Assembly: GCA_048571215.1 (NCBI GenBank)
Contig: CP182352.1
Span: 1,248,001 to 1,312,000, forward strand
Direction of reading: 5' to 3'
Length of the DNA stretch: 64,000 nucleotides
DNA from: Halarcobacter sp.
GTDB lineage: Bacteria; Campylobacterota; Campylobacteria; Campylobacterales; Arcobacteraceae
Below, piece after piece: positions 1 to 64,000 of this stretch (within the stretch, counting starts at the first letter, position 1; every line of letters begins with the position of its first letter). The notes beneath the pieces are model-generated. The model was not told the DNA's origin and ran no database searches. It saw nothing but the letters and a program-made list of their open reading frames with translations. Position numbers and translations under genes: made by a program.

Positions 1-683
1 AGACCTGTTTGTTCAAGTATTTTTGAAAGAATCAATTCTCCCCAATCCCCTTGGGTTTTATTTTCCCCTTTTAAAGCTTTTGTCAGGTTTATAGCATCTT
101 GAGAAATTTGTTGGTTTAAAGATTTTAGATTTTTAATTTCAGTTAATAAAGAAACTCTTTGTTTTGTCTCTTCATTATAAATATCATCCACCCTTTTCCC
201 AAAATTTGAAAGTTGATCTTTAAAAGGTGTTAAAAGTTGTGTTAGATTATTTGTAGATTTTTTAGCATTTTCTTCAAATAGTTTATTTGCAAGGTTTTCA
301 AACTCCCCTTTTAATCTCTCTTTTGAGTTTTCAAGGAGTTCAATTTTTTCTTTTAAGTTTTCCTCTTTTATTGAAAATTCATTTTCTAATTGTTCTTGTT
401 TTGAAAGTGCCCTATTCTTTTCATATGATAAGCTATCTTCAAATCTTGATTCTAAGATATCAATTTTCTCTTTATAGTAATTCTCTTGATTTTCCAACTC
501 TTGTTGGGTTTTAGAGATTATTTCTTTGTAGTTTTCTATTATAGATTGGTAAGAGTTTGCACTAAGAGAAAACTTCTCTTCTAATAGTGCTATTTTTTGA
601 CGTAAAATAAGCCATAGGATTAATCCCCCTATTATTACGCCAATAATAAAAGCAATAATTGCTATTAACTCAGAATTAGGCAT
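1..683 (-). CDS. rmuC: DNA recombination protein RmuC (3' end runs off window)
   Basis: Not in ORF track. Manual translation from ATG at 683 gives MPNSELIAIIAFIIGVIIGGLILWLILRQK (N-terminal TM), a coiled coil, then NLTKALKGENKTQGDWGELILSKILEQTG, the RmuC signature. Confidence 0.9.
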   Translation of the reverse strand, partial: MPNSELIAIIAFIIGVIIGGLILWLILRQKIALLEEKFSLSANSYQSIIENYKEIISKTQQELENQENYYKEKIDILESRFEDSLSYEKNRALSKQEQLENEFSIKEENLKEKIELLENSKERLKGEFENLANKLFEENAKKSTNNLTQLLTPFKDQLSNFGKRVDDIYNEETKQRVSLLTEIKNLKSLNQQISQDAINLTKALKGENKTQGDWGELILSKILEQTG

Positions 684-1932
684 CTACTTCACTACTAAAT
701 ATACTATCTTTCATCGCTTCATCACTATTTGAATGTACATCATATCCAAGCTCTTTAAATCTTTCAACTAAAGGTGGATGTGAATAATAAAAGAAAATAT
801 AAACAGGATGTGATAATGGAAATGATTTATTCTCATTTGCAAGTTTTAATAAAGCATTTACCAAATCTTGTTTTGATTGCATATTTGAGCCAAACTCATC
901 TGCTGCATATTCATTGTGTCTTGAGATTAAAGAGATAAGTGGCATTAGGAAAAATGATAAAATAGGTGAAAATATCAAGAAAAATGTAATAATCGCATAT
1001 GGTTCATTGTTTAGATGTAAACCTAAAAATATCTCATCACTAAGGTTTCCAAATATTGCAAAAAATACAAACATAACAATACCCATGATACCTATGTTTT
1101 TTAAGATATCTCCATTTTTAAAGTGACCCAATTCGTGTCCAAGTACCGCAAGAAGTTCATTGTGAGTTAGTTTTTCGATTAGGGTATCAAATAAAACTAC
1201 CCTTTTTGTACTTCCCAGACCTCCAAAATAGGCATTTAGTCTATTGTCTCTTTTACTTGCATCAACAGAAAATACCCCAGAGCTTTTAAATCCAACTTGT
1301 GAAAGTAGATTGTTTATTTTCTCTTCTAACTCTTTATCTTTTAAAGGTTCAAATTTATCATACATCTTATCTCTAATAACTGGATAAAGCATATTTATCA
1401 ATATAATAACAGCAAAGATAAAGACAAATCCCCAAATCCACCAAGCATCAAAGCTTGTAATAATCCATGAAACTATACCAATAACAGCTGAACCAAAAAC
1501 TAAAAACAAGATTCCAGTTTTTATTGTATCTTTAATATAAAGCGCTGGTGTCATATTTGAAAACCCATACTTTTTATCAAGCTTAAAAGTTGAATAAAGT
1601 TCAAAAGGAAGCCCCAAAATCCAATTTATAACAATAAATGCATCAACATAAACTATGGCTTTTAACCAAGATGATTCTATAGTTATCAATGAATCTAAAC
1701 TTGATAAACCAAAAGCTATCCAGAAAAAGAAGATAACAAAGTTATAAAAATTACTAACAATTGCAATTTTTTCCTTTTCTACTGAGTAATTTGCAGCTTC
1801 AATATATTTTGATGTATCTAATATAATAGCTTGTAAACCTCTTGCTTTTTGTACATATCCTATTTGCATAAAAGAGGTATAAATACTAACAGCAAAATAG
1901 AGGCAATATCCTATAACAAAAATTTCTAACAA
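676..1932 (-). CDS. M48 family (Ste24/CAAX-type) zinc metalloprotease
   Basis: Multi-TM; NAYFGGLGSTKRVVLFDTL, HELGH zinc motif, EYAAD, HPPLVER. Confidence 0.92.
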   Translation of the reverse strand: MLEIFVIGYCLYFAVSIYTSFMQIGYVQKARGLQAIILDTSKYIEAANYSVEKEKIAIVSNFYNFVIFFFWIAFGLSSLDSLITIESSWLKAIVYVDAFIVINWILGLPFELYSTFKLDKKYGFSNMTPALYIKDTIKTGILFLVFGSAVIGIVSWIITSFDAWWIWGFVFIFAVIILINMLYPVIRDKMYDKFEPLKDKELEEKINNLLSQVGFKSSGVFSVDASKRDNRLNAYFGGLGSTKRVVLFDTLIEKLTHNELLAVLGHELGHFKNGDILKNIGIMGIVMFVFFAIFGNLSDEIFLGLHLNNEPYAIITFFLIFSPILSFFLMPLISLISRHNEYAADEFGSNMQSKQDLVNALLKLANENKSFPLSHPVYIFFYYSHPPLVERFKELGYDVHSNSDEAMKDSIFSSEVDA

Positions 1933-1933
1933 T

Positions 1934-2416
1934 TTATTTATCCTTTAAATTTTTTATAAATCTATTTAACTTAGATAAAACATCTTTTTTCGATGTTATA
2001 TATAAGATTTCGTAATTTTCACTAAAAGAGTCTTTAGTCCAGTTTAAACTCCCAAATAAAGCTGTTTTTTTATCAAAAATTGCTAACTTTGTATGGAGTT
2101 TAGCATCATCAATAATGTAGCAATTTATGCCATTTTTTTTAAGAAGCTTATATTCACTACTTTTATCTTTTATTTTTTTACTATCAAAAAAAACATTTAT
2201 TAATACACCATTTTCATGTGCTTTTATAAGAAGTTTTGCCAAACTTTTTTTTGAAAAATTGTACATGGCAACATCAATTTGAGTTTTTGATTCTTTTATT
2301 AAAAGCTCAATATCTTTTATAGCCTTTTTAGACTCATTTGGAAACAGATATATTTTATCATCACAATTAAGTGAAGATAATAATAGTAAGATTATAAATA
2401 GAAGTTTTAATTTCAT
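1934..2416 (-). CDS. Exported phospholipase D-family (Nuc-like) single-HKD protein
   Basis: HTKLAIFD...GSLNWT...NYE motif; N-terminal hydrophobic signal; start probably MKLK at 2416 rather than 2431. Confidence 0.8.
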   Translation of the reverse strand: MKLKLLFIILLLLSSLNCDDKIYLFPNESKKAIKDIELLIKESKTQIDVAMYNFSKKSLAKLLIKAHENGVLINVFFDSKKIKDKSSEYKLLKKNGINCYIIDDAKLHTKLAIFDKKTALFGSLNWTKDSFSENYEILYITSKKDVLSKLNRFIKNLKDK

Positions 2417-2417
2417 T

Positions 2418-2786
2418 TTAATCTTCACCAAATAGTTGTATCAACTCTTGTGGAATTCTTGTAGGTTTCATATTTTTTAAATAAACAACTAAAATATTTG
2501 CTTTGAAGATAAGCTCTTCATCTCTTTTTATCTCTTGTTCAATTAAAAGAGAAGTATTTTTTCTTTTTATAAGTTTAGCACTAACTTCTAATTCATCCCC
2601 AAAAACAGCAGGTTTGATATAATCAGCTTCAACTTTTTTTACAACAAAAAATTCATCTTTATTGTGTGGACTTAAACCCTTTTGAAAAAAAAGCTCAGAT
2701 CTTGCTCTTTCACAATAGTTTAAATAAATAGAGTGGTAAACAACCCCACCACAATCTGTATCTTCATAATACACGCGAATCTTCAT
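2418..2786 (-). CDS. ybgC: YbgC/FadM-family acyl-CoA thioesterase
   Basis: RVYYEDTDCGGVVYHSIYLNYCERAR signature. Confidence 0.9.
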   Translation of the reverse strand: MKIRVYYEDTDCGGVVYHSIYLNYCERARSELFFQKGLSPHNKDEFFVVKKVEADYIKPAVFGDELEVSAKLIKRKNTSLLIEQEIKRDEELIFKANILVVYLKNMKPTRIPQELIQLFGED

Positions 2787-2960
2787 CTCTATAAGTCCCT
2801 TTACATCAAATGTTGAATTATATCAGGATTTATATTTTAGTTTTATTTCATGTTCATGTAGTTATTATTTGCTATTTATTCTTAAAATATATGAAACATG
2901 GATTTATAAAGATACTGATATAATTACAATGATTATGTATATTTTCTATTTAGGTACTGA

Positions 2961-3962
2961 ATGAAACTTAACACACTTAACAAATTTTTTAAATATTCAG
3001 GAATATATTTATATTTATTTATCTTGATAGTTATTCTTTTAATTGTAAATAAAATTACGTCTGAAGATGAACTATATAATAAAATTCTTAATTCAAGCTC
3101 TTATGTACAAAGCTCCTCTTATAACAAAAATAGTTTAATTTACATAACTGATACAATTAAAGTTAAAGGAAATATTACAGATGAAGATAATATTTATAAT
3201 CTTAATGATGCTGTACTATTAAGAAAAAAAGTAGAAATGTATTCTTGGGTTAGAAAGTTTATAAACAAGCATACAAGATATGAAAAAAATTGGGAAACTC
3301 AATTTAGTGAAAAACCATCTTTATTAACTGACAATTATAATAATCCCTGGCCAAGAAAAAAACTTGGAGTTTTTTATTATTACCCAGATTCTATTTATTT
3401 AAGCAATATTAAAATACCTACAATTAAATTTAAAGCTGATAAATATATAAATGTTCAACTTAAAAATTCTCAATTAAATAAGAACGATGGTTTGTATTAT
3501 TTGTACTTTGGAAAATCCAATTTAAATACCCCTCAAGTAGGAGATATAAGAATACGATATGAATTATATAAAGCAAATCAAAAAACCACTATTTTTTTTA
3601 CTTATTCTGATGATAATATAAATTTTCAAGATGAAATTGTAAAATCAATCTATAATAAAAACCTATTTCTGACATTCTTCAAAGGAGATAAAAAAGATGT
3701 TCTCAATTCATTTTTAGATAATGAATTAAAATGGAAATCTTTGTTACAACTATTGTTAAGTTATTCTCTATTTATTCCAGTTTTTAAGATGCTAATAGTT
3801 ATATTTAATATGAATTTGAAAAAAGAAATATCATCTACATTACTAAAAAACCTCATAGTTTTTTTAATTATAATTCCAAGCTCTATATTAGTTACTTATT
3901 TAATTGTAAAAATTATAAGCATTTTACTTATTAATATATACCTAAAAAAGATACTGTTATAA
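2961..3962 (+). CDS. TMEM43/DUF1625-like membrane protein
   Basis: LRKKVEMYSW and PQVGDIRIRY match recalled TMEM43 motifs (L.R.VEMYQW; P.vGD.Rv.f); N-terminal TM and C-terminal TMs. Confidence 0.65.
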   Translation: MKLNTLNKFFKYSGIYLYLFILIVILLIVNKITSEDELYNKILNSSSYVQSSSYNKNSLIYITDTIKVKGNITDEDNIYNLNDAVLLRKKVEMYSWVRKFINKHTRYEKNWETQFSEKPSLLTDNYNNPWPRKKLGVFYYYPDSIYLSNIKIPTIKFKADKYINVQLKNSQLNKNDGLYYLYFGKSNLNTPQVGDIRIRYELYKANQKTTIFFTYSDDNINFQDEIVKSIYNKNLFLTFFKGDKKDVLNSFLDNELKWKSLLQLLLSYSLFIPVFKMLIVIFNMNLKKEISSTLLKNLIVFLIIIPSSILVTYLIVKIISILLINIYLKKILL

Positions 3963-3995
3963 TTCCTTATATTATAAATATCGAAAAGTTTAAAA

Positions 3996-4475
3996 ATGTC
4001 AAACTATCAAAACTATACACTTACTTATATTGGTTTAAGTCGTGTTTTATATGTCATATACTATTTTTTAATCATGTGTTCTGTTGGAGGAGTTTTTGTA
4101 CTTTTAATGGAAAACTGGTTTGCAAAAATTTTAGGATTTTTAATTACATTATTTTTGTTATTAACTGTACTTAATGCTATTTTCTTTAAATCCATAGAAA
4201 TTCATGAAAAAAGAGTTATTTTTAACTGGTATTTTTTTAACAGTGAAATTATTGATAATGAAGATTTATTTGTAATGTTAAAACAAGGCATGGGATGGGG
4301 AGGCTTATTTGCAATTAAAAATAAACAAAAACCTATTATGAGTTGGTTATTTATGAATATATCAATATTTCCATTGGACTATGAAAACTTAGATGATATT
4401 AGAAAAATGTTTATTGACAAAAACTTAGATGTTGGGAAAATCGATGATTGTTGGCCATATAAAATCTTTGCCTAA
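3996..4475 (+). CDS. Hypothetical membrane protein
   Basis: 159-aa ORF with two N-terminal TM helices; co-oriented with the TMEM43-like gene. Confidence 0.6.
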   Translation: MSNYQNYTLTYIGLSRVLYVIYYFLIMCSVGGVFVLLMENWFAKILGFLITLFLLLTVLNAIFFKSIEIHEKRVIFNWYFFNSEIIDNEDLFVMLKQGMGWGGLFAIKNKQKPIMSWLFMNISIFPLDYENLDDIRKMFIDKNLDVGKIDDCWPYKIFA

Positions 4476-4488
4476 AATCGTGCCCAAA

Positions 4489-4511
4489 TAATTTACAATA
4501 TTTGTAAATTA
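4489..4511. terminator. Perfect inverted repeat downstream of the two-gene insert
   Basis: TAATTTACAA-TAT-TTGTAAATTA, 14 nt after the stop at 4475. Confidence 0.45.
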
Positions 4512-4560
4512 CTTAATTAGCTGGAATAACAAATTACCAAAAAACAACTTTTACGGAAAA

Positions 4561-4602
4561 TTATAGTATAAATCTATTCTCATAATATACTCTTACTTTC
4601 AA
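4561..4602 (-). pseudogene. Orphan 5' fragment of ybgC (MKVRVYYE-NRFIL*)
   Basis: Minus strand reads AAGGATAAGAAA TTG AAA GTA AGA GTA TAT TAT GAG, matching the first 8 residues of YbgC (MKIRVYYE) at 2786; TATAAT lies upstream. Confidence 0.7.
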
Positions 4603-4673
4603 TTTCTTATCCTTGTTATTTAAAAAGATATTATATCTAATCAAACAAGTTTAAAAATAAAATTTATAAATAG

Positions 4674-5693
4674 TTATTTTACTTGATTCTCTTCTTCAAA
4701 ATCCTCTTTTGATAAGACTACTTTGTTTCTACCCTCTTTTTTTGCCTCATAAAGAGCTAAATCTGCTCTGTGTAATATTGCTTCAAGGTTTGAATCATCA
4801 GCACGCAACATTGTAACACCAATACTTACTGTAAATTTTACTATCTCTTTATTGTTTGCTTCAACTTGAAGGTTTTCAATCTCTTCTCTTATATTTTCAG
4901 CAGCTTTCAATGCACCTCTTTGGGAAGTATTTGGTAATACTGCTGCAAATTCTTCTCCACCAAGTCTTCCGAAAATATCTGATTTTCTTAAGGTATTTGA
5001 ACATTTATGTGCCATTGCTTTTATAACTTCATCACCAGTGGCATGTCCATAGATATCATTTATTAGTTTAAACCTATCAATATCAATCATAAGGATTGCA
5101 AGTTTTTTATTTTCTCTTCTTGCATATCTTATCATTGGTGAAGATGATTCATAAAAACTTCTTCTATTGTTTACCCCTGTAAGGGAGTCTGTTGTTGCTA
5201 AAATTTCTAGTTTTACATTTATATTATTTAGTTCTTTAGTTCTTTTTTCTACTGCACTTTCTAAAACTTTTTGATACTCTTCTAATCTTCTATCTTGTGC
5301 ATTTATTTTTATAGCTTCTAATATAATCAACTCAAAATCCACTCTATCAAATCTTCTTGGAATAATTTGATATATTGAAGCATTGTTTATAATTTGTGCT
5401 AATGATTCTATTGTTAGATTATCTTCAAATAAAATATTTTTTGTGTTTGGAGAGTTTTTATATAGTTCTATAATAAATTTTTCATTAGACATTTTTGTAT
5501 TATTATTACCTAATATAGTTATTAGCACTTCATTTCCAGAGATAATATAATTATAGCAACCTATTAAAGCTTGTTCTACATTAACATAACTTTCAACTAT
5601 ATAATCTGCATCAACAATTCTAGAAATTTTATTGTATAATGAATCTAGAATCTCTATATCATTATCAATGCATGCTATAATAAATTTGCCCAT
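4674..5693 (-). CDS. Diguanylate cyclase with degenerate receiver-like N-terminus
   Basis: TDSLTGVNNRR, DIDRFK, RKSD I-site, GGEEF active site. Confidence 0.9.
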   Translation of the reverse strand: MGKFIIACIDNDIEILDSLYNKISRIVDADYIVESYVNVEQALIGCYNYIISGNEVLITILGNNNTKMSNEKFIIELYKNSPNTKNILFEDNLTIESLAQIINNASIYQIIPRRFDRVDFELIILEAIKINAQDRRLEEYQKVLESAVEKRTKELNNINVKLEILATTDSLTGVNNRRSFYESSSPMIRYARRENKKLAILMIDIDRFKLINDIYGHATGDEVIKAMAHKCSNTLRKSDIFGRLGGEEFAAVLPNTSQRGALKAAENIREEIENLQVEANNKEIVKFTVSIGVTMLRADDSNLEAILHRADLALYEAKKEGRNKVVLSKEDFEEENQVK

Positions 5694-5911
5694 ATATAAA
5701 ACTCCATACTAATATTAGTTTAAAAAAAACATAATTTTATCTAAAACAAATATAAATCTAAGTTATAAATATATATCAAGAAATAGTATAAAAATTATTT
5801 AAATTAGAAAAATATTATAATATTTAAAATTAAGCTATATATCAATAAACTTTGAATTTATTAGTAAGTTATATATGTAATAAAGAATTTGTAAATTTCT
5901 ATATAAAAGTA

Positions 5912-6112
5912 TTAGTATTTTTTTAGTTTCTCAATTAGTTCTGGCATTTTTTCAGCTATTTGAGTATATTTATATTCAAAACTTTCTATAACTATATCAT
6001 ACAACTTATGATTTTTATATTTTTCATGCCATTTTTCCTCTTTATTTTCATAAAAATTAAAATATTCAAATCTTAACTTGTAAGCTTCTTTTATTAATTG
6101 TTTGCTATTCAA
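5912..6112 (-). CDS. Small hypothetical protein
   Basis: 66-aa ORF, TTG start preceded by AAAAGG. Confidence 0.5.
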   Translation of the reverse strand: MNSKQLIKEAYKLRFEYFNFYENKEEKWHEKYKNHKLYDIVIESFEYKYTQIAEKMPELIEKLKKY

Positions 6113-6330
6113 AAAAAACCTTTTTTGCTTGTAGTTATATCAATTTTAGTATTAAAAGCTAGTTATTATTTTGAATAATTACTTTAATAATCTTATAAAG
6201 TTCTAATATTTGTCATGTTAAAGCAGCAAATATTTGCAATAGTAAAAAGTTTTAGAATAGATTTTAAAATAGATAAAATTAGAAAGAGAGGAGCAGTTTT
6301 AGAATCAATCTAATAAGCTCCTTGATCAAA

Positions 6331-8880
6331 TTAGTTTTTACAATTAATCTCTCTTATTTCATCAAGTTTATTAAAAACTATATTTATATTTTTTTCTATA
6401 TTTTCTGTAGTATTTAATACTTCTTGATTTTTTGCATTTTTAGAGTAAAGGTCAATTGTATCTTGAACCAATTCATGTACATTTTTATGAGCCGCTTTTA
6501 ACTCTTGCCACTCTTTTGATTTTGCAAAAGCTTTATCTTCATGGGAATCAATCCATTTACCTAGATTACATTCATGATGAGTATCTACAGTTGTACTAAA
6601 TCCCTCTTTACATTGTATAAAGTTTGTATTTTTAAAATTAATATGATCTGATTTAAGTTTATTAACATCTATAATCATATTTGTATCACAAACTCTTTTT
6701 TGTGCACTTTTATCATATGTTGTTTGCTCTAAAATATTTTGCAGTTGTATAGCTAAATTTGAAGTATCTGATGCCATTTCACTAATATTTGAAGCTAATA
6801 TTGCATTTTGTTGGGTAGCTTGGTCCAAACTATTTACTGTATCAGAGATTTGAGTCATTGCACTCTCTTGCTCTTTTGATGCCTTTGTAACATCTTGTAT
6901 TAACTCTATTGTCATATCGATATTTTTATTTAAATCATCATATCCATCAATCATCTTAGTAGATACATCTTTACCCTCAGTAGCTTTACTTGTAGCACTT
7001 TCAACTAATGACTTAATCTCATTTGCTGCTTCTGCACTTCTATTTGCAAGGTTTCTAACCTCTTGTGCAACTACTGCAAACCCTTTACCAGCTTCTCCTG
7101 CTGTTGCTGCTTCAACTGCTGCATTTAGTGAAAGAATATTTGTTTGAAATGCAATTTGGTCAATTACTGTAATTGCTTCTGATATAGCTGAAACCTCTTG
7201 GCTAAGTTTATCCATTGATTGAGAAGTTTTAGAAGCTAATTCTTTTCCTAACTCATTTGATTTTGTAAGATTTTGTGCATATTGAGACATTTTAGTTGCT
7301 GTTTCGCTACTTTGTATAATAGTTGCAGATATCTCCTCTATAGCAGCAGCAGTCTCTTCTAATGATGCAGCTTGTGTAGTTGAAGAGTTGTTTAACTCTT
7401 TTGAAGCATCTGAAAGCTCTTTTGCACTTTGTGTTAATTCTTTGTTTGAGTTATCCATTAGACAAATTATCTCATTTATTGATGATTTTGTTACATTTAC
7501 ACCTGAGAATAATGAAGCAATCATTCCACCTAAACCATCAATTACAGGAATCTCTTTGTCGTATTTAGCATTTGACATTGCAATTAATACTTCACTTAAT
7601 TTATTTAGGTTTGATTGTAATCTGTCTAACATATTGTTTATTTCATCAACTAAAAGATTTACTTGTTCTGAATTAGCTTTACTTTTTATTCTATCATTTA
7701 ATAAACCTTGATTAACTCTTTCAATAACTTTTCTTGTTTCATTAATAACAGCTGTATCTTGTTTTAGTCCTTCATCTATTGAATCTAAGTATTTATTAAA
7801 GCTTTGTACAACATCTCCTATCTCATCATTTGAATAAACTTCTATTCTTGTTGTTTCTGCCGATTTATCATCTCTTATATTATCAATAGATTTTTTTAGA
7901 TTAAATATTGGTTTTAAAATTGTATTTTTTAGATTAAATAGTGTTATAGCCATACTTAAAATTAGTGCTATAATTAAAATAATCAATGCAATCCAAATAA
8001 TATATGTACTATGTTCCAAGGAATCATTAACAGCAGAGATAGGTCTAGCGGTTAAAGCTATACCAAGTTTTTTATCATTGAAATCTTTTATATCTACATA
8101 TGTATAAAAATAGTGATTTGTAATAAGATGTTTATTTTTTAACAATTTTTTAAAATCTATTGTTTTAGCATCTTCTAAAAACTTTTTATTGATAAATTTT
8201 TGAGAAATTACATAGTTTTTTAACATCTGTTTTTTATCAAATTGTTTTACTAAATTTGCACTATCCATTAAAAGAAGAAAGCCATCATTAATTTTATCAA
8301 ATGATTTTGCAACAGAGTTAATACCCTGCATAAACTCTAAAGAACCTATATGCTTGTTATTTGAATCAAAAATTGGAACAACAGATCTTATACTTAAACC
8401 TGCTTTACCAACTTCAAAAGTATTAACAGCTTCTTTTGTACTATTCACCTTTACAACACTTGCTCTAAATGAACTTAAATCGTCTCCATTTTTTTCAGGT
8501 TTCCATGATCTTAAAAAAGAATGGGAATCTTTTGTATGAATATGTACCTTGATATTTTTAAAAGGGGTAAATTTTTTCATATTTTCAGATAATGTTGCAA
8601 GTGCTTTAATAGCAAGTTCTCTGTTATTGGTAGATAAAGCTTCTTTTATCATATTATCATTTGCAATTGAGATTGCATTTGATATTCCCACATCAAGTTT
8701 CCCTTGAATTTTTATTTTACTGAAGTGATTAAGTTCAGTCTGCAAATCTGTTAATAGTTCTTCTTTTAAATTATTTTTTTGAATATTTAAAACAAAATAA
8801 CCAATAATTAACATTACTATTGTTACTACAACTGTAATTAGTGTAAATTTTTTTGCAATACCAAGATTTTTCATAAACAC
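6331..8880 (-). CDS. Methyl-accepting chemotaxis protein (Cache sensor, HAMP, MCP signal, C-terminal CZB domain)
   Basis: IAFQTNILSLNAAVEAATAGEAGKGFAVVAQEVRNLA; C-terminal H...HHECNLGKW...H..VH zinc-binding CZB motif. Confidence 0.93.
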   Translation of the reverse strand: MFMKNLGIAKKFTLITVVVTIVMLIIGYFVLNIQKNNLKEELLTDLQTELNHFSKIKIQGKLDVGISNAISIANDNMIKEALSTNNRELAIKALATLSENMKKFTPFKNIKVHIHTKDSHSFLRSWKPEKNGDDLSSFRASVVKVNSTKEAVNTFEVGKAGLSIRSVVPIFDSNNKHIGSLEFMQGINSVAKSFDKINDGFLLLMDSANLVKQFDKKQMLKNYVISQKFINKKFLEDAKTIDFKKLLKNKHLITNHYFYTYVDIKDFNDKKLGIALTARPISAVNDSLEHSTYIIWIALIILIIALILSMAITLFNLKNTILKPIFNLKKSIDNIRDDKSAETTRIEVYSNDEIGDVVQSFNKYLDSIDEGLKQDTAVINETRKVIERVNQGLLNDRIKSKANSEQVNLLVDEINNMLDRLQSNLNKLSEVLIAMSNAKYDKEIPVIDGLGGMIASLFSGVNVTKSSINEIICLMDNSNKELTQSAKELSDASKELNNSSTTQAASLEETAAAIEEISATIIQSSETATKMSQYAQNLTKSNELGKELASKTSQSMDKLSQEVSAISEAITVIDQIAFQTNILSLNAAVEAATAGEAGKGFAVVAQEVRNLANRSAEAANEIKSLVESATSKATEGKDVSTKMIDGYDDLNKNIDMTIELIQDVTKASKEQESAMTQISDTVNSLDQATQQNAILASNISEMASDTSNLAIQLQNILEQTTYDKSAQKRVCDTNMIIDVNKLKSDHINFKNTNFIQCKEGFSTTVDTHHECNLGKWIDSHEDKAFAKSKEWQELKAAHKNVHELVQDTIDLYSKNAKNQEVLNTTENIEKNINIVFNKLDEIREINCKN

Positions 8881-9057
8881 TCCTATGTTATCTCATATAT
8901 ATCATCCAATAATATTATAGCTAAATAATATTAATCAAATAAGAAAAAGTTATCTAATAATCTTATTATAAAAATAAATAATTATTATAAATAACATATT
9001 ATGATTATTTATATCTAAAATGGTATGAAAATAATTTTTTATAGGATATGAGATACC

Positions 9058-10077
9058 CTATCCCATTGGATAAAGTATCTCTTTTTGTATTTTCTCAATT
9101 TCTGATAAAAGTTCATCATCTATTTTAAAATCAAATGCTGCTAGTGATTCATCTAGTTGAGATAGTTTTCTTGCTCCAATTATAGTAGAAGCAACAAAAT
9201 CAAAGTGTTTTGAATATGCTACAGCTAAAGTTACAGGAGATATTCCATACTCTTTTGCAAGTTCCATATATTTTGCTGTGGCTTCTTTAGTTTTTTCATT
9301 TACAAACCTATATGCTTGAGCTTGTACTCTTGGACTTTTATGTTTTGCATATGCTGTAAATCTACAACCTTCAGGATATAAGCCACTATTGTATTTCCCA
9401 GATAATACACCACCAGCAATTGGTGAGTAAGGTAGTAAAGAGATATTCTCTTCTTTACAAACTTTTGCTAATTCATCATGAAATCTTGGATTTAGCAATG
9501 AAAAGTTGTTTTGAATAGATTCAAATCTATTTAGATTTTTATGTTTTGAAATCTCATTTGCTTTCGTAAGACCATATGCACTATCATTTGATGTTCCTAT
9601 ATATCTAACTTTTCCTTCCTTTACCAACTCATCAAAAGCTTTTAAGCTCTCCTCTACTGGTACAATAGTATCTGGCCAATGCATTTGATACAAATCAATA
9701 TATTCTGTTTGAAGTTTTTTCAAACTTCCCTCAATAGCTCTTTTAATATGAAAAGAGTCAATTGCAGTAAGACCATGTCTTACAGGGGGAACAAACCAGC
9801 CTGAGGCTGCACCTGCTACTTTTGTTGCTAAAATTATTGAGTCTCGAGGTTTTGTTTTTAACCATTCACCTACTATATCTTCTGTTATTCCTATTGTTTG
9901 GGCTTTTGGAGGTACAGGATAAATCTCTGCTGTATCAAAAAAGTTTATACCCTCGTCATAAGCTTTATCCATAATTTTAAAGGCTTCTTCTTTTGTAGTT
10001 GTACTACCAAAAGTCATAGTTCCTAAACAAATTGATGTAACTCTAAGTCCGCTTTTACCTATATATCTATATTCCAT
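9058..10077 (-). CDS. Aldo/keto reductase (Tas-like)
   Basis: LGTMTFG, FFDTAEIYPVPP, IDLYQMHWPD, LLPYSPIAGGVLSGKY. Confidence 0.92.
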   Translation of the reverse strand: MEYRYIGKSGLRVTSICLGTMTFGSTTTKEEAFKIMDKAYDEGINFFDTAEIYPVPPKAQTIGITEDIVGEWLKTKPRDSIILATKVAGAASGWFVPPVRHGLTAIDSFHIKRAIEGSLKKLQTEYIDLYQMHWPDTIVPVEESLKAFDELVKEGKVRYIGTSNDSAYGLTKANEISKHKNLNRFESIQNNFSLLNPRFHDELAKVCKEENISLLPYSPIAGGVLSGKYNSGLYPEGCRFTAYAKHKSPRVQAQAYRFVNEKTKEATAKYMELAKEYGISPVTLAVAYSKHFDFVASTIIGARKLSQLDESLAAFDFKIDDELLSEIEKIQKEILYPMG

Positions 10078-10144
10078 TTTATCTCTCCATCAAAAAGTGT
10101 TTAATTTTACTATAAAATTATTAAGGAAAAATAATCTAAATAGT

Positions 10145-11122
10145 TTACTCCATAATACAAATCTCTTTTTTAAGCATATGAATTATAGTTTGTCTTGCAA
10201 CTAAAAATACTACAATAATTGTAATTGACATAAAAATATAAGAAAGAACAGCATAAAAACTCTCACTAGTTAATTGATACATCAATATTGTAGCTATTGT
10301 TATTGCAGCCATAGGGAAAGTAAATGCCCACCAAGATATAAAAAACTTGATATTTATATAGTTTTTATACATTACAAATACTAATATAGTAAAAAACAAT
10401 GCCAAACTATATAAGATATGTGCAAAAAAATCTAAATTTGAAGTTAATTTAATATAAGCCACAAATCCAATTGCTGGTGGTGCAATAAGTATAAATAAAG
10501 TTGGCATAAATTTTGGTGCAAATTGTTTATGAAAAATGATTCTATTTAAAATAATAGCAAAAAGAACAATCCAAAAGAAAATTCCAATTGAAAAGAAAAA
10601 ATATAAAACAGAATCTGAAACAAAACCTTTTCCTGCAATAGGAACAATAATATTACCAACAATAGGGATAAACCAAGCTGGATTTGAGTGGTGAACTTCT
10701 AAATTGTTATTTATCCAATATTTAATTGTATAAAAAGTAAAAAAGAAGTGTAATAAAACACCTACAATAAAAAGTATATATGATAATTCACTTAGAGAGT
10801 GTCTAAAAAAAATAGATAATAAAAGAAGTGAAATAGATATTGCCGCAAAGAAATTTACTCTTATTGGATGGGTCATCTCTTTTTTTACCTCTTCCTTATG
10901 AGAAATGATTTTTTTTACATAAAAAAATGAAATCACAAAAAACAATCCTAAAGAGATATAACCAAAAATGTCAACAATCAAAGTTGGGAAATATAAAACT
11001 TCATGCATTTTATGAAAAACAATAGATAAACCTGTAAACCCCATAACAATCGCAAACATCATAATAGGAAAAAATTGCAACCTATCAGAGGGTATTGATT
11101 TAATATGTTCAGTTTGACTCAT
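10145..11122 (-). CDS. TDT/SLAC1 family (TehA-like) anion channel
   Basis: HPIRVNFF, NPAWFIPIVG, PTLFILIAPP, SWWAFTFP. Confidence 0.9.
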   Translation of the reverse strand: MSQTEHIKSIPSDRLQFFPIMMFAIVMGFTGLSIVFHKMHEVLYFPTLIVDIFGYISLGLFFVISFFYVKKIISHKEEVKKEMTHPIRVNFFAAISISLLLLSIFFRHSLSELSYILFIVGVLLHFFFTFYTIKYWINNNLEVHHSNPAWFIPIVGNIIVPIAGKGFVSDSVLYFFFSIGIFFWIVLFAIILNRIIFHKQFAPKFMPTLFILIAPPAIGFVAYIKLTSNLDFFAHILYSLALFFTILVFVMYKNYINIKFFISWWAFTFPMAAITIATILMYQLTSESFYAVLSYIFMSITIIVVFLVARQTIIHMLKKEICIME

Positions 11123-11177
11123 ATATAAAATCCTTTAAAGAAATCTTTACTTATAATGGTTTGAAAGAAGGAGAATT

Positions 11178-11381
11178 ATGGCTAAAAAACCACAAATCGA
11201 TTTAAAACCAATGAACTTGTCTTATCAAGATAGAGATCAAACAATAAAACTGTTAACTTTTAAAAAATCAAATATGACACTGGACATTGCCATATATGAA
11301 AATGAAAAGTTTATAAAAAACAGCAATATGGTGTTCGCGCATCTTCCCAAAAGTATTAAATCAAAGATCAAACCATTATAA
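11178..11381 (+). CDS. Small hypothetical protein
   Basis: 67 aa; strong SD (AAGGAG) before ATG. Confidence 0.7.
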   Translation: MAKKPQIDLKPMNLSYQDRDQTIKLLTFKKSNMTLDIAIYENEKFIKNSNMVFAHLPKSIKSKIKPL

Positions 11382-11416
11382 TTTTGAATTATATATAGTT
11401 TAAGTTGAAATTATGA

Positions 11417-11977
11417 TTAAATAAACTTATGATTTGAGTATAAGTCTAGATTATAATTAAAAGCATCTAGGTAATCGATTTTAAAAAGAAAATCATTATA
11501 ATCTTTATTCATAAGCAAAGAGTGAAGCATTCTTATGGTACCTCCATGGGTACAGATTAATATTTTTTTGTTTTTAGGAAGTGAGCTTAGAAATTCTTTT
11601 ATTCTTTGTTCAAAAGACTCTAAAGACTCTTCACAAATATATGAATACCAAGTATTTATATTTTCTAAATACTCTTGTTTATAATCATCATTTTGCTCTA
11701 CTTCCTCAAAAGATTTTCCCTCTATATTTTTTTTGAATTTCATCTCTCTTAATCTATTATCACAAATATATTCATCACTTATATGTTTTACAGTATCTAC
11801 ACAACGCTTCAAATCTGAAGTATAAATTAAATCGAAGTTCTGTTTAGAAAGCAACTCTTCAATCTTTGAATGTTCAAACAACTGCATATCCAAACCAATA
11901 TCACTATCATAACCTATATATCTCTTTTGATAATTTTCAGCTACAGCTGCGTGTCTTAATAGAGTAATTTTAGACAT
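11417..11977 (-). CDS. cobC: Histidine phosphatase, CobC-like alpha-ribazole phosphatase
   Basis: LLRHA, SDLKRC, LRE, THGGTIR; overlaps cobS. Confidence 0.75.
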   Translation of the reverse strand: MSKITLLRHAAVAENYQKRYIGYDSDIGLDMQLFEHSKIEELLSKQNFDLIYTSDLKRCVDTVKHISDEYICDNRLREMKFKKNIEGKSFEEVEQNDDYKQEYLENINTWYSYICEESLESFEQRIKEFLSSLPKNKKILICTHGGTIRMLHSLLMNKDYNDFLFKIDYLDAFNYNLDLYSNHKFI

Positions 11978-12713
11978 AAAAACAAACTCCTAAAGCTAAA
12001 ACTATCTCAATAGTTTCTAAAATAAATCCTAAGACATCTCCATTTAAAAAACCTAAAGCTTTTTTCAAAAAAGTTGTAATAAACAAAGCAAATAAAAATG
12101 ATAAAGGGATAAAAATAAGAAAACTAAAATTGGTAAGTAAAAAAACCAAAAAACCAAAAAGTATAATAGAAATTAAAAAACTCTTTGGCTTAAAACTATC
12201 TGCCATCATTGTTACAAATGGGGATTTAAACTTAGAAAAATAGATTGTAAACTGAACACTTAACCTACTTATTATCAATATAGCTACAAGTTCTAATAAA
12301 TAGTTATGATATAAAAGATAAGAAAATCCAGCTATTTTTAAAACTACAAAGATAATTGAGTATAAAACTCCTATTGCACCAACTGTTGGCTCTTTTATGA
12401 TCTTATAGGCATCTTTGCCACTATGTTTTGCATATATTGCATCTACCACATCAAGTATTGCCTCTGTATGTATAAAACCATAAAGGATAAAATAAACACA
12501 AGTAGCAATAATAGCAGCCAATATTGGGATTGAATCAAGTAGTGAGTAAAGAAGTATTGTAAAACTTCCTAAAACTAAACCAACAAGTGGCAAGAAAAAA
12601 ACTGTATAGTTTAAAACCTCTTTTCTTGATACCTCATCATCTTTTTTAAAACTTACAGGAAGGATAGAAAAGTAACTAAATACAAATTTTAGCCCAAGAA
12701 TTATATTATTCAT
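11970..12713 (-). CDS. cobS: Adenosylcobinamide-GDP ribazoletransferase (cobalamin synthase)
   Basis: PLVGLVLG, GFIHTEAILDVVDA, IKEPTVGAIG, GFLNGDVLG. Confidence 0.88.
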   Translation of the reverse strand: MNNIILGLKFVFSYFSILPVSFKKDDEVSRKEVLNYTVFFLPLVGLVLGSFTILLYSLLDSIPILAAIIATCVYFILYGFIHTEAILDVVDAIYAKHSGKDAYKIIKEPTVGAIGVLYSIIFVVLKIAGFSYLLYHNYLLELVAILIISRLSVQFTIYFSKFKSPFVTMMADSFKPKSFLISIILFGFLVFLLTNFSFLIFIPLSFLFALFITTFLKKALGFLNGDVLGFILETIEIVLALGVCFYV

Positions 12714-14103
12714 AAATACTCTTTTTTATAGTTTCTATATCAATTCTCTTTTTTAATTGTGAGATAAAACTATTTATAGTTTTTTGTTTATACTCTTCAA
12801 AATCAAAACCTTGATAGTTTTTATTAATGGCTTTAAAAAGTTTATTTCGTAAACTATCATTACCAAAAATTGCATGGGCAAAAGTTCCTTTGATATTTTT
12901 GTTTTCAAAGTATAAAGGGTATTTTGAAGAGTTACCGTGATGTATCTCAAAGCCATTTACTTTACAATCAAAGATTTCATACTCTTTTTTCTCTAAAATT
13001 TTCTTTTTTTCAAAGACTATCATATCATCTATAAAAGCAAACCCCTCTTCTGCTGTAGGAGTTTCATTTTCTAGGGCATACTTATCATCTAAAGAGTTAA
13101 AAAGCATCTCATAACCACCACAAATACCAAAAATCTCTTTTTTGAACTCTTTAATATTTTTAAAAAGTCCTGTTTTTTTAAGCCATAGTAAATCTTTGAT
13201 TACAAGTTTAGACCCTGGTAAAATAACCATATCATATTTGTCTAAAGGGATATTTGACTCAATAAACTCTAGGTTTATATTATCATCTGATACAAGTGGT
13301 TCAAAATCGTTGAAATTACTCATATATGGATATGAGATTACTCCCACATTTATGATTGCTTTTTCTTTGTTTTGAATATAGTTTTTTAAGCTTTGTGAAT
13401 CTTCAAAGCCAAAATTAAAGGGTGTATATGGAAGCACACCTAAAACTGGAATTTTAAACTCCTCTTGGATAATCCTAACACCCTCATCAAAAAGTGTTAA
13501 ATCCCCACGAAACTTGTTTACAATTACACCTATTACATTTTCTCTTAACTTTTTAGGTAGTAGATTATATACTCCATAAATAGAAGCAAAAACTCCACCT
13601 TTTTCTATATCTGCAATAAGTATGATTTTTGTATTGTATTCATCTGCTATAAAGATATTTGAAAGGTCTTTATCCATAAGATTAAGCTCAACAGGGCTTC
13701 CAGCTCCTTCACAAACAACAACATCATACTTTGAATCAAGATAATCAAAACATCTTTTAACAGCTGGTTTAAGTAGATCTAAATCCCTATAATATTCCCT
13801 GACATCTTTATTTGTTACAACCTTACCTTCAACTATAAGAGAAGCTGCACTACCACGACCCGATTTTAATAATACTGGGTTTAGGTGATATGAGGTTTTT
13901 ACTCCTAAAATCCCAGCTTGAAAATACTGTGCAACTGCAATCTCACTTTTATCATCACACACAAAGGCATTGTTTGAAACATTTTGTGCTTTAAAAGGAG
14001 CCACACTTAAGCCCATATCTTGGATTATTTTTGCTATTACAAAAGTAAGGGTTGATTTTCCTGCATCTGAGCTAGTTCCAAATATTGAGATATTATTATT
14101 CAT
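12706..14103 (-). CDS. cobQ: Cobyric acid synthase
   Basis: GTSSDAGKS, PFKAQN, EGAGSPVELNL, NKFRGD, GICGGY. Confidence 0.95.
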   Translation of the reverse strand: MNNNISIFGTSSDAGKSTLTFVIAKIIQDMGLSVAPFKAQNVSNNAFVCDDKSEIAVAQYFQAGILGVKTSYHLNPVLLKSGRGSAASLIVEGKVVTNKDVREYYRDLDLLKPAVKRCFDYLDSKYDVVVCEGAGSPVELNLMDKDLSNIFIADEYNTKIILIADIEKGGVFASIYGVYNLLPKKLRENVIGVIVNKFRGDLTLFDEGVRIIQEEFKIPVLGVLPYTPFNFGFEDSQSLKNYIQNKEKAIINVGVISYPYMSNFNDFEPLVSDDNINLEFIESNIPLDKYDMVILPGSKLVIKDLLWLKKTGLFKNIKEFKKEIFGICGGYEMLFNSLDDKYALENETPTAEEGFAFIDDMIVFEKKKILEKKEYEIFDCKVNGFEIHHGNSSKYPLYFENKNIKGTFAHAIFGNDSLRNKLFKAINKNYQGFDFEEYKQKTINSFISQLKKRIDIETIKKSIYE

Positions 14104-14119
14104 TTACTATACTTCCTAT

Positions 14120-14818
14120 TTAATTTATAATTGATTTGATATTTTTTTGAATAATAGTTCTACCATTTAAAGCGATTTTCTCAAACTCTTTACTTTGGGG
14201 TTCTATTTTTTCTAACTCTAAAATATATTTTTTCTCATCAAGTTTATTTAAAGAAGTATTTAAAATCTCTAAATCATCAAATGTTATAAATCTTGAAAAA
14301 ATGAGTTTTTCAATAATACTTTTATCAAAAGATATAGCCATAGCAATATCAAAAATATCTCTTGTAAGATTGTCTTGTTTTCTGTATTTTATTTTTTTGG
14401 CGATTATATCTTCTACTGACTCATAAAAAAGTTCATAATCAATATCCAATTCTGCATCTTTTATAGGTTTATTTATAATTGCTTCATTGAGTAAGAAATC
14501 AACTTTTATATCATCTTTTGTTTTAAGTTGTATATGATGATTCATCCCATCAAATCTATACTCATTGTTATCAAATATTTTTGTCTCATCAATGTACCAT
14601 TTTGGATTTAAAAAATCAAAAAGTTGAGATTCTGTTATAAATATATCTATATCAAAAGATTTTCTATGATTAAAATGAAACATAGCCAAGGCTGTTCCTC
14701 CACCAAATACCCACCAGTTTTTTATAACTGATTGCTTTTCAATAGGAGCTAATAATTCATAATAAACACTATTTAATGTATTTATTTGCTGTTCAAAATT
14801 ATTTAAGTAGCCATTCAT
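14120..14818 (-). CDS. AbiEii/AbiGii-family nucleotidyltransferase toxin
   Basis: FGGGTALAMFHFNHRKSFDIDIF; K..R...RDIFD. Confidence 0.85.
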   Translation of the reverse strand: MNGYLNNFEQQINTLNSVYYELLAPIEKQSVIKNWWVFGGGTALAMFHFNHRKSFDIDIFITESQLFDFLNPKWYIDETKIFDNNEYRFDGMNHHIQLKTKDDIKVDFLLNEAIINKPIKDAELDIDYELFYESVEDIIAKKIKYRKQDNLTRDIFDIAMAISFDKSIIEKLIFSRFITFDDLEILNTSLNKLDEKKYILELEKIEPQSKEFEKIALNGRTIIQKNIKSIIN

Positions 14819-15365
14819 ATTGTGAACTTACCTTTGTATTGTATTGATTTATATAATACTCATAAAGTTTTTTTAGATTTGATTTTTCAATATCATAAAC
14901 TTCACAATACTTAATAACATCCTCATAACTTACTTCATTAAAAAGTGTGATAATAGCATATTGATATTTTATATCTGTAGTTGCTGTTGAAAAAATTGTA
15001 TATAAATCATCTAAATCATAATGAAGTCGCTTATCGCTTATTGAGTTATTTATTGTTGATAAAATCCATTTTGCAGTAGATATTTTTTTCTCTTCTTTAA
15101 AAAGTTCATGATAAGGCTTTATAAAATCATACTCTTCTTTATCCAAAAACAGGTCATATTCAACTTGTTTCATTAGTATAAATTCAGGTTTTAACCCAAA
15201 AAATTTAGCAAACTTTTTTGCCGTATGTATTGTAAAACCTCTTTTCTTTTGATAAAGTTCACTGATTGTTTTTTTGCCTATTTGTAAAACTTCACAAAGC
15301 TTATCTTGAGTTATTTTATTTGGTTCTATATATTTTTCTTTTAAAAAATCTATTGGTGCTAACAT
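14799..15365 (-). CDS. HigA-like HTH (XRE) antitoxin with C-terminal extension
   Basis: P..FLKEKYIEPNKITQ..L...ISEL..KKRGFT..TA.KFAKFFG..PEF.L..Q..YDL HigA pattern; overlaps the AbiEii gene. Confidence 0.8.
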   Translation of the reverse strand: MLAPIDFLKEKYIEPNKITQDKLCEVLQIGKKTISELYQKKRGFTIHTAKKFAKFFGLKPEFILMKQVEYDLFLDKEEYDFIKPYHELFKEEKKISTAKWILSTINNSISDKRLHYDLDDLYTIFSTATTDIKYQYAIITLFNEVSYEDVIKYCEVYDIEKSNLKKLYEYYINQYNTKVSSQYEWLLK

Positions 15366-15369
15366 ATTA

Positions 15370-15429
15370 TTATCCTAATATGATAAGTTTTATTTAAATA
15401 ATATTATCGTAATATGATAATATTGTCAA
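15370..15429 (-). promoter_or_regulatory. sigma70 promoter with two palindromic operators for the HTH-AbiEii module
   Basis: Minus strand TTGACA (15424-15429), 17 nt, TAATAT; TTATC-N7-GATAA boxes at 15370-15386 and 15404-15420. Confidence 0.75.
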
Positions 15430-15446
15430 TGCTAATTTTGCTATTT

Positions 15447-15938
15447 CTACTTCAATCTATTTGTAAGTCCAAATTTAACTTCATACACCTCATTACAGAT
15501 TTTGGCTAATTTTTGCCCTATTATTCCAGTTAAATCTACAAATCTTCTACTATCCTTGTCAAAAGGGATTACCCCTGTGGTTACTTCATTAAGTACAAAA
15601 ACTATATTACAATCAATTTGTTCTAATTGTTCCAATTGTTTTAAAAGTTCCTCTTCTTTTTTTTCTATATTATTAAATATCCACATAGAGATACAATCAA
15701 TCAAATAGGTTTCATTCTCTTTTATCACTTTAGTTAAATCTTTTGACTCTTCTATAGTTTCGAAGTTATCTTCCCTGCTCTTTTTGTGTTTATCCACTCT
15801 TTTATGCATCTCTTTATCATCATAAGAGTTATCATAGGTTGCTATATAAAAAGGCTTGTTTGATGCAAGGCTTAAGGCTTTTACCTCCGCAAGGTTTGAT
15901 TTACCACTTTTTTGTCCACCAAAATATAAGACTTTCAT
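15447..15938 (-). CDS. cobU: Bifunctional adenosylcobinamide kinase/guanylyltransferase
   Basis: GGQKSGKS..AE, YIAT, EM..RV..H...R, VLNEV..G. Confidence 0.92.
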   Translation of the reverse strand: MKVLYFGGQKSGKSNLAEVKALSLASNKPFYIATYDNSYDDKEMHKRVDKHKKSREDNFETIEESKDLTKVIKENETYLIDCISMWIFNNIEKKEEELLKQLEQLEQIDCNIVFVLNEVTTGVIPFDKDSRRFVDLTGIIGQKLAKICNEVYEVKFGLTNRLK

Positions 15939-15940
15939 AT

Positions 15941-16999
15941 TTATCCCAAAAAGCTTTCTATTTTTTCTGTTATGGTTTTTTTATCTTGTCCATTTAAAAA
16001 CCCATAAGCTAAAGCAGCCCCTGCTCCAACCCCCTCTTTTGCTTCTCCACTATCATAAAGTTTTAGTGCAGGATGGCTTGATAAAGCAAAATCAAAATCA
16101 GCATAATAAGCATTTAGTTTAAAATCAAGCATCTCCAAAAGAGCTTTGATATCACTATTTTTATCATCATATACCCACTTTGTAGTACATAAAGATAAGT
16201 TAGAAGTTTCAAACTCTGCTTCCATAGTTTTTAATACGGCATTTACTATTAGAAGGATACAAGCCATTTGAGTTCCACCTGCTAAGATCACTTTTAGTTT
16301 ATTGTTTAAGCCTAAAATAACTCCAGCATAAAATACAAGCATATTATCTGCAACTTTACTAAGTACTGAAAATAGATCATCCTCTTTTGAAATATTTTCC
16401 AAGGCTTTGTTGATAGTTGTATCTCTAATACTATTTGGAACCTCTTTAAATGAACTACTAAACATCTCTTTACACTTATATCCCAATGCCAAAGCAGTTG
16501 CAGTTGCTGTTGTTGTTCCACTTGGAACTGATTCTGCTAAGATTAGATAATCATCTTTTAACTCATAAGCTTGTCCAAATGCTAATCCTTTTTGAAACAC
16601 ATCCATTGCGTCTATGTTTGCACCCTCAACAATTGATTTTGATGGTTCTATTTGCATATTGTGTATTTTGAAGTATTCTAGTTTTGGTTTTACTTCTATA
16701 CCTAAATCAAGGAGTTCTATATTTGAAAAAGGGTTTAGAAGATGAACTGCTCTTGTTATAAGTGCAGGAGTAGGAACACCTTTTGGTGTTTTTGCAACAT
16801 CCTCTAAACTTCTTACCTCTCCACTACATAAAAACTCACTATCTAGTGTGGGGGTTAGATATATTTGACCTGGAATTCCAGCTTGTGTAATCCCTTCTAT
16901 ATTGGCAGTTGCAGTATTGCTCATAGCTAAAATATATGTTGCTTTTTTACCTCGCAAACTTTCAACAAAATCTATATTTCCAATTATACTTTTTATCAT
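15941..16999 (-). CDS. cobT: NaMN:base phosphoribosyltransferase, archaeal/cyanobacterial-type CobT
   Basis: GITQAG, TP.LD.E, PTPALITRA, ESVPSGTTTA, LAGGTQM, KEGVGAG; position within the cob operon. Confidence 0.85.
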   Translation of the reverse strand: MIKSIIGNIDFVESLRGKKATYILAMSNTATANIEGITQAGIPGQIYLTPTLDSEFLCSGEVRSLEDVAKTPKGVPTPALITRAVHLLNPFSNIELLDLGIEVKPKLEYFKIHNMQIEPSKSIVEGANIDAMDVFQKGLAFGQAYELKDDYLILAESVPSGTTTATATALALGYKCKEMFSSSFKEVPNSIRDTTINKALENISKEDDLFSVLSKVADNMLVFYAGVILGLNNKLKVILAGGTQMACILLIVNAVLKTMEAEFETSNLSLCTTKWVYDDKNSDIKALLEMLDFKLNAYYADFDFALSSHPALKLYDSGEAKEGVGAGAALAYGFLNGQDKKTITEKIESFLG

Positions 17000-17032
17000 T
17001 TTCTTTCCTATAAAATTTTTATATCTTTTTTA

Positions 17033-17887
17033 TTAAACTGTTTTATCTATTATTTGGAATTTCTTTAAATACTCGCTGTAATCTTTTTTAGTATTTTTAT
17101 ATATTCTTTGTAAAGAGTAATACAAACAAGAATATAAAAGATAATCCTTTATTCTTTTCTTTTCTATACTCTTGTTTGTATATTTGTTATAAGTATTAAG
17201 TATATATTCAAAATAGCAGATATTGAATCTCATATTTTCAAAACACCAACTTATAACAACAACTGCAATATCAAAGAGTATATTACCAAAACAAGACTGT
17301 GTAAAGTCATATACACCACTAAGTTTTCCATCTATAAACTTTACATTATCAGGGAAAAGATCACCATGAATTAAAGCTTCGCTTTTAGTATCTATATCTT
17401 TTACTTTTAAATACTTTTGTGTTATTTGCTTTTTTAGGCTACTGTTTGATAAAGAAAAAAGCATCGTTTCAAAGTTTTGTTTTGAGTAAACATCTTTTTT
17501 AGTAATTTTAATATCTTTTATAGAATGCAAACTTACTAAAAAAAGTGTTATTTGTTTTAGATGATTTTTTGTAATACTTTGTATAACATCCCCTTCAATA
17601 TATGAAAGAAGTGTTATTGGTCTATTGTTGTAAAGGTTTATTTTTTTTGATAGTACATTTGGAACATTTAAATTTTTTATTGAATTTAAAATCTCTATTT
17701 GATTTTCTACATCTTTTATTGATGCATCTTCATATAGCTTAAATATATATTTTTTTGTATTAGAAATTCCAATATATGTTGTATCACTAATACCTGATGA
17801 GGTTCCCACAATAGAATTAAAGCTTACATTTTCATCTACAATTAAGTTATTAATTTCATTTAATGTGAGTCTAGTTAATACACCCAA
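17033..17887 (-). CDS. APH-fold phosphotransferase (type II homoserine kinase-like)
   Basis: IHGDLFPDNV catalytic loop, G.YDF, FDIAV; N-terminal MGVLT.L. Confidence 0.8.
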   Translation of the reverse strand: MGVLTRLTLNEINNLIVDENVSFNSIVGTSSGISDTTYIGISNTKKYIFKLYEDASIKDVENQIEILNSIKNLNVPNVLSKKINLYNNRPITLLSYIEGDVIQSITKNHLKQITLFLVSLHSIKDIKITKKDVYSKQNFETMLFSLSNSSLKKQITQKYLKVKDIDTKSEALIHGDLFPDNVKFIDGKLSGVYDFTQSCFGNILFDIAVVVISWCFENMRFNICYFEYILNTYNKYTNKSIEKKRIKDYLLYSCLYYSLQRIYKNTKKDYSEYLKKFQIIDKTV

Positions 17888-18012
17888 GAATTAAAACCTT
17901 CTTTTTTAGTATTATTATATCGAAACAAGCTATATAGAAGTGTTAAAAGCAACTACTATGTGAAGATTTATTATAATTTGCAATTCAAAATAAAATAAAG
18001 GTTTATAAGAGA

Positions 18013-18762
18013 ATGCAAATAGCTATTTTATCTGATATAGATTCAAATGTTTATGCACTGCAAGAGCTAATAAAAGATATCAAAAGTAGAAATATTGAAG
18101 TGGTTTTAAACCTTGGAGATATGTTTTATGGTCCAATTGCACCAAGAGCTACTTATGATTTGATAAGAGAGAGTAAGTTTATAAATATCTGTGGAGATCA
18201 AGATAGAAAAATATTAGAGGCAAGTTTAGACCAACTAGAAAAAAATCCTACTTTGAAATATGTATACGAAGACTTGGGTGAAGAGGTTTTATACTGGATT
18301 CAAGATTTACAGTTTGAAAAGATAATTGGTGGTACATATTATATGATTCATGGAACTTATTTTGATGATACCCAATATCTATTAGAGGATGTTTCATCTG
18401 GTGAAGTTAAACTAAGAAGTGATGAAGAGATTATAAGATTAACAGACAATATTGAAACACCTTTTATTTTTTGTGGACATTCTCACCTACCAAGAGTTCA
18501 TAAACTAAATACCGGACAAATAGTAATAAACCCAGGTTCTGTAGGACTACAAGCATATGAAGATGAACTTCCAACTAAACATAAAATGGAAAACCATACG
18601 CCTGATGCTTCGTATACAATTCTTACAGTTGAAGATAATCAATACAGTATTGAGCAAGTAAGAGTTGCCTATGATTTTGAAAAAGCTGCAAAAAAAGCAG
18701 AAGAAAATGGAAGAGTTGATTGGGCTTATGCACTAAGAACGGGTAGTTTAAAAAATAAATGA
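18013..18762 (+). CDS. Metallophosphoesterase
   Basis: SDIDSN, LGD, HG, GHSHLP, NPGSVG. Confidence 0.85.
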   Translation: MQIAILSDIDSNVYALQELIKDIKSRNIEVVLNLGDMFYGPIAPRATYDLIRESKFINICGDQDRKILEASLDQLEKNPTLKYVYEDLGEEVLYWIQDLQFEKIIGGTYYMIHGTYFDDTQYLLEDVSSGEVKLRSDEEIIRLTDNIETPFIFCGHSHLPRVHKLNTGQIVINPGSVGLQAYEDELPTKHKMENHTPDASYTILTVEDNQYSIEQVRVAYDFEKAAKKAEENGRVDWAYALRTGSLKNK

Positions 18763-19769
18763 AAAAATTTGAACATGGGGGAGATATAAACTCTTTTGCA
18801 AAAGAATTAGAGTGTAAGTTAGAAGAGATAATTGATTTGTCTTCAAATATAAACTTCTTAAAACCAAAACTTGATATTGATTTTAATAAACTCTCAATAT
18901 CATCATACCCAAATTATGAAAAGTTATATAAAACAATAGCAAAGCATTATAAAGTAAAAAAATCAAACCTAGAGCTTTTTAATGGTGCTAGCAGCGCTAT
19001 TTTCTCTTTATTTGATGCTTTGGGTCTAAAAGAGTGTTTTATCTATTCTCCTGCTTATTTAGAGTATAAAAAAGCAGCAAGAGTTTTTAACTATAAAATA
19101 AATTTAATTGATAGATTTGAAAATAAAAATCAAAAAATCAAAAAAGCTTCACTTATAGTATTTATAAACCCATCAACTCCTGATGGGAAATACTATAACT
19201 TGGAAGAGTTGTTGAAATTATGGATAAAAAAAGAGTGTACTATTTTAGTTGATGAAAGCTTTTTGGAGTTTACAAATAAAAAATCAATAACAAAATATAT
19301 AAATGAATATGACAAACTATATATTCTAAAATCTATGACAAAATTCTACTCTTGTGCTGGGGTTAGAGTTGGTACAATAATCTCTTCAAAAAACAATATC
19401 AAAAAACTAAGAGAAAAAGAGCCTTTATGGAAACTTTCTACTTATGATATGAATTATATACTTGAAGTTCTAAAAGATAAAAAATTTGTAAATAAAACTA
19501 TCGAAAAAAACAATAAAAATAAAGCCTATTTGCAAGAGGTTTTATCTTCATATAGCTTCATAGAAAAAGTATATAAAAGTGATGCAAATTTTTTACTTTT
19601 GAAGTTAAAAAATATTGATAGTAAAACTTTACAAAATCATCTAAAAAAATATAAAATCATGGTAAGAGATTGTTCAAATTTTGATTTTTTAGATTCTTCT
19701 TTTGTAAGAGTTGCTGTTAAAAACAAAGCCTCAATCAGAGCTTTAAAATATGCTTTGGATAGGATTTAA
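18759..19769 (+). CDS. cobD: Threonine-phosphate decarboxylase (PLP class I/II)
   Basis: HGG, DLSSNIN, DESF, KSMTKFYSCAGVRVG, VRDCSNF; adjacent to cbiB. Confidence 0.85.
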   Translation: MKKFEHGGDINSFAKELECKLEEIIDLSSNINFLKPKLDIDFNKLSISSYPNYEKLYKTIAKHYKVKKSNLELFNGASSAIFSLFDALGLKECFIYSPAYLEYKKAARVFNYKINLIDRFENKNQKIKKASLIVFINPSTPDGKYYNLEELLKLWIKKECTILVDESFLEFTNKKSITKYINEYDKLYILKSMTKFYSCAGVRVGTIISSKNNIKKLREKEPLWKLSTYDMNYILEVLKDKKFVNKTIEKNNKNKAYLQEVLSSYSFIEKVYKSDANFLLLKLKNIDSKTLQNHLKKYKIMVRDCSNFDFLDSSFVRVAVKNKASIRALKYALDRI

Positions 19770-19771
19770 AA

Positions 19772-20659
19772 TTGTATTTTTCTCTTGCATTAATTGCTTA
19801 TATTATAGACTATTTTTTTGCAGAATTTGAGAAAATAAAGTATCTAAAACATCCTATAATTTATATGGGAGATTTTATTAAATGGTTTGAAAACAGATTC
19901 TACTTGGATAATGTTTTTAGAGGGTTTATACTTACACTAAGTTTACTTTGTATAGTGTTTACTATTACTTTTGCTTTAACATATGTGGATAATATATTTT
20001 TTCAAGGTTTTCTTTGTTCTTTTGCTATTTCATCAAATATGCTTTATAAAAGTGTACAAAATGTAATACAATCAGATAATCCAAAATATGCAATCTCTAT
20101 GCTAGTAAGTCGTGATACAAAAGATATGAATGACAGCGATATAAATAAAGCTTGTATAGAAACTTATGCTGAAAATTTAAGTGATGGTGTTATCGCTCCA
20201 CTTTTTTATATACTTTGTTTTGGTCTTATTGGAGCTTTTATTTATAAAGCAATAAATACTTTAGATTCTATGGTTGGATATAGAAATAAAAGGTATGAAA
20301 AGTTTGGAAAATTTTCTGCAAAACTTGATGATGTAGCAAATTATATTCCAGCTAGAATAACAGCACTTTTAATTGCCCTACTTTTCTTTTCAAAAAAAGC
20401 TTTTTTACAGTTTCAAAAATATGGTAAAAAACATGAAAGTTTAAATGCCGGATTACCAATATCAGCTATGGCTCTAAGTTTAAATATAAAACTTGGGGGT
20501 CCAACTTCATATTTTGGGAAAATTAAAGATAAACCTTACTTTGGTGATGGAAAAGTGAATATTGAAAAAAGAGATGTAAAAAAAGCCTTAGATATAAAAC
20601 CAAGGCTCGATATATTTATTTTGTTAGTTTTATTTTTGTTTACTATTTTTTCTTATTAG
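19772..20659 (+). CDS. cbiB: Adenosylcobinamide-phosphate synthase
   Basis: HP, VSRDT, ENLSDGVIAPLFY, YKAINTLDSMVGY, DDVANYIPAR. Confidence 0.95.
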   Translation: MYFSLALIAYIIDYFFAEFEKIKYLKHPIIYMGDFIKWFENRFYLDNVFRGFILTLSLLCIVFTITFALTYVDNIFFQGFLCSFAISSNMLYKSVQNVIQSDNPKYAISMLVSRDTKDMNDSDINKACIETYAENLSDGVIAPLFYILCFGLIGAFIYKAINTLDSMVGYRNKRYEKFGKFSAKLDDVANYIPARITALLIALLFFSKKAFLQFQKYGKKHESLNAGLPISAMALSLNIKLGGPTSYFGKIKDKPYFGDGKVNIEKRDVKKALDIKPRLDIFILLVLFLFTIFSY

Positions 20660-21592
20660 TAAATAAACAAATACAGGAGCACCAATAAATGAGGTTACAA
20701 CCCCAATAGGCAAGGTTGAAGCAGTATTTAGATTTCTAGCTATTAAATCAGAAACTACAAGAAATACACCTCCATAAAAAAACACAGGAAAAATTAATTT
20801 CTCTGCACTTTTTTTATATATGATTCTCATTGTATGAGGGATAATAAGTCCTATAAAGCCAATAGGACCTACAAAACTAATACTGATACCAACAGCAATG
20901 GAAACAAAGATAAGCAGTGTTAGGTTGGTTTTATTGACATTTAGACCTTTTAAAAATGCCATATCATTTGAAATCAATAGTAATTTTATATTTTGTTTAT
21001 TTTTTAAAACTATAAATAAAAAGATAAGCGCAGTTATAAAAACAACTATAGGGGTATTAAACCCTACAATATCTAAACTTCCAAGGGTAAATCTTATAAT
21101 TGAATAATTCTCTTGTAAATTACTTAGATAAAAAACCAACATCAAAGCTGAAGAATAAAAAAATGACAAGGCGATACCTATAAGTAAAATAGAGTTTGTA
21201 GAGTTTAAAATTTGGTTTTTATTTATAATCCTTGAGATAAGGTATAAAATCATTATAGTAAAAAAAGAGCCTAAAATACCAGAGATATATAAAGCAACTG
21301 TGGGCAAAAAGACTATTGAAACAGCCGTAAAAAGTGTTGTACCGCTGGCAATTCCAAGAGTATAAGGGGTTATCAAAATATTTTTAAAAATAGTTTGAAA
21401 GATTAAGCCACTAAGACTTAAAATACCACCAACAAAAAATGCTAAAATTATTCTAGGAACCCTTAAATCCCAAAATATCATATGTGAGGTTGTAGAACTA
21501 TCAAAGATATCTGAAACTTCTATTGAGTTCTCTCCTATAAAAGGTGAAAGTACTATTATAGATAAAAATAAAAGATATAGTAAATACTTCAT
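20630..21592 (-). CDS. FecCD/BtuC-family ABC permease (probable corrinoid uptake)
   Basis: LRVPR, GPIGFIGLIIPH, LPIGVVTSFIGAP. Confidence 0.88.
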   Translation of the reverse strand: MKYLLYLLFLSIIVLSPFIGENSIEVSDIFDSSTTSHMIFWDLRVPRIILAFFVGGILSLSGLIFQTIFKNILITPYTLGIASGTTLFTAVSIVFLPTVALYISGILGSFFTIMILYLISRIINKNQILNSTNSILLIGIALSFFYSSALMLVFYLSNLQENYSIIRFTLGSLDIVGFNTPIVVFITALIFLFIVLKNKQNIKLLLISNDMAFLKGLNVNKTNLTLLIFVSIAVGISISFVGPIGFIGLIIPHTMRIIYKKSAEKLIFPVFFYGGVFLVVSDLIARNLNTASTLPIGVVTSFIGAPVFVYLLIRKNSKQK

Positions 21593-22287
21593 AGGTTTAC
21601 CACCAAGTGACCATTTATTATTTGTAATGAATTATTGTATCTTTTAGTCAGGTTTTCTTTTTCAAAAAACTCTTCACACTCTCCAAAAAACTCGATTTTT
21701 CCATCTTGTAGATATAAGATTTTATATTTTAGATGATATGCAAGATCAAGGTTGTGTGTTATGATGATTTTTTGTTGTAGAAGGTTTGATTTAAAAAGTT
21801 CATAAACCTCTTTTACCCTTGATATATCCATATTTGCAGTTAATTCATCAAAGATGCTTATCTTTGCATTGTGTATCATACTAGAAGCTAATAACAATAG
21901 TTGTTTTTCACCACTACTTAATTGGATACAGCTTCTATTTTTTAAATGTTTTATTTTTGTATGTTCTATAACTGCATCAATTTTTTTATAATCTATTGAT
22001 TCAATAAATGAAAGCTCTAAAAATTCATATACAGTAAGGTATTCATCAAAAACTTCTAGTTTTGGTGGAATATAGTTTATATATTTTACCCTTTGTTGAT
22101 TATTTAACTCTGAGATGTTTTGATTAAATAAAAAAACTTCTTTATTTGATAAAAGGTTTGATAAAACCTTTGCAAGTGTTGATTTACCAGCTCCATTTGA
22201 TCCTAAGATTATTAGGTTTTCATCCTCTTTTAAATGGAAGCTTATATTTTTTAAAATCAAATTAGAGTAATTAGTTATTTTTAACAT
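21589..22287 (-). CDS. ABC transporter ATPase (BtuD-like)
   Basis: GSNGAGKST, LSSGEKQ, IFDE, H-loop THNL. Confidence 0.88.
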   Translation of the reverse strand: MLKITNYSNLILKNISFHLKEDENLIILGSNGAGKSTLAKVLSNLLSNKEVFLFNQNISELNNQQRVKYINYIPPKLEVFDEYLTVYEFLELSFIESIDYKKIDAVIEHTKIKHLKNRSCIQLSSGEKQLLLLASSMIHNAKISIFDELTANMDISRVKEVYELFKSNLLQQKIIITHNLDLAYHLKYKILYLQDGKIEFFGECEEFFEKENLTKRYNNSLQIINGHLVVNL

Positions 22288-23101
22288 CTATTAGTATCTT
22301 TTTAAAATCGTTTATAAAGTTTACCACTCTATTGCTTGGAATTCCCGCATATTCTTTGTCTATGATATATATATCCTTGTTTTTACTTGCATTAATTGGC
22401 AGTTTATACCAGATATTTTTTAATTGTTCTTTTGAGATGTTTTCTTTGTTTATATATGGGGCTAATAAAACTATAACATCGGGATTCATATGTATAATTT
22501 TTTCTACATTTACAACAGGTTGTGCAAAATTATTTGCCATATATGCATTTGTATTACCTGAGGTTTTGATAATATCATTAAAATATAGGTTATTGCCTGC
22601 AATATAAATAGTTGAATTCAAATCAAGTTTGGGACTAATTACAACCATAAATTTTTTATTGTTTATTATATTTTTTAGTTGTTTTAAGGAATTGTCTATT
22701 TGATTTATTAATTCTGTTGCTTTTTTTTCTTTCTTTAGGATATCTCCAATTTTTTTAATAGTTGTTTTTATAGAGTTTAGATTATCTGTTTTAAAACTGT
22801 AAAATTTTAGATTTAGTTTTTTTAAATTTTTTAGTATCTCTTCATCATAGTTTTGAGCTAAAACAATTGTTGGTTTGGCTAGAAGTATCTTTTCTAAAGA
22901 GATTGTAGAATATCCCCCTACTTTAGGTATAGTTTTTGATTCTTCAGGAAAATTACTATACATGGTATTTGCAACAATCTCTTTACCACTTCCCAAGGCA
23001 AAAACTATCTCATTTAATGAAGGGGAAAGAGTTACTATTCTTTCCCCTGCATAAAGGTTAAAACTAAAAAAAGATATAAGTATTACTAAAATTTTTTTCA
23101 T
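22271..23101 (-). CDS. Periplasmic helical-backbone binding protein (BtuF-like)
   Basis: Signal peptide; RIVTLSPS.NEI.FALG, EKI....P. Confidence 0.85.
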   Translation of the reverse strand: MKKILVILISFFSFNLYAGERIVTLSPSLNEIVFALGSGKEIVANTMYSNFPEESKTIPKVGGYSTISLEKILLAKPTIVLAQNYDEEILKNLKKLNLKFYSFKTDNLNSIKTTIKKIGDILKKEKKATELINQIDNSLKQLKNIINNKKFMVVISPKLDLNSTIYIAGNNLYFNDIIKTSGNTNAYMANNFAQPVVNVEKIIHMNPDVIVLLAPYINKENISKEQLKNIWYKLPINASKNKDIYIIDKEYAGIPSNRVVNFINDFKKILIDVKNN

Positions 23102-25002
23102 TAGAATTTAATCTTTACTCCCGCGTAATATGTTCTTTCGAAGTTTACTGGATATATTGCATCATCTTTTATCCAAAGTCCATTTGTTTCATCAAATATA
23201 TTTTGAATTTTTGCAAAAAGTTCTATATTCTTATAGTTATAAGTTAAACTTAAATCTGTAGAGTTATAAGCTTCTTGTTTTTGTGTAAAGTTATTTGCAA
23301 AATCATTCTCTGCATAAGCACTACTTCTATAAGTGTGTGATAACAATGCCTCTAGTTTTTTATAAGTATATCCAAGATTCACTGTAAGATTATGTTTTGA
23401 TACCCCTGGTAAATCTTTGCCGTTATATGTTCCATTACCATCATCTTCATTATCTATCTTAGAGATGATATATGAATAGTTTAATGAAGTGTATAGATTG
23501 TCATTTAAAAGATATTTATCGTATAGTTCAATACCATATTTATGAGATTTATCAATATTTGTATTATATGAAGTTAAGTAATCGCCTGTATTATAATAAT
23601 AAATCTCATTTTTTAAATTACTTCTAAAAAGAGTTACTTTTAATTTGTTAGATTTTTGAATATTTGTATATCCAATATTATAATTATCTACTTTTGCAGG
23701 TTTTATAAAACCATTAAATGAACCATATGTAAAAAATCTATCGATATCTGGTGCTTGAAAAGATTTGTTATAGTTTGCAAAAATAGAGTTTGATTCATCA
23801 AATCTGTAGTTTAAACCTATATCGTAAGCATTTAAAGATAATTCATCATCTAGTCCTGTCCCACTTGTAGGAGCATATTTATATTCTACTTTCTCTTTTC
23901 TAGCACCTGCTGATAAAGTAGTTTTATTATTTAGATAGTATTCTATTGAAGTGAAAATAGCTTTGTTGTCTTTTGATGTTGTATCATATGAACCAAGTCT
24001 ATCTCCTATAAAAGAATCAACTCCAATTACCGCACTGTAATTATCTTTTTTAATATTTAATTTTGAGTTTATTGAACGATATTCATAATCTGATTGATAT
24101 CCTGACGAGTATCTACTTAATTTATCTTCATCAGAAAAATTAAAATTAAAGGAGTAGTTTTTGTTTATATTATATGTAAATCCAGCATCAGTTACATATG
24201 AATTAAAATATTGCTCCGTAAAAGATGAAGCTTGTGTTGGATTTTGATTGTATTGATCAAGTGTTAAAGAACCACCATATTTTATATTCATATTAGAATA
24301 ACTTCTTGCTGCTCTAATTTCTAGATTATTTGTTGGAAAGTATGTTATATCAAATTTCTTATTTCTATTATAATTGTTGTTTTTTTCTGTGTTATTTAGT
24401 TGTCTATCTCCATCACTTGATGTATAATCAATATAACCATTTATGATGAAGTTTTCATAGTTATAACCTAAACTAAGAGTTGTATTTTTTGTTCCATTAT
24501 TTCCAAAATATGTTTTTATGTAGTTGTCATTTTTTCCATTTGTTGTGATATTTATTGCACCTGCATTCGCACCATCACCATATTGTACAGAACCACTACC
24601 TTTAAGTATCTCTATTTTTTCAATAGAATCGATTGGAATTGCTGATAATAATTGTGTTTGCATATCAATATTATTTAGTTTTCTTCCATTTACTGTTATT
24701 ACTACATTTTGATATCCATCTCCAAGACCATAACCTCTTAAATCTATTTTTTGAGAAAAAGTATTACCATATGAAGGAGCAATATTTAAAGACGTTTGCG
24801 AATTTAGAAAGTCATATAAGTCTTTTGATTTAGCACTTTGTATCTCTTTTTTGGTATAAATCTCTGTTGCGTATGTTGTATTTTTTTCATCAGTTTTGAT
24901 TAAAGATGAAGTAATTGTTACAGATGATAGTTCATAAGAGTATAGATTTGTTGCTAAAAGAAGTGAAGCAACTACACTTGGGTATATTGTTTTATTTTCC
25001 AT
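23101..25002 (-). CDS. TonB-dependent receptor (probable corrinoid receptor, BtuB-like by context)
   Basis: Plug motif IEKIEILKGSGSVQYG...GAINITT; C-terminal Phe; heads the ABC operon next to cob genes. Confidence 0.85.
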   Translation of the reverse strand: MENKTIYPSVVASLLLATNLYSYELSSVTITSSLIKTDEKNTTYATEIYTKKEIQSAKSKDLYDFLNSQTSLNIAPSYGNTFSQKIDLRGYGLGDGYQNVVITVNGRKLNNIDMQTQLLSAIPIDSIEKIEILKGSGSVQYGDGANAGAINITTNGKNDNYIKTYFGNNGTKNTTLSLGYNYENFIINGYIDYTSSDGDRQLNNTEKNNNYNRNKKFDITYFPTNNLEIRAARSYSNMNIKYGGSLTLDQYNQNPTQASSFTEQYFNSYVTDAGFTYNINKNYSFNFNFSDEDKLSRYSSGYQSDYEYRSINSKLNIKKDNYSAVIGVDSFIGDRLGSYDTTSKDNKAIFTSIEYYLNNKTTLSAGARKEKVEYKYAPTSGTGLDDELSLNAYDIGLNYRFDESNSIFANYNKSFQAPDIDRFFTYGSFNGFIKPAKVDNYNIGYTNIQKSNKLKVTLFRSNLKNEIYYYNTGDYLTSYNTNIDKSHKYGIELYDKYLLNDNLYTSLNYSYIISKIDNEDDGNGTYNGKDLPGVSKHNLTVNLGYTYKKLEALLSHTYRSSAYAENDFANNFTQKQEAYNSTDLSLTYNYKNIELFAKIQNIFDETNGLWIKDDAIYPVNFERTYYAGVKIKF

Positions 25003-25018
25003 TTATTAATTTCCTTGT

Positions 25019-25204
25019 TTATATATTATTTGTTGAATAAAGCTTGATTGGTTTTAATTGTCTTGCATGAAGTGTTTTCATGATTTTTGGCAATAACTGA
25101 CTAATAATAGATAATATACTATTATTTATGGAGTTGATTTTTCTATTTACTGTTGCTATTAAAACACCAAAAAATGAGAAGTAGTTTTTTCTACATTTGA
25201 TCAT
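25019..25204 (-). CDS. Small basic ORF upstream of the TonB receptor
   Basis: 61 aa; perfect SD AAGGAGGT and TATAAT (25236-25241) upstream. Confidence 0.6.
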   Translation of the reverse strand: MIKCRKNYFSFFGVLIATVNRKINSINNSILSIISQLLPKIMKTLHARQLKPIKLYSTNNI

Positions 25205-25274
25205 AACTGTTTACCTCCTTTACAAAATTTTTTGTATTATAGTAAAAAAGGTATAAATTTATAGAAAGTAGATT

Positions 25275-25985
25275 TTAATTATGTGAGTTAATGCTTGTTT
25301 TATTTGGGTTTGTTAAATGCTTATAACCCGTATATGATGTATAGATTCCAAATATTATAACTAATATTGAAGCTATTGTTACAAACAAATTTCTAAGGGC
25401 AATTTGTTTAAATATTCCAATAAAAAAACCTAATGAAAACAATGCAGGTAGAGTACTAAGTCCAAAAATAAGCATTACAAAAGCTCCCCAAAGTGGATTA
25501 CCTGTACTAGCTGCTGTTATTGCAAAAACATATACAAAACCACATGGTAAAAGACCATTTAACATTCCTAGAAGATAAAAGCTTGTAAGGGTATCTGAAC
25601 CAATTAATGACCTAAATGTCTTTTGATAAATTTTAGATTTTGATACAGAGTGTTCAATAGTTGTCAAAAATTTTAATTTTCCACTTAATGATAGTCCAAC
25701 TAGAATCATTAGTATTCCAGTGATTAAAAGTAAAACTCCATTAGCAGTATTATTAAAAGTTACTACACTTCCCGCAAAACCAAAAATAAATCCTAGAATT
25801 ACATAGGTTGTGATTCTTCCTATAGAATAAAGTATATGGGAAATAGATTGTTTAGATTTAGACCAAGTGGTGTTTATTTTAGTACTTGAATAAGCAACAA
25901 CTATACCTCCACACATCCCTATACAGTGACCAAATGAACCTAAAAAAGCTATTGTTATAATTGTGAGAATACTTATGTTTTCCAT
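25275..25985 (-). CDS. Sulfite exporter TauE/SafE / DsbD_2-family membrane protein
   Basis: GSFGHCIGMCGG, GRITTY, GLLPCGFVY. Confidence 0.85.
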   Translation of the reverse strand: MENISILTIITIAFLGSFGHCIGMCGGIVVAYSSTKINTTWSKSKQSISHILYSIGRITTYVILGFIFGFAGSVVTFNNTANGVLLLITGILMILVGLSLSGKLKFLTTIEHSVSKSKIYQKTFRSLIGSDTLTSFYLLGMLNGLLPCGFVYVFAITAASTGNPLWGAFVMLIFGLSTLPALFSLGFFIGIFKQIALRNLFVTIASILVIIFGIYTSYTGYKHLTNPNKTSINSHN

Positions 25986-26083
25986 TATTTACCTAATATT
26001 TATTTGCAATATTAATTTGTTAAGTAGTTTTAACAATAAAATCTAGTAATCATATATGAATTAACTTGATATTCTTATAAAAT

Positions 26084-26112
26084 AAAAAAGCTCCACTTAA
26101 ATAAGTGAAGCT
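26084..26112 (-). terminator. Rho-independent terminator closing the ect-ask operon
   Basis: Minus-strand AGCTTCACTTA-TT-TAAGTGGAGCT followed by a T run. Confidence 0.75.
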
Positions 26113-26207
26113 ATATTAATAATATATAAATTTTAAAATTGAAAATTAAAGAATTTAGTAGTAGGAGTTTTTAATTTTCTTTGTAGGGAAAGTATATGTA
26201 TAAAATG

Positions 26208-26426
26208 TTAATTATCTGTTAAGTTTAAATTATTTGGTAAAATTATAGTGAAATTTGCACCTTGATATTTATTTTCTTCGTAATTAAACTCTTTGTTATT
26301 AACATTAATTTTACCATTCATATGTCTTTCAATTATTACTTTTGTCATATAAAGTCCTATACCCGTACCTTTTTTACCTTTTGTTATAAAATAAGGTTCA
26401 AAAATTTTATCTTTAATTTTTTCATT
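26208..26426 (-). pseudogene. C-terminal HATPase_c remnant of a sensor histidine kinase
   Basis: Manual translation: [42 protein letters not shown]...GANFTIILP...*. F and G2 boxes present; in-frame stop just upstream, no N-terminal part. Confidence 0.85.
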
Positions 26427-27796
26427 TAATGCTTAACTAATAGTTCTTTATATAATGTTTTTAGTGCAATATCTGCAATATTTTGTGTTACACCTATATG
26501 AAAAGAGATTTTTGATGGACTTATATCAAACATTTCAAAAAAGATATTATTCTCTTTTAGTGCATTTATTGCATCAGCTATAGCAAAAGTATTTTCTTTT
26601 AATCCAATACCAACTAAAGTGATAACAGATAGATTATATGTTACATTAATATTATCTGTATTAAGCCTTTTCTCAATTTGTCTTCTAAGATTGTTTATAT
26701 TACCTTTTAAGTCTTCTTGATCTACTAAAATAGCTATATCATCTTTATCTGTTGGATAATGATAAGTATTTATACCAACCTCACTAAATATTTTTAAAAG
26801 TTCTGCTGTAAAACCTATCTCATCAGCTAACATATCTTTTTGTAAATGAATTGATGCCATATTATCAAGTTTTGCTATTCCTACTAAATCTTCCATAGGA
26901 ACTCTTTCACTTAGAATAATAGTACCATCATGTCCTGGATTATTTGTATTTTTGATATTAATAGGTATTTTCCCTTTTTTACAATTTAACATAGCATTAA
27001 AGTGAAATACATTAAAACCTTTTGAACTTAAAAGTCTTAACTCTTTAAAGGTTAGTCTAGGAATTACATTTGCATCAGATATCACTCTTGGATCTACTTC
27101 ATATACCCCATTTGTATCTGTCCAATTTTCATATACGTCTGCATCAAGAGCATAAGCTAATTCACCACCTGTCAGGTCTGAACCACCCCTACTCATAACA
27201 GCAATATCTTTATTTTTTGTTACTCCATAAAATCCTGGTACCAAATATATCTCATCTTTTTCAAAGGTTAAATTGTTTTTTATATTTTTGTAGGTTTCAT
27301 ATTTTACTTTTCCATCACAATAATCTTCACTTAAAGTAAATCCAAAGTCCTCAGGTAACATAAGTTTTATATTCAAACCTTGTGATTTAAAATATTCTGT
27401 TATTAGTTTTGCATTATAGTGTTCACCTCTTGAAAGAAAATATGCCTCTTTCTTCTCATCTACTGTAAATGTTTTTTCTAAATCTTTTTTTAGAGAATCT
27501 ACAATATCTTTTTTATTTATATTTAATTCATCACATAATTTTTCATATTTTTTAATAATTACTTCAAATGAATTTTCAGGTTCTATATCTATTTTTTGTT
27601 CTAAAAAATGTTTTCCCTTTGTAGCTAAGTTTAATAGATGATCTGTAATCTTTTCATTATACTTTTCATCTCTACCTGGTGCAGATACTACAATAACTCT
27701 TCTATCTTTATCTGCTTTAACAATATTTAATACTTTTGTTATTTGAAGGGGATCTTTTACTGAACTTCCCCCAAATTTACATACTTTTATTCCCAT
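26426..27796 (-). CDS. ask: Aspartate kinase (ectoine-cluster Ask)
   Basis: [27 protein letters not shown]...DPR; C-terminal ACT domains. Confidence 0.93.
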
Positions 27797-27975
27797 GTTT
27801 TATTTACCCTATTTTTTATTTATTGCTGTGAAGTTTTCTAAACACAAAAACTCTTCTGTATTTTAGATATGCCAAAAGATTCTACAGGTTTATTTTCTAC
27901 TGATTTAAATACAAAAAATGCGTTTATTCTTTGACTGATACAAGCCATTCCTGTTTGCTCCTTCATTTTTTGTAT

Positions 27976-28620
27976 TTAATTTGGTATAACCTTGTATCCC
28001 CTATGTCTTACTGTTTCTATAAAGTTTTCATTAAACTCTTTTTTTAGATTGTTTCTTATATTATTTATATTTACTTCAATAACATTATCTGATACCATCT
28101 CTGGTTCCTCCCATATTGCATGTAAAAGTTCATCTTTTGAGATTGGAGGACGGTGCTTGTTTTTAATCAAATAACTTAAAATAGCAAATGATTTACCTTT
28201 TAAATATACTTTTGATTGATCATCATTAAATGATTTTTCTTCAGTATTAATACTATATCTATCTTTAAAGGGTATCTCTTTTTTAAAATTTTCTCTATGT
28301 GTAGATTCTATTTTTGCTAATATAAATTCATTGCTTACAGGCTCTTTTAGAATACTAAGAGCGCCAAGTTTGAGTAGTTCTAACTCAAACTCTTTACTGC
28401 TATTGTCTGTTATAATTATTACAGCAGTAACTTGGCTGTTTACCCCTTTTAGTATATCTTTACATGCAAAGAAGTTGTTCTCTTTTATAAGAATCAGATT
28501 ATAGTATCTAACTTCACTATGATAAGCTGCATCTTCTAAATCTTCTGCAATATCAGTTATATAGATATCTTCCATATAAGTAGTTAAGTTTTCATCTATA
28601 TTATAAGAAAGTAATCTCAT
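27976..28620 (-). CDS. Atypical OmpR-family response regulator, HsrA(HP1043)/CosR-like paralog
   Basis: KGKSF.IL..L...SKDELLHAIWEEPEMVSDNVIEVNINNIR...ETVRHRGY; receiver lacks the acidic pocket (YNLILIKE). Confidence 0.8.
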   Translation of the reverse strand: MRLLSYNIDENLTTYMEDIYITDIAEDLEDAAYHSEVRYYNLILIKENNFFACKDILKGVNSQVTAVIIITDNSSKEFELELLKLGALSILKEPVSNEFILAKIESTHRENFKKEIPFKDRYSINTEEKSFNDDQSKVYLKGKSFAILSYLIKNKHRPPISKDELLHAIWEEPEMVSDNVIEVNINNIRNNLKKEFNENFIETVRHRGYKVIPN

Positions 28621-28621
28621 T

Positions 28622-28924
28622 TTATATAGCTACCTTGTTTATTATTTTTTCCTCATTTAAGATGATTAATTCATTTTCTTCAAAAATAAGTTTATCAACA
28701 TATATTGTTTCAATATCTTTATCATCTTCAAAAAACTTATCAATTGCAGTTTTAGCAGTTTCGAAACAGGAGTCTGAACTAAACTCAAGTATTAATGAGT
28801 TATCGTTTAATATAATCTTTTGATTAGTGACTTTAAACTTATCAAATGAGTATATATATTTGATAAATTGATACTTCTTTGCTCTACTGACATTTAGATA
28901 GTTTTTGATATAAATAAATTTCAT
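28622..28924 (-). CDS. Hypothetical protein in the ect operon
   Basis: 100 aa; tightly packed between ectC and the RR (2- and 1-nt gaps). Confidence 0.7.
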   Translation of the reverse strand: MKFIYIKNYLNVSRAKKYQFIKYIYSFDKFKVTNQKIILNDNSLILEFSSDSCFETAKTAIDKFFEDDKDIETIYVDKLIFEENELIILNEEKIINKVAI

Positions 28925-28926
28925 TT

Positions 28927-29322
28927 TTAGTCCTCTAAAGGATATACTCCATTTTCATCATGGTTCTCAGTACCTTTAATTGGTGGGTTAAATACACAAA
29001 TCATTCTCATATCTTCTGTACCACCATATAAGTTATGATCATCATGTTCATTCAGTGCATACATAATTCCATCATGAAGCTCATGAACCTCACCAGTTTT
29101 TAGGTCTTCTATCTTACCATTACCACCTACGCAGTAAACTGCTTCTAAATGGTTTTGATAATGTATATGTGTTTTAGTATTAGCTCTAATAATAGTTTCA
29201 TGGAATGAAAAACCCATTCCGTCACCTTTTAAAAGCATTCTTCTACTAACCCATTGACCATCTTCTGCATGTACTTCTTTTTCTGTTCCTATAATATCTT
29301 TATTAATATCTACTACTATCAT
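28927..29322 (-). CDS. ectC: Ectoine synthase
   Basis: WVSRRMLLKGDGMGFSFHET, HYQNHLEAVYC, CVFNPP. Confidence 0.96.
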   Translation of the reverse strand: MIVVDINKDIIGTEKEVHAEDGQWVSRRMLLKGDGMGFSFHETIIRANTKTHIHYQNHLEAVYCVGGNGKIEDLKTGEVHELHDGIMYALNEHDDHNLYGGTEDMRMICVFNPPIKGTENHDENGVYPLED

Positions 29323-29324
29323 AA

Positions 29325-30605
29325 TTAAAATTCTCCTGTTAATTTTTCTTTTTTGTCTGCCACTAATTTTGCAATTGCTGAATCAAGTCTATTTAGTCCC
29401 TCTTTTAAGGTTTCTTCATCAATAATCAATGGAGGTAAAAATTTTACAATTTGATCTTCACTACCACAAGTTTCTACTATTAGTTTTTCTTCAAAAGCAT
29501 AACTTGATATTTCACCAGCAACAGAGTTGTCACCTTTGATTTCAAATCCATATGCCATTCCTCTACCACGAACTTCAACATCAAAAGTATCTTTATATTT
29601 ATCAGCAATTTTTTCTAAAGTCTCTTTTAAAATTTTCTCTTTATATTTAACAGCATTTGATAAATCATCATTTTGCCAATATTGTTCAATAGCAACTTTT
29701 GCAGCAACAAATGCTAAGTTATTTCCTCTAAATGTACCTGTATGTTCACCTGGTTTCCATTGGTCTAAGTCTGGTTTTAATAATACAATTGCCATTGGTA
29801 ATCCACCACCAATAGATTTTGAAATAGTTACAATATCAGGATTGATTCCAGCAAATTCAAATGAAAAGAATTCACCAGTTCTTCCATTACCAACTTGAAT
29901 ATCATCAATAATTAATAAAATATCATATTCTCTACAAATTGATTCAAGCTCTTGTAACCACTCTTTACTAGCTACATTAATCCCACCTTCACCTTGTATA
30001 GTCTCAACTATAACAGCGGCAGGAACATCAAGTCCACTACTACTATCTTCTAAAAATTTTCTAAAAATAGTCATTGTATTCATATCACCAAAATATCCAT
30101 CAAATGGCATAAATGATACATTTGATCTACTAATATAACTCTCATCTCTATAATCATTATTACCAGTAACTGATGATGAACCTTGAGTTAAACCATGAAA
30201 ACCGTTTGTAAAAGAAACAACATTACTTCGTCCTTTTACTAATCTTGCTAGTTTAAGTGCAGTCTCTACTGCATTTGTTCCTGTAGGTCCAGTAAATTGT
30301 ATTTTGTAATCTAAATTTCTAGGTACTAATATTGTGTCATTAAATGTTTGTAAAAACTCTTTTTTTGCACTTGTAGCCATATCAAGTCCATGAACAACAC
30401 CATTTTTTTGAATATATTCAATCAATGCTTTACTAATATGTTCATTATTATGTCCATAATTTAATGTTCCTGCACCTGCAAAAAAGTCAACATAATCTTC
30501 CCCTTGCTCATTTGTTAAAATAGCACCCTTTGAGGTTTCAAATATAGTTGGGAAACTTCTAATGTAACCTCTAACTTCTGACTCTAGATTTTCAAATATT
30601 CTCAT
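29325..30605 (-). CDS. ectB: Diaminobutyrate-2-oxoglutarate transaminase
   Basis: ESEVRGY.RSFP, DFFAGAGTLNYGHN, PGEHTGTFRGNN. Confidence 0.96.
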   Translation of the reverse strand: MRIFENLESEVRGYIRSFPTIFETSKGAILTNEQGEDYVDFFAGAGTLNYGHNNEHISKALIEYIQKNGVVHGLDMATSAKKEFLQTFNDTILVPRNLDYKIQFTGPTGTNAVETALKLARLVKGRSNVVSFTNGFHGLTQGSSSVTGNNDYRDESYISRSNVSFMPFDGYFGDMNTMTIFRKFLEDSSSGLDVPAAVIVETIQGEGGINVASKEWLQELESICREYDILLIIDDIQVGNGRTGEFFSFEFAGINPDIVTISKSIGGGLPMAIVLLKPDLDQWKPGEHTGTFRGNNLAFVAAKVAIEQYWQNDDLSNAVKYKEKILKETLEKIADKYKDTFDVEVRGRGMAYGFEIKGDNSVAGEISSYAFEEKLIVETCGSEDQIVKFLPPLIIDEETLKEGLNRLDSAIAKLVADKKEKLTGEF

Positions 30606-31106
30606 TTATTTTTCCTTTAATTTAAATGGTCCTATTTCATATAGAACCTCTTCTTCGTGTGAATTGTTAAAATCTTCTTTCTCAAAAAAACTTTTATTAA
30701 TTATCTTGGTTTTTAATTCTTCAGTTAGTTTTTCAAAAACTCTAATTGATGAATTATTACTAGGTGATACAGTTGTATTTATAAACTGTAAATCCAAATT
30801 CTCTTTTCTTTTTATAATATTCATTAAAAGTCTTTTAGCAAGATTATTACCTCTGTATCTTTCATCAACGGCTACTTGCCAAATAAATAGTGTATTTGGT
30901 TTTTGTGGTAATCTATATCCTGAAACAAAACCAATTATCTCATCGCCACTTTGTGCGACTGAGCAGGTATTTTCAAAATGGGTTGATTGTAGTAGATACA
31001 AATACTCTGAGTTTAAATCTAAAACTTTACTATTTTCAACAAGTTTGTAAATTTTTTTACCATCATCCTTCTTAGGATTACGTATTAAAATATCAATTTT
31101 TGACAA
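30606..31106 (-). CDS. ectA: Diaminobutyrate acetyltransferase
   Basis: LDLNSEYLYLL, LFIWQVAV, TTVSPSN. Confidence 0.95.
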   Translation of the reverse strand: MSKIDILIRNPKKDDGKKIYKLVENSKVLDLNSEYLYLLQSTHFENTCSVAQSGDEIIGFVSGYRLPQKPNTLFIWQVAVDERYRGNNLAKRLLMNIIKRKENLDLQFINTTVSPSNNSSIRVFEKLTEELKTKIINKSFFEKEDFNNSHEEEVLYEIGPFKLKEK

Positions 31107-31131
31107 CTTGATGCTCCTTTTCTTTATTTAT

Positions 31132-31194
31132 TATGTAATGTATTTACATATAATATGTTAATTTATTACATAAAAGATGTAATAATATAACATA
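31132..31194. promoter_or_regulatory. Palindromic operator region between ectA and the MerR/HspR-like gene
   Basis: TATGTAA-N5-TTACATA (31132-31150) and TATGTTA-AT-TTATTACAT-N5-ATGTAATAA-TA-TAACATA (31154-31194). Confidence 0.55.
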
Positions 31195-31289
31195 GAAAAC
31201 TAATATAAAGCTTAAATAATATTAGTAATTAAAGAAAAGTTATGTAAAAATGAGTATAATTACAACACAATTACAAAAAAAGGAATAAT

Positions 31290-31628
31290 TTGGCACTTTT
31301 AGATAATAATAAAGATGTTTTACCTCTTAGCAGTATTGCAGAATTACTAACAGCAAAGGTAAGAACTTTAAAAATGTATGAAGATAAAGGTTTATTGCCA
31401 TATAAAAAAGAAGCAAAAAAACTATACTCAATAAATGATGTAAAAGTAATCTCATTTGTTCACTATTTAGCAAGTGTAAAAAAAATAAATGCTGTAGGAA
31501 TCAAATATATAATAGAGATGTTAGAAAATAATATGGATGAAAAAAATAAAAGTGAATTTTTGGATTTAGTTGAATCAAAAATGGAAAAACTTTCAGGAAT
31601 CGATGTAAAAGATGTGGAGATAATTTAG
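31290..31628 (+). CDS. MerR-family HTH regulator (HspR-like)
   Basis: S.IAELL....RTLKMYEDKGLL...LYS..D...IN..GI..I pattern. Confidence 0.75.
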   Translation: MALLDNNKDVLPLSSIAELLTAKVRTLKMYEDKGLLPYKKEAKKLYSINDVKVISFVHYLASVKKINAVGIKYIIEMLENNMDEKNKSEFLDLVESKMEKLSGIDVKDVEII

Positions 31629-32251
31629 TGAAACTTCTTATGTTTGATATGGATGGTACCCTTATAAATAGTGGGACATCTATAAGCAATACAATAAATC
31701 ATGTAAGAGAGAACCTAGGTTTTGAGAAATTAGAAAAAAACTATATATTAGAAAAAGTTAATGACCCAAATATAAACGCTTCACAATTTTTTTATGGTAC
31801 AGCAGATTTCACAAAAGAACAAAAAATCCTTTTTGAGGAACATTACAATAATAGTTGTCTAAATAATTTAGAGCTTTATGATGGGGTTGAAAAACTAATA
31901 GATGATTTAAAATCAGATTTTATATTGACCGTTGCAACCAATGCTAATTCATATTTTGCAAAAAAAATGTTAGACCATTTAGGTATTGGGAAACATTTTA
32001 AAACAATATTAGGTTATGATAGTGTTAAAAATGCTAAACCTCACCCTGAAATGGTTTATAAAATATTAGATATTCACAATATAAAAAACACAAATGCTCA
32101 ATTTATTGGAGATTCACACAAAGATATAATGGCTGCAAAAAATGCAGAAGTTGATTGGGTACTTGTAAACTGGGGATTTTCAAACCATGATGAACATGCA
32201 ATTGAAGATATCAAAGAATTAGAGAAAAAGATATTTGATAAATTTAAATAA
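31628..32251 (+). CDS. HAD-family hydrolase (phosphoglycolate phosphatase-like)
   Basis: FDMDGTL, ATN, KPHPE, IGDS..D. Confidence 0.9.
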   Translation: MKLLMFDMDGTLINSGTSISNTINHVRENLGFEKLEKNYILEKVNDPNINASQFFYGTADFTKEQKILFEEHYNNSCLNNLELYDGVEKLIDDLKSDFILTVATNANSYFAKKMLDHLGIGKHFKTILGYDSVKNAKPHPEMVYKILDIHNIKNTNAQFIGDSHKDIMAAKNAEVDWVLVNWGFSNHDEHAIEDIKELEKKIFDKFK

Positions 32252-32409
32252 TGTTTGAAAAATTTAAAAAACTATTTAAAAAAGAGCAAACTTTTGAATG
32301 TATAGTTTGGGATGGTAAAACTATGAGTTATCCCCATCTTACTCAAAAACAAATAGATGAGATAAATAGTTTAGAAAAATATAAAAACTGGAAGGTTATT
32401 TTAAAATAA
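32251..32409 (+). CDS. 52-aa hypothetical protein (below ORF-track cutoff)
   Basis: MFEKFKKLFKKEQTFECIVWDGKTMSYPHLTQKQIDEINSLEKYKNWKVILK; TAATG coupling to the HAD gene; fills the gap to tonB exactly. Confidence 0.6.
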   Translation: MFEKFKKLFKKEQTFECIVWDGKTMSYPHLTQKQIDEINSLEKYKNWKVILK

Positions 32410-33135
32410 CTATACAAGTTTATAAGAGATTGGAACTTTTATTTTTATTGTTTTATTAACTTTAGGAAAATCTTTTGAGGCATTTATTATAGCTTTGATT
32501 GAAGATTTGATTAGAAACCTATGTCCATCTATAGCTTTAATATTGATAACTTCACCTGTATTTAAAAGTTTAAATTCAACAATAACTTCACCTTGAATAT
32601 TTAATCTTTTTGCTCTTTTGGGGTATTTGATATTTTGTTGAATTAGTTTTACTATCTCTTTTAAATGTTTTTCTAAATACTCTTTAGAATAATTTCTTAC
32701 TACTTTTTTTTCTATAATCTCTTTTTCTTGTGTTGAATTTTCTTTTTCAACTAATCTTTCATCTATTTTTGTTTTTTCTTCAATCTTTTCTTCTACAACT
32801 TTTTCGGGAATTTTTTTAGGTTTTAAAACTTTTTTTATTTTATCTTTTTTGACTAATTTTTTTACCTTTTTTGGTTTTTCTTTTATCTGTTTTTTTACAA
32901 TTTTTTTCTCAATTTTTTTCTTTATTATCTTTTTTGTTTCAACTTTTTTCTCTTTTTGATTTTTTACTTTTTTCTCTTGGGGTACTATATATACTTGATT
33001 TAGTGAGATTAGTTTTTTATTATCTTCTACTTTTACTTTTTTTATAGAATCTAAGTTTAGTATAATAGTTACAAAAATTATACTATATAATACAAGTGTT
33101 AAGCTAAAGGACTTAAGGTATCTTTTTTTAGTCAT
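32410..33135 (-). CDS. tonB: Energy transducer TonB
   Basis: N-terminal TM, Lys/Glu-rich linker, YPKRAKRLNIQGEV. Confidence 0.9.
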   Translation of the reverse strand: MTKKRYLKSFSLTLVLYSIIFVTIILNLDSIKKVKVEDNKKLISLNQVYIVPQEKKVKNQKEKKVETKKIIKKKIEKKIVKKQIKEKPKKVKKLVKKDKIKKVLKPKKIPEKVVEEKIEEKTKIDERLVEKENSTQEKEIIEKKVVRNYSKEYLEKHLKEIVKLIQQNIKYPKRAKRLNIQGEVIVEFKLLNTGEVINIKAIDGHRFLIKSSIKAIINASKDFPKVNKTIKIKVPISYKLV

Positions 33136-33512
33136 TGTTTTTTAGTTATGATTGATATATTGTTAAAATCGTTTGATTTTAAAACATCTAATACTTTTAC
33201 AAATATTTCAAAATCAGCCTCTTTATCACTTTTTATAAAAACATGGGAATTTTTGTCAAAATTTTCAAATTTTGCAATTAGTTCATCTGTTGATATGTTT
33301 ATACCCTCATAATATATAGTATTGTCTTTTTTTATAACAATAGTATGATCTTTTAACTCTTTCAATTTAGTTGAACTTTCTGCTTTAGCCAATGATATAG
33401 GTATCTCTCCCTTTGTTATAAAAGTTGTAGTTAATAAAACTATTGCTAAAAGTACAAGTAATACATCAATAAATGGTATTACATTTATAGAGTTAAATTT
33501 CTGTAGCTTCAT
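33132..33512 (-). CDS. exbD: ExbD
   Basis: INVIPFIDVLLVLL; SDK. Confidence 0.93.
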   Translation of the reverse strand: MKLQKFNSINVIPFIDVLLVLLAIVLLTTTFITKGEIPISLAKAESSTKLKELKDHTIVIKKDNTIYYEGINISTDELIAKFENFDKNSHVFIKSDKEADFEIFVKVLDVLKSNDFNNISIITKKQ

Positions 33513-33921
33513 CGTACTTACTCTCTATTACTTCTATAAATCTAGCTAAGACATTATAAAAAATTTGAGATAGTATAGCCACAACAAGACCTGCAGCTGT
33601 TGCTTTTAAGGCTAAAGCTAGAGAAGCCATGATTTTTGTTGCAACTATATCATTACTACTCATTGTCATAAAAGTTAACATAATTGCTAAAACAGTACCT
33701 AGTAAGCCAATATAAGGTGCATTTGAAGCAATGGTACCTATAATAGATAGATGTTTTGTTAAGCTTATCTCCAATGATTTTTTACTTTTATAAGAATCAA
33801 TTTGAATAGTTTTTAAAAATATCAATCTTTCAATAAAAAACCAAACAGATATAAAACTCATAAAAATCAAAAGAGCAATTACTCCATAGTCAACAATTGT
33901 TTTTAATAACTCAATATCCAT
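33493..33921 (-). CDS. exbB: ExbB
   Basis: IASNAPYIGLLGTV, ALKATAAGLVVAI. Confidence 0.93.
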   Translation of the reverse strand: MDIELLKTIVDYGVIALLIFMSFISVWFFIERLIFLKTIQIDSYKSKKSLEISLTKHLSIIGTIASNAPYIGLLGTVLAIMLTFMTMSSNDIVATKIMASLALALKATAAGLVVAILSQIFYNVLARFIEVIESKYDEATEI

Positions 33922-35342
33922 TAGTTTCCTTTTTTAATCATTTGTGTATGATTATGCCCTCGTTTTTGCATTCCATACTCTTTAAATACATATATTTTAT
34001 AAAGATTTAATCCCAAGTAGAAAAATATAAGTATCGAAGCAAAGAAAAATCCTAATATTTTTTTCATTTTGCTACTATTTATCAGTTTTATTCGACCATA
34101 CATAATAATTAAAGCCCAAATAATCCCCACATAATTAAATAAAGAAAATATATGAACCCATGCATCTCTTCTAGTTGCCAAAGGTTTTAGATATTCTATA
34201 TTTAGATTAAAGCCATATATAAATCCATTTACAGTATCACTTGCATAATGATAAAAGAAAAACTCCCAAAGATGTGATAATCCACCAATTATAAATAAAG
34301 GTGCAAAAGCAAACCCAAGAGAGTAAAAAGCTTTTTTAAATTCAATATCCATTATTTTTGAGGCTAAAAATATTCCACCAGAAGCTAATGCTAAAGTGAT
34401 TATTATTGCATAAGAAAAAGCAACTAGACCCACTGTATCAATTGATCCAAAGTTAATAAAATTCTCAAGGTATCTTGCAGTTTTAACCCAAAAGAACTCC
34501 TCCATAATAGCACTTCTACCTAAGGCATGATGAAAACTCATAGTTAAAGAAATTGCACCTGTAATTAGCAAAATAATCCAAACCTCTGATTTATAAGATT
34601 TAAACTTTTTAAATAAAGAAGAAGATGGTGTTTTTACTTTAAAACTAATTGCCTCACAAGAGTTTGCACAATCCATGCATAAAGTACAATCCTCCATAGA
34701 GTTTTTTTTATTAAAAGTAAAAGGCTTTAAGTTATATGAACATGCCTTTGCACAATCAAAAGTTTTACATTCTTTACAAGAATTATCATAAGAGCCTAAC
34801 CATGTAAAGCCAACCTTTGAAAATGCCTTTGTTAAAACACCTATTGGACATAAACTTTTACAATATTGCATATCTTTATATAAAAAGAAAAATACAATTG
34901 CATAATTAGTAAGGATTAAAAAGAACATTGCAGTTGCATATGGTGTTTTATATATATTTGGATACATATAATAAACTAACCACCATCCTAAAATTAGCAA
35001 TAATCCACCAATCATAGGGTTTTTTAGAAACTGTGGGGCAACTTTATTTAATCCAACTTTACTAATATATTTACCTAAAAATCCATGGGGACAAACTCCA
35101 CAAAAGATTTTTCCAAAAGAACCTAATGTTACAACCATAAAAAATGGCCAAAATAAACTCCAAAAAAGTGCAGTTGTAAAGATATTTTCATTTGTTTGAT
35201 TATAAAACCCTAAAAAGATTGCATAAAAAAACAAAAATAAAATACAGATTCTAAATAAAAGTAAAAATTTAGAATTTTTAAACAAAAATTTCAACACAGG
35301 TATTTTAAAAATATCATTATTGTCTCTTACAAAATTTACCAT
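33921..35342 (-). CDS. Membrane 4Fe-4S binding protein (polyferredoxin, NapH/YccM-like), copy 1
   Basis: FCGVCPHG, YCKSLCPIG, CKECKTFDCAKAC, CTLCMDCANSC; many TM helices. Confidence 0.85.
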   Translation of the reverse strand: MVNFVRDNNDIFKIPVLKFLFKNSKFLLLFRICILFLFFYAIFLGFYNQTNENIFTTALFWSLFWPFFMVVTLGSFGKIFCGVCPHGFLGKYISKVGLNKVAPQFLKNPMIGGLLLILGWWLVYYMYPNIYKTPYATAMFFLILTNYAIVFFFLYKDMQYCKSLCPIGVLTKAFSKVGFTWLGSYDNSCKECKTFDCAKACSYNLKPFTFNKKNSMEDCTLCMDCANSCEAISFKVKTPSSSLFKKFKSYKSEVWIILLITGAISLTMSFHHALGRSAIMEEFFWVKTARYLENFINFGSIDTVGLVAFSYAIIITLALASGGIFLASKIMDIEFKKAFYSLGFAFAPLFIIGGLSHLWEFFFYHYASDTVNGFIYGFNLNIEYLKPLATRRDAWVHIFSLFNYVGIIWALIIMYGRIKLINSSKMKKILGFFFASILIFFYLGLNLYKIYVFKEYGMQKRGHNHTQMIKKGN

Positions 35343-35350
35343 TTTTATTC

Positions 35351-37450
35351 CTAAAATTTATAGGCATATGTAAACATAAAACTTCTTGGACTTGCAGCCT
35401 TATATGTTTCATTTCCATATACATCTTTTGTTGCTTCCATAGCATAGTGTTTATCAAAAACATTGTTTACATTTAATTGTATTGAGTGATTGTTTTTTTC
35501 ATATCCCAACATTAAGTCTGTAACTAAGTTAAAACCTTCATATTTTTGTGTATTTGCATTATCCATATAATAACTTCCATAGGTTTTAGTTGTAACTCTT
35601 GATTTAAAACCATTTGGCATATTGTATGCTGCATATAGTGAATACTGGTTTTTAGGGATATAAGGTAGATAGTTTCCATCTCTTGACACTAAAGCTCCCA
35701 TAACTGATTCATTAAATTTTTTAAATTTAAAATTACTATAGGCATATGCAGCACCAACTTGTAAACTTTTATTAACATCATATGTAATATTAAACTCTAA
35801 ACCTTTTTTTCTTGTTTCTCCTGCATTGTCATATATAGAATTGCCATTTGCATCTTTTATTTGTATTATTTCATCTTCTACATTGTTTTGAAAAAGTGCT
35901 AAATCATAAGAGATGTTTTTGGCTCTTGTTTTTAGACCAATTTCATAATTATAACTATTTGATTTATCTAAAGAGGAGTTGTCTCCTAATTCACTTGTTG
36001 TTGGTGCTTGATTTGCATAAGCAATTGATGTATAAATATTTGTAAAATCACTTAGAGCATAAGTTGTACCAAATTTAAACGACATAAGTGTAAATGACTT
36101 ATCAATTGAGTATACACCAGCACCAGCAACATAGTTTTTAGTTTTATAGTCATATGTTGTTATCTCATTACCATTTAAATCGAAACTTAATTTATCTATT
36201 CTAGTACTTAAATCTATTGATAATTTTTTTGTTGGTTTAAAACTTTCCATTAAATATCCACCGTAAAGGGTGGTCTTAGTATCTTCTGTAGATGCTAATG
36301 CACCTATATTATTTGAAAGTGTTTTACTAATATATGGACTAAATGGCCAAGAAGTTGCCATTGCAGTTTGATAATCTTTATATTGATATTTTTTTGCATT
36401 ATTTGTACGATCTTGTTTTAGTGTAATTCCACCTACAAACATTGCATCATTTGAAAATAATTTATGAGATATATTAAACTCTAAATCAGAACCAAAGACT
36501 TTATTATCATCACTATCATTTATAAGTCCTGTTACAGGGTGAAAGTGTTCCCAACTATTAAAATAAATTCTTGGCTTTAATAATATATCCCCTATCTCTT
36601 TCTCATATTTTGAGTTGAAAGATAAAATTTTTGAATCTCTTGCACTATTTTGCCATTGGTATGAAGTATTATGCTGTTTTCCTGTATTTTTAAATATTTC
36701 AAACTCGGCTTTTGTCATTGATGTAGGTAGATTCATATTAGATTCAGTATATGCAAGTTCATTTTCTATACTTGAGTCATCATCAAAAATATGTCCATAT
36801 TTTAAACTAAGTTGTGTTGAATCAAAATCATTATTATCTCTCCAAGAGTTATCAATGGTTCTACTACTAAAAGTTAATGATGCAAAATTGTTATCATCTA
36901 AAGCTTTTCTAACTTTTAAATTAATATTTTTTTGTCCATCATCTCCTATACCAAGTTTTATTCTATTTTTTGATTCTTCAAATACTGATTTTGTAATAAG
37001 TTGAATTACACCACCTGTTGTATTTACAGCGTTTATAGAACCAGGTCCTTTTTGAACCTCAATACTCTTTACATCTTGCATATCTATATAGTCAAACCTA
37101 GTAAATGAATCAGGGTCAGTCATAGGCACCCCATCTTTCATTACCATTATTTCTCTTACACCATATCTAGCCTTTAACCCTGCACCTCTTATGATTAATC
37201 TTGGACTTGGTGTATTTGATGAAGATTGTGCTATAACTCCAGGAATATTTTCTATAGCTTGTTGAATATTTAAAATATTTTTATCATCTATTGTTTTTTC
37301 GTCTACTACAGCTATACTTTGACTGACTTCTTTTGTACTTTTTTGTATTTTTGTTGCTGTAACTGACATTTGATCTAATACAATAGTATCACTTGCATAA
37401 ATGTTAGTAGCCATTAATATTGCTGTAATAATAGATAATCTACTCTTCAT
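35351..37450 (-). CDS. TonB-dependent receptor
   Basis: Signal peptide; IRGAGLKARYGVREI..DGVPMTDPD, IEVQKGPGS; terminal YKF. Confidence 0.92.
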   Translation of the reverse strand: MKSRLSIITAILMATNIYASDTIVLDQMSVTATKIQKSTKEVSQSIAVVDEKTIDDKNILNIQQAIENIPGVIAQSSSNTPSPRLIIRGAGLKARYGVREIMVMKDGVPMTDPDSFTRFDYIDMQDVKSIEVQKGPGSINAVNTTGGVIQLITKSVFEESKNRIKLGIGDDGQKNINLKVRKALDDNNFASLTFSSRTIDNSWRDNNDFDSTQLSLKYGHIFDDDSSIENELAYTESNMNLPTSMTKAEFEIFKNTGKQHNTSYQWQNSARDSKILSFNSKYEKEIGDILLKPRIYFNSWEHFHPVTGLINDSDDNKVFGSDLEFNISHKLFSNDAMFVGGITLKQDRTNNAKKYQYKDYQTAMATSWPFSPYISKTLSNNIGALASTEDTKTTLYGGYLMESFKPTKKLSIDLSTRIDKLSFDLNGNEITTYDYKTKNYVAGAGVYSIDKSFTLMSFKFGTTYALSDFTNIYTSIAYANQAPTTSELGDNSSLDKSNSYNYEIGLKTRAKNISYDLALFQNNVEDEIIQIKDANGNSIYDNAGETRKKGLEFNITYDVNKSLQVGAAYAYSNFKFKKFNESVMGALVSRDGNYLPYIPKNQYSLYAAYNMPNGFKSRVTTKTYGSYYMDNANTQKYEGFNLVTDLMLGYEKNNHSIQLNVNNVFDKHYAMEATKDVYGNETYKAASPRSFMFTYAYKF

Positions 37451-37488
37451 TTAAATCCTTAAATTTTTATTAGGATTTTAAACTAAAA

Positions 37489-37530
37489 TTGTTAATTAAT
37501 AATTAATTATTTGTTAATTATTTGTTAAAT
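37489..37530. promoter_or_regulatory. Direct-repeat boxes (TTGTTAATT, 11-bp period) upstream of TonB receptor 1
   Basis: Copies at 37489, 37500 (degenerate), 37511 and 37522. Confidence 0.6.
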
Positions 37531-37593
37531 TAGATTTTTTAGATTTAAAATAAAAGTAAAACAATAACTCTAAAATTAATAATTATTAAAAAT

Positions 37594-39042
37594 TTAATGT
37601 TTATTTTCTATCTGTTTTTTCATAACAAGACTTTTATGCTTGTCATTTGTTTTTTTCATTACGCCATAGGTCTTAAATACATAACCTGTATAAAAGGTTA
37701 ATCCCATATAAAAAATTATTACTAGTGAAGCAAAAGGAAATGCAAGCACCTTTAAGTTAGTTTTACAATCCAGTAATTTTAGTCTTCCAATCATAATTAT
37801 AAAAGCCCAAATATAAGCTATATGATTAAAAATTTTAAATACAAGAACCCATTTATCAGCCCTTGAGGCAAGTGGTTTAATATATTCATAATTTAATGAA
37901 AAGGCTTGAATAAAACCATTAACAATATTTGATGCTGTGTGATAGAAAAAAAACTCTAAAATATGTCCTAATCCACCAATTATAAACAAAGGAGTCAATG
38001 CATACCCTAGTGTATAAAACACTTTCTCATAAGACAAATTCATGATTTTTGAGGCAATATACATCCCTATAACACTTAAAGCAATAACAAAAATAAAAGA
38101 GTATATTAGAACAAATAAATTGTCAATATTAATAGAAAATTCTATTGGGAATATCTCTTTAAAATATTTACTAGTTTTTGCCCAGATAAACTGATCTGCA
38201 ATTGCACTTCTTCCTAAAGCATGACTAAAAGTCATACCAAAAGATAAAATAGCCGTGATAAAAATCAGTGCCCAAACCTCTACTTTATTTATTTTAAATT
38301 TACTAAAAAGTGTAGATGAGGGTTTTTTTAAATTAAAGGCAATATTATCACATGATGAAGTGCAATCCATACATAAAGTACAATCTTCCATTGAACTCTT
38401 TTTATTGAAGGTAAATGGCTTTAAATTATAGCTACATGATTTTGCACAATCAAATGTTTTACATGTGGAACACCCCTCTTTATATGATTCTAATTTTGTA
38501 AAAGATATTTTTGAAAATACCTTTGTTATTGTTCCTATTGGACAAAAATTTTTACAATAGACCATCTCATCAAAGATAAAATATATCACAATTGCAAAAA
38601 GAGTTAATATTGTAAATAAAATTGCTGTACTTTTAGGCTCTCTAAAAATTCCAGGAAAGATAAATATTAGTAGCCAATAACTTAAGATCAATATTGTTAA
38701 ACCAATAAATGGATTAGCAAATTTTTTTGGTAAGCTCTTTTTTAGACCAAATTTAGTTATATATTTTCCAATAAAACCATGGGGACATATTCCACAAAAT
38801 ATCCTACCAAATGTAGAAAGTGTAACTACCATAAATAATGGCCAAAACAAGCTCCAAAATAAACTTGTAGTAAAAATATTATCTTTTTTGATTGGATACA
38901 AATATCCATATATTATTGCATAAATAAATAATGATAATATTATAGTCTTAAGTATTAAAATAAATTTTTGATTAGAAAAAATAAATTTTAATACAGGAAT
39001 TGACAAGATATCATTAGATGCTCTACTAATTATTTTTTTCAT
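37594..39042 (-). CDS. Membrane 4Fe-4S binding protein, copy 2 (paralog of 33921-35342)
   Basis: Same Cys motifs: FCGICPHG, YCKNFCPIG, CSTCKTFDCAKSC, CTLCMDCTSSC. Confidence 0.85.
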   Translation of the reverse strand: MKKIISRASNDILSIPVLKFIFSNQKFILILKTIILSLFIYAIIYGYLYPIKKDNIFTTSLFWSLFWPLFMVVTLSTFGRIFCGICPHGFIGKYITKFGLKKSLPKKFANPFIGLTILILSYWLLIFIFPGIFREPKSTAILFTILTLFAIVIYFIFDEMVYCKNFCPIGTITKVFSKISFTKLESYKEGCSTCKTFDCAKSCSYNLKPFTFNKKSSMEDCTLCMDCTSSCDNIAFNLKKPSSTLFSKFKINKVEVWALIFITAILSFGMTFSHALGRSAIADQFIWAKTSKYFKEIFPIEFSINIDNLFVLIYSFIFVIALSVIGMYIASKIMNLSYEKVFYTLGYALTPLFIIGGLGHILEFFFYHTASNIVNGFIQAFSLNYEYIKPLASRADKWVLVFKIFNHIAYIWAFIIMIGRLKLLDCKTNLKVLAFPFASLVIIFYMGLTFYTGYVFKTYGVMKKTNDKHKSLVMKKQIENKH

Positions 39043-39050
39043 CTATTAAC

Positions 39051-40937
39051 CTAAAATTTAAAACTCATACCAGTGTAAAAGTATCTTTCACCTGGGTCGT
39101 TTGGAGTACCTCTCGATGTCATATTATATGGCATTTTTTTATTTTGGATATTATCAACGCCAATAAAAAAATTTGTTTTATCATTGAAGTCATAATCTAT
39201 TTTTAAATCTGCAACTGTATAATTTGAATTTACATCCACTCTACTCTCATTTGTTCCATAATAATCATCCATTTTTCTGATATTTAAGTATATACCATAT
39301 TTATTAACTTCATATGCTAAATTTAATTTATAAGAGATTCTTGCACTACCGGTTAACCTTTTATTTGTTGATTCATCATTTGTATCTAAATATTCTATAC
39401 CTGATGTAATCATAAAGTTATCATTCATTTTATAGTTAACTGATAACTCAGTACCATTTATTTGTGCTTTATCAATATTTTTATAAGAGGTATATGATGT
39501 TAATCCTACAGTACTTACGGTATACGAGTTGATTAGATTTTCTAGATTTGATCTATGATGTACTAACTCAATTGCTAAATTATCTAAATTGTATGCAAGT
39601 GCAAACTCATATGTTTTTGATTCTTCTGGCTTTAAGTTTTTATTTCCTGATATATCATAAACAACAGGACCTGCTGATCTTATAAAATGACTATACATAT
39701 TAGTAAAACTTGGTGCTTTAAACGCCGTACCATAACTTGTTCTAAAACTAAAATTTGAATACTTATACATTAAAGATAGTTTTGGATTTACTGAACTACC
39801 AAAATCATTAAAATTGTCGTATCTTATACCCATATTACTTGTTAGTGAATCTGTAATATTATATTCATTTTGATAGAGTGCAAAAAAATTATCTCGTGAA
39901 GCACTTTGTGTATACATTGAAACTTTTATGTCGTCATTTTTATACCCTAAACCTATAATATTTATCATTTCATCTGTAGTAAAATGCCTTAAGTAGTTAT
40001 TAAATTCCAGTTGTTTATAATCAGTTTTTTCTTTACCACTTCCTCTATTTACCTCTGCATCACTATAACCGTAACCTAAACTAGTATCAAATATATAGTT
40101 TTTATCTACATGATTATAGTTTGATGAAAATTGATATCTATCCTCTTTTTCATAGGTTTTTGTATTGGCATAGTTTCTACCAAAATCATCTTGATTTGAG
40201 TACTCAAAGTTATTTGTTAACCTATTATTATCATCAATTTTGATTGTATGTCCATAGTTAATGAATTTTCTATTTTCATTTTTTAAATCTGTACTAACTT
40301 GAGATTTATCTTCTCTATAATCATCTTTTTTTCTTAATTCAATAGAATAGTTATGTATAATATTAGATATTGTTTTACTTCCGCTTAATTTAGTAATAGC
40401 AGTACCTCTTTGTCCATTTTCTGCAATTCCAGTTAATATAGTGAGTTTATTATAATCTTTAATATTGTCTTTTTTTGTAATAATATTTATAACACCAGCA
40501 ATTGCATCTGCCCCATAAATAGTAGACATAGGACCTCTAACTATCTCAATTCTTTCAATATCTTCTAATTGAATTGATGTTAAATCAGATGAACCATATT
40601 TACCTGTCCTTCTTAAACCATCTACTAAAATAAGTGTATGGGAACTGTTAAAACCTCTTATACTAACAGAAGATGTACTACCTCCATCTTTTACAGTTAC
40701 TCCTAATGCTTGATTAATCAATTGAGGAACACTTAAGGAATAACTTTTTTCTATAGTCTTTTTATCTATTACTTGAATACTTGCTTGTACATCTTCAATC
40801 TCTTGCTGATCCCCTAAAGATGTTGTAGATACTAATACTTTATCTAGGCTATATGTTTTTACATTATCTGCATACAATAGTGAGCTTGAATTTACTATTA
40901 GTAGTGCAGCAGTAATTATAGAATACTTTAAATTCAT
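39051..40937 (-). CDS. TonB-dependent receptor (CirA/BtuB-like plug)
   Basis: SIRG....HTLILVDG, IERIEIVRGPMSTIYGADAIAGVINIITKK; terminal FKF. Confidence 0.92.
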   Translation of the reverse strand: MNLKYSIITAALLIVNSSSLLYADNVKTYSLDKVLVSTTSLGDQQEIEDVQASIQVIDKKTIEKSYSLSVPQLINQALGVTVKDGGSTSSVSIRGFNSSHTLILVDGLRRTGKYGSSDLTSIQLEDIERIEIVRGPMSTIYGADAIAGVINIITKKDNIKDYNKLTILTGIAENGQRGTAITKLSGSKTISNIIHNYSIELRKKDDYREDKSQVSTDLKNENRKFINYGHTIKIDDNNRLTNNFEYSNQDDFGRNYANTKTYEKEDRYQFSSNYNHVDKNYIFDTSLGYGYSDAEVNRGSGKEKTDYKQLEFNNYLRHFTTDEMINIIGLGYKNDDIKVSMYTQSASRDNFFALYQNEYNITDSLTSNMGIRYDNFNDFGSSVNPKLSLMYKYSNFSFRTSYGTAFKAPSFTNMYSHFIRSAGPVVYDISGNKNLKPEESKTYEFALAYNLDNLAIELVHHRSNLENLINSYTVSTVGLTSYTSYKNIDKAQINGTELSVNYKMNDNFMITSGIEYLDTNDESTNKRLTGSARISYKLNLAYEVNKYGIYLNIRKMDDYYGTNESRVDVNSNYTVADLKIDYDFNDKTNFFIGVDNIQNKKMPYNMTSRGTPNDPGERYFYTGMSFKF

Positions 40938-40975
40938 TTATTTCCTTAAAATTTTTTTTGTATTCTAAATTAATT

Positions 40976-40995
40976 TTGTTAATTTATTGTTAATT
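40976..40995. promoter_or_regulatory. Direct-repeat boxes (TTGTTAATT x2, 11-bp period) upstream of TonB receptor 2
   Basis: Copies at 40976 and 40987. Confidence 0.6.
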
Positions 40996-41041
40996 TATTA
41001 TTTTAAGTTATATATAAGTTAATTATTAATTATATGTGAAA

Positions 41042-41911
41042 TTAGGGGGTTTCTATAAGATTTTTTAGATTTAAAATAAAAGTATTTCCATGTTCTGAAG
41101 GTTCTATTTTTATTATGATTTTGTTTTTATCACAAAACTCTTTTACTATATTTAAGCCAAGTCCAAAACCATTTTTTGAACTATCTTCTTGAAAATATTT
41201 TTCAAAGATTATAAAAAGATTCTTTGTATCTATCTCTTTTCCTGTATTGTATATAGATAGGTTTGAATTTTTGAACTTTATTTCAATTACGCCATTTTCA
41301 GATAAATTATATTTTAAAGCATTTGATATAAGGTTATCTATCACTTTTTCAAAACCATTTATATCACTTTTTATAAAAATAGTATCTACATCAACACTGA
41401 TTTTTATGTCTCTTTTTATATCTTCAAATTTATTTAAACTTTTTTCAATTAATTCTTTTAGATTAAAAGTTGTGATATCTACCCTATCTATCTCTTTTTT
41501 TATTTGATATTCCATATTCTCATAGAGTTTAAGAAGTTCATTGGATGCTAGTTTTATTCTATTTAATCTTGTTAGTGCTTTATCATCTGTGATTTTCTTT
41601 TCTAACATTTGGGTATTTAGATTAATAGTTGATATTGGTATATTAAGTTCATGTATAGTTTCTTTTACAGTTTTTTGAAGTTTTTGATCACTTTCAAAAA
41701 TTGGCTCAAAAATTGATTTACTCAAAAAAAGATAAAAAATTAAACAAACAATTAAAACTGTAAGGGTTATTACCATAAAGGTATCTTGATTGAAACCAAA
41801 AATTGATGTTAGAAAATAGTTTAATATAAGTGCTAAGAGTATCACAAATACAACTATAATAGAATTACTAATTAAAAAATTCTTTTTTTTATAATTCAAG
41901 TTTGTAACCAA
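41042..41911 (-). CDS. Sensor histidine kinase with two close TM helices and no periplasmic domain
   Basis: HELNIPI H-box, NLISNALKY N-box, GFGLGL G2-box. Confidence 0.9.
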   Translation of the reverse strand: MVTNLNYKKKNFLISNSIIVVFVILLALILNYFLTSIFGFNQDTFMVITLTVLIVCLIFYLFLSKSIFEPIFESDQKLQKTVKETIHELNIPISTINLNTQMLEKKITDDKALTRLNRIKLASNELLKLYENMEYQIKKEIDRVDITTFNLKELIEKSLNKFEDIKRDIKISVDVDTIFIKSDINGFEKVIDNLISNALKYNLSENGVIEIKFKNSNLSIYNTGKEIDTKNLFIIFEKYFQEDSSKNGFGLGLNIVKEFCDKNKIIIKIEPSEHGNTFILNLKNLIETP

Positions 41912-42548
41912 TACCTTTTATGTTTTTTATTGATTCTTTGCCTAATATTTTTTTTAAATTATTTATATATACTCTTATAGAACCTTCACTATAAGTTTCA
42001 TCAAAACTCCAAAGTTTGTCAATAATCATATCCTTAGAGATAATAGCTTCTTTATTTTGTAAAAAAAGTTCAAGTAAATCAATAACTTTATTAGCTAAGT
42101 TTATATCTTCATTATGTTTTAGTACTCTTCTTGTCATTGGATTAAAAACTAATTCATTGTTTAATTTTACTAAATCCAAAGATTTTCCACTTCTTTTTAA
42201 TAAAGATTGTATTCTAAGTAATAGTTCATCTAAATCAACAGGTTTTTTTAGGTAATCATCACATCCACTTAAAAAACCTTTTGTTAAAATATCTTTATCT
42301 TTATATGAGGTTAGATAAATTGTTGCAGTTGTATCTCCATTTTTTCTAAGCTCTTTTAGAAGATCTATACCATTTATTTTTGGTACATTAATGTCAAAAA
42401 GATATAAATCATAATCTTTTTCATAACATAGCTCTAAAACTTCTTCTCCATCTCTTGCAATTTCAACTACAAACCCCTCATCACTAAGAAAATCTTCTAG
42501 AGTTTCTAAAAAAAGTTCATCATCTTCTAACACTAATATTTTAAACAA
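41889..42548 (-). CDS. OmpR-family response regulator
   Basis: LEDD, DLYLFDINVP, DDYLKKP, wHTH; start probably TTG at 42548 after AGGA rather than 42587. Confidence 0.9.
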   Translation of the reverse strand: MFKILVLEDDELFLETLEDFLSDEGFVVEIARDGEEVLELCYEKDYDLYLFDINVPKINGIDLLKELRKNGDTTATIYLTSYKDKDILTKGFLSGCDDYLKKPVDLDELLLRIQSLLKRSGKSLDLVKLNNELVFNPMTRRVLKHNEDINLANKVIDLLELFLQNKEAIISKDMIIDKLWSFDETYSEGSIRVYINNLKKILGKESIKNIKGIGYKLEL

Positions 42549-42729
42549 AAAAAATCCTAAACTATATATTTCTTTTATAATAGTCAATTATAGTTTAAAA
42601 AATGTTAAATTTATAAATAATCTCATCAAGGGCATTTGGGTACTATTTATAGATAGATTAAAATTTATAATTTCTTTAAGTTTTGTTAAACTACAATGTT
42701 TATAACAAATTAAATAAAATTAGGTGCAT

Positions 42730-44493
42730 ATGTTAAAAAAGATCCTTATTATATTATCACTTCTTGTACTAGCATTTTTTGTTGTAACTCAAGAAAATAT
42801 TAAAATTATATTCTCAGGAATTGCTATATTCTTAATTGGTATGCATTTTATGGAAGATGGCTTTAAACTCTTTTCCGGTGGAACCTTGGAAAAGATTTTA
42901 GAGAAGTTTACAAATACAGGATTTAAGTCACTTGTTACTGGTTTTATTACAACCTCTATTGTACAAAGTTCATCTTTAGTTTCAGTTATTGTTATATCAT
43001 TTTTATCAGTTGAATTAATTTCACTAGCCCAAGGTATGGCTATAGTGTTTGGTGCAAACCTAGGTAGCACAACAACTGCTTGGATTGTTTCTGCTTTAGG
43101 ACTTAAAATAAAAATATCCCTTTATGCAATGCCAATGATTATTTTTGGTGTTTTATTTAGATTTTCTAGCAATAGAACTTATATTGGACTTGGAAATATT
43201 TTACTTGGTTTAGGGTTTATATTTTTAGGTATTTCATATATGAAAGAAGGATTTGATACCTTAAAAGATTCCATAGATTTAGCCTCTTATTCTGTTGGTG
43301 GGTATTTAGGTATCCTAATTTATATAATTATAGGTGCAATAGCCACAGTAGTAATACAATCAAGCAGTGCAACAATGGCTATTATTATTACAGCCTTAGC
43401 AGGTGCTAATATTTTATATATAGATGCATTAGCCTTAGCAATTGGTGCAAATGTTGGTACAACTGTGACAGCTGTTATTGGCTCACTAACCTCCAATGAA
43501 AATGGAAAAAGACTAGCTTTTGGTCACTTTGTTTTTAATATAATTACTGGGATTGTTGCTGTAGCATTAATCTATGTATTAAAAGATTTAGTTGATATCT
43601 TAGCACCATTTATTGGCATAAGCGATGATAATTATTCTATGAAATTAGCTTTATTTCATACTATATTTAATTTACTTGGTATTGTAATTTTATATCCTTT
43701 TATAAATAAATTAGTAAACTTGGCATACAAAGTAATCTCTGATAAAACAAAAAAATACTCAAAACCTATTTACTTAGATAAGGCAAATATAAAAATACCT
43801 TACAATGCTATGGTTTCGGTGCAAAAAGAGGTTATACATCTATATGACAATGCTCAAAAAGCTATTTTGCATTCCCTTTCAATGCATACAACAAATCTTA
43901 AAAGTGAAAAAGATATAGAACGTGCTATAAATAATCCTGTAAAAATAGATACAAATTTAGATGATATTTATCAAAATGATTTAAAATCACTTTATAGCGA
44001 TATCATTGAGTTTGCCTTAATCTCTCAACAAAATATGAATCAAGAGCAAAACAAATATGTATCTGATTTGAAACTCTCATCAAATATAATTGTTAAGATA
44101 TTAAAAGATACACGAGATATACAAAAAAATATAAACTTCTATTTAAACAGTAAAAATGAGTTTATAAAAAAAGAATATATGGATTTGAAAAAAGAGTTAG
44201 CAAGAATCATTCTAATAGTAAATAACTTAAAAGATAGAGATTTAGATGATGTTGAAGTATCAACACAAATACAAATGGAAAAAGACAATATAGTAAAATT
44301 TGATTTTATGAGTAATGGAAGAATTGATGAATTGATTAGAAATGAAAAAATTACATCAAAGATGGCAACTTCACTTATAAATGACTCTACAAGTATTTGC
44401 AATATTTGTACAAATCTTCTAAGAATTGCAAATATTCTTTTTATTAAAGATGAGAAACTAAGAAGACTAGGAGAAATAAATGAAACTAAATAA
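42730..44493 (+). CDS. Na/Pi cotransporter family protein
   Basis: Two QSSS / GANxG(S/T)T repeats. Confidence 0.9.
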   Translation: MLKKILIILSLLVLAFFVVTQENIKIIFSGIAIFLIGMHFMEDGFKLFSGGTLEKILEKFTNTGFKSLVTGFITTSIVQSSSLVSVIVISFLSVELISLAQGMAIVFGANLGSTTTAWIVSALGLKIKISLYAMPMIIFGVLFRFSSNRTYIGLGNILLGLGFIFLGISYMKEGFDTLKDSIDLASYSVGGYLGILIYIIIGAIATVVIQSSSATMAIIITALAGANILYIDALALAIGANVGTTVTAVIGSLTSNENGKRLAFGHFVFNIITGIVAVALIYVLKDLVDILAPFIGISDDNYSMKLALFHTIFNLLGIVILYPFINKLVNLAYKVISDKTKKYSKPIYLDKANIKIPYNAMVSVQKEVIHLYDNAQKAILHSLSMHTTNLKSEKDIERAINNPVKIDTNLDDIYQNDLKSLYSDIIEFALISQQNMNQEQNKYVSDLKLSSNIIVKILKDTRDIQKNINFYLNSKNEFIKKEYMDLKKELARIILIVNNLKDRDLDDVEVSTQIQMEKDNIVKFDFMSNGRIDELIRNEKITSKMATSLINDSTSICNICTNLLRIANILFIKDEKLRRLGEINETK

Positions 44494-44713
44494 AATAAAA
44501 GAAGAGCTTGAAGATTTTTTCTCACTAAGTAAAAAGAAAATAGAAAAAAATAGTGATGAAATAGATGAAGTTATGGATAAGCTTATTGAAAAAAGAAATA
44601 AAATAGAAAAAGAGATCAGAGAGTGTGATGATTGCAAAAAAAAAGATGAGTTGAAAAATAAGCTTACTGCTGTAAATAAGCTTATTCAAAAGGCTTTAAA
44701 AAATTTATACTAG
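44480..44713 (+). CDS. Small coiled-coil hypothetical protein
   Basis: 77 aa; SD AGGAG; overlaps the cotransporter stop. Confidence 0.65.
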   Translation: MKLNKIKEELEDFFSLSKKKIEKNSDEIDEVMDKLIEKRNKIEKEIRECDDCKKKDELKNKLTAVNKLIQKALKNLY

Positions 44714-45168
44714 AAGTGGCTAAAGTTTTGTCTTAATGCCTCATAAACAACTATAGATACAGAGTTTGCAATATTTAAACTTCTTGCATCGTTTGTCATA
44801 GGGATTGTTATACACCCCTTTTCATTTTTTGCTAATAAACTTTCAGGAAGACCAGCATCTTCCCTACCAAAATAAAAATAGTCCCCTACTTCATATTTTG
44901 CATCAAAGTAAACTTGTTTTGTTTTTGTAGTTGCAAAAAAGTGTCTATTGCTAAAAGGATTTTTTGACCAAAAATCTTCTATATTTTCATATTCAAAAAC
45001 TTCTAAATCTTTCCAATAATCAAGTCCTGCTCTTCTTAAAGCTTTTTCATTTATCTCAAAGCCATAAGGTTTGATTAGGTGAAGTTTACAGTTTAATGCA
45101 AAGGCAAGTCTACCTATTGTACCTGTATTTTGTGGAATTCTAGGTTCCAATAGTACGATATTAAACAT
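44710..45168 (-). CDS. trmL: tRNA (cytidine(34)-2'-O)-methyltransferase
   Basis: PRIPQNTGTIGR, RRAGLDYW, FGRE, RSLN.ANSV. Confidence 0.93.
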   Translation of the reverse strand: MFNIVLLEPRIPQNTGTIGRLAFALNCKLHLIKPYGFEINEKALRRAGLDYWKDLEVFEYENIEDFWSKNPFSNRHFFATTKTKQVYFDAKYEVGDYFYFGREDAGLPESLLAKNEKGCITIPMTNDARSLNIANSVSIVVYEALRQNFSHF

Positions 45169-45169
45169 A

Positions 45170-46003
45170 TTATAAAATCACTGTTTTATTATCATATACA
45201 AACACTTTATCTTCTAAAAGTAGCTGTAAAGCATTTGAAAGAACAACTTTTTCTACATTTCTTCCTGATCTTCTCATATCTTGCCAAGTAAAACTATGGT
45301 CAACCCTTACAACACCTTGATCAATAATTGGTCCTTCATCTAAATCATCAGTTACATAATGTGCTGTTGCTCCGATAATCTTAACACCTCTATGGTGTGC
45401 TTGTTTATATGGATTTGCTCCAATAAATGATGGTAAAAACGAATGGTGTATATTTAATACTTTTTGTGGATAGGTTTTTACAAATTTTGGAGTTAAAATT
45501 CTCATATATTTTGCTAAAACTATTAGTTCTGGCTCATACTCATTTATTTGTTCAATAACAAGGTCTTCATGAGCTTCTCTTTCCATATCATCAGCACTAA
45601 TACAATGAAAAGGGATATTAAAACTTTCAACTAAATCTCTTAGGTAATCATGGTTTGCAATTACTGCTTTAATATTTGCATTTAACTCACCATCTATATA
45701 TCTAATCAATAAGTCACCTAAGACATGAGATTCTTTTGTTGCTAAGATTACAATATCTTTTTTAGCTTTTGGCGTAAGTTTGATTGTAGAGTTCTCAGGT
45801 AATACTTCTGTTAATTCTTTTATAAGAATATTACTATTTACATCCCCAGAGATCACAGTTCTCATAAAAAACTTTTTTGATTCTTTTTCAACATATTCGG
45901 CATTTTTTTCAATATTTAGATTATTTGCAAAAAGTACTTTCGAGATGTTATAAACAAGCCCTTTTGCATCGGTAGTATCTATTAAAAGTATATATTCTTT
46001 CAT
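45170..46003 (-). CDS. purU: Formyltetrahydrofolate deformylase
   Basis: LAKYMRIL, NIHHSFLPSFIGANPYKQA, GVKIIGATAH. Confidence 0.95.
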   Translation of the reverse strand: MKEYILLIDTTDAKGLVYNISKVLFANNLNIEKNAEYVEKESKKFFMRTVISGDVNSNILIKELTEVLPENSTIKLTPKAKKDIVILATKESHVLGDLLIRYIDGELNANIKAVIANHDYLRDLVESFNIPFHCISADDMEREAHEDLVIEQINEYEPELIVLAKYMRILTPKFVKTYPQKVLNIHHSFLPSFIGANPYKQAHHRGVKIIGATAHYVTDDLDEGPIIDQGVVRVDHSFTWQDMRRSGRNVEKVVLSNALQLLLEDKVFVYDNKTVIL

Positions 46004-46020
46004 TTTATGTATTAATCCTA

Positions 46021-46052
46021 GGTATTATTTCATTTAAGGGTGAAATAATACC
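46021..46052 (-). terminator. Hairpin after the malic enzyme gene
   Basis: GGTATTATTTCA-N8-TGAAATAATACC perfect 12-bp stem. Confidence 0.55.
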
Positions 46053-46063
46053 ATGAATTAGAT

Positions 46064-47326
46064 TTAAATCATTTTAGATAACTTTTCTTTATAACTTTCT
46101 AGGTCAAAATCTTTTACTCTAGCAACACCAGATTCAACAGCAGCAAGTGCAACAGCACTAGAAACTTCCACTATTAATCTTTTGTCAAATGGTTTTGGAA
46201 TAATATACTCTTTTGAGTAAACTAAGTTTTCACCAAAAATCTCTTTTACATCTTGTGGTACTGGTTGTTTAGCTAAATTTGCAATAGCATATGCTGCTGC
46301 TTTTTTCATTTGCATATTTATTTTTTTTGCATGAACATCTAAGGCACCTCTAAAAATAAAAGGGAAACCAAGTACATTATTTACTTGATTATCAAAGTCA
46401 CTTCTTCCTGTTCCAACAATTGCCTTATCTCTAATAGCAAGAACCTCTTCAGGGAAAAGTTCAGGTGTTGGGTTTGCTAAAGCAAATACAATTGGTTCAT
46501 CTGCCATAACTGCAATATGTTTTTGTGTAAAAGTTCCAGGTCTAGAAAGTCCTAATACAACATCAGCATCTCTAAATGCGTCTAAAACACTCATTGGTTC
46601 AGCTACTGAAAACTCTTTTTTAAATTTGTTTAAATCATCTCTTTGATCATGTATAACACCTTTAGAGTCAACCATAATAATAGTTTCTACTCCAACAGCT
46701 TTATACATTCTAGAGCATGATATAGCAGCAGCTCCCGCTCCTACAACTACTACTTTCAAATCTTTTAATTCTTTTTCAATAATATCGCAAGCATTGATAA
46801 GCCCTGCTGTTGTAATAATAGCTGTTCCGTGTTGATCATCGTGCATTACTGGGATATCTAACTCTTCTATTAATTTTCTTTCTATTTCAAAACACTCTGG
46901 TGATTTGATATCTTCTAAATTAATTCCTCCAAAAGTTGGAGCTATAGCTTTACATACATCTACAAATTTTTGTGGATCTTCTTCATCAATTTCAATATCA
47001 TATGAATCCACTGCTGAGAATTTTTTAAATAATACAGCTTTACCTTCCATAACAGGTTTAGAAGCTAAAGCTCCTATATTTCCTAAACCTAGCACTGCAG
47101 TACCGTTTGATATAACAGCTACAAGATTACTTTTTGAAGTATATTTAAATGCATTGTATGGATTTGCCTCTATCTCTAAACATGGATGTGCTACACCTGG
47201 CGTATATGCTAGTGAAAGATCCTTTTGTGTATCCATTTGTGTTGTTGGTGTGACTGATACTTTTCCTGGATTTGGAAATTCGTGATAATCTAATGCTTCT
47301 TGTTTACTACTTTCTTTTGTACTCAT
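46064..47326 (-). CDS. Malic enzyme (NAD(P)-dependent, no PTA domain)
   Basis: LAYTPGVA, GTAVLGLGNIG, HDDQHGTA, NQVNNVLGFP. Confidence 0.93.
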   Translation of the reverse strand: MSTKESSKQEALDYHEFPNPGKVSVTPTTQMDTQKDLSLAYTPGVAHPCLEIEANPYNAFKYTSKSNLVAVISNGTAVLGLGNIGALASKPVMEGKAVLFKKFSAVDSYDIEIDEEDPQKFVDVCKAIAPTFGGINLEDIKSPECFEIERKLIEELDIPVMHDDQHGTAIITTAGLINACDIIEKELKDLKVVVVGAGAAAISCSRMYKAVGVETIIMVDSKGVIHDQRDDLNKFKKEFSVAEPMSVLDAFRDADVVLGLSRPGTFTQKHIAVMADEPIVFALANPTPELFPEEVLAIRDKAIVGTGRSDFDNQVNNVLGFPFIFRGALDVHAKKINMQMKKAAAYAIANLAKQPVPQDVKEIFGENLVYSKEYIIPKPFDKRLIVEVSSAVALAAVESGVARVKDFDLESYKEKLSKMI

Positions 47327-47463
47327 TTAACTACCTTAATAAGATTTTATTGCAGAATTGTAACTAAATGAAACTTAATTATTTAGATTTTATTAAAATT
47401 TTTAATAAATTTACACACTTAAGCTATATTTTACATTTTTTTTACATCTTTTTTACATAAGTT

Positions 47464-48135
47464 TTACATAATACCTATAATTCCAGAAAACCTACCACAT
47501 GACTTATCTTTTCTATAAGAGAAATATGGTTTGTTGGAACACTTGGTACAAATATCTGAAATCTTTATATTTTCAACTCCTAATTTACTTAATAGTTTTT
47601 TATTTATACCTTGAAGGTCAATTAGTCTTCCATCTACAAACTCTTTTCCAAAACTATTACTAACTATTTGAGCCAATTCCTCACTAACCTCATAACAACA
47701 TTTTTGAATACTAGGACCTAAAATAACTTCAATATCTTTTACATCACATTTAAAATACTCTATCATTTTATTTACTGCAACTTCTGATATTTTTAAAAAA
47801 GTTGAGTTTCTTCCCGCATGAACTGCTGCAATAACACCCTTTGTTTTGTCAAATAAAAGTATAGGGATACAATCAGCTACCATAACCATTAGTGTGGATT
47901 CTTTTAAATTTGTAATAATCCCATCACAGTTATCAATCAAATTTGGAGAGTTTTCATCTATAATCTTGACATTATTTCCATGTACTTGGTTCATATAATA
48001 TAATTTATCTAAATCAAAATTGTATTTTTTTGCTAAGTTTGTTCTGTTTTTAATAACACTTTCTTTTAAGTCTTCCACATGAAAAGCAAGGTTTCCATCA
48101 TCTTTATTTGTAAAGGTATAAAAAATATCATTCAT
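47464..48135 (-). CDS. pgeF: Peptidoglycan editing factor PgeF (YfiH)
   Basis: NQVHG, ADCIP, HAGR, GPSI..CCYEV, FSYR. Confidence 0.9.
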   Translation of the reverse strand: MNDIFYTFTNKDDGNLAFHVEDLKESVIKNRTNLAKKYNFDLDKLYYMNQVHGNNVKIIDENSPNLIDNCDGIITNLKESTLMVMVADCIPILLFDKTKGVIAAVHAGRNSTFLKISEVAVNKMIEYFKCDVKDIEVILGPSIQKCCYEVSEELAQIVSNSFGKEFVDGRLIDLQGINKKLLSKLGVENIKISDICTKCSNKPYFSYRKDKSCGRFSGIIGIM

Positions 48136-48213
48136 GATAGCTCCTTTGGCTGAAAGCTATTTTACTATCCTCTTATTGATTTTTTGGTAAAATCTTACTT
48201 TTAAAGGACAAAT

Positions 48214-49005
48214 ATGGAAAAAGAATTTGTGATTTTTGGAAATCCAGTTGAACATTCAAAGTCTCCACAAATGCACAATGCTGGTTTTAAAGCTTTGGAA
48301 TTTGAGGGTAATTATAAAAAACATCTACTTGAAGATGGGGAAACAATAAAAGATGTTTTTTTACAAAATGCTTATGCAGGTGCAAATATTACAGTACCAC
48401 ATAAAGAAATTGCTTTTAGAAATGCTGATGTTGTAATAGGACTAGCAAATGAGATAAAAGCAGTAAACACTTATATAAATGATGATGGTAAAATAATAGC
48501 TTATAACACAGATGCACCAGGTTTTTTATATGCAATAGAAAGTTTTGGAGAGATAAAATCAGTTCTTATACTAGGAGCTGGAGGAACAGCAAAAGCAGTA
48601 TCTTTGGCACTTCAACAAAGTGATATTGATGTAACAGTTTTAAATAGAAGTGAAAATAAGCTTAAGTTTTTTGAAGAACATGATATCAAAGCTTACACTT
48701 GGGATAATTTCAAAGCAGAAAAATATGAACTAATAGTAAACACTACAAGTGCAGGATTAAAAGATGAACTTTTACCTTGCCCAAAAGAGATATTAGATGA
48801 AGTTTTAAAAAATGCCTCTTTTGCATTTGATTGTATTTATGGAAAAATAACACCCTTTTTAGCACTAGCAAATGGTTTAGGACTACAAACAAAAGATGGT
48901 GAAGATATGCTTTTATATCAAGGTGTTTTAGCCTTTGAATACTTCACACAAAGCAATGCCAATGAAGAGATTATTGAAGCTATGAGACAAGGACTTAAGG
49001 GATAA
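48214..49005 (+). CDS. aroE: Shikimate dehydrogenase
   Basis: GNPVEHSKSP.MHN, NITVPHK, NTDAPGF, GAGGTA. Confidence 0.95.
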   Translation: MEKEFVIFGNPVEHSKSPQMHNAGFKALEFEGNYKKHLLEDGETIKDVFLQNAYAGANITVPHKEIAFRNADVVIGLANEIKAVNTYINDDGKIIAYNTDAPGFLYAIESFGEIKSVLILGAGGTAKAVSLALQQSDIDVTVLNRSENKLKFFEEHDIKAYTWDNFKAEKYELIVNTTSAGLKDELLPCPKEILDEVLKNASFAFDCIYGKITPFLALANGLGLQTKDGEDMLLYQGVLAFEYFTQSNANEEIIEAMRQGLKG

Positions 49006-49024
49006 TAGAGCTTAGCTCTATTAT
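49002..49024. terminator. Bidirectional terminator hairpin between convergent aroE and mscS
   Basis: ATAATAGAGC-TTA-GCTCTATTAT. Confidence 0.6.
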
Positions 49025-49029
49025 TAAAA

Positions 49030-50496
49030 TCAAGGCTTATAAAAAGAAACACCCTCTTCTAGTAGTTTTTTTACTACCCTTTGACTTAGTTGGGATTTTA
49101 ATTCCATGATTTGATGGTATGGGGTTACATACCAAATTCTAAGAATAAAAAATGGCTCTTTTGGATCAGGAATTAGATGTATTCTTGGTCTAAAATCACG
49201 AGAACGCATATCATATCTTTTTTTCATACTTAAAAACTGTTTTGAAGCTACTTCCATATATCTCTCTGTAAGTTCATAAGCTATATCATTTACAATATCT
49301 TCAATCTTTTTTGTATCTTCCCCAAAAGGGATACTAAGTTCAACTAAGTCATAAACTGTTTTCATTTTGTCATGGGTATAGTTAAAAATACAGTTATTTA
49401 CAAAAAGGTTATTTGGTATAAATACAATTCTTCCTGCTATTTTTATTTTTGATGATGTGGTGTTATTTATACTCTCATAAAGGCTTACTTTAAATAGTGA
49501 TATTGCAATAACTTCACCTATAACTGGATTTCCCTCTACATTTACTAAAACCCTATCGCCTATTTGGATGTGATTTCCAAAAACCAATTGAAACCAAGAT
49601 GCAATACATAGAACATACTCTTTCATAGAGATAGTAATACCAGCAGCTATAACACCTATTAAAGTTGCTGCATAGATTATGTTTCCAATATTAAAAATAA
49701 TAATCACAAAAAGCATAACAATCAAAAAGCTTATATTTAAAAACTTCTTTCTTTTGAAAAGTTTCTCTTCATTTTCTATCCGTTTTGAAACAATAGTTTT
49801 CAAAATATAAAATACAATGAAGATCAATACAACAACTGCCAAGTTTAGTATATGGTTTACAAATATTGTTTCCCCATACTCATTTAAAGCATTTGAATAT
49901 AACTCTTTTTTTCTTTTTAATACCTCTTCTTTTCCTTGTATTAAACCCTTTGCATTTTCAAAATATTCTATTGCGTATTTTAGTTGTTTCTCTTTTTTTG
50001 GATTTTTTATCTCTTGATTTTTTGTTCTATTTAGTTCCTCATTTAGATAAGAAAATGCTTCTTCATACTTCTTTTTCAAAAAATCTAATTTTTGCGTTTG
50101 TATTGAAAATTTGTTTTTTTGGTTTGTAAATAGATACTCAATGATATTTATATCTTTGATTTTATTATCTAAGGTAACCTTTTCTAGCATCTCATCAAAG
50201 GATTTTGGCAATTCATTTAATATCTTCTTTTTACTTGATTCAAGGTTTAGCAATTGTCTAAGTTCAGACCTTTTTTGCCCTTTTGCGTGTTTGATTTGTT
50301 TTTCTAACTCTTTTATCTCATCATCTAATTCTTGTGTTTTTAAAATATTGTTATAAACTTGTAGCCAGATGTTATTGTTTTGTTCAATAAATTCTAAATT
50401 TTTTGCAAAAATTGTATTTGTTAATATGCAAACTATAAATACAAACCTTAATAATCTTATCACTATATCCCCATAAATTTTTTCTAATACTAACAT
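49030..50496 (-). CDS. MscS-family mechanosensitive channel with periplasmic coiled coil
   Basis: IGDRV...GEV..I, GRIVFIPN. Confidence 0.85.
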   Translation of the reverse strand: MLVLEKIYGDIVIRLLRFVFIVCILTNTIFAKNLEFIEQNNNIWLQVYNNILKTQELDDEIKELEKQIKHAKGQKRSELRQLLNLESSKKKILNELPKSFDEMLEKVTLDNKIKDINIIEYLFTNQKNKFSIQTQKLDFLKKKYEEAFSYLNEELNRTKNQEIKNPKKEKQLKYAIEYFENAKGLIQGKEEVLKRKKELYSNALNEYGETIFVNHILNLAVVVLIFIVFYILKTIVSKRIENEEKLFKRKKFLNISFLIVMLFVIIIFNIGNIIYAATLIGVIAAGITISMKEYVLCIASWFQLVFGNHIQIGDRVLVNVEGNPVIGEVIAISLFKVSLYESINNTTSSKIKIAGRIVFIPNNLFVNNCIFNYTHDKMKTVYDLVELSIPFGEDTKKIEDIVNDIAYELTERYMEVASKQFLSMKKRYDMRSRDFRPRIHLIPDPKEPFFILRIWYVTPYHQIMELKSQLSQRVVKKLLEEGVSFYKP

Positions 50497-50511
50497 AATC
50501 CTCTTTTTATT

Positions 50512-51165
50512 TTATAACCTAAACTTCTCAAATAGCTCTTTTTTGTCTTTTTTTACCTTCACACTTGCCCCATAAATTCTTTTTTTGAATTTGTTGTATA
50601 GTTTTATTTGGAGCAATATACCAATAATTCCTAGTATTGTTAAATAACTTAATAATATTTTTAAATCTGCCAAAAAGTAATCAAACAACATTGCACTTGC
50701 ACTTCCTGTAACAATTGCTGCTGAAATCATAAAAGATCTAATCATCAAATAATCTTTTAAATGTACCTTTTCTTCCTGCATAAAATCTACTGTATGTATC
50801 CTTGAAACTTCAAAGGTAATACCTTGAATAGTAAATATAGTTAAAATCACATAGGTAAAAAGTAAAATAGAAGATGAGAATACAAGATAAGAAAATATCT
50901 GAATCACATCTAAAATTATTGCAAACATATATATTTTGTAAATTTTTATGTTTTTAAACAAGGGCTGAATAAATCCATCTAAGGCACCAACTAGCATATA
51001 AAAACTTATCATAAATACAGGCAGATAAGTCCCTTCAAGTTTTGTGACAAATGGTATTAATACCCAATCAATATAAGTGGTTAAAAACAATGTTAGAGAT
51101 TGAACTTTTAAGAAGCTACTAGTTTTTATCTCTTTAAATATTGGGGCATAGTTACGAAATGCCAT
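50512..51165 (-). CDS. Hypothetical multi-TM protein (half-MFS-like)
   Basis: 217 aa with about 6 hydrophobic segments. Confidence 0.65.
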   Translation of the reverse strand: MAFRNYAPIFKEIKTSSFLKVQSLTLFLTTYIDWVLIPFVTKLEGTYLPVFMISFYMLVGALDGFIQPLFKNIKIYKIYMFAIILDVIQIFSYLVFSSSILLFTYVILTIFTIQGITFEVSRIHTVDFMQEEKVHLKDYLMIRSFMISAAIVTGSASAMLFDYFLADLKILLSYLTILGIIGILLQIKLYNKFKKRIYGASVKVKKDKKELFEKFRL

Positions 51166-51230
51166 GGGGTTCGCCTTTGAAAAAAGCGAATTATACTATA
51201 GATTTTAATTTTTTCATCAAATTTGAATAT

Positions 51231-51839
51231 TTATTTTTTATATAAGACTTTTATCATATTAACCGCCTGATTAAGTAGGTTTTCATGCTCCTCTTTTGGA
51301 AGAGGTAAAGCCCCATAAAATTGTTGATATAAAACAAAAGATTTAATCATACCTATAAATTGTCTTGAAACAAAAGCACTGCTTTCAAACTCTAGTTTTC
51401 CATCTTTTTTAGCATCTTCAAACCATTGGACAACCATTAACATACAATCATCTTTTACTATATCTAAAACTTTTAGTCCAATTTGATTTTTTTGAATCAT
51501 TACAATTGTTGCAATTTTTATTAAAGTAATATTTTCTTCATCGTTTAAGAAGTTTAATTCTTGTCTTCCTATTTCATATAGTTGCTCTTCTATTGGCTTA
51601 TCTTTTTTATAAGTGTATTCGAAACTTTCATAAAGTCTATCTTTTAAAATTTCAACAATAGCTATAAATAAATCTTCTTTATTTTTAAAGTGATTATAAA
51701 CAGTAGCCTTAGATACATTTGCTTCTTTAGAGATTGTATCCATACTAGAGCCTTCAAATCCCTTTTCATAAAATTCTGATATGGCAGCTTTTATTATTGC
51801 TTTTCTTTTTTCTTCATTTAGTGGTCTCTTTTTTTTCAT
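51231..51839 (-). CDS. TetR/AcrR-family regulator
   Basis: AA..EF.EKGF...SMD.I..EANVSKATVYNHF.NKE. Confidence 0.92.
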   Translation of the reverse strand: MKKKRPLNEEKRKAIIKAAISEFYEKGFEGSSMDTISKEANVSKATVYNHFKNKEDLFIAIVEILKDRLYESFEYTYKKDKPIEEQLYEIGRQELNFLNDEENITLIKIATIVMIQKNQIGLKVLDIVKDDCMLMVVQWFEDAKKDGKLEFESSAFVSRQFIGMIKSFVLYQQFYGALPLPKEEHENLLNQAVNMIKVLYKK

Positions 51840-51878
51840 GTAAATATTATATCAAAAAATCTTATAAAAAATGATAAA

Positions 51879-51901
51879 ATAAACTAAACTGTATAGTTTA
51901 T
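51879..51901. promoter_or_regulatory. Putative TetR operator
   Basis: ATAAACTA-N7-TAGTTTAT in the divergent tetR/iorA intergenic region. Confidence 0.6.
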
Positions 51902-51958
51902 ATTGAATTAAGATTTTTATATTAAAATTCTTTTTATAGTTCAAAAAAAGGAAAAAAG

Positions 51959-52414
51959 ATGTCTTTTAAAATAACAGTTGATGAAAAAAATTATAACTTA
52001 GATATAAATCCTGATACTCCTCTTCTTTGGGTATTAAGAGATCACTTAAATCTTACTGGTACAAAATTTGGGTGTGGAGTAGGTAAATGTGGAGCCTGTA
52101 CCGTGCTTTTAGATGACAAAGCAGTTAGAGCTTGTCAAACCCCTATTAATAAAATAGGAGATAAAAAAATCACTACTATCGAAACACAAACAGATAAAAC
52201 CGTACAAAAACTACAAAAATTTTGGGTACAAGAAGATGTTGTTCAATGTGGATATTGTCAAACTGGACAAATCATGAATGCAACAGGTCTTTTAAAAACA
52301 AATCCAAAACCAAGCGATGAAGAGATAATAAAAGCTATGGATGGAAATATCTGTAGATGTGGAACATACAACAAAATAAAGACAGCCATAAAAGCTGCAA
52401 CAGCAGAGGTGTAA
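51959..52414 (+). CDS. iorA: (2Fe-2S) subunit of isoquinoline 1-oxidoreductase-like molybdoenzyme
   Basis: GTKFGCGVGKCGACT, QCGYCQTGQ, NICRCGTY. Confidence 0.88.
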   Translation: MSFKITVDEKNYNLDINPDTPLLWVLRDHLNLTGTKFGCGVGKCGACTVLLDDKAVRACQTPINKIGDKKITTIETQTDKTVQKLQKFWVQEDVVQCGYCQTGQIMNATGLLKTNPKPSDEEIIKAMDGNICRCGTYNKIKTAIKAATAEV

Positions 52415-52415
52415 G

Positions 52416-54551
52416 ATGAAAAGAAGAGATTTTTTAAAAACAACTACAGCTGTAAGTGCAGCATATGTTATAGGGTTTTATATACCTACTAAATCAAGAG
52501 CTAGTGAACCTAAAAAAGAGGGAAAAACATTACAACCAAATGCTTTTGTTGAAATAACACCAGATAATAATATCAACTTTATTGTTGGACAAGTTGAGAT
52601 GGGACAAGGTACATACACAACATTAGCTATGTGTATAGCAGAAGAGTTAAATGTAGATTGGAAAGATATCAATATCGTACCTGCAAAAATAGCACCAGTA
52701 TACAATAGTGTTTTTGGTCCATTGATGATAACTGGTGGTTCATCATCTGTATATAGTAAACAATTGGAGATGAGAAAAATAGGAGCTGCTGTAAATGAGA
52801 TGTTAATCAAAGCAGCTGCAAAAAAATGGAAAGTAAGAGCTTATGATATTTATACAAAAGATTCAAAAGTTTTTAACAAAAAAACAAAAGAGAGTATGAA
52901 CTTTGGTGATTTAGTAAGTGATTTATCAACTATGAAAATTCCTAATAATCCTAAAATAAAAGAGCTAAAAGATTGTAAATTTGTTGGTAAGCCACAACCA
53001 AGACATCCAAAAGAGATGTGGGCAAAAGTTACAGGAAAAGCAGAGTTTGGGATAGATGTAAGAGTTCCAAATATGAAATATGCAGCAATTTACCACCCTA
53101 CTATTTTTGGGGCAAAGGTCAAAAGTTATGATGCAAGTAAAGCCTTAAAAAAAGATGGTGTTATAAAGGTAAAACAAATCCCTTCAGGAATTGCTGTTAT
53201 TGCTGAGCATTGGTGGATAGCAAAAGAAGCTTTATTTGATATAGATGTTGTTTGGGAAAATGATGATTTCAAAAATACAAGTGAAAAAGATATTGATGCA
53301 CAATATTCAAAACTATTAGATACAGATGGTGCGATTATGAGAAAAGATGGGGATAGCAAAAAAGCTTTTGCGAGTGCTGATAAAACAATCGAAGCTGAGT
53401 ATGATTTTCCATTTTTAGCCCATGCACCTATGGAGCCATTAGGAATAGTTGTACATCATGATAAAGACAAAGCAACTGTTTGGTCATCATCTCAATCACA
53501 AACTTTGGCGTTAGGAGCTATTACAAAAGTATTAGGGGTAAAAGGTGAAAATGTCACTTACCATACACCCTACTTAGGTGGTGCTTTTGGGAGAAGAGGA
53601 GCTATTAACCTTGACTTTGTTTTAGATGGAGCTTTTGTTTCAAAAGATGAAGAGTTTCCTATCATGACTTTATGGACAAGAGAAGATGATATCAAGATGG
53701 GTAACTATAGACCAAAATATAAAAACAAAGTAAAAGTAGCTTTAGATAAACATGGGGATATCACAGCATTTGATGCCAAAGTGGTTTCACAATCTATTTT
53801 CAAAGGTTCAGCTTTTGAAGCCTTTGGTTTCAAAGATGGAGTAGATGGTGCACAAAAAGAGGGATTGGCAGATCATCCTTATGATATAGACAGCAATGAT
53901 ATGCAAGCACATACTGTAGACTCTCCAATACCAGTATTATGGTGGAGATCAGTGGGGCATACACAAAGTTCACCTACAGTTGAAGGTATAGTTGATGAAG
54001 CAGCATTTGCTGCTGGTGTTGATCCTATCAAATATAGAATAAATATGCTAAAAGACCATAGATTTATAAATATCTTAAAAGATGTGGCTAAAAAAGCAAA
54101 TTGGGAAAATAGAAAAAAAGAGAAAAATGTGGGTTATGGTGTAGCTATTCACGAATCTTTTGGAACTATTTGTGCACAAATTGCAAAGGTAAGAGTTACA
54201 AAAGATGATTTTAAAGTGGAAAAAGTTTGGGCAAGTGTTGATTGTGGCTTTGCTTTCAATCCACAAAATGTGAAAAACCAAATAGCAGGTTCTATTAACT
54301 TTGGTATTGCAGCACTTAAATATAGTGAAATAACTATCAAAAATGGTGAAGCACTACAAAACAACTTTTATGACTATGTAGTTAGTAAAATCTCAGACTC
54401 TCCTGAAATAGAAGTAAGTGTTATAAACTCAGGTGAAAAAATAGGTGGTATAGGAGAACCTGGTGTTCCTCCAATCTTAGCAGCAGTACCAAATGCACTA
54501 TTTGATGCCACTGGAAAAAGATACCACTCTATGCCAATAAAAATAGGCTAA
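52416..54551 (+). CDS. iorB: Molybdopterin-binding subunit (IorB-like), Tat-exported
   Basis: KRRDFLK Tat motif, EMGQG, HAPMEP, LGGAFGRR, WRSVG, GGIGEPG. Confidence 0.88.
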   Translation: MKRRDFLKTTTAVSAAYVIGFYIPTKSRASEPKKEGKTLQPNAFVEITPDNNINFIVGQVEMGQGTYTTLAMCIAEELNVDWKDINIVPAKIAPVYNSVFGPLMITGGSSSVYSKQLEMRKIGAAVNEMLIKAAAKKWKVRAYDIYTKDSKVFNKKTKESMNFGDLVSDLSTMKIPNNPKIKELKDCKFVGKPQPRHPKEMWAKVTGKAEFGIDVRVPNMKYAAIYHPTIFGAKVKSYDASKALKKDGVIKVKQIPSGIAVIAEHWWIAKEALFDIDVVWENDDFKNTSEKDIDAQYSKLLDTDGAIMRKDGDSKKAFASADKTIEAEYDFPFLAHAPMEPLGIVVHHDKDKATVWSSSQSQTLALGAITKVLGVKGENVTYHTPYLGGAFGRRGAINLDFVLDGAFVSKDEEFPIMTLWTREDDIKMGNYRPKYKNKVKVALDKHGDITAFDAKVVSQSIFKGSAFEAFGFKDGVDGAQKEGLADHPYDIDSNDMQAHTVDSPIPVLWWRSVGHTQSSPTVEGIVDEAAFAAGVDPIKYRINMLKDHRFINILKDVAKKANWENRKKEKNVGYGVAIHESFGTICAQIAKVRVTKDDFKVEKVWASVDCGFAFNPQNVKNQIAGSINFGIAALKYSEITIKNGEALQNNFYDYVVSKISDSPEIEVSVINSGEKIGGIGEPGVPPILAAVPNALFDATGKRYHSMPIKIG

Positions 54552-54558
54552 AAAAAAG

Positions 54559-55449
54559 ATGTTTGAGAATAAAGAGTATTTAAAGTTTATTCAAAATAGT
54601 AAAGAAAAGAGTCTTGACTTAGTAGGAGTTAGTGTGATAGAAACATTAGGTTCTACTTATGCAAAGGCTGGAAACCTTATGCTTATAAACTCTAACTTTG
54701 AGTTTATAGGTGTTTTTGGAAGTAAACATCTACATAAACAAATCTTAGAGTATGCAAAAACTGCCTTTGAAGATAAAAAATCTCTATACTTTGAAAATAT
54801 TCCAAAAGATGAATCCTCTGGACATGGAACTAGTAAGTATTTGCTTCAAGTATTTTTAAAAAATGATGATTATGGAGTACTAGATCTTGCTTTAAAAAAT
54901 TTTGATAAAACACTTATTAGAAACATCAAAAATGATGAGTTTGAATTTAGTAAAGAAAAGCATGAAACAAGATATGAGAATGATAAATTCTATCAAGAGA
55001 TCAAACTCCCCTATTCTCTTCTAATCTTTGGTTCAGGTGCCCATGTAAGTTCTTTAATAAGCATGGCTAATCTTATGGGTTGGAAAACTACAGTTATAGA
55101 TATAAATATCAATAAATACTATATAAGTGAAGCTGATGAAATTATAGAGTTGGAAAACTTTGAAGATATTTTAACTATGAATTTAAACTCTTATAATGCT
55201 TCTGTTATATTAAGCCATAGTCCAAAAACTGATGATACTTATCTAAAAGCTCTGCTTAACTCTGAAATTGAATACATAGGACTTATGGGAAATAAAAAGA
55301 AGATGAAAGAGAAAAAAGAAGAGTTCAATCTAGAAAATGACAAAAGATTTTTTGCTCCTGTTGGTTTTGATATTGGTGGGAATACTCACCAATCAATAGC
55401 CCTATCAATTTGTTCACAAATAGAAGCTAGAAAAAATGGAAAAATCTAA
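54559..55449 (+). CDS. xdhC: XdhC/CoxF-family Moco chaperone
   Basis: GSTY...G, FGSG, LSH....D, YIGLMG, APVGFDIGG. Confidence 0.85.
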   Translation: MFENKEYLKFIQNSKEKSLDLVGVSVIETLGSTYAKAGNLMLINSNFEFIGVFGSKHLHKQILEYAKTAFEDKKSLYFENIPKDESSGHGTSKYLLQVFLKNDDYGVLDLALKNFDKTLIRNIKNDEFEFSKEKHETRYENDKFYQEIKLPYSLLIFGSGAHVSSLISMANLMGWKTTVIDININKYYISEADEIIELENFEDILTMNLNSYNASVILSHSPKTDDTYLKALLNSEIEYIGLMGNKKKMKEKKEEFNLENDKRFFAPVGFDIGGNTHQSIALSICSQIEARKNGKI

Positions 55450-56017
55450 TAATCTTGCTATTTTAATATTAGCAGCAGGAAGTTCCGTAAGACTTGGAGA
55501 ACCGAAGCAGTTATTAAAACTTCATGGAAAATCTTTAATAAATATTGCTATTGAAAAGGTACAAAATCTAGGTTTAAATATAACAGTAATACTAGGAGAA
55601 AATAGTGATAAGATAAAAAAAGAGATAAAAAATCACAATGTAAATATAATAAAAAATCCAAATCATAAAAAAGGTATTGGAAACACGATAGCTTTTGGAA
55701 TATCAAATATCAAAGAAGAAAAAGTGTTGATAATGCTTTGTGACCAACCCTTGATACCTAAAGAACACTATAAAAGCTTGATAGAAACCTCAAATAAAAA
55801 TCAAAACAAAATTATCTGCTCAAAATATCAAAATCAATACGCAGTGCCTGCAATATTTCCTAAACAATATTTTGAAGAACTAAAAAAACTAAACGTAGAC
55901 AAAGGAGCAAAACAACTTTTTGGAAAATATATCCCTATAAGTGTAAGCTTAAGTGATGATTACTGTTTAGATATAGATACCAAAGAGGATTTTAAACTCT
56001 TACTTAAAAAGATATAA
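55436..56017 (+). CDS. mocA: Molybdenum cofactor cytidylyltransferase (MocA-like)
   Basis: ILAAGSSVRLG.PKQLL, LCDQP, DKGA, DIDT..D. Confidence 0.82.
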   Translation: MEKSNNLAILILAAGSSVRLGEPKQLLKLHGKSLINIAIEKVQNLGLNITVILGENSDKIKKEIKNHNVNIIKNPNHKKGIGNTIAFGISNIKEEKVLIMLCDQPLIPKEHYKSLIETSNKNQNKIICSKYQNQYAVPAIFPKQYFEELKKLNVDKGAKQLFGKYIPISVSLSDDYCLDIDTKEDFKLLLKKI

Positions 56018-56537
56018 CTTTTTTATCCATACATTTTAATATCTCATATGTCTTACTCACATCATAAGTGGCACTATGATAAGAAAGTGGATCAAAATCT
56101 ATCCCATAAAATATACAAGTCTCATCTAACTTTGGGTTTTTGATATTGCCATTTTTATTTAAAGCTTTTACTATATGTTTGTTTTCTTTCATAGTACAAA
56201 AATGATTTTCAAACTTCACAAGTCTATCAAGATGTCTAAGTTCAAAGTTTATATTGTGAGCTATGAGAGTTTTAACACCACCACAAAACTCAACAAACTC
56301 TTCATCTTCGTTAAAATATGAACTATAATTAGCCCCATCTCTATGTGCAATAATCTTCTCAGGTGTAAGTTTATGAACCTCATAAGAGTAAGGATTAACA
56401 GGATATCGTGAAAGATAATATCTATGGAATTTGTCTGTAACTTTATAATCACCATCTATAAACTCTAGCTTTACAGCGGCAACCTCTATTACATCTTGAG
56501 GATTCATTGTGTTTGTTTCAAAATCTAAAATAATCAT
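56004..56537 (-). CDS. DEDDh 3'-5' exonuclease
   Basis: LDFET, AHNINFE, CTM, HSATYDV. Confidence 0.85.
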   Translation of the reverse strand: MIILDFETNTMNPQDVIEVAAVKLEFIDGDYKVTDKFHRYYLSRYPVNPYSYEVHKLTPEKIIAHRDGANYSSYFNEDEEFVEFCGGVKTLIAHNINFELRHLDRLVKFENHFCTMKENKHIVKALNKNGNIKNPKLDETCIFYGIDFDPLSYHSATYDVSKTYEILKCMDKKVISF

Positions 56538-56659
56538 AAATGGATTATATCATGTAATTTATTTAATATCTCATCTAGCTTTGATAAAATCAAACAAATA
56601 TGGACACTAGAAGATAAAAAAAGTTTAAATAATTCTAAAGGATCAAATTACAAAAACTC

Positions 56660-57607
56660 TTAATCTTTCCACTTTGAACTCCACTGTTTTTGCTCCTCTT
56701 TTGTAAGAAAAGTCCAGATTATGATTCTACTTATTTTTTGCCCATGTTGCATCTCTATAGTATCATATAGATAAGGTTTGATATCCTCTAAAGCATCATA
56801 GATATAAGATAGATTGTCTTTTTTTGAGATGATAGTAGTAAACCAGAAGCAATTTTTTTCGTATTTTTTACTTTCTCTTATCATAGCTTTTACAAAGGCT
56901 ACCTCTCCACCTTTGCACCAAAGTTCATTGCTTTTGCCACCAAAGTTTAATGAAGCCTTATTTACTACTCTTTTAGTTAGGTTTTGAACCTTTCTTTTAC
57001 TTCCAGCTTGGGCTTCTTTTTGTGATTTGTGAAAAGGTGGATTACATAAAGTAAAATAAAATCTATCTTCATCTTTGATAATACCTGTAAAAATATTATT
57101 TGGATTTGTTTGGATTCTACACTCAATTTTACCATCTAAAGAAGGGTTTGATTTTATAATATTTTGTGAAGATTCTATGGAATCTTTTTCTATATCAGAT
57201 CCTACAAATGACCAACCATAAACACTATTTGCAATTATTGGATAGATACAGCTAGCACCAATACCAATATCAAGACCTCTTATCTTTGTTCCTGTTGGAA
57301 CTTTTCCATCATAAGACTTGGCTAATAAATCAGCAAGATAGTGAATATAATCTGCTCTTCCAGGGATTGGAGGACATAAGTATCCTTTTGGGATTGACCA
57401 TTTTGTATTATAAAAGTGTGATAAAAGTGCTTTGTTTAAAGTCAAAACAGCTTCAGCATTTGCAAAATCTATTGAAAGTTCATTGTACTTATTTTCAAAA
57501 ACAAAATCAGCAAGTTTTGGTAAACTTTTTATAAGTAGTGGGAAATCATATCTTTTATTGTGAGGATTTCTTGGATGTAAACCTTTTTTGTGTTGTTTAT
57601 GTGCCAT
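56660..57607 (-). CDS. rlmF: 23S rRNA m6A1618 methyltransferase
   Basis: LHPRN.H, YLCPPIPGRADYIH, LDIGIGASCIYP, CNPPFH. Confidence 0.95.
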   Translation of the reverse strand: MAHKQHKKGLHPRNPHNKRYDFPLLIKSLPKLADFVFENKYNELSIDFANAEAVLTLNKALLSHFYNTKWSIPKGYLCPPIPGRADYIHYLADLLAKSYDGKVPTGTKIRGLDIGIGASCIYPIIANSVYGWSFVGSDIEKDSIESSQNIIKSNPSLDGKIECRIQTNPNNIFTGIIKDEDRFYFTLCNPPFHKSQKEAQAGSKRKVQNLTKRVVNKASLNFGGKSNELWCKGGEVAFVKAMIRESKKYEKNCFWFTTIISKKDNLSYIYDALEDIKPYLYDTIEMQHGQKISRIIIWTFLTKEEQKQWSSKWKD

Positions 57608-57781
57608 AGTCTTATCTTAGTATATTAAATTTTTTTGTATTGTACTATAAGTTTATTATATGTATCTTGCAAAATATATAATTGATTTAAAAAGTTTTAT
57701 ATGAAATTTTACTTTTGCTAATCTTTCATAATATTTAATAATATGAATCAATTTTTATCTTATTTTTTATATTTTTATTGA

Positions 57782-58195
57782 TTATACTTCTTTATTTTCT
57801 TGTTTCTTTAGTAGTTCAATTATTTGTTCATTTTGTCTTCTTAGCTCTCTATTTTGAACTGATTTATCTGTAAAATCTGTAAAAAAGCCAGCAATAGTAC
57901 CACCAATAAATCCCGCTATACCTACACCAACATAAAATGAAAAAGCTACAATTGCTCTTCCTATTTCAGTAACAGGATAAACATCCCCAAAACCTATAGT
58001 ACTAGCTGCCATTTGCAATAACCAAAAAGCATCTCTATATGATGAGATATTTGCATTAATAGAACTTATTTCTGCATAATATAAAGGGATAGCAGCTATA
58101 GAGATATAAGTATAAAGGATCAGAAGTCCTAATATTATTTTACTCATAGGGTGCCATTCTTTTATTCCATAATCATCGATTTTATAAAGAGTCAT
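57782..58195 (-). CDS. Minimal 2-TM potassium channel (KcsA-like)
   Basis: DAFW....STIGFGDVYPVT..GR selectivity filter. Confidence 0.88.
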   Translation of the reverse strand: MTLYKIDDYGIKEWHPMSKIILGLLILYTYISIAAIPLYYAEISSINANISSYRDAFWLLQMAASTIGFGDVYPVTEIGRAIVAFSFYVGVGIAGFIGGTIAGFFTDFTDKSVQNRELRRQNEQIIELLKKQENKEV

Positions 58196-58447
58196 AAAAT
58201 TCCTTTTTTGATTAAGTGATTTATTATCACAATTAATTATATTAAGAAGTAATGTACTAGAATCAAGATTAAATTCACAAACTTTATATCATTTTTTACT
58301 TTTAAAATATACTAAAAGTTCATATTATAGGCAATCAAGGTATCTTCTATAACATATCAATTTTATAAAGTAAAACAAATCTAATAAATTATTTGATATA
58401 ATTTCTATAATTAATAATTTAATTTATTAAAATAAAGGATAAAAAAA

Positions 58448-58759
58448 GTGGCAACAGACTTTGGATTAGAAAAAGCAAAAACACAACAAAAAAGTGTTGT
58501 GTTAGCTTATTTACTTTGGTGGTTTCTTGGTTGGTTAGGTATTCATAGATTATATGCTGGAATGTCAAAATGGTGGTTATACCCAGTATTAGGGCTAGTT
58601 GGAGCTATTACTATTTTTATACTTGTAGGTTATATTATTTTATTAGGATTATTTATCTGGTGGATTATAGATGCAGTAAATCTACATAAAGTAATTCAAC
58701 TTCAAAACCTAGAAGTGATAGAAAACTACGAAAAAACTATGCAAACTCCAATGACATAA
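58448..58759 (+). CDS. TM2-domain membrane protein
   Basis: KS..LAYLLWWFLGWLGIHRLYAG; WWIID. Confidence 0.88.
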   Translation: MATDFGLEKAKTQQKSVVLAYLLWWFLGWLGIHRLYAGMSKWWLYPVLGLVGAITIFILVGYIILLGLFIWWIIDAVNLHKVIQLQNLEVIENYEKTMQTPMT

Positions 58760-58788
58760 AATAGGGTTTTCCTATTTTATGTTTTTTT
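58754..58788 (+). terminator. Rho-independent terminator
   Basis: ACATAAAATAGG-N5-CCTATTTTATGT followed by a T run. Confidence 0.75.
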
Positions 58789-58790
58789 AT

Positions 58791-59138
58791 CTATTTGATA
58801 AATCTTTTTTCTACCTCTTCATCTGTTAATTTAATATTGTTTTCATTTAAAAAAACAAACCAATAAGTATCTTCACCATCTTGAACTTCAATAACTAAAA
58901 CATTCTCTTCTTTATGGTTCTCAACAAACTTTTCAATTGCTTCGAGGGCAGAATATTTCCAATCTTCGTTGTTTCCTGCATCAACAAAAAAACAATCTTC
59001 ACATATAGAGAAAAGATAGTTTCCCGCACCTTAGTAAATTTCAAATGAACTATCATCGTTGTATAGTTTTTCATTTGTAAATGGGCAATATAAGCTAAAT
59101 TTTTTTTGATTTTTTGGTTTTAGAACTACTTTATTCAT
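58791..59138 (-). pseudogene. Acidic hypothetical gene with one in-frame TAA at codon 36
   Basis: MNKVVLKPKNQKKFSLYCPFTNEKLYNDDSSFEIY*GAGNYLFSICEDC...KRFIK*; AGGA SD; stop at 59031-59033. Confidence 0.7.
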
Positions 59139-59184
59139 AATTATCCTAAGTAATTAATTTTTTGGAATTATATTTAACTTTTTA

Positions 59185-59466
59185 TTAATACCTAGCCAAA
59201 ATCTCAATCAAATGAAAACCAAACTCTGTTTTGATAGGTCCATGAACTCTATTTAAATCCTCTTTAAAAACAATAGTATCAAACTCTTCTACCATATCAC
59301 CTTTTGAAAAAGTACCTAAGTTTCCACCACTTTTTTTAGAAGGACATTTTGAAAACTTTTTAGCAGCTTTTTCAAAAGTGATTTCATTTTTGATAATCTC
59401 TTTTTTTAGTTTTCTAGCTAACTTTTCGTTGTTTAATAAGATATGCCTAGCTGTTGCTTTTGCCAT
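59185..59466 (-). CDS. ppiC: Parvulin peptidyl-prolyl isomerase
   Basis: ARHIL, FSKCPS..SGGNLG.F..GDMV.EFD, GPIKTEFGFHLI. Confidence 0.93.
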   Translation of the reverse strand: MAKATARHILLNNEKLARKLKKEIIKNEITFEKAAKKFSKCPSKKSGGNLGTFSKGDMVEEFDTIVFKEDLNRVHGPIKTEFGFHLIEILARY

Positions 59467-59491
59467 TGAGTTCCTTTTTATATAATGGGAA

Positions 59492-59767
59492 TTATATCAA
59501 TTCTATTTTTAACTCTTTACCTAAAACATTGGCAAAACTTTGTAATGTAGATACTTTTATATCTTGGGCATGGTTTTCTATTCTTGATATAGCAGATTTT
59601 TTAGTATGAAGTTTAGCTGCTACTTCATCTTGAGTTAATCCTAACTCTTTTCTAGTAATTTTTAGTAACTCCCCTATTTTGAAATCTTCATATCCATTAT
59701 CAAAGTTTTTTGAAAACTCTTTATCTGTCTTTTTTCTTTTCTTAATATATCTATCTAAATCATCCAT
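59492..59767 (-). CDS. XRE-family HTH antitoxin
   Basis: RKELGLTQDEVAAKL.TKKSAISRIEN; downstream of and overlapping the toxin. Confidence 0.88.
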   Translation of the reverse strand: MDDLDRYIKKRKKTDKEFSKNFDNGYEDFKIGELLKITRKELGLTQDEVAAKLHTKKSAISRIENHAQDIKVSTLQSFANVLGKELKIELI

Positions 59768-60101
59768 TTAAATACTCCATCATTCTTTTTTGAGCTAATA
59801 ATATCTCTTTTCTAGGAATTTTTTGGTCTTTTTTTCTAAAACCATTTGTCAAAACTATTATTTTATCTTTGTGTTCAAAGCCTAAAAATCTAAAGTTATT
59901 GTTGCCATGTTGAACACGAACCTCTATAATATTATTACTATTGGTAAGTCTTTTTAAAAACTTACTTGAAACAATATCCGATTCTCTAATAAGTTTAAAC
60001 ACCCAAAGAACTTTTTGAACATCTTTAGCAGATAAAGAGTCTAAAAAATCATCAATAGGTGATTTCCCTAGTTTAGTCTTATAAAATAATATCTTTTTCA
60101 T
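59760..60101 (-). CDS. RelE/HigB (Gp49-like) toxin
   Basis: SPIDDFL, EVRV, R, VLTNGFRKK.QK.P..EI..A. Confidence 0.85.
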   Translation of the reverse strand: MKKILFYKTKLGKSPIDDFLDSLSAKDVQKVLWVFKLIRESDIVSSKFLKRLTNSNNIIEVRVQHGNNNFRFLGFEHKDKIIVLTNGFRKKDQKIPRKEILLAQKRMMEYLNG

Positions 60102-60104
60102 AAA

Positions 60105-60133
60105 ATGTTAACATATAAGTTAACTTTTGTCAA
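60105..60133 (-). promoter_or_regulatory. TA promoter/operator
   Basis: Minus strand TTGACA-17nt-TAACAT; tandem palindromes ATGTTAACAT and AAGTTAACTT. Confidence 0.65.
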
Positions 60134-60144
60134 TATTTCATTCA

Positions 60145-61056
60145 TCAACTTATCCTTTCTAAAATATCAAAACTTTTTATATCCATCTTTGAAAAAGCAA
60201 ACCACTTTTTACCTAAGTCTTTTAGGCTTGCTCCTATATGATAAATCTCTTTATCATCAAGTATCAAAAACCTATCGTGGGAGTTTTCAAACTTTTTTAT
60301 CTCTATTTTTTTATATTGTGAATTGTATTTTTTAAAGTCTAGATTTAGTTGTTTTGAGATATTTTTAGTATATATGGTTACATCTACATTTTGATTTTTT
60401 GAAAATAATGTTAAGACACTATCATCCACATAGTTATCTATAAGTATTATTTTACTTTTTGCACTTCTTATTAAATCAGATACAAAAATATAGGCATCAA
60501 ACATTTGCCCGTCGTAAAATATTCCTTGTTTTGGTTTGATTGTTTTATCTTCTAGTGCATCAAAAAGTTTTTCAAATTTTTCATCTGTTTTTATTTCATA
60601 AGATATTTGCCTTTTTTCAACTAAATCAAGTCTTTTAAATATATCACCATTATGAGACAAAAATTGTCTCATCTTTACAAAACTATTTATGATATGGATA
60701 CTTGTCTGAATAGCTTTATCACTTTTAAGCACTGCTGAAAGCATTGAAACACCCTGCTCTGTAAATACATATGGTAAATATCGTCTTCCTCCATGATTTA
60801 AGGTCACACTTTGTGACCTTAAAGAATCATTTGAACTTGAGGCCGCAAATTGCGACCTCAAGTTTTGATATTCTTTTTCAGTAAGTTGAAAACGAAACTG
60901 TTGGGGAAATCGTGCAATATTTCTTTTTACTTGTTCATTAAGTCTTTTAGATTCCACATCATAAAGTTTTGCTAAGTCACTATCAAGCATCACCTGTACA
61001 TTTCTAACTGTATATATCTTGCTTTTTATATCCTCATCAATTATTAGTTCATTCAT
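60145..61056 (-). CDS. ORF6N-domain protein with C-terminal PLD-like domain
   Basis: IYTVRNVQVMLDSDLA.LY.V....LNEQVKRN..RFP..F.FQLT; PYVFTEQGVSMLS.VL.S; C-terminal IDNY..HDRFLILD...HIGASLKDLGKK. Confidence 0.88.
   Translation of the reverse strand: MNELIIDEDIKSKIYTVRNVQVMLDSDLAKLYDVESKRLNEQVKRNIARFPQQFRFQLTEKEYQNLRSQFAASSSNDSLRSQSVTLNHGGRRYLPYVFTEQGVSMLSAVLKSDKAIQTSIHIINSFVKMRQFLSHNGDIFKRLDLVEKRQISYEIKTDEKFEKLFDALEDKTIKPKQGIFYDGQMFDAYIFVSDLIRSAKSKIILIDNYVDDSVLTLFSKNQNVDVTIYTKNISKQLNLDFKKYNSQYKKIEIKKFENSHDRFLILDDKEIYHIGASLKDLGKKWFAFSKMDIKSFDILERIS
60797..60864. repeat. Two tandem intragenic palindromes (39-bp period) in the ORF6N gene
   Basis: TTTAAGGTCACA-CTT-TGTGACCTTAAA (60797-60823) and AACTTGAGGCCGCAA-A-TTGCGACCTCAAGTT (60834-60864). 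Confidence 0.9.
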
Positions 61057-61211
61057 ATCACAGCCTTTATTTGAAATAAATATATCTATTATTTTTCTAA
61101 TATAGAAAAATATTAAATGGATAATAACATTAAAAAATATATTTATTTAAATATATTACAGATTGTAATATCTAAGAAGTTTTAATAAAATAGTAGAAGA
61201 TTAAATATTTA

Positions 61212-61595
61212 TTAATCACAAATAGGATTCAAGATATAAAAATCACACTCTTTATCTTTACTTATATAATCTTCATCTATTCTCAAATCACAAGACAAAT
61301 CTTCATAAAGTGCTTTTTCATCTTTACATACAAGAACTACAGTGATTTTATTTTCATACTTGATCTTTAAATCATAATCTTTAAAACTTTCCATTAGAAT
61401 AGGATTTTTAGTAGTCAAAAACTCTTTTATTTCGGATACTTCAATACCTCTTCTTTTGATTGCACTATTTGCTCTTTTTGTTAGGTTATTCAACTTAGGT
61501 TTTAATTCAATTAAACTATCATTTTTTAAAGAGCAGCCAGTAATTAAGTTAGCTACAAAAACAATCAATAAACTTCTTAGTAATATCTTTTTCAT
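61212..61595 (-). CDS. Lipoprotein of unknown function
   Basis: Start at 61595 after AAGGGA; MKKILLRSLLIVFVANLITG-C lipobox; four further Cys near the C-terminus. Confidence 0.75.
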   Translation of the reverse strand: MKKILLRSLLIVFVANLITGCSLKNDSLIELKPKLNNLTKRANSAIKRRGIEVSEIKEFLTTKNPILMESFKDYDLKIKYENKITVVLVCKDEKALYEDLSCDLRIDEDYISKDKECDFYILNPICD

Positions 61596-61606
61596 ATTAT
61601 TTCCCT

Positions 61607-62545
61607 TTATGCCCAATACTCTAATTTATCAGATGATGTTTTACCATTATCTAAGTTCCAATCTGCAAAATATTCTAAATGACTATTTCCATTGCCATAT
61701 ACTGCTTCATCTAAAACCTTCCAAGTTTGTTGCACTTGAGATACTGCTTTATTAAAAATATCATCATAATGCATAGTTTTATTACCTGGAACTTCTAGAT
61801 TCTCGATATACTCTTCAATGTTAACTTCTTCAGATTTAGGATATATTATTCCACCATCTAATCCTATAACATGTCTTGATATAGTAGGAAAGTTTTGAGT
61901 CTCTTCCACTGTCGATACTAAAGTATGAAATCTACTATGCCAAGTATCAAATTCTGGTTTATTGGTTAAGTATTCTTCATTATTTAATTCTTCTAACATC
62001 TTTCCCCATACTGAAGAGATAACTTTATTTAGCTTGTCAGTATCTCCATTATGACTACACTCTTTTCCAAATAAAGATAATTGTTCAGTTTCAGAAATAT
62101 CTCCATATCCTGTAATCTTTTTATAGATATAAACATCTTGATGCATTTCACAGTTTCTATGAGCTGATTCATGTCCTTCATATGGTCCAACTTTTAACTC
62201 AACAACAGGATGAATAACTACATCGGTAACAATATGCCCAGCAAGTCCACAAAGCCATGCAAAAGCTTTTCTTTTATCTTCTTCATCTTCTATTGCTTTA
62301 ACTTCTTCGATACCTTTTAAAATAAAAGATTTTGTTTTCATATCTAGGTGCATTGAGTCTGCCCATTTTTTATGTTTTTCTGTAAATGCTAGATATGGAT
62401 AATCTGGACTAACAGAACCCAACTCTATAAAGGTTGTATATTCTTCTAATGCTATGAGGGAATCATTACTAAGTCCTAACTCTTCTAATTCGTTTTCAGT
62501 ACATGCCTTATTTACTATTGTTAAGTGTGCGTATGCTCCTGCCAT
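61607..62545 (-). CDS. Zinc-dependent phospholipase C-family protein
   Basis: N-terminal AH, GSVSPD, MH, GHIVTD..IHP, H..CE...D Zn-ligand pattern; no signal peptide. Confidence 0.78.
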   Translation of the reverse strand: MAGAYAHLTIVNKACTENELEELGLSNDSLIALEEYTTFIELGSVSPDYPYLAFTEKHKKWADSMHLDMKTKSFILKGIEEVKAIEDEEDKRKAFAWLCGLAGHIVTDVVIHPVVELKVGPYEGHESAHRNCEMHQDVYIYKKITGYGDISETEQLSLFGKECSHNGDTDKLNKVISSVWGKMLEELNNEEYLTNKPEFDTWHSRFHTLVSTVEETQNFPTISRHVIGLDGGIIYPKSEEVNIEEYIENLEVPGNKTMHYDDIFNKAVSQVQQTWKVLDEAVYGNGNSHLEYFADWNLDNGKTSSDKLEYWA

Positions 62546-63606
62546 TATTTTTCCTTTTTGAATTTATTTTTATTTATTGCTATATGAAATATTTTTTTTC
62601 TATATGTGCTCATCTTATGGTCTGCTGGAATATTTGCAAAAGGTGCTTTTTTAAATAAATATGCACGTATTCTTCTTGTAAAGCTAACGGAATAAAGTAA
62701 TCTGGCTTTTTCATAATCTCCATTTTCAATATTAGTTAAGTATCTCATATATCCAGTATGAGAATAATCTTTAAAATGTCTTTTTAAATATTCACTAACA
62801 TTATCACCAATATAAGGTACAAATTTTAATACAAAAGTTAAAGTATCCATTACTTCAGCTCCCGGAGGTAACATAGTTACTGGATCTGCTGAATTTACTA
62901 TTCTGTAAACAGGTGTTTTAATTCCTAACATCCAATCTTCATCAGCTACTCGAGGTGAACCAAAGGTATAACAAGCTGCTATTTGACTATGTAATAATTT
63001 TTTTGTTGCAACTGTTGCTAAAGCTCCACCTAAACTATGTCCTGTAATTAGAAGTGGTTTATCTTGACAATTTTCATTAATGTAGTCCTGAATCTCATCT
63101 TTAATCACATCAAATGCCTTGCTAAAGCCTTGATGAATTTTACCTTCAGTATTACACTTTATTTGATTAGCTTTCAAATCTGCTTTTAAATCTTCTATAC
63201 TAGTTGTTTCTGTTCCTCTAAAAACTAAAAAATAAAAGTCTTTAGAGGATACAATCATCGCTTGTGTTCCATTTTTATCAAAAAGCTTTTTAACTTCTAG
63301 TTTTAAAAACTTTAACTCATTTTTCAACTTCTCTTTTTCTTCATTGTTATCATAAGACAATAAATCAATAAGTTTATAAAGTGAACTAACTCTTTTTTGA
63401 TCTACTAATTTTGTAACTTTTTTAATTAAATCTTTATTAGAAATATCAATAATTGGTTCATTAAATTTTAAATAAACTAAGTCAGATAAACATGCACATA
63501 TGAAACAGGTTCTATCACTATAAGCTTCTCTATATACGGGTAGTTCTTTTAATACTAATTGTTGAAGATTCTTTTCTTCTTCACTATTTTGGGCAAGTAT
63601 TTGCAT
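62545..63606 (-). CDS. Class 3 lipase (alpha/beta hydrolase)
   Basis: FRGTE, HQGF, GHSLGGALA, TFGSPRV, RIVNSADPVT..PP, DH.M..Y; no signal peptide. Confidence 0.9.
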   Translation of the reverse strand: MQILAQNSEEEKNLQQLVLKELPVYREAYSDRTCFICACLSDLVYLKFNEPIIDISNKDLIKKVTKLVDQKRVSSLYKLIDLLSYDNNEEKEKLKNELKFLKLEVKKLFDKNGTQAMIVSSKDFYFLVFRGTETTSIEDLKADLKANQIKCNTEGKIHQGFSKAFDVIKDEIQDYINENCQDKPLLITGHSLGGALATVATKKLLHSQIAACYTFGSPRVADEDWMLGIKTPVYRIVNSADPVTMLPPGAEVMDTLTFVLKFVPYIGDNVSEYLKRHFKDYSHTGYMRYLTNIENGDYEKARLLYSVSFTRRIRAYLFKKAPFANIPADHKMSTYRKKIFHIAINKNKFKKEK

Positions 63607-63675
63607 AATTTTATTTCCTTTATACTCTATAAAGAGTTTTATTTATAAGGAAATTGTACAATTTGTAAAAACGGT

Positions 63676-64000
63676 TTAATCCGTTTTAAAGTAATGAGAT
63701 AAATCAGTATTCTTATAATCACTTATTTGTTGAATTATTTTTGTGTTTAAATCATTAGGTGAAATCACTTTAATAAATGGTAAAAATTGTTGAATTGTAG
63801 GTATTATTTCCATATAGTCAGTTACTGTAATTTGCATTATTTTATAGTTTTCATCCTCTGAGCTTAGAATAATTTGATTTTTTGAAAGAGGACAGCGTTC
63901 AAAATATTGAACAATTTTTTTATGAATAAAAAGCTCAATTATTTTCGATTCTTTATCCTTAAAATAAGCATTAATCGCTGAATCAAGCTTTATATTAACA
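63676..64000 (-). CDS. WYL-domain transcriptional regulator, C-terminal (WCX) part; 5' end outside window
   Basis: Not in ORF track. Open frame 63999 to 63676: ...IELFIHKKIVQYFERCPLSKNQ...MEIIPTIQQFLPFIKVISPNDL...*, matching the typical WCX pattern (YF...P....Q; EI...i....p.i.VisP..L). Confidence 0.72.
   Translation of the reverse strand, partial: VNIKLDSAINAYFKDKESKIIELFIHKKIVQYFERCPLSKNQIILSSEDENYKIMQITVTDYMEIIPTIQQFLPFIKVISPNDLNTKIIQQISDYKNTDLSHYFKTD

Follow-up and report, generated by a model that had tools for sequence, protein, structure and literature searches.

A zinc-dependent phospholipase C-family protein without a signal peptide and a small lipoprotein form a conserved gene pair at the end of a Halarcobacter defence island

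The window, a stretch of 64,000 nucleotides from Halarcobacter sp. (contig CP182352.1), ends in four genes on one strand (Table 1), the conserved unit being the pair made up of a zinc-dependent phospholipase C (PLC)-family gene and a small lipoprotein gene and not the four-gene set. The lipoprotein gene lies immediately 3' of the PLC gene in 83 of 85 loci, the remaining two ending no more than 2 nt from a contig end (83/83 evaluable), and the two genes overlap by 4 nt in 36 of the 83. In the reciprocal search, 66 of 69 lipoprotein loci had the PLC gene immediately 5', two lay at contig edges and one was an orphan (66/67 evaluable). The first-pass annotation was right to tie the lipoprotein to an enzyme. 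Among the Arcobacteraceae, both genes occur in 9 of the 184 genomes searched. A literature search found no description of the pair; supplementary tables of defence or toxin screens could list it.

Table 1. Features at the end of the window, with positions counted from its first nucleotide
Feature	Position	Strand	Remarks
WYL-domain regulator, 3' third	63676-64000	minus	full gene 315 aa, extending 623 nt past the window end
Class 3 lipase, 353 aa, without signal peptide	62545-63606	minus	PF01764 (Lipase_3) E 5.9e-25; GHSLGG residues 189-194
Zn-dependent PLC/P1-fold phosphodiesterase, 312 aa	61607-62545	minus	PF00882 (Zn_dep_PLPC) E 3e-21
Small lipoprotein, 127 aa	61212-61595	minus	lipobox LITGC, Cys21; no named family
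PLC-lipoprotein DNA cassette	61202-62570	minus	blastn blocks common to other Arcobacteraceae
ORF6N protein, neighbouring island cargo	60145-61056	minus	PF10543 E 4.8e-33; PADLOC candidate PDC-S05 E 2.3e-128
Toxin-first RelE/HigB-like (Gp49) toxin and HTH antitoxin, neighbouring cargo	59492-60101	minus	PF05973, PF01381

Much of the layout given in the first-pass annotation holds. The lipase, the PLC gene coupled to it by a TAATG overlap, the lipobox lipoprotein and the 69-nt gap between the WYL and lipase genes were all confirmed by profiles and coordinates, and the frame missing from the ORF track proved to be a WYL gene, the piece inside the window giving a weak WCX match (E 0.007) and the full gene matching Pfam WYL at E 2.4e-10 (40.7 bits against a cut-off of 21.8) and PADLOC WYL at E 3.7e-19. 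The TAATG junction is an overlap of 1 nt, with the ribosome-binding site of the PLC gene inside the final lipase codons, while the lipoprotein ATG lies 11 nt past the PLC stop and the true start is probably not the TTG of the 134-aa frame given in the ORF track. Both hydrolases lack a hydrophobic N-terminus, the best 15-residue stretch nearby reaching hydropathies of 0.97 and 0.74 in the two enzymes versus 2.45 in the lipoprotein, in agreement with the absence of signal peptides noted earlier. The ORF6N gene and toxin-antitoxin pair were likewise recovered as neighbours, and the defence setting is real, the locus ending an island with HamA/HamB, a dCTP deaminase and a RecQ-UvrD fusion, in which the WYL gene stands near the end, behind a DUF2779 remnant.

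Co-transcription of the four genes in the window's strain is plausible given their shared strand, the 69-nt gap, the 1-nt overlap and the lack of any terminator-like site in the stretch; promoter-like sites there are no more numerous than expected by chance. The earlier proposal was of a WYL-induced system in which the PLC would make diacylglycerol and the lipase would hydrolyse it, and parts of such an arrangement recur in relatives, as DUF2779-WYL-x-lipase in locus L132 and as DUF2779-WYL-x-PLC-lipoprotein in L023. The whole is nonetheless very improbable. Co-conservation of lipase, PLC and lipoprotein, on which the proposal had been staked beforehand, is absent, the lipase profile having no match in the 84 other PLC loci or in the 69 lipoprotein loci. 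The five closest Arcobacteraceae lipase orthologs are all in genomes without the PLC, and across this family the distributions of lipase and PLC coincide in the window's own genome only. Relatives of the WYL gene are found in 65 of 184 Arcobacteraceae genomes, and 0 of 29 of their loci carry a lipase, PLC or lipoprotein gene within 1.5 kb. The data therefore do not support a WYL-controlled PLC-lipase module as a system. The lipase, whose S191, D241 and H330 are invariant among 8 aligned relatives, is independent cargo outside the conserved pair, and the four-gene line-up is a chance arrangement at the edge of a defence island. According to an excerpt of PMC9122601, BrxR/CapW-type WYL regulators co-localise with diverse defence systems, and the window's regulator resembles them in that it is a WYL protein, about 315 aa long, encoded within such an island; it differs in standing near the island end, in having no clear inverted repeat upstream (the best candidate being 9 bp long, with a mismatch, and set in AT-rich DNA) and in not being linked to the cargo seen here in relatives.

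The pair itself behaves as a mobile unit. Blastn blocks of 1342-1373 bp with 81-92% identity recur in loci L093-L097, L100 and the plasmid locus L164, and they stop 1-31 nt upstream of the PLC ATG, the TAATG coupling of lipase to PLC thus falling at one border of a mobile cassette of 1.37 kb. The coupling is not peculiar to the lipase, since the identical overlap joins DUF2779 to the PLC gene in G150, a further point against the four-gene model. RelE/HTH toxin-antitoxin homologs follow the pair directly in L094 and L095. Carriers of the pair belong to the Campylobacterota, Beta- and Gammaproteobacteria and Desulfobacterota and are distributed patchily, the Desulfobacterota copies being scattered in the tree and one copy being plasmid-borne, whereas in Nitrosospira, a monophyletic set, it holds one position beside housekeeping genes.

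Assignment of the enzyme to the zinc-dependent PLC family is supported by a PF00882 profile score of 76.5 bits against a curated cut-off of 26.8 and by the predicted structure (pLDDT 88), in which a helical fold, the conserved His/Asp/Glu set and an N-terminus at the metal site were all found. The top three VIA matches of this model are the Listeria, Clostridium and Bacillus PLCs (Z 8.6-8.7, middling values for a helical protein; rmsd 3.8-4.5; 168-175 residues aligned), ahead of S1/P1 nucleases (Z 5.1-5.7) and unrelated entries (at most 3.8), and the alignments begin at model residues 1-3. D48, H66, H104, D108, H112, H129, E133, C132 and C163 are invariant in 240 of 240 sequences and H7 is kept in 239, so that an intact set of likely zinc ligands is retained, the individual His/Asp/Glu residues being ones we take to be ligands by analogy. 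The fold and the matching residue set are thus shared with Bacillus cereus PC-PLC, Listeria PlcB and the N-domain of clostridial alpha-toxin, from which the window's protein differs by its low identity (12-17%), the absence of a signal or propeptide and its obligate lipoprotein partner. A PDB sequence search with the PLC gave no match, and Foldseek searches with the PLC and lipoprotein models returned nothing at E 0.001 or better. Because the fold is common to S1/P1 nucleases, phospholipase C activity, with release of diacylglycerol, is putative. A signal peptide is absent from all 84 PLC copies, and in 84 of 85 loci a start codon directly precedes the motif [PSA]-[GA]-x-[YF]-[AT]-H, the 85th having no in-frame copy of the motif; a search for longer, fused forms of the PLC found none, which is weak evidence. 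Viral contigs, searched with the single PLC protein and with an alignment, held no relative, and PHROG has no family for the PLC or the lipoprotein. The pair gives a first handle on a large unannotated signal-less branch of PF00882.

The lipoprotein belongs to a nameless family of 480 clusters at 50% identity, with no Pfam match better than E 0.07 and no NCBIfam family. It has four conserved cysteines (positions 90, 102, 117 and 126), and its model (pLDDT 87) shows a weak pilin-head-like arrangement, best matched by PilA4 (Z 6.9, rmsd 4.3, 116 aligned); many pilins score Z 4-5, inositol phosphatases score similarly, and an Atlas GspG cluster at 0.84 is no more than a hint. The N-terminus is a lipobox, not a prepilin signal. 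One RNA run (0.06 word share) gave a single 251-nt contig over the lipoprotein gene and was not used as evidence.

Structure prediction indicates that the lipoprotein binds the PLC. The predicted complex scored 0.82 in three runs versus 0.01 for the best control, with contact agreement of at least 77% and partner pLDDT of at least 68, thereby reaching a mark that 116 out of 157 solved complexes attained, compared with 2 out of 215 mismatched pairs. Covariation over 80 pairs places 7 of the top 30 inter-protein residue pairs inside the predicted interface (0.34 expected) and over 121 pairs 9 of 30 (0-1 with partners shuffled), although these sequences overlap with the predictor's input and the 41 pairs that were new gave only 2 of 30 by themselves; the C132 and C163 columns, being invariant, carry no covariation signal. 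The PLC interface is more variable than the protein as a whole (entropy 2.30 versus an average of 1.73), which fits a lock-and-key pair, although surface exposure alone may explain it. None of the presumed zinc ligands is among the listed PLC interface residues, and plugging of the active site by the lipoprotein is thus not supported by the predicted complex.

The puzzle posed by the pair is that a signal-less enzyme must meet an exported partner in bacteria without a type VI secretion system (T6SS). The favoured reading, held tentatively and at somewhat less than an even chance, is that a mobile two-gene cassette encodes a membrane-attacking enzyme, released by some route, and its cognate neutralising lipoprotein. 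The PLC would be made without a signal peptide and bound one to one by a dedicated exported lipoprotein, as predicted from the complex. Removal of the Met would free the N-terminal amine, a zinc ligand in the PLC fold, and C132 and C163 may form a disulfide, in which case the enzyme would mature only outside the cytoplasm. The PLC might leave the cell through lysis, in vesicles or by any machine that its host possesses, a route neither obligatorily T6SS nor flagellar, and could hydrolyse membrane phospholipids of competitors or grazers, while in the periplasm of producer or kin the lipoprotein would capture it and keep it off membranes. In the window's genome this cassette has come to lie after a lipase and a WYL gene that are unrelated to it, where the defence island ends. 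The order of enzyme first and lipoprotein second was counted in favour of this reading, as were a few orphan lipoproteins (G143, G200 and L210), the patchy spread, the scattered Desulfobacterota copies in the tree, the plasmid copy and, in 7 Comamonadaceae loci, a Tle1-like DUF2235 gene after that of the lipoprotein. Immunity genes are commonly found by themselves or in arrays, whereas orphan lipoproteins are rare here (1/67) and the lipoprotein is single-copy in 46 of 50 genomes; the stable Nitrosospira position, the interface without zinc ligands and the lack of any export route found also weigh against this reading. Were it correct, the pair would be a T6SS-independent phospholipase-immunity pair with a fold that the searches turned up in no other such pair; the other readings would imply either an export route or a defence trigger of a new kind.

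A close organisational parallel is with Serratia PhlA/PhlB (PlaA/PlaS) and Yersinia YplA/YplB, in which, according to an excerpt of PMC3039968, a phospholipase gene is followed by a dedicated partner gene, PhlB forming an inactive complex with PhlA that shields the producer; the same excerpt describes an N-terminal signal in PhlA and flhD-dependent secretion. Both systems place a dedicated partner immediately downstream of a phospholipase-type gene. PhlA, however, is a Ser-hydrolase PLA1, whereas the window's enzyme has the Zn-PLC fold and a probably catalytic N-terminus, and PhlB and the lipoprotein are unrelated; a GXSXG PLA1 with a PhlB-like partner is not what is found, the paired enzyme belonging to PF00882 and the GHSLGG lipase not being the lipoprotein's conserved neighbour. 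As to a flagellar link, FliE occurs in 47 of 59 carriers (the completeness of the 12 without it is not stated), and sigma-28 motifs, like sigma-54 and LexA motifs, stand upstream of 0 of 84 PLC genes.

Tle/Tli immunity proteins are often lipoproteins, and the architecture of a signal-less phospholipase-type enzyme with a downstream exported protein predicted to bind it fits that class; TssC is moreover present in 4 of 9 Arcobacteraceae carriers versus 28 of 184 Arcobacteraceae genomes overall. That the pair is an orphan T6SS effector-immunity pair of a new Tle/Tli class is nevertheless highly doubtful. Neither TssC nor Hcp, VgrG or PAAR is encoded in the window's genome (G000; 100% complete, in one contig), and TssC occurs in 11 of 50 other carriers and is missing from 39, many of these being incomplete MAGs. 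VgrG, PAAR and Hcp are absent from the 327 neighbour representatives covering three genes on each side of 85 loci, the vgrG/PAAR association raised in the first-pass annotation thus not appearing, and no scanned locus has an adjacent T6SS spike or adaptor gene. The pair departs from Tle/Tli in these respects, in its catalytic fold and in the near absence of orphan or tandem partner genes; EAEC Tle1 depends on VgrG, according to an excerpt of PMC10433429. The Tle/Tli alternative offered earlier thus loses its T6SS part, and its effector-immunity logic survives for the PLC-lipoprotein pair.

A broader alternative, less probable but of real weight, is that the inner membrane keeps the two proteins apart from the start and that they meet only at a breach or through undescribed signal-less export, with the lipoprotein activating or anchoring the PLC rather than inhibiting it; the pair would then be either a trip-wire for membrane integrity during phage attack or a novel means of bringing an enzyme that lacks a signal to the envelope. 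In the envelope version, which is possible though rather unlikely, the lipoprotein would be the subunit that anchors or activates an obligately heterodimeric enzyme for phosphate or lipid scavenging or envelope remodelling, the catalytic subunit taking an undescribed route and then being held at the membrane. Near-strict pairing in both directions with mostly single copies, an interface omitting the zinc-site residues, invariant cysteine pairs in both proteins, the Nitrosospira synteny and the 42 of 68 loci without a recognisable defence, toxin-antitoxin or mobile gene within three genes are all consistent with such an enzyme. It sits poorly with the absence of any transporter or regulator co-conserved with the pair across clades, with the patchy distribution and enrichment in defence and mobile hotspots, and with the missing signal, as a scavenging enzyme would be expected to carry a plain signal peptide. 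Solved PLCs do carry one. Tat hitch-hiking is excluded, RR occurring in only 3 of 83 lipoprotein signals.

In the phage version, a putative and fairly improbable anti-phage trip-wire, an inactive cytoplasmic PLC would meet the periplasmic lipoprotein and oxidising conditions after phage injection or a holin breach, switch on and destroy the membrane of the infected cell. Such a mechanism would explain how partners from separate compartments come to bind with no need for export. Within three genes of the pair, defence genes occur in 15 of 68 loci versus 0 of 24 control regions, and defence, toxin-antitoxin or mobile genes in 26 of 68 versus 1 of 24, the loci being mutually related and the test hence overstated. 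A defence neighbour is missing from 53 of the 68 loci, and most pair loci thus lie outside defence islands. PADLOC 2.0 has no family for the PLC or the lipase and gives one weak partial match to the lipoprotein (E 0.001), and mobile cargo of any kind collects in such hotspots. Hachiman or OLD-UvrD genes accompany the pair where it recurs in an sbcCD/DUF2779 hotspot, and its plasmid copy stands behind ThiF-JAB genes.

The four genes (WYL regulator, class 3 lipase, Zn-PLC-like enzyme, hereafter PLC, and small exported lipoprotein) were present as the first-pass annotation had described them, and their defence-island setting was seen on reading past the window end in the complete, single-contig Halarcobacter genome (G000). 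The regulator gene is complete at 315 aa, and upstream of it, on the same strand, lie a RecQ-UvrD fusion, DUF2779, HamB, HamA, a radical SAM protein, an AAA_28 protein and a dCTP deaminase, with sbcC and sbcD beyond them; the four-gene locus is the downstream end of a genuine defence island. No PADLOC model spans the whole fusion of RecQ and UvrD helicases. The dCTP deaminase matches PADLOC dCTPase (E 4e-101), and together with its AAA_28 and radical SAM neighbours possibly forms a single nucleotide-depletion or modification unit. DUF2779, whole or in pieces, also flanks PLC and lipoprotein in L093-L095, L098 and L023, loci of relatives, and looks like a cassette-exchange point of this hotspot. 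G000 has three further relatives of the ORF6N protein at other sites.

Coordinates of the features discussed (window positions, or positions in numbered loci; L001 is the home locus, other L numbers are relatives' loci)
Feature	Position	Strand	Remark
ORF6N protein	window 60145-61056		PADLOC candidate PDC-S05 along full length, E 2.3e-128
Lipoprotein	window 61212-61595	-	
PLC	window 61607-62545	-	
Class 3 lipase	window 62545-63606	-	
WYL regulator, 3' third	window 63676-64000	-	
DUF2779 3'-end remnant	L001:6643-6771		43 codons, just past window end, between RecQ-UvrD gene and WYL; 79% identity to intact DUF2779 gene
RecQ-UvrD fusion	L001:6815-11620		1601 aa, inside island
dCTP deaminase, AAA_28 and radical SAM proteins	L001:16705-20000		in series, upstream of Hachiman
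Lipase ortholog	L129:6083-7009		
Lipase ortholog	L130:5180-6127		
Lipase ortholog	L133:6589-7701		
Lipase ortholog	L134:8205-9254		
TnsE-like gene, then PLC and lipoprotein	L097:10493-12046		
ThiF/E2 and JAB genes directly upstream of PLC and lipoprotein	L164:9814-13335		Aliarcobacter plasmid; likewise in MAG contigs L100 and L005

The first-pass annotation had proposed a WYL-induced system of all four genes, and the genes do stand together in G000, but this reading is highly improbable, as the four-gene system is not conserved and the conserved unit is PLC plus lipoprotein. Comparison drew on 85 PLC loci, the nearest hits to the query and no random sample: the home locus, eight from Arcobacteraceae genomes, and 76 of 80 kept from 308 genome hits, the other four being duplicates. 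A profile of the lipase and seven relatives matched the home locus alone among these and none of 69 metagenome loci of the lipoprotein. Within 184 Arcobacteraceae genomes the PLC query matched ten (nine full-length, one weak) and the lipase query 17, full PLC and lipase occurring together only in G000. Relatives of the regulator occur in 65 of the 184, and the 29 fetched had neither lipase, PLC nor lipoprotein within 1.5 kb. DNA similarity with relatives is confined to a block of ~1.37 kb, comprising PLC and lipoprotein only and stopping a few codons inside the lipase. Genome G150 has an identical overlap between DUF2779 and PLC, and the TAATG stop/start overlap taken as coupling PLC to lipase, though present, is best read as a cassette junction. 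Orthologs of the lipase (56-66% identity) lie in varying gene contexts; those in L129, L130, L133 and L134 adjoin further uncharacterised genes whose products lack a Pfam match and look exported or like lipoproteins. On the downstream side these are 203-211 aa, accompanied by a 98-aa gene, and on the upstream side 350-371 aa; the lipase may have a partner of its own, missing in G000.

The pairing of PLC and lipoprotein, in contrast to the four-gene system, is nearly obligate. The lipoprotein lies directly downstream of PLC in 83 of 85 loci, the remaining two stopping within 2 nt of a contig edge; its profile was built on 64 loci, and those outside that set scored E <1e-30, except one truncated by a contig end. 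The reverse search, biased toward pairing because its pattern came from paired copies, found PLC directly upstream in 66 of 69 metagenome loci, with two at edges and one orphan. Ten of the 184 Arcobacteraceae genomes have the lipoprotein, nine with PLC and one as an orphan. A single copy is present in 46 of 50 carrier genomes; among the four additional copies, two come with a PLC of their own, a third lies where a contig ends, and the fourth lacks an upstream PLC and carries a longer C-terminal domain as a fusion. The upstream gene is on the opposite strand or >60 nt off in 62 of 76 loci, so the pair is usually its own unit. It ranges over Campylobacterota, Beta- and Gammaproteobacteria and Desulfobacterota; the closest PLC homologs by sequence search carry the labels Malaciobacter, Aliarcobacter and Halarcobacter, and in a midpoint-rooted tree, read with no formal test, the Nitrosospira set is monophyletic and Desulfobacterota are scattered. 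One copy is carried by an Aliarcobacter plasmid. The TnsE-like gene of L097 suggests carriage by a Tn7-like element, and no cyclase was seen adjoining the ThiF/E2 and JAB genes of L164, L100 and L005.

Neighbours within three genes of the pair were classed by hand from Pfam matches (E 1e-12 or better) at 68 loci, 17 with fewer than four neighbours being left out, against 24 control regions at fixed coordinates in carrier genomes. Defence genes were found near 15/68 loci versus 0/24 controls, defence or toxin-antitoxin genes near 20/68 versus 0/24, and defence, toxin-antitoxin or mobile genes near 26/68 versus 1/24, counts inflated because the loci are related. The enrichment is real but partial and fits mobile cargo of any kind; that the pair is an anti-phage trip-wire, as such neighbours might suggest, is unlikely.

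In 84 of 85 loci the start codon of PLC, usually accompanied by a Shine-Dalgarno-like run, immediately precedes the motif [PSA]-[GA]-x-[YF]-[AT]-H, leaving no room for a signal peptide, and residue 2 is small in every case, which suits Met removal. The mature N-terminus is a Zn ligand in solved PLCs and P1 nucleases. Structural comparison of the PLC model (pLDDT 88) gave Z 8.6-8.7 with three PLCs and Z 5.1-5.7 with three S1/P1 nucleases. Across 240 sequences, C132/C163 and the likely metal ligands show little or no variation. ESMFold2 scored the pair at 0.82 in three runs, whereas three controls reached 0.01 at best (contact agreement at least 77%, partner pLDDT at least 68); the score mark was reached by 116/157 solved complexes versus 2/215 mismatched pairs, a calibration only roughly applicable because own alignments were fed in. 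PDB searches found no similar complex, which makes it unlikely that the predictor was reproducing a known structure. The predicted interface joins PLC residues 15-17, 27-38, 145-148 and 154-167 to the N-terminal helix of the lipoprotein. Paired covariation placed 7 of the top 30 pairs in this interface with 80 loci and 9 of 30 with 121, where 0.34 would be expected and shuffled partners left 0-1; taken by themselves, the 41 new pairs gave 2 of 30. Covariation and complex score support predicted binding, short of proof.

The signal-less hydrolase gene first and its exported cognate binder second is the gene order and topology of PhlA/PhlB, in which, according to passages of PMC3039968, the partner makes an inactive complex with the enzyme. 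By this analogy the lipoprotein would neutralise PLC, a reading we hold tentatively, as quite possible. That it instead anchors or activates the enzyme is less likely. The presumed Zn ligands are absent from the listed interface residues, a listing that does not tell if the site is blocked. Tle/Tli share the order and topology too, and to that extent the Tle/Tli-like alternative of the first-pass annotation fits the pair; its export route does not, as TssC, Hcp, VgrG and PAAR were not found in G000, which rules out a type VI secretion system (T6SS) as meeting route there, and 327 neighbour representatives included no spike or adaptor gene. A T6SS effector-immunity set is very improbable. TssC was found in 11 of 50 other carriers, and among the Arcobacteraceae carriers in 4 of 9. 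FliE is common, not universal (47/59 carriers), and no transporter is co-conserved with the pair across clades. In Comamonadaceae (L035, L038, L053, L062, L069, L074, L075) a Tle1-like DUF2235 gene directly follows the lipoprotein; six of these genomes, among the 50 TssC-tested carriers, had no TssC match. The pair would work like known enzyme-partner pairs, yet falls outside Tle/Tli and PhlA/PhlB by their defining tests; its substrate, location and phenotype are all what we infer. A literature search, with supplements and most subscription papers lying outside it, found no account of the pair.

The lipobox Cys is present in ~99% of lipoprotein alignment rows, and four Cys are conserved. Asp at +2 was never seen, which under the enterobacterial rule would mean outer-membrane sorting, and RR occurs in only 3 of 83 signals. 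Its fold resembles that of pilins only weakly. Among its relatives are fusions to DUF2914 without the lipobox Cys, and in an extended form (L018, L030, L032, L052, L156, L226) DUF2914 comes after the lipoprotein or is fused to it, and next in line is a 350-aa membrane protein with three helices that belongs to no known family.
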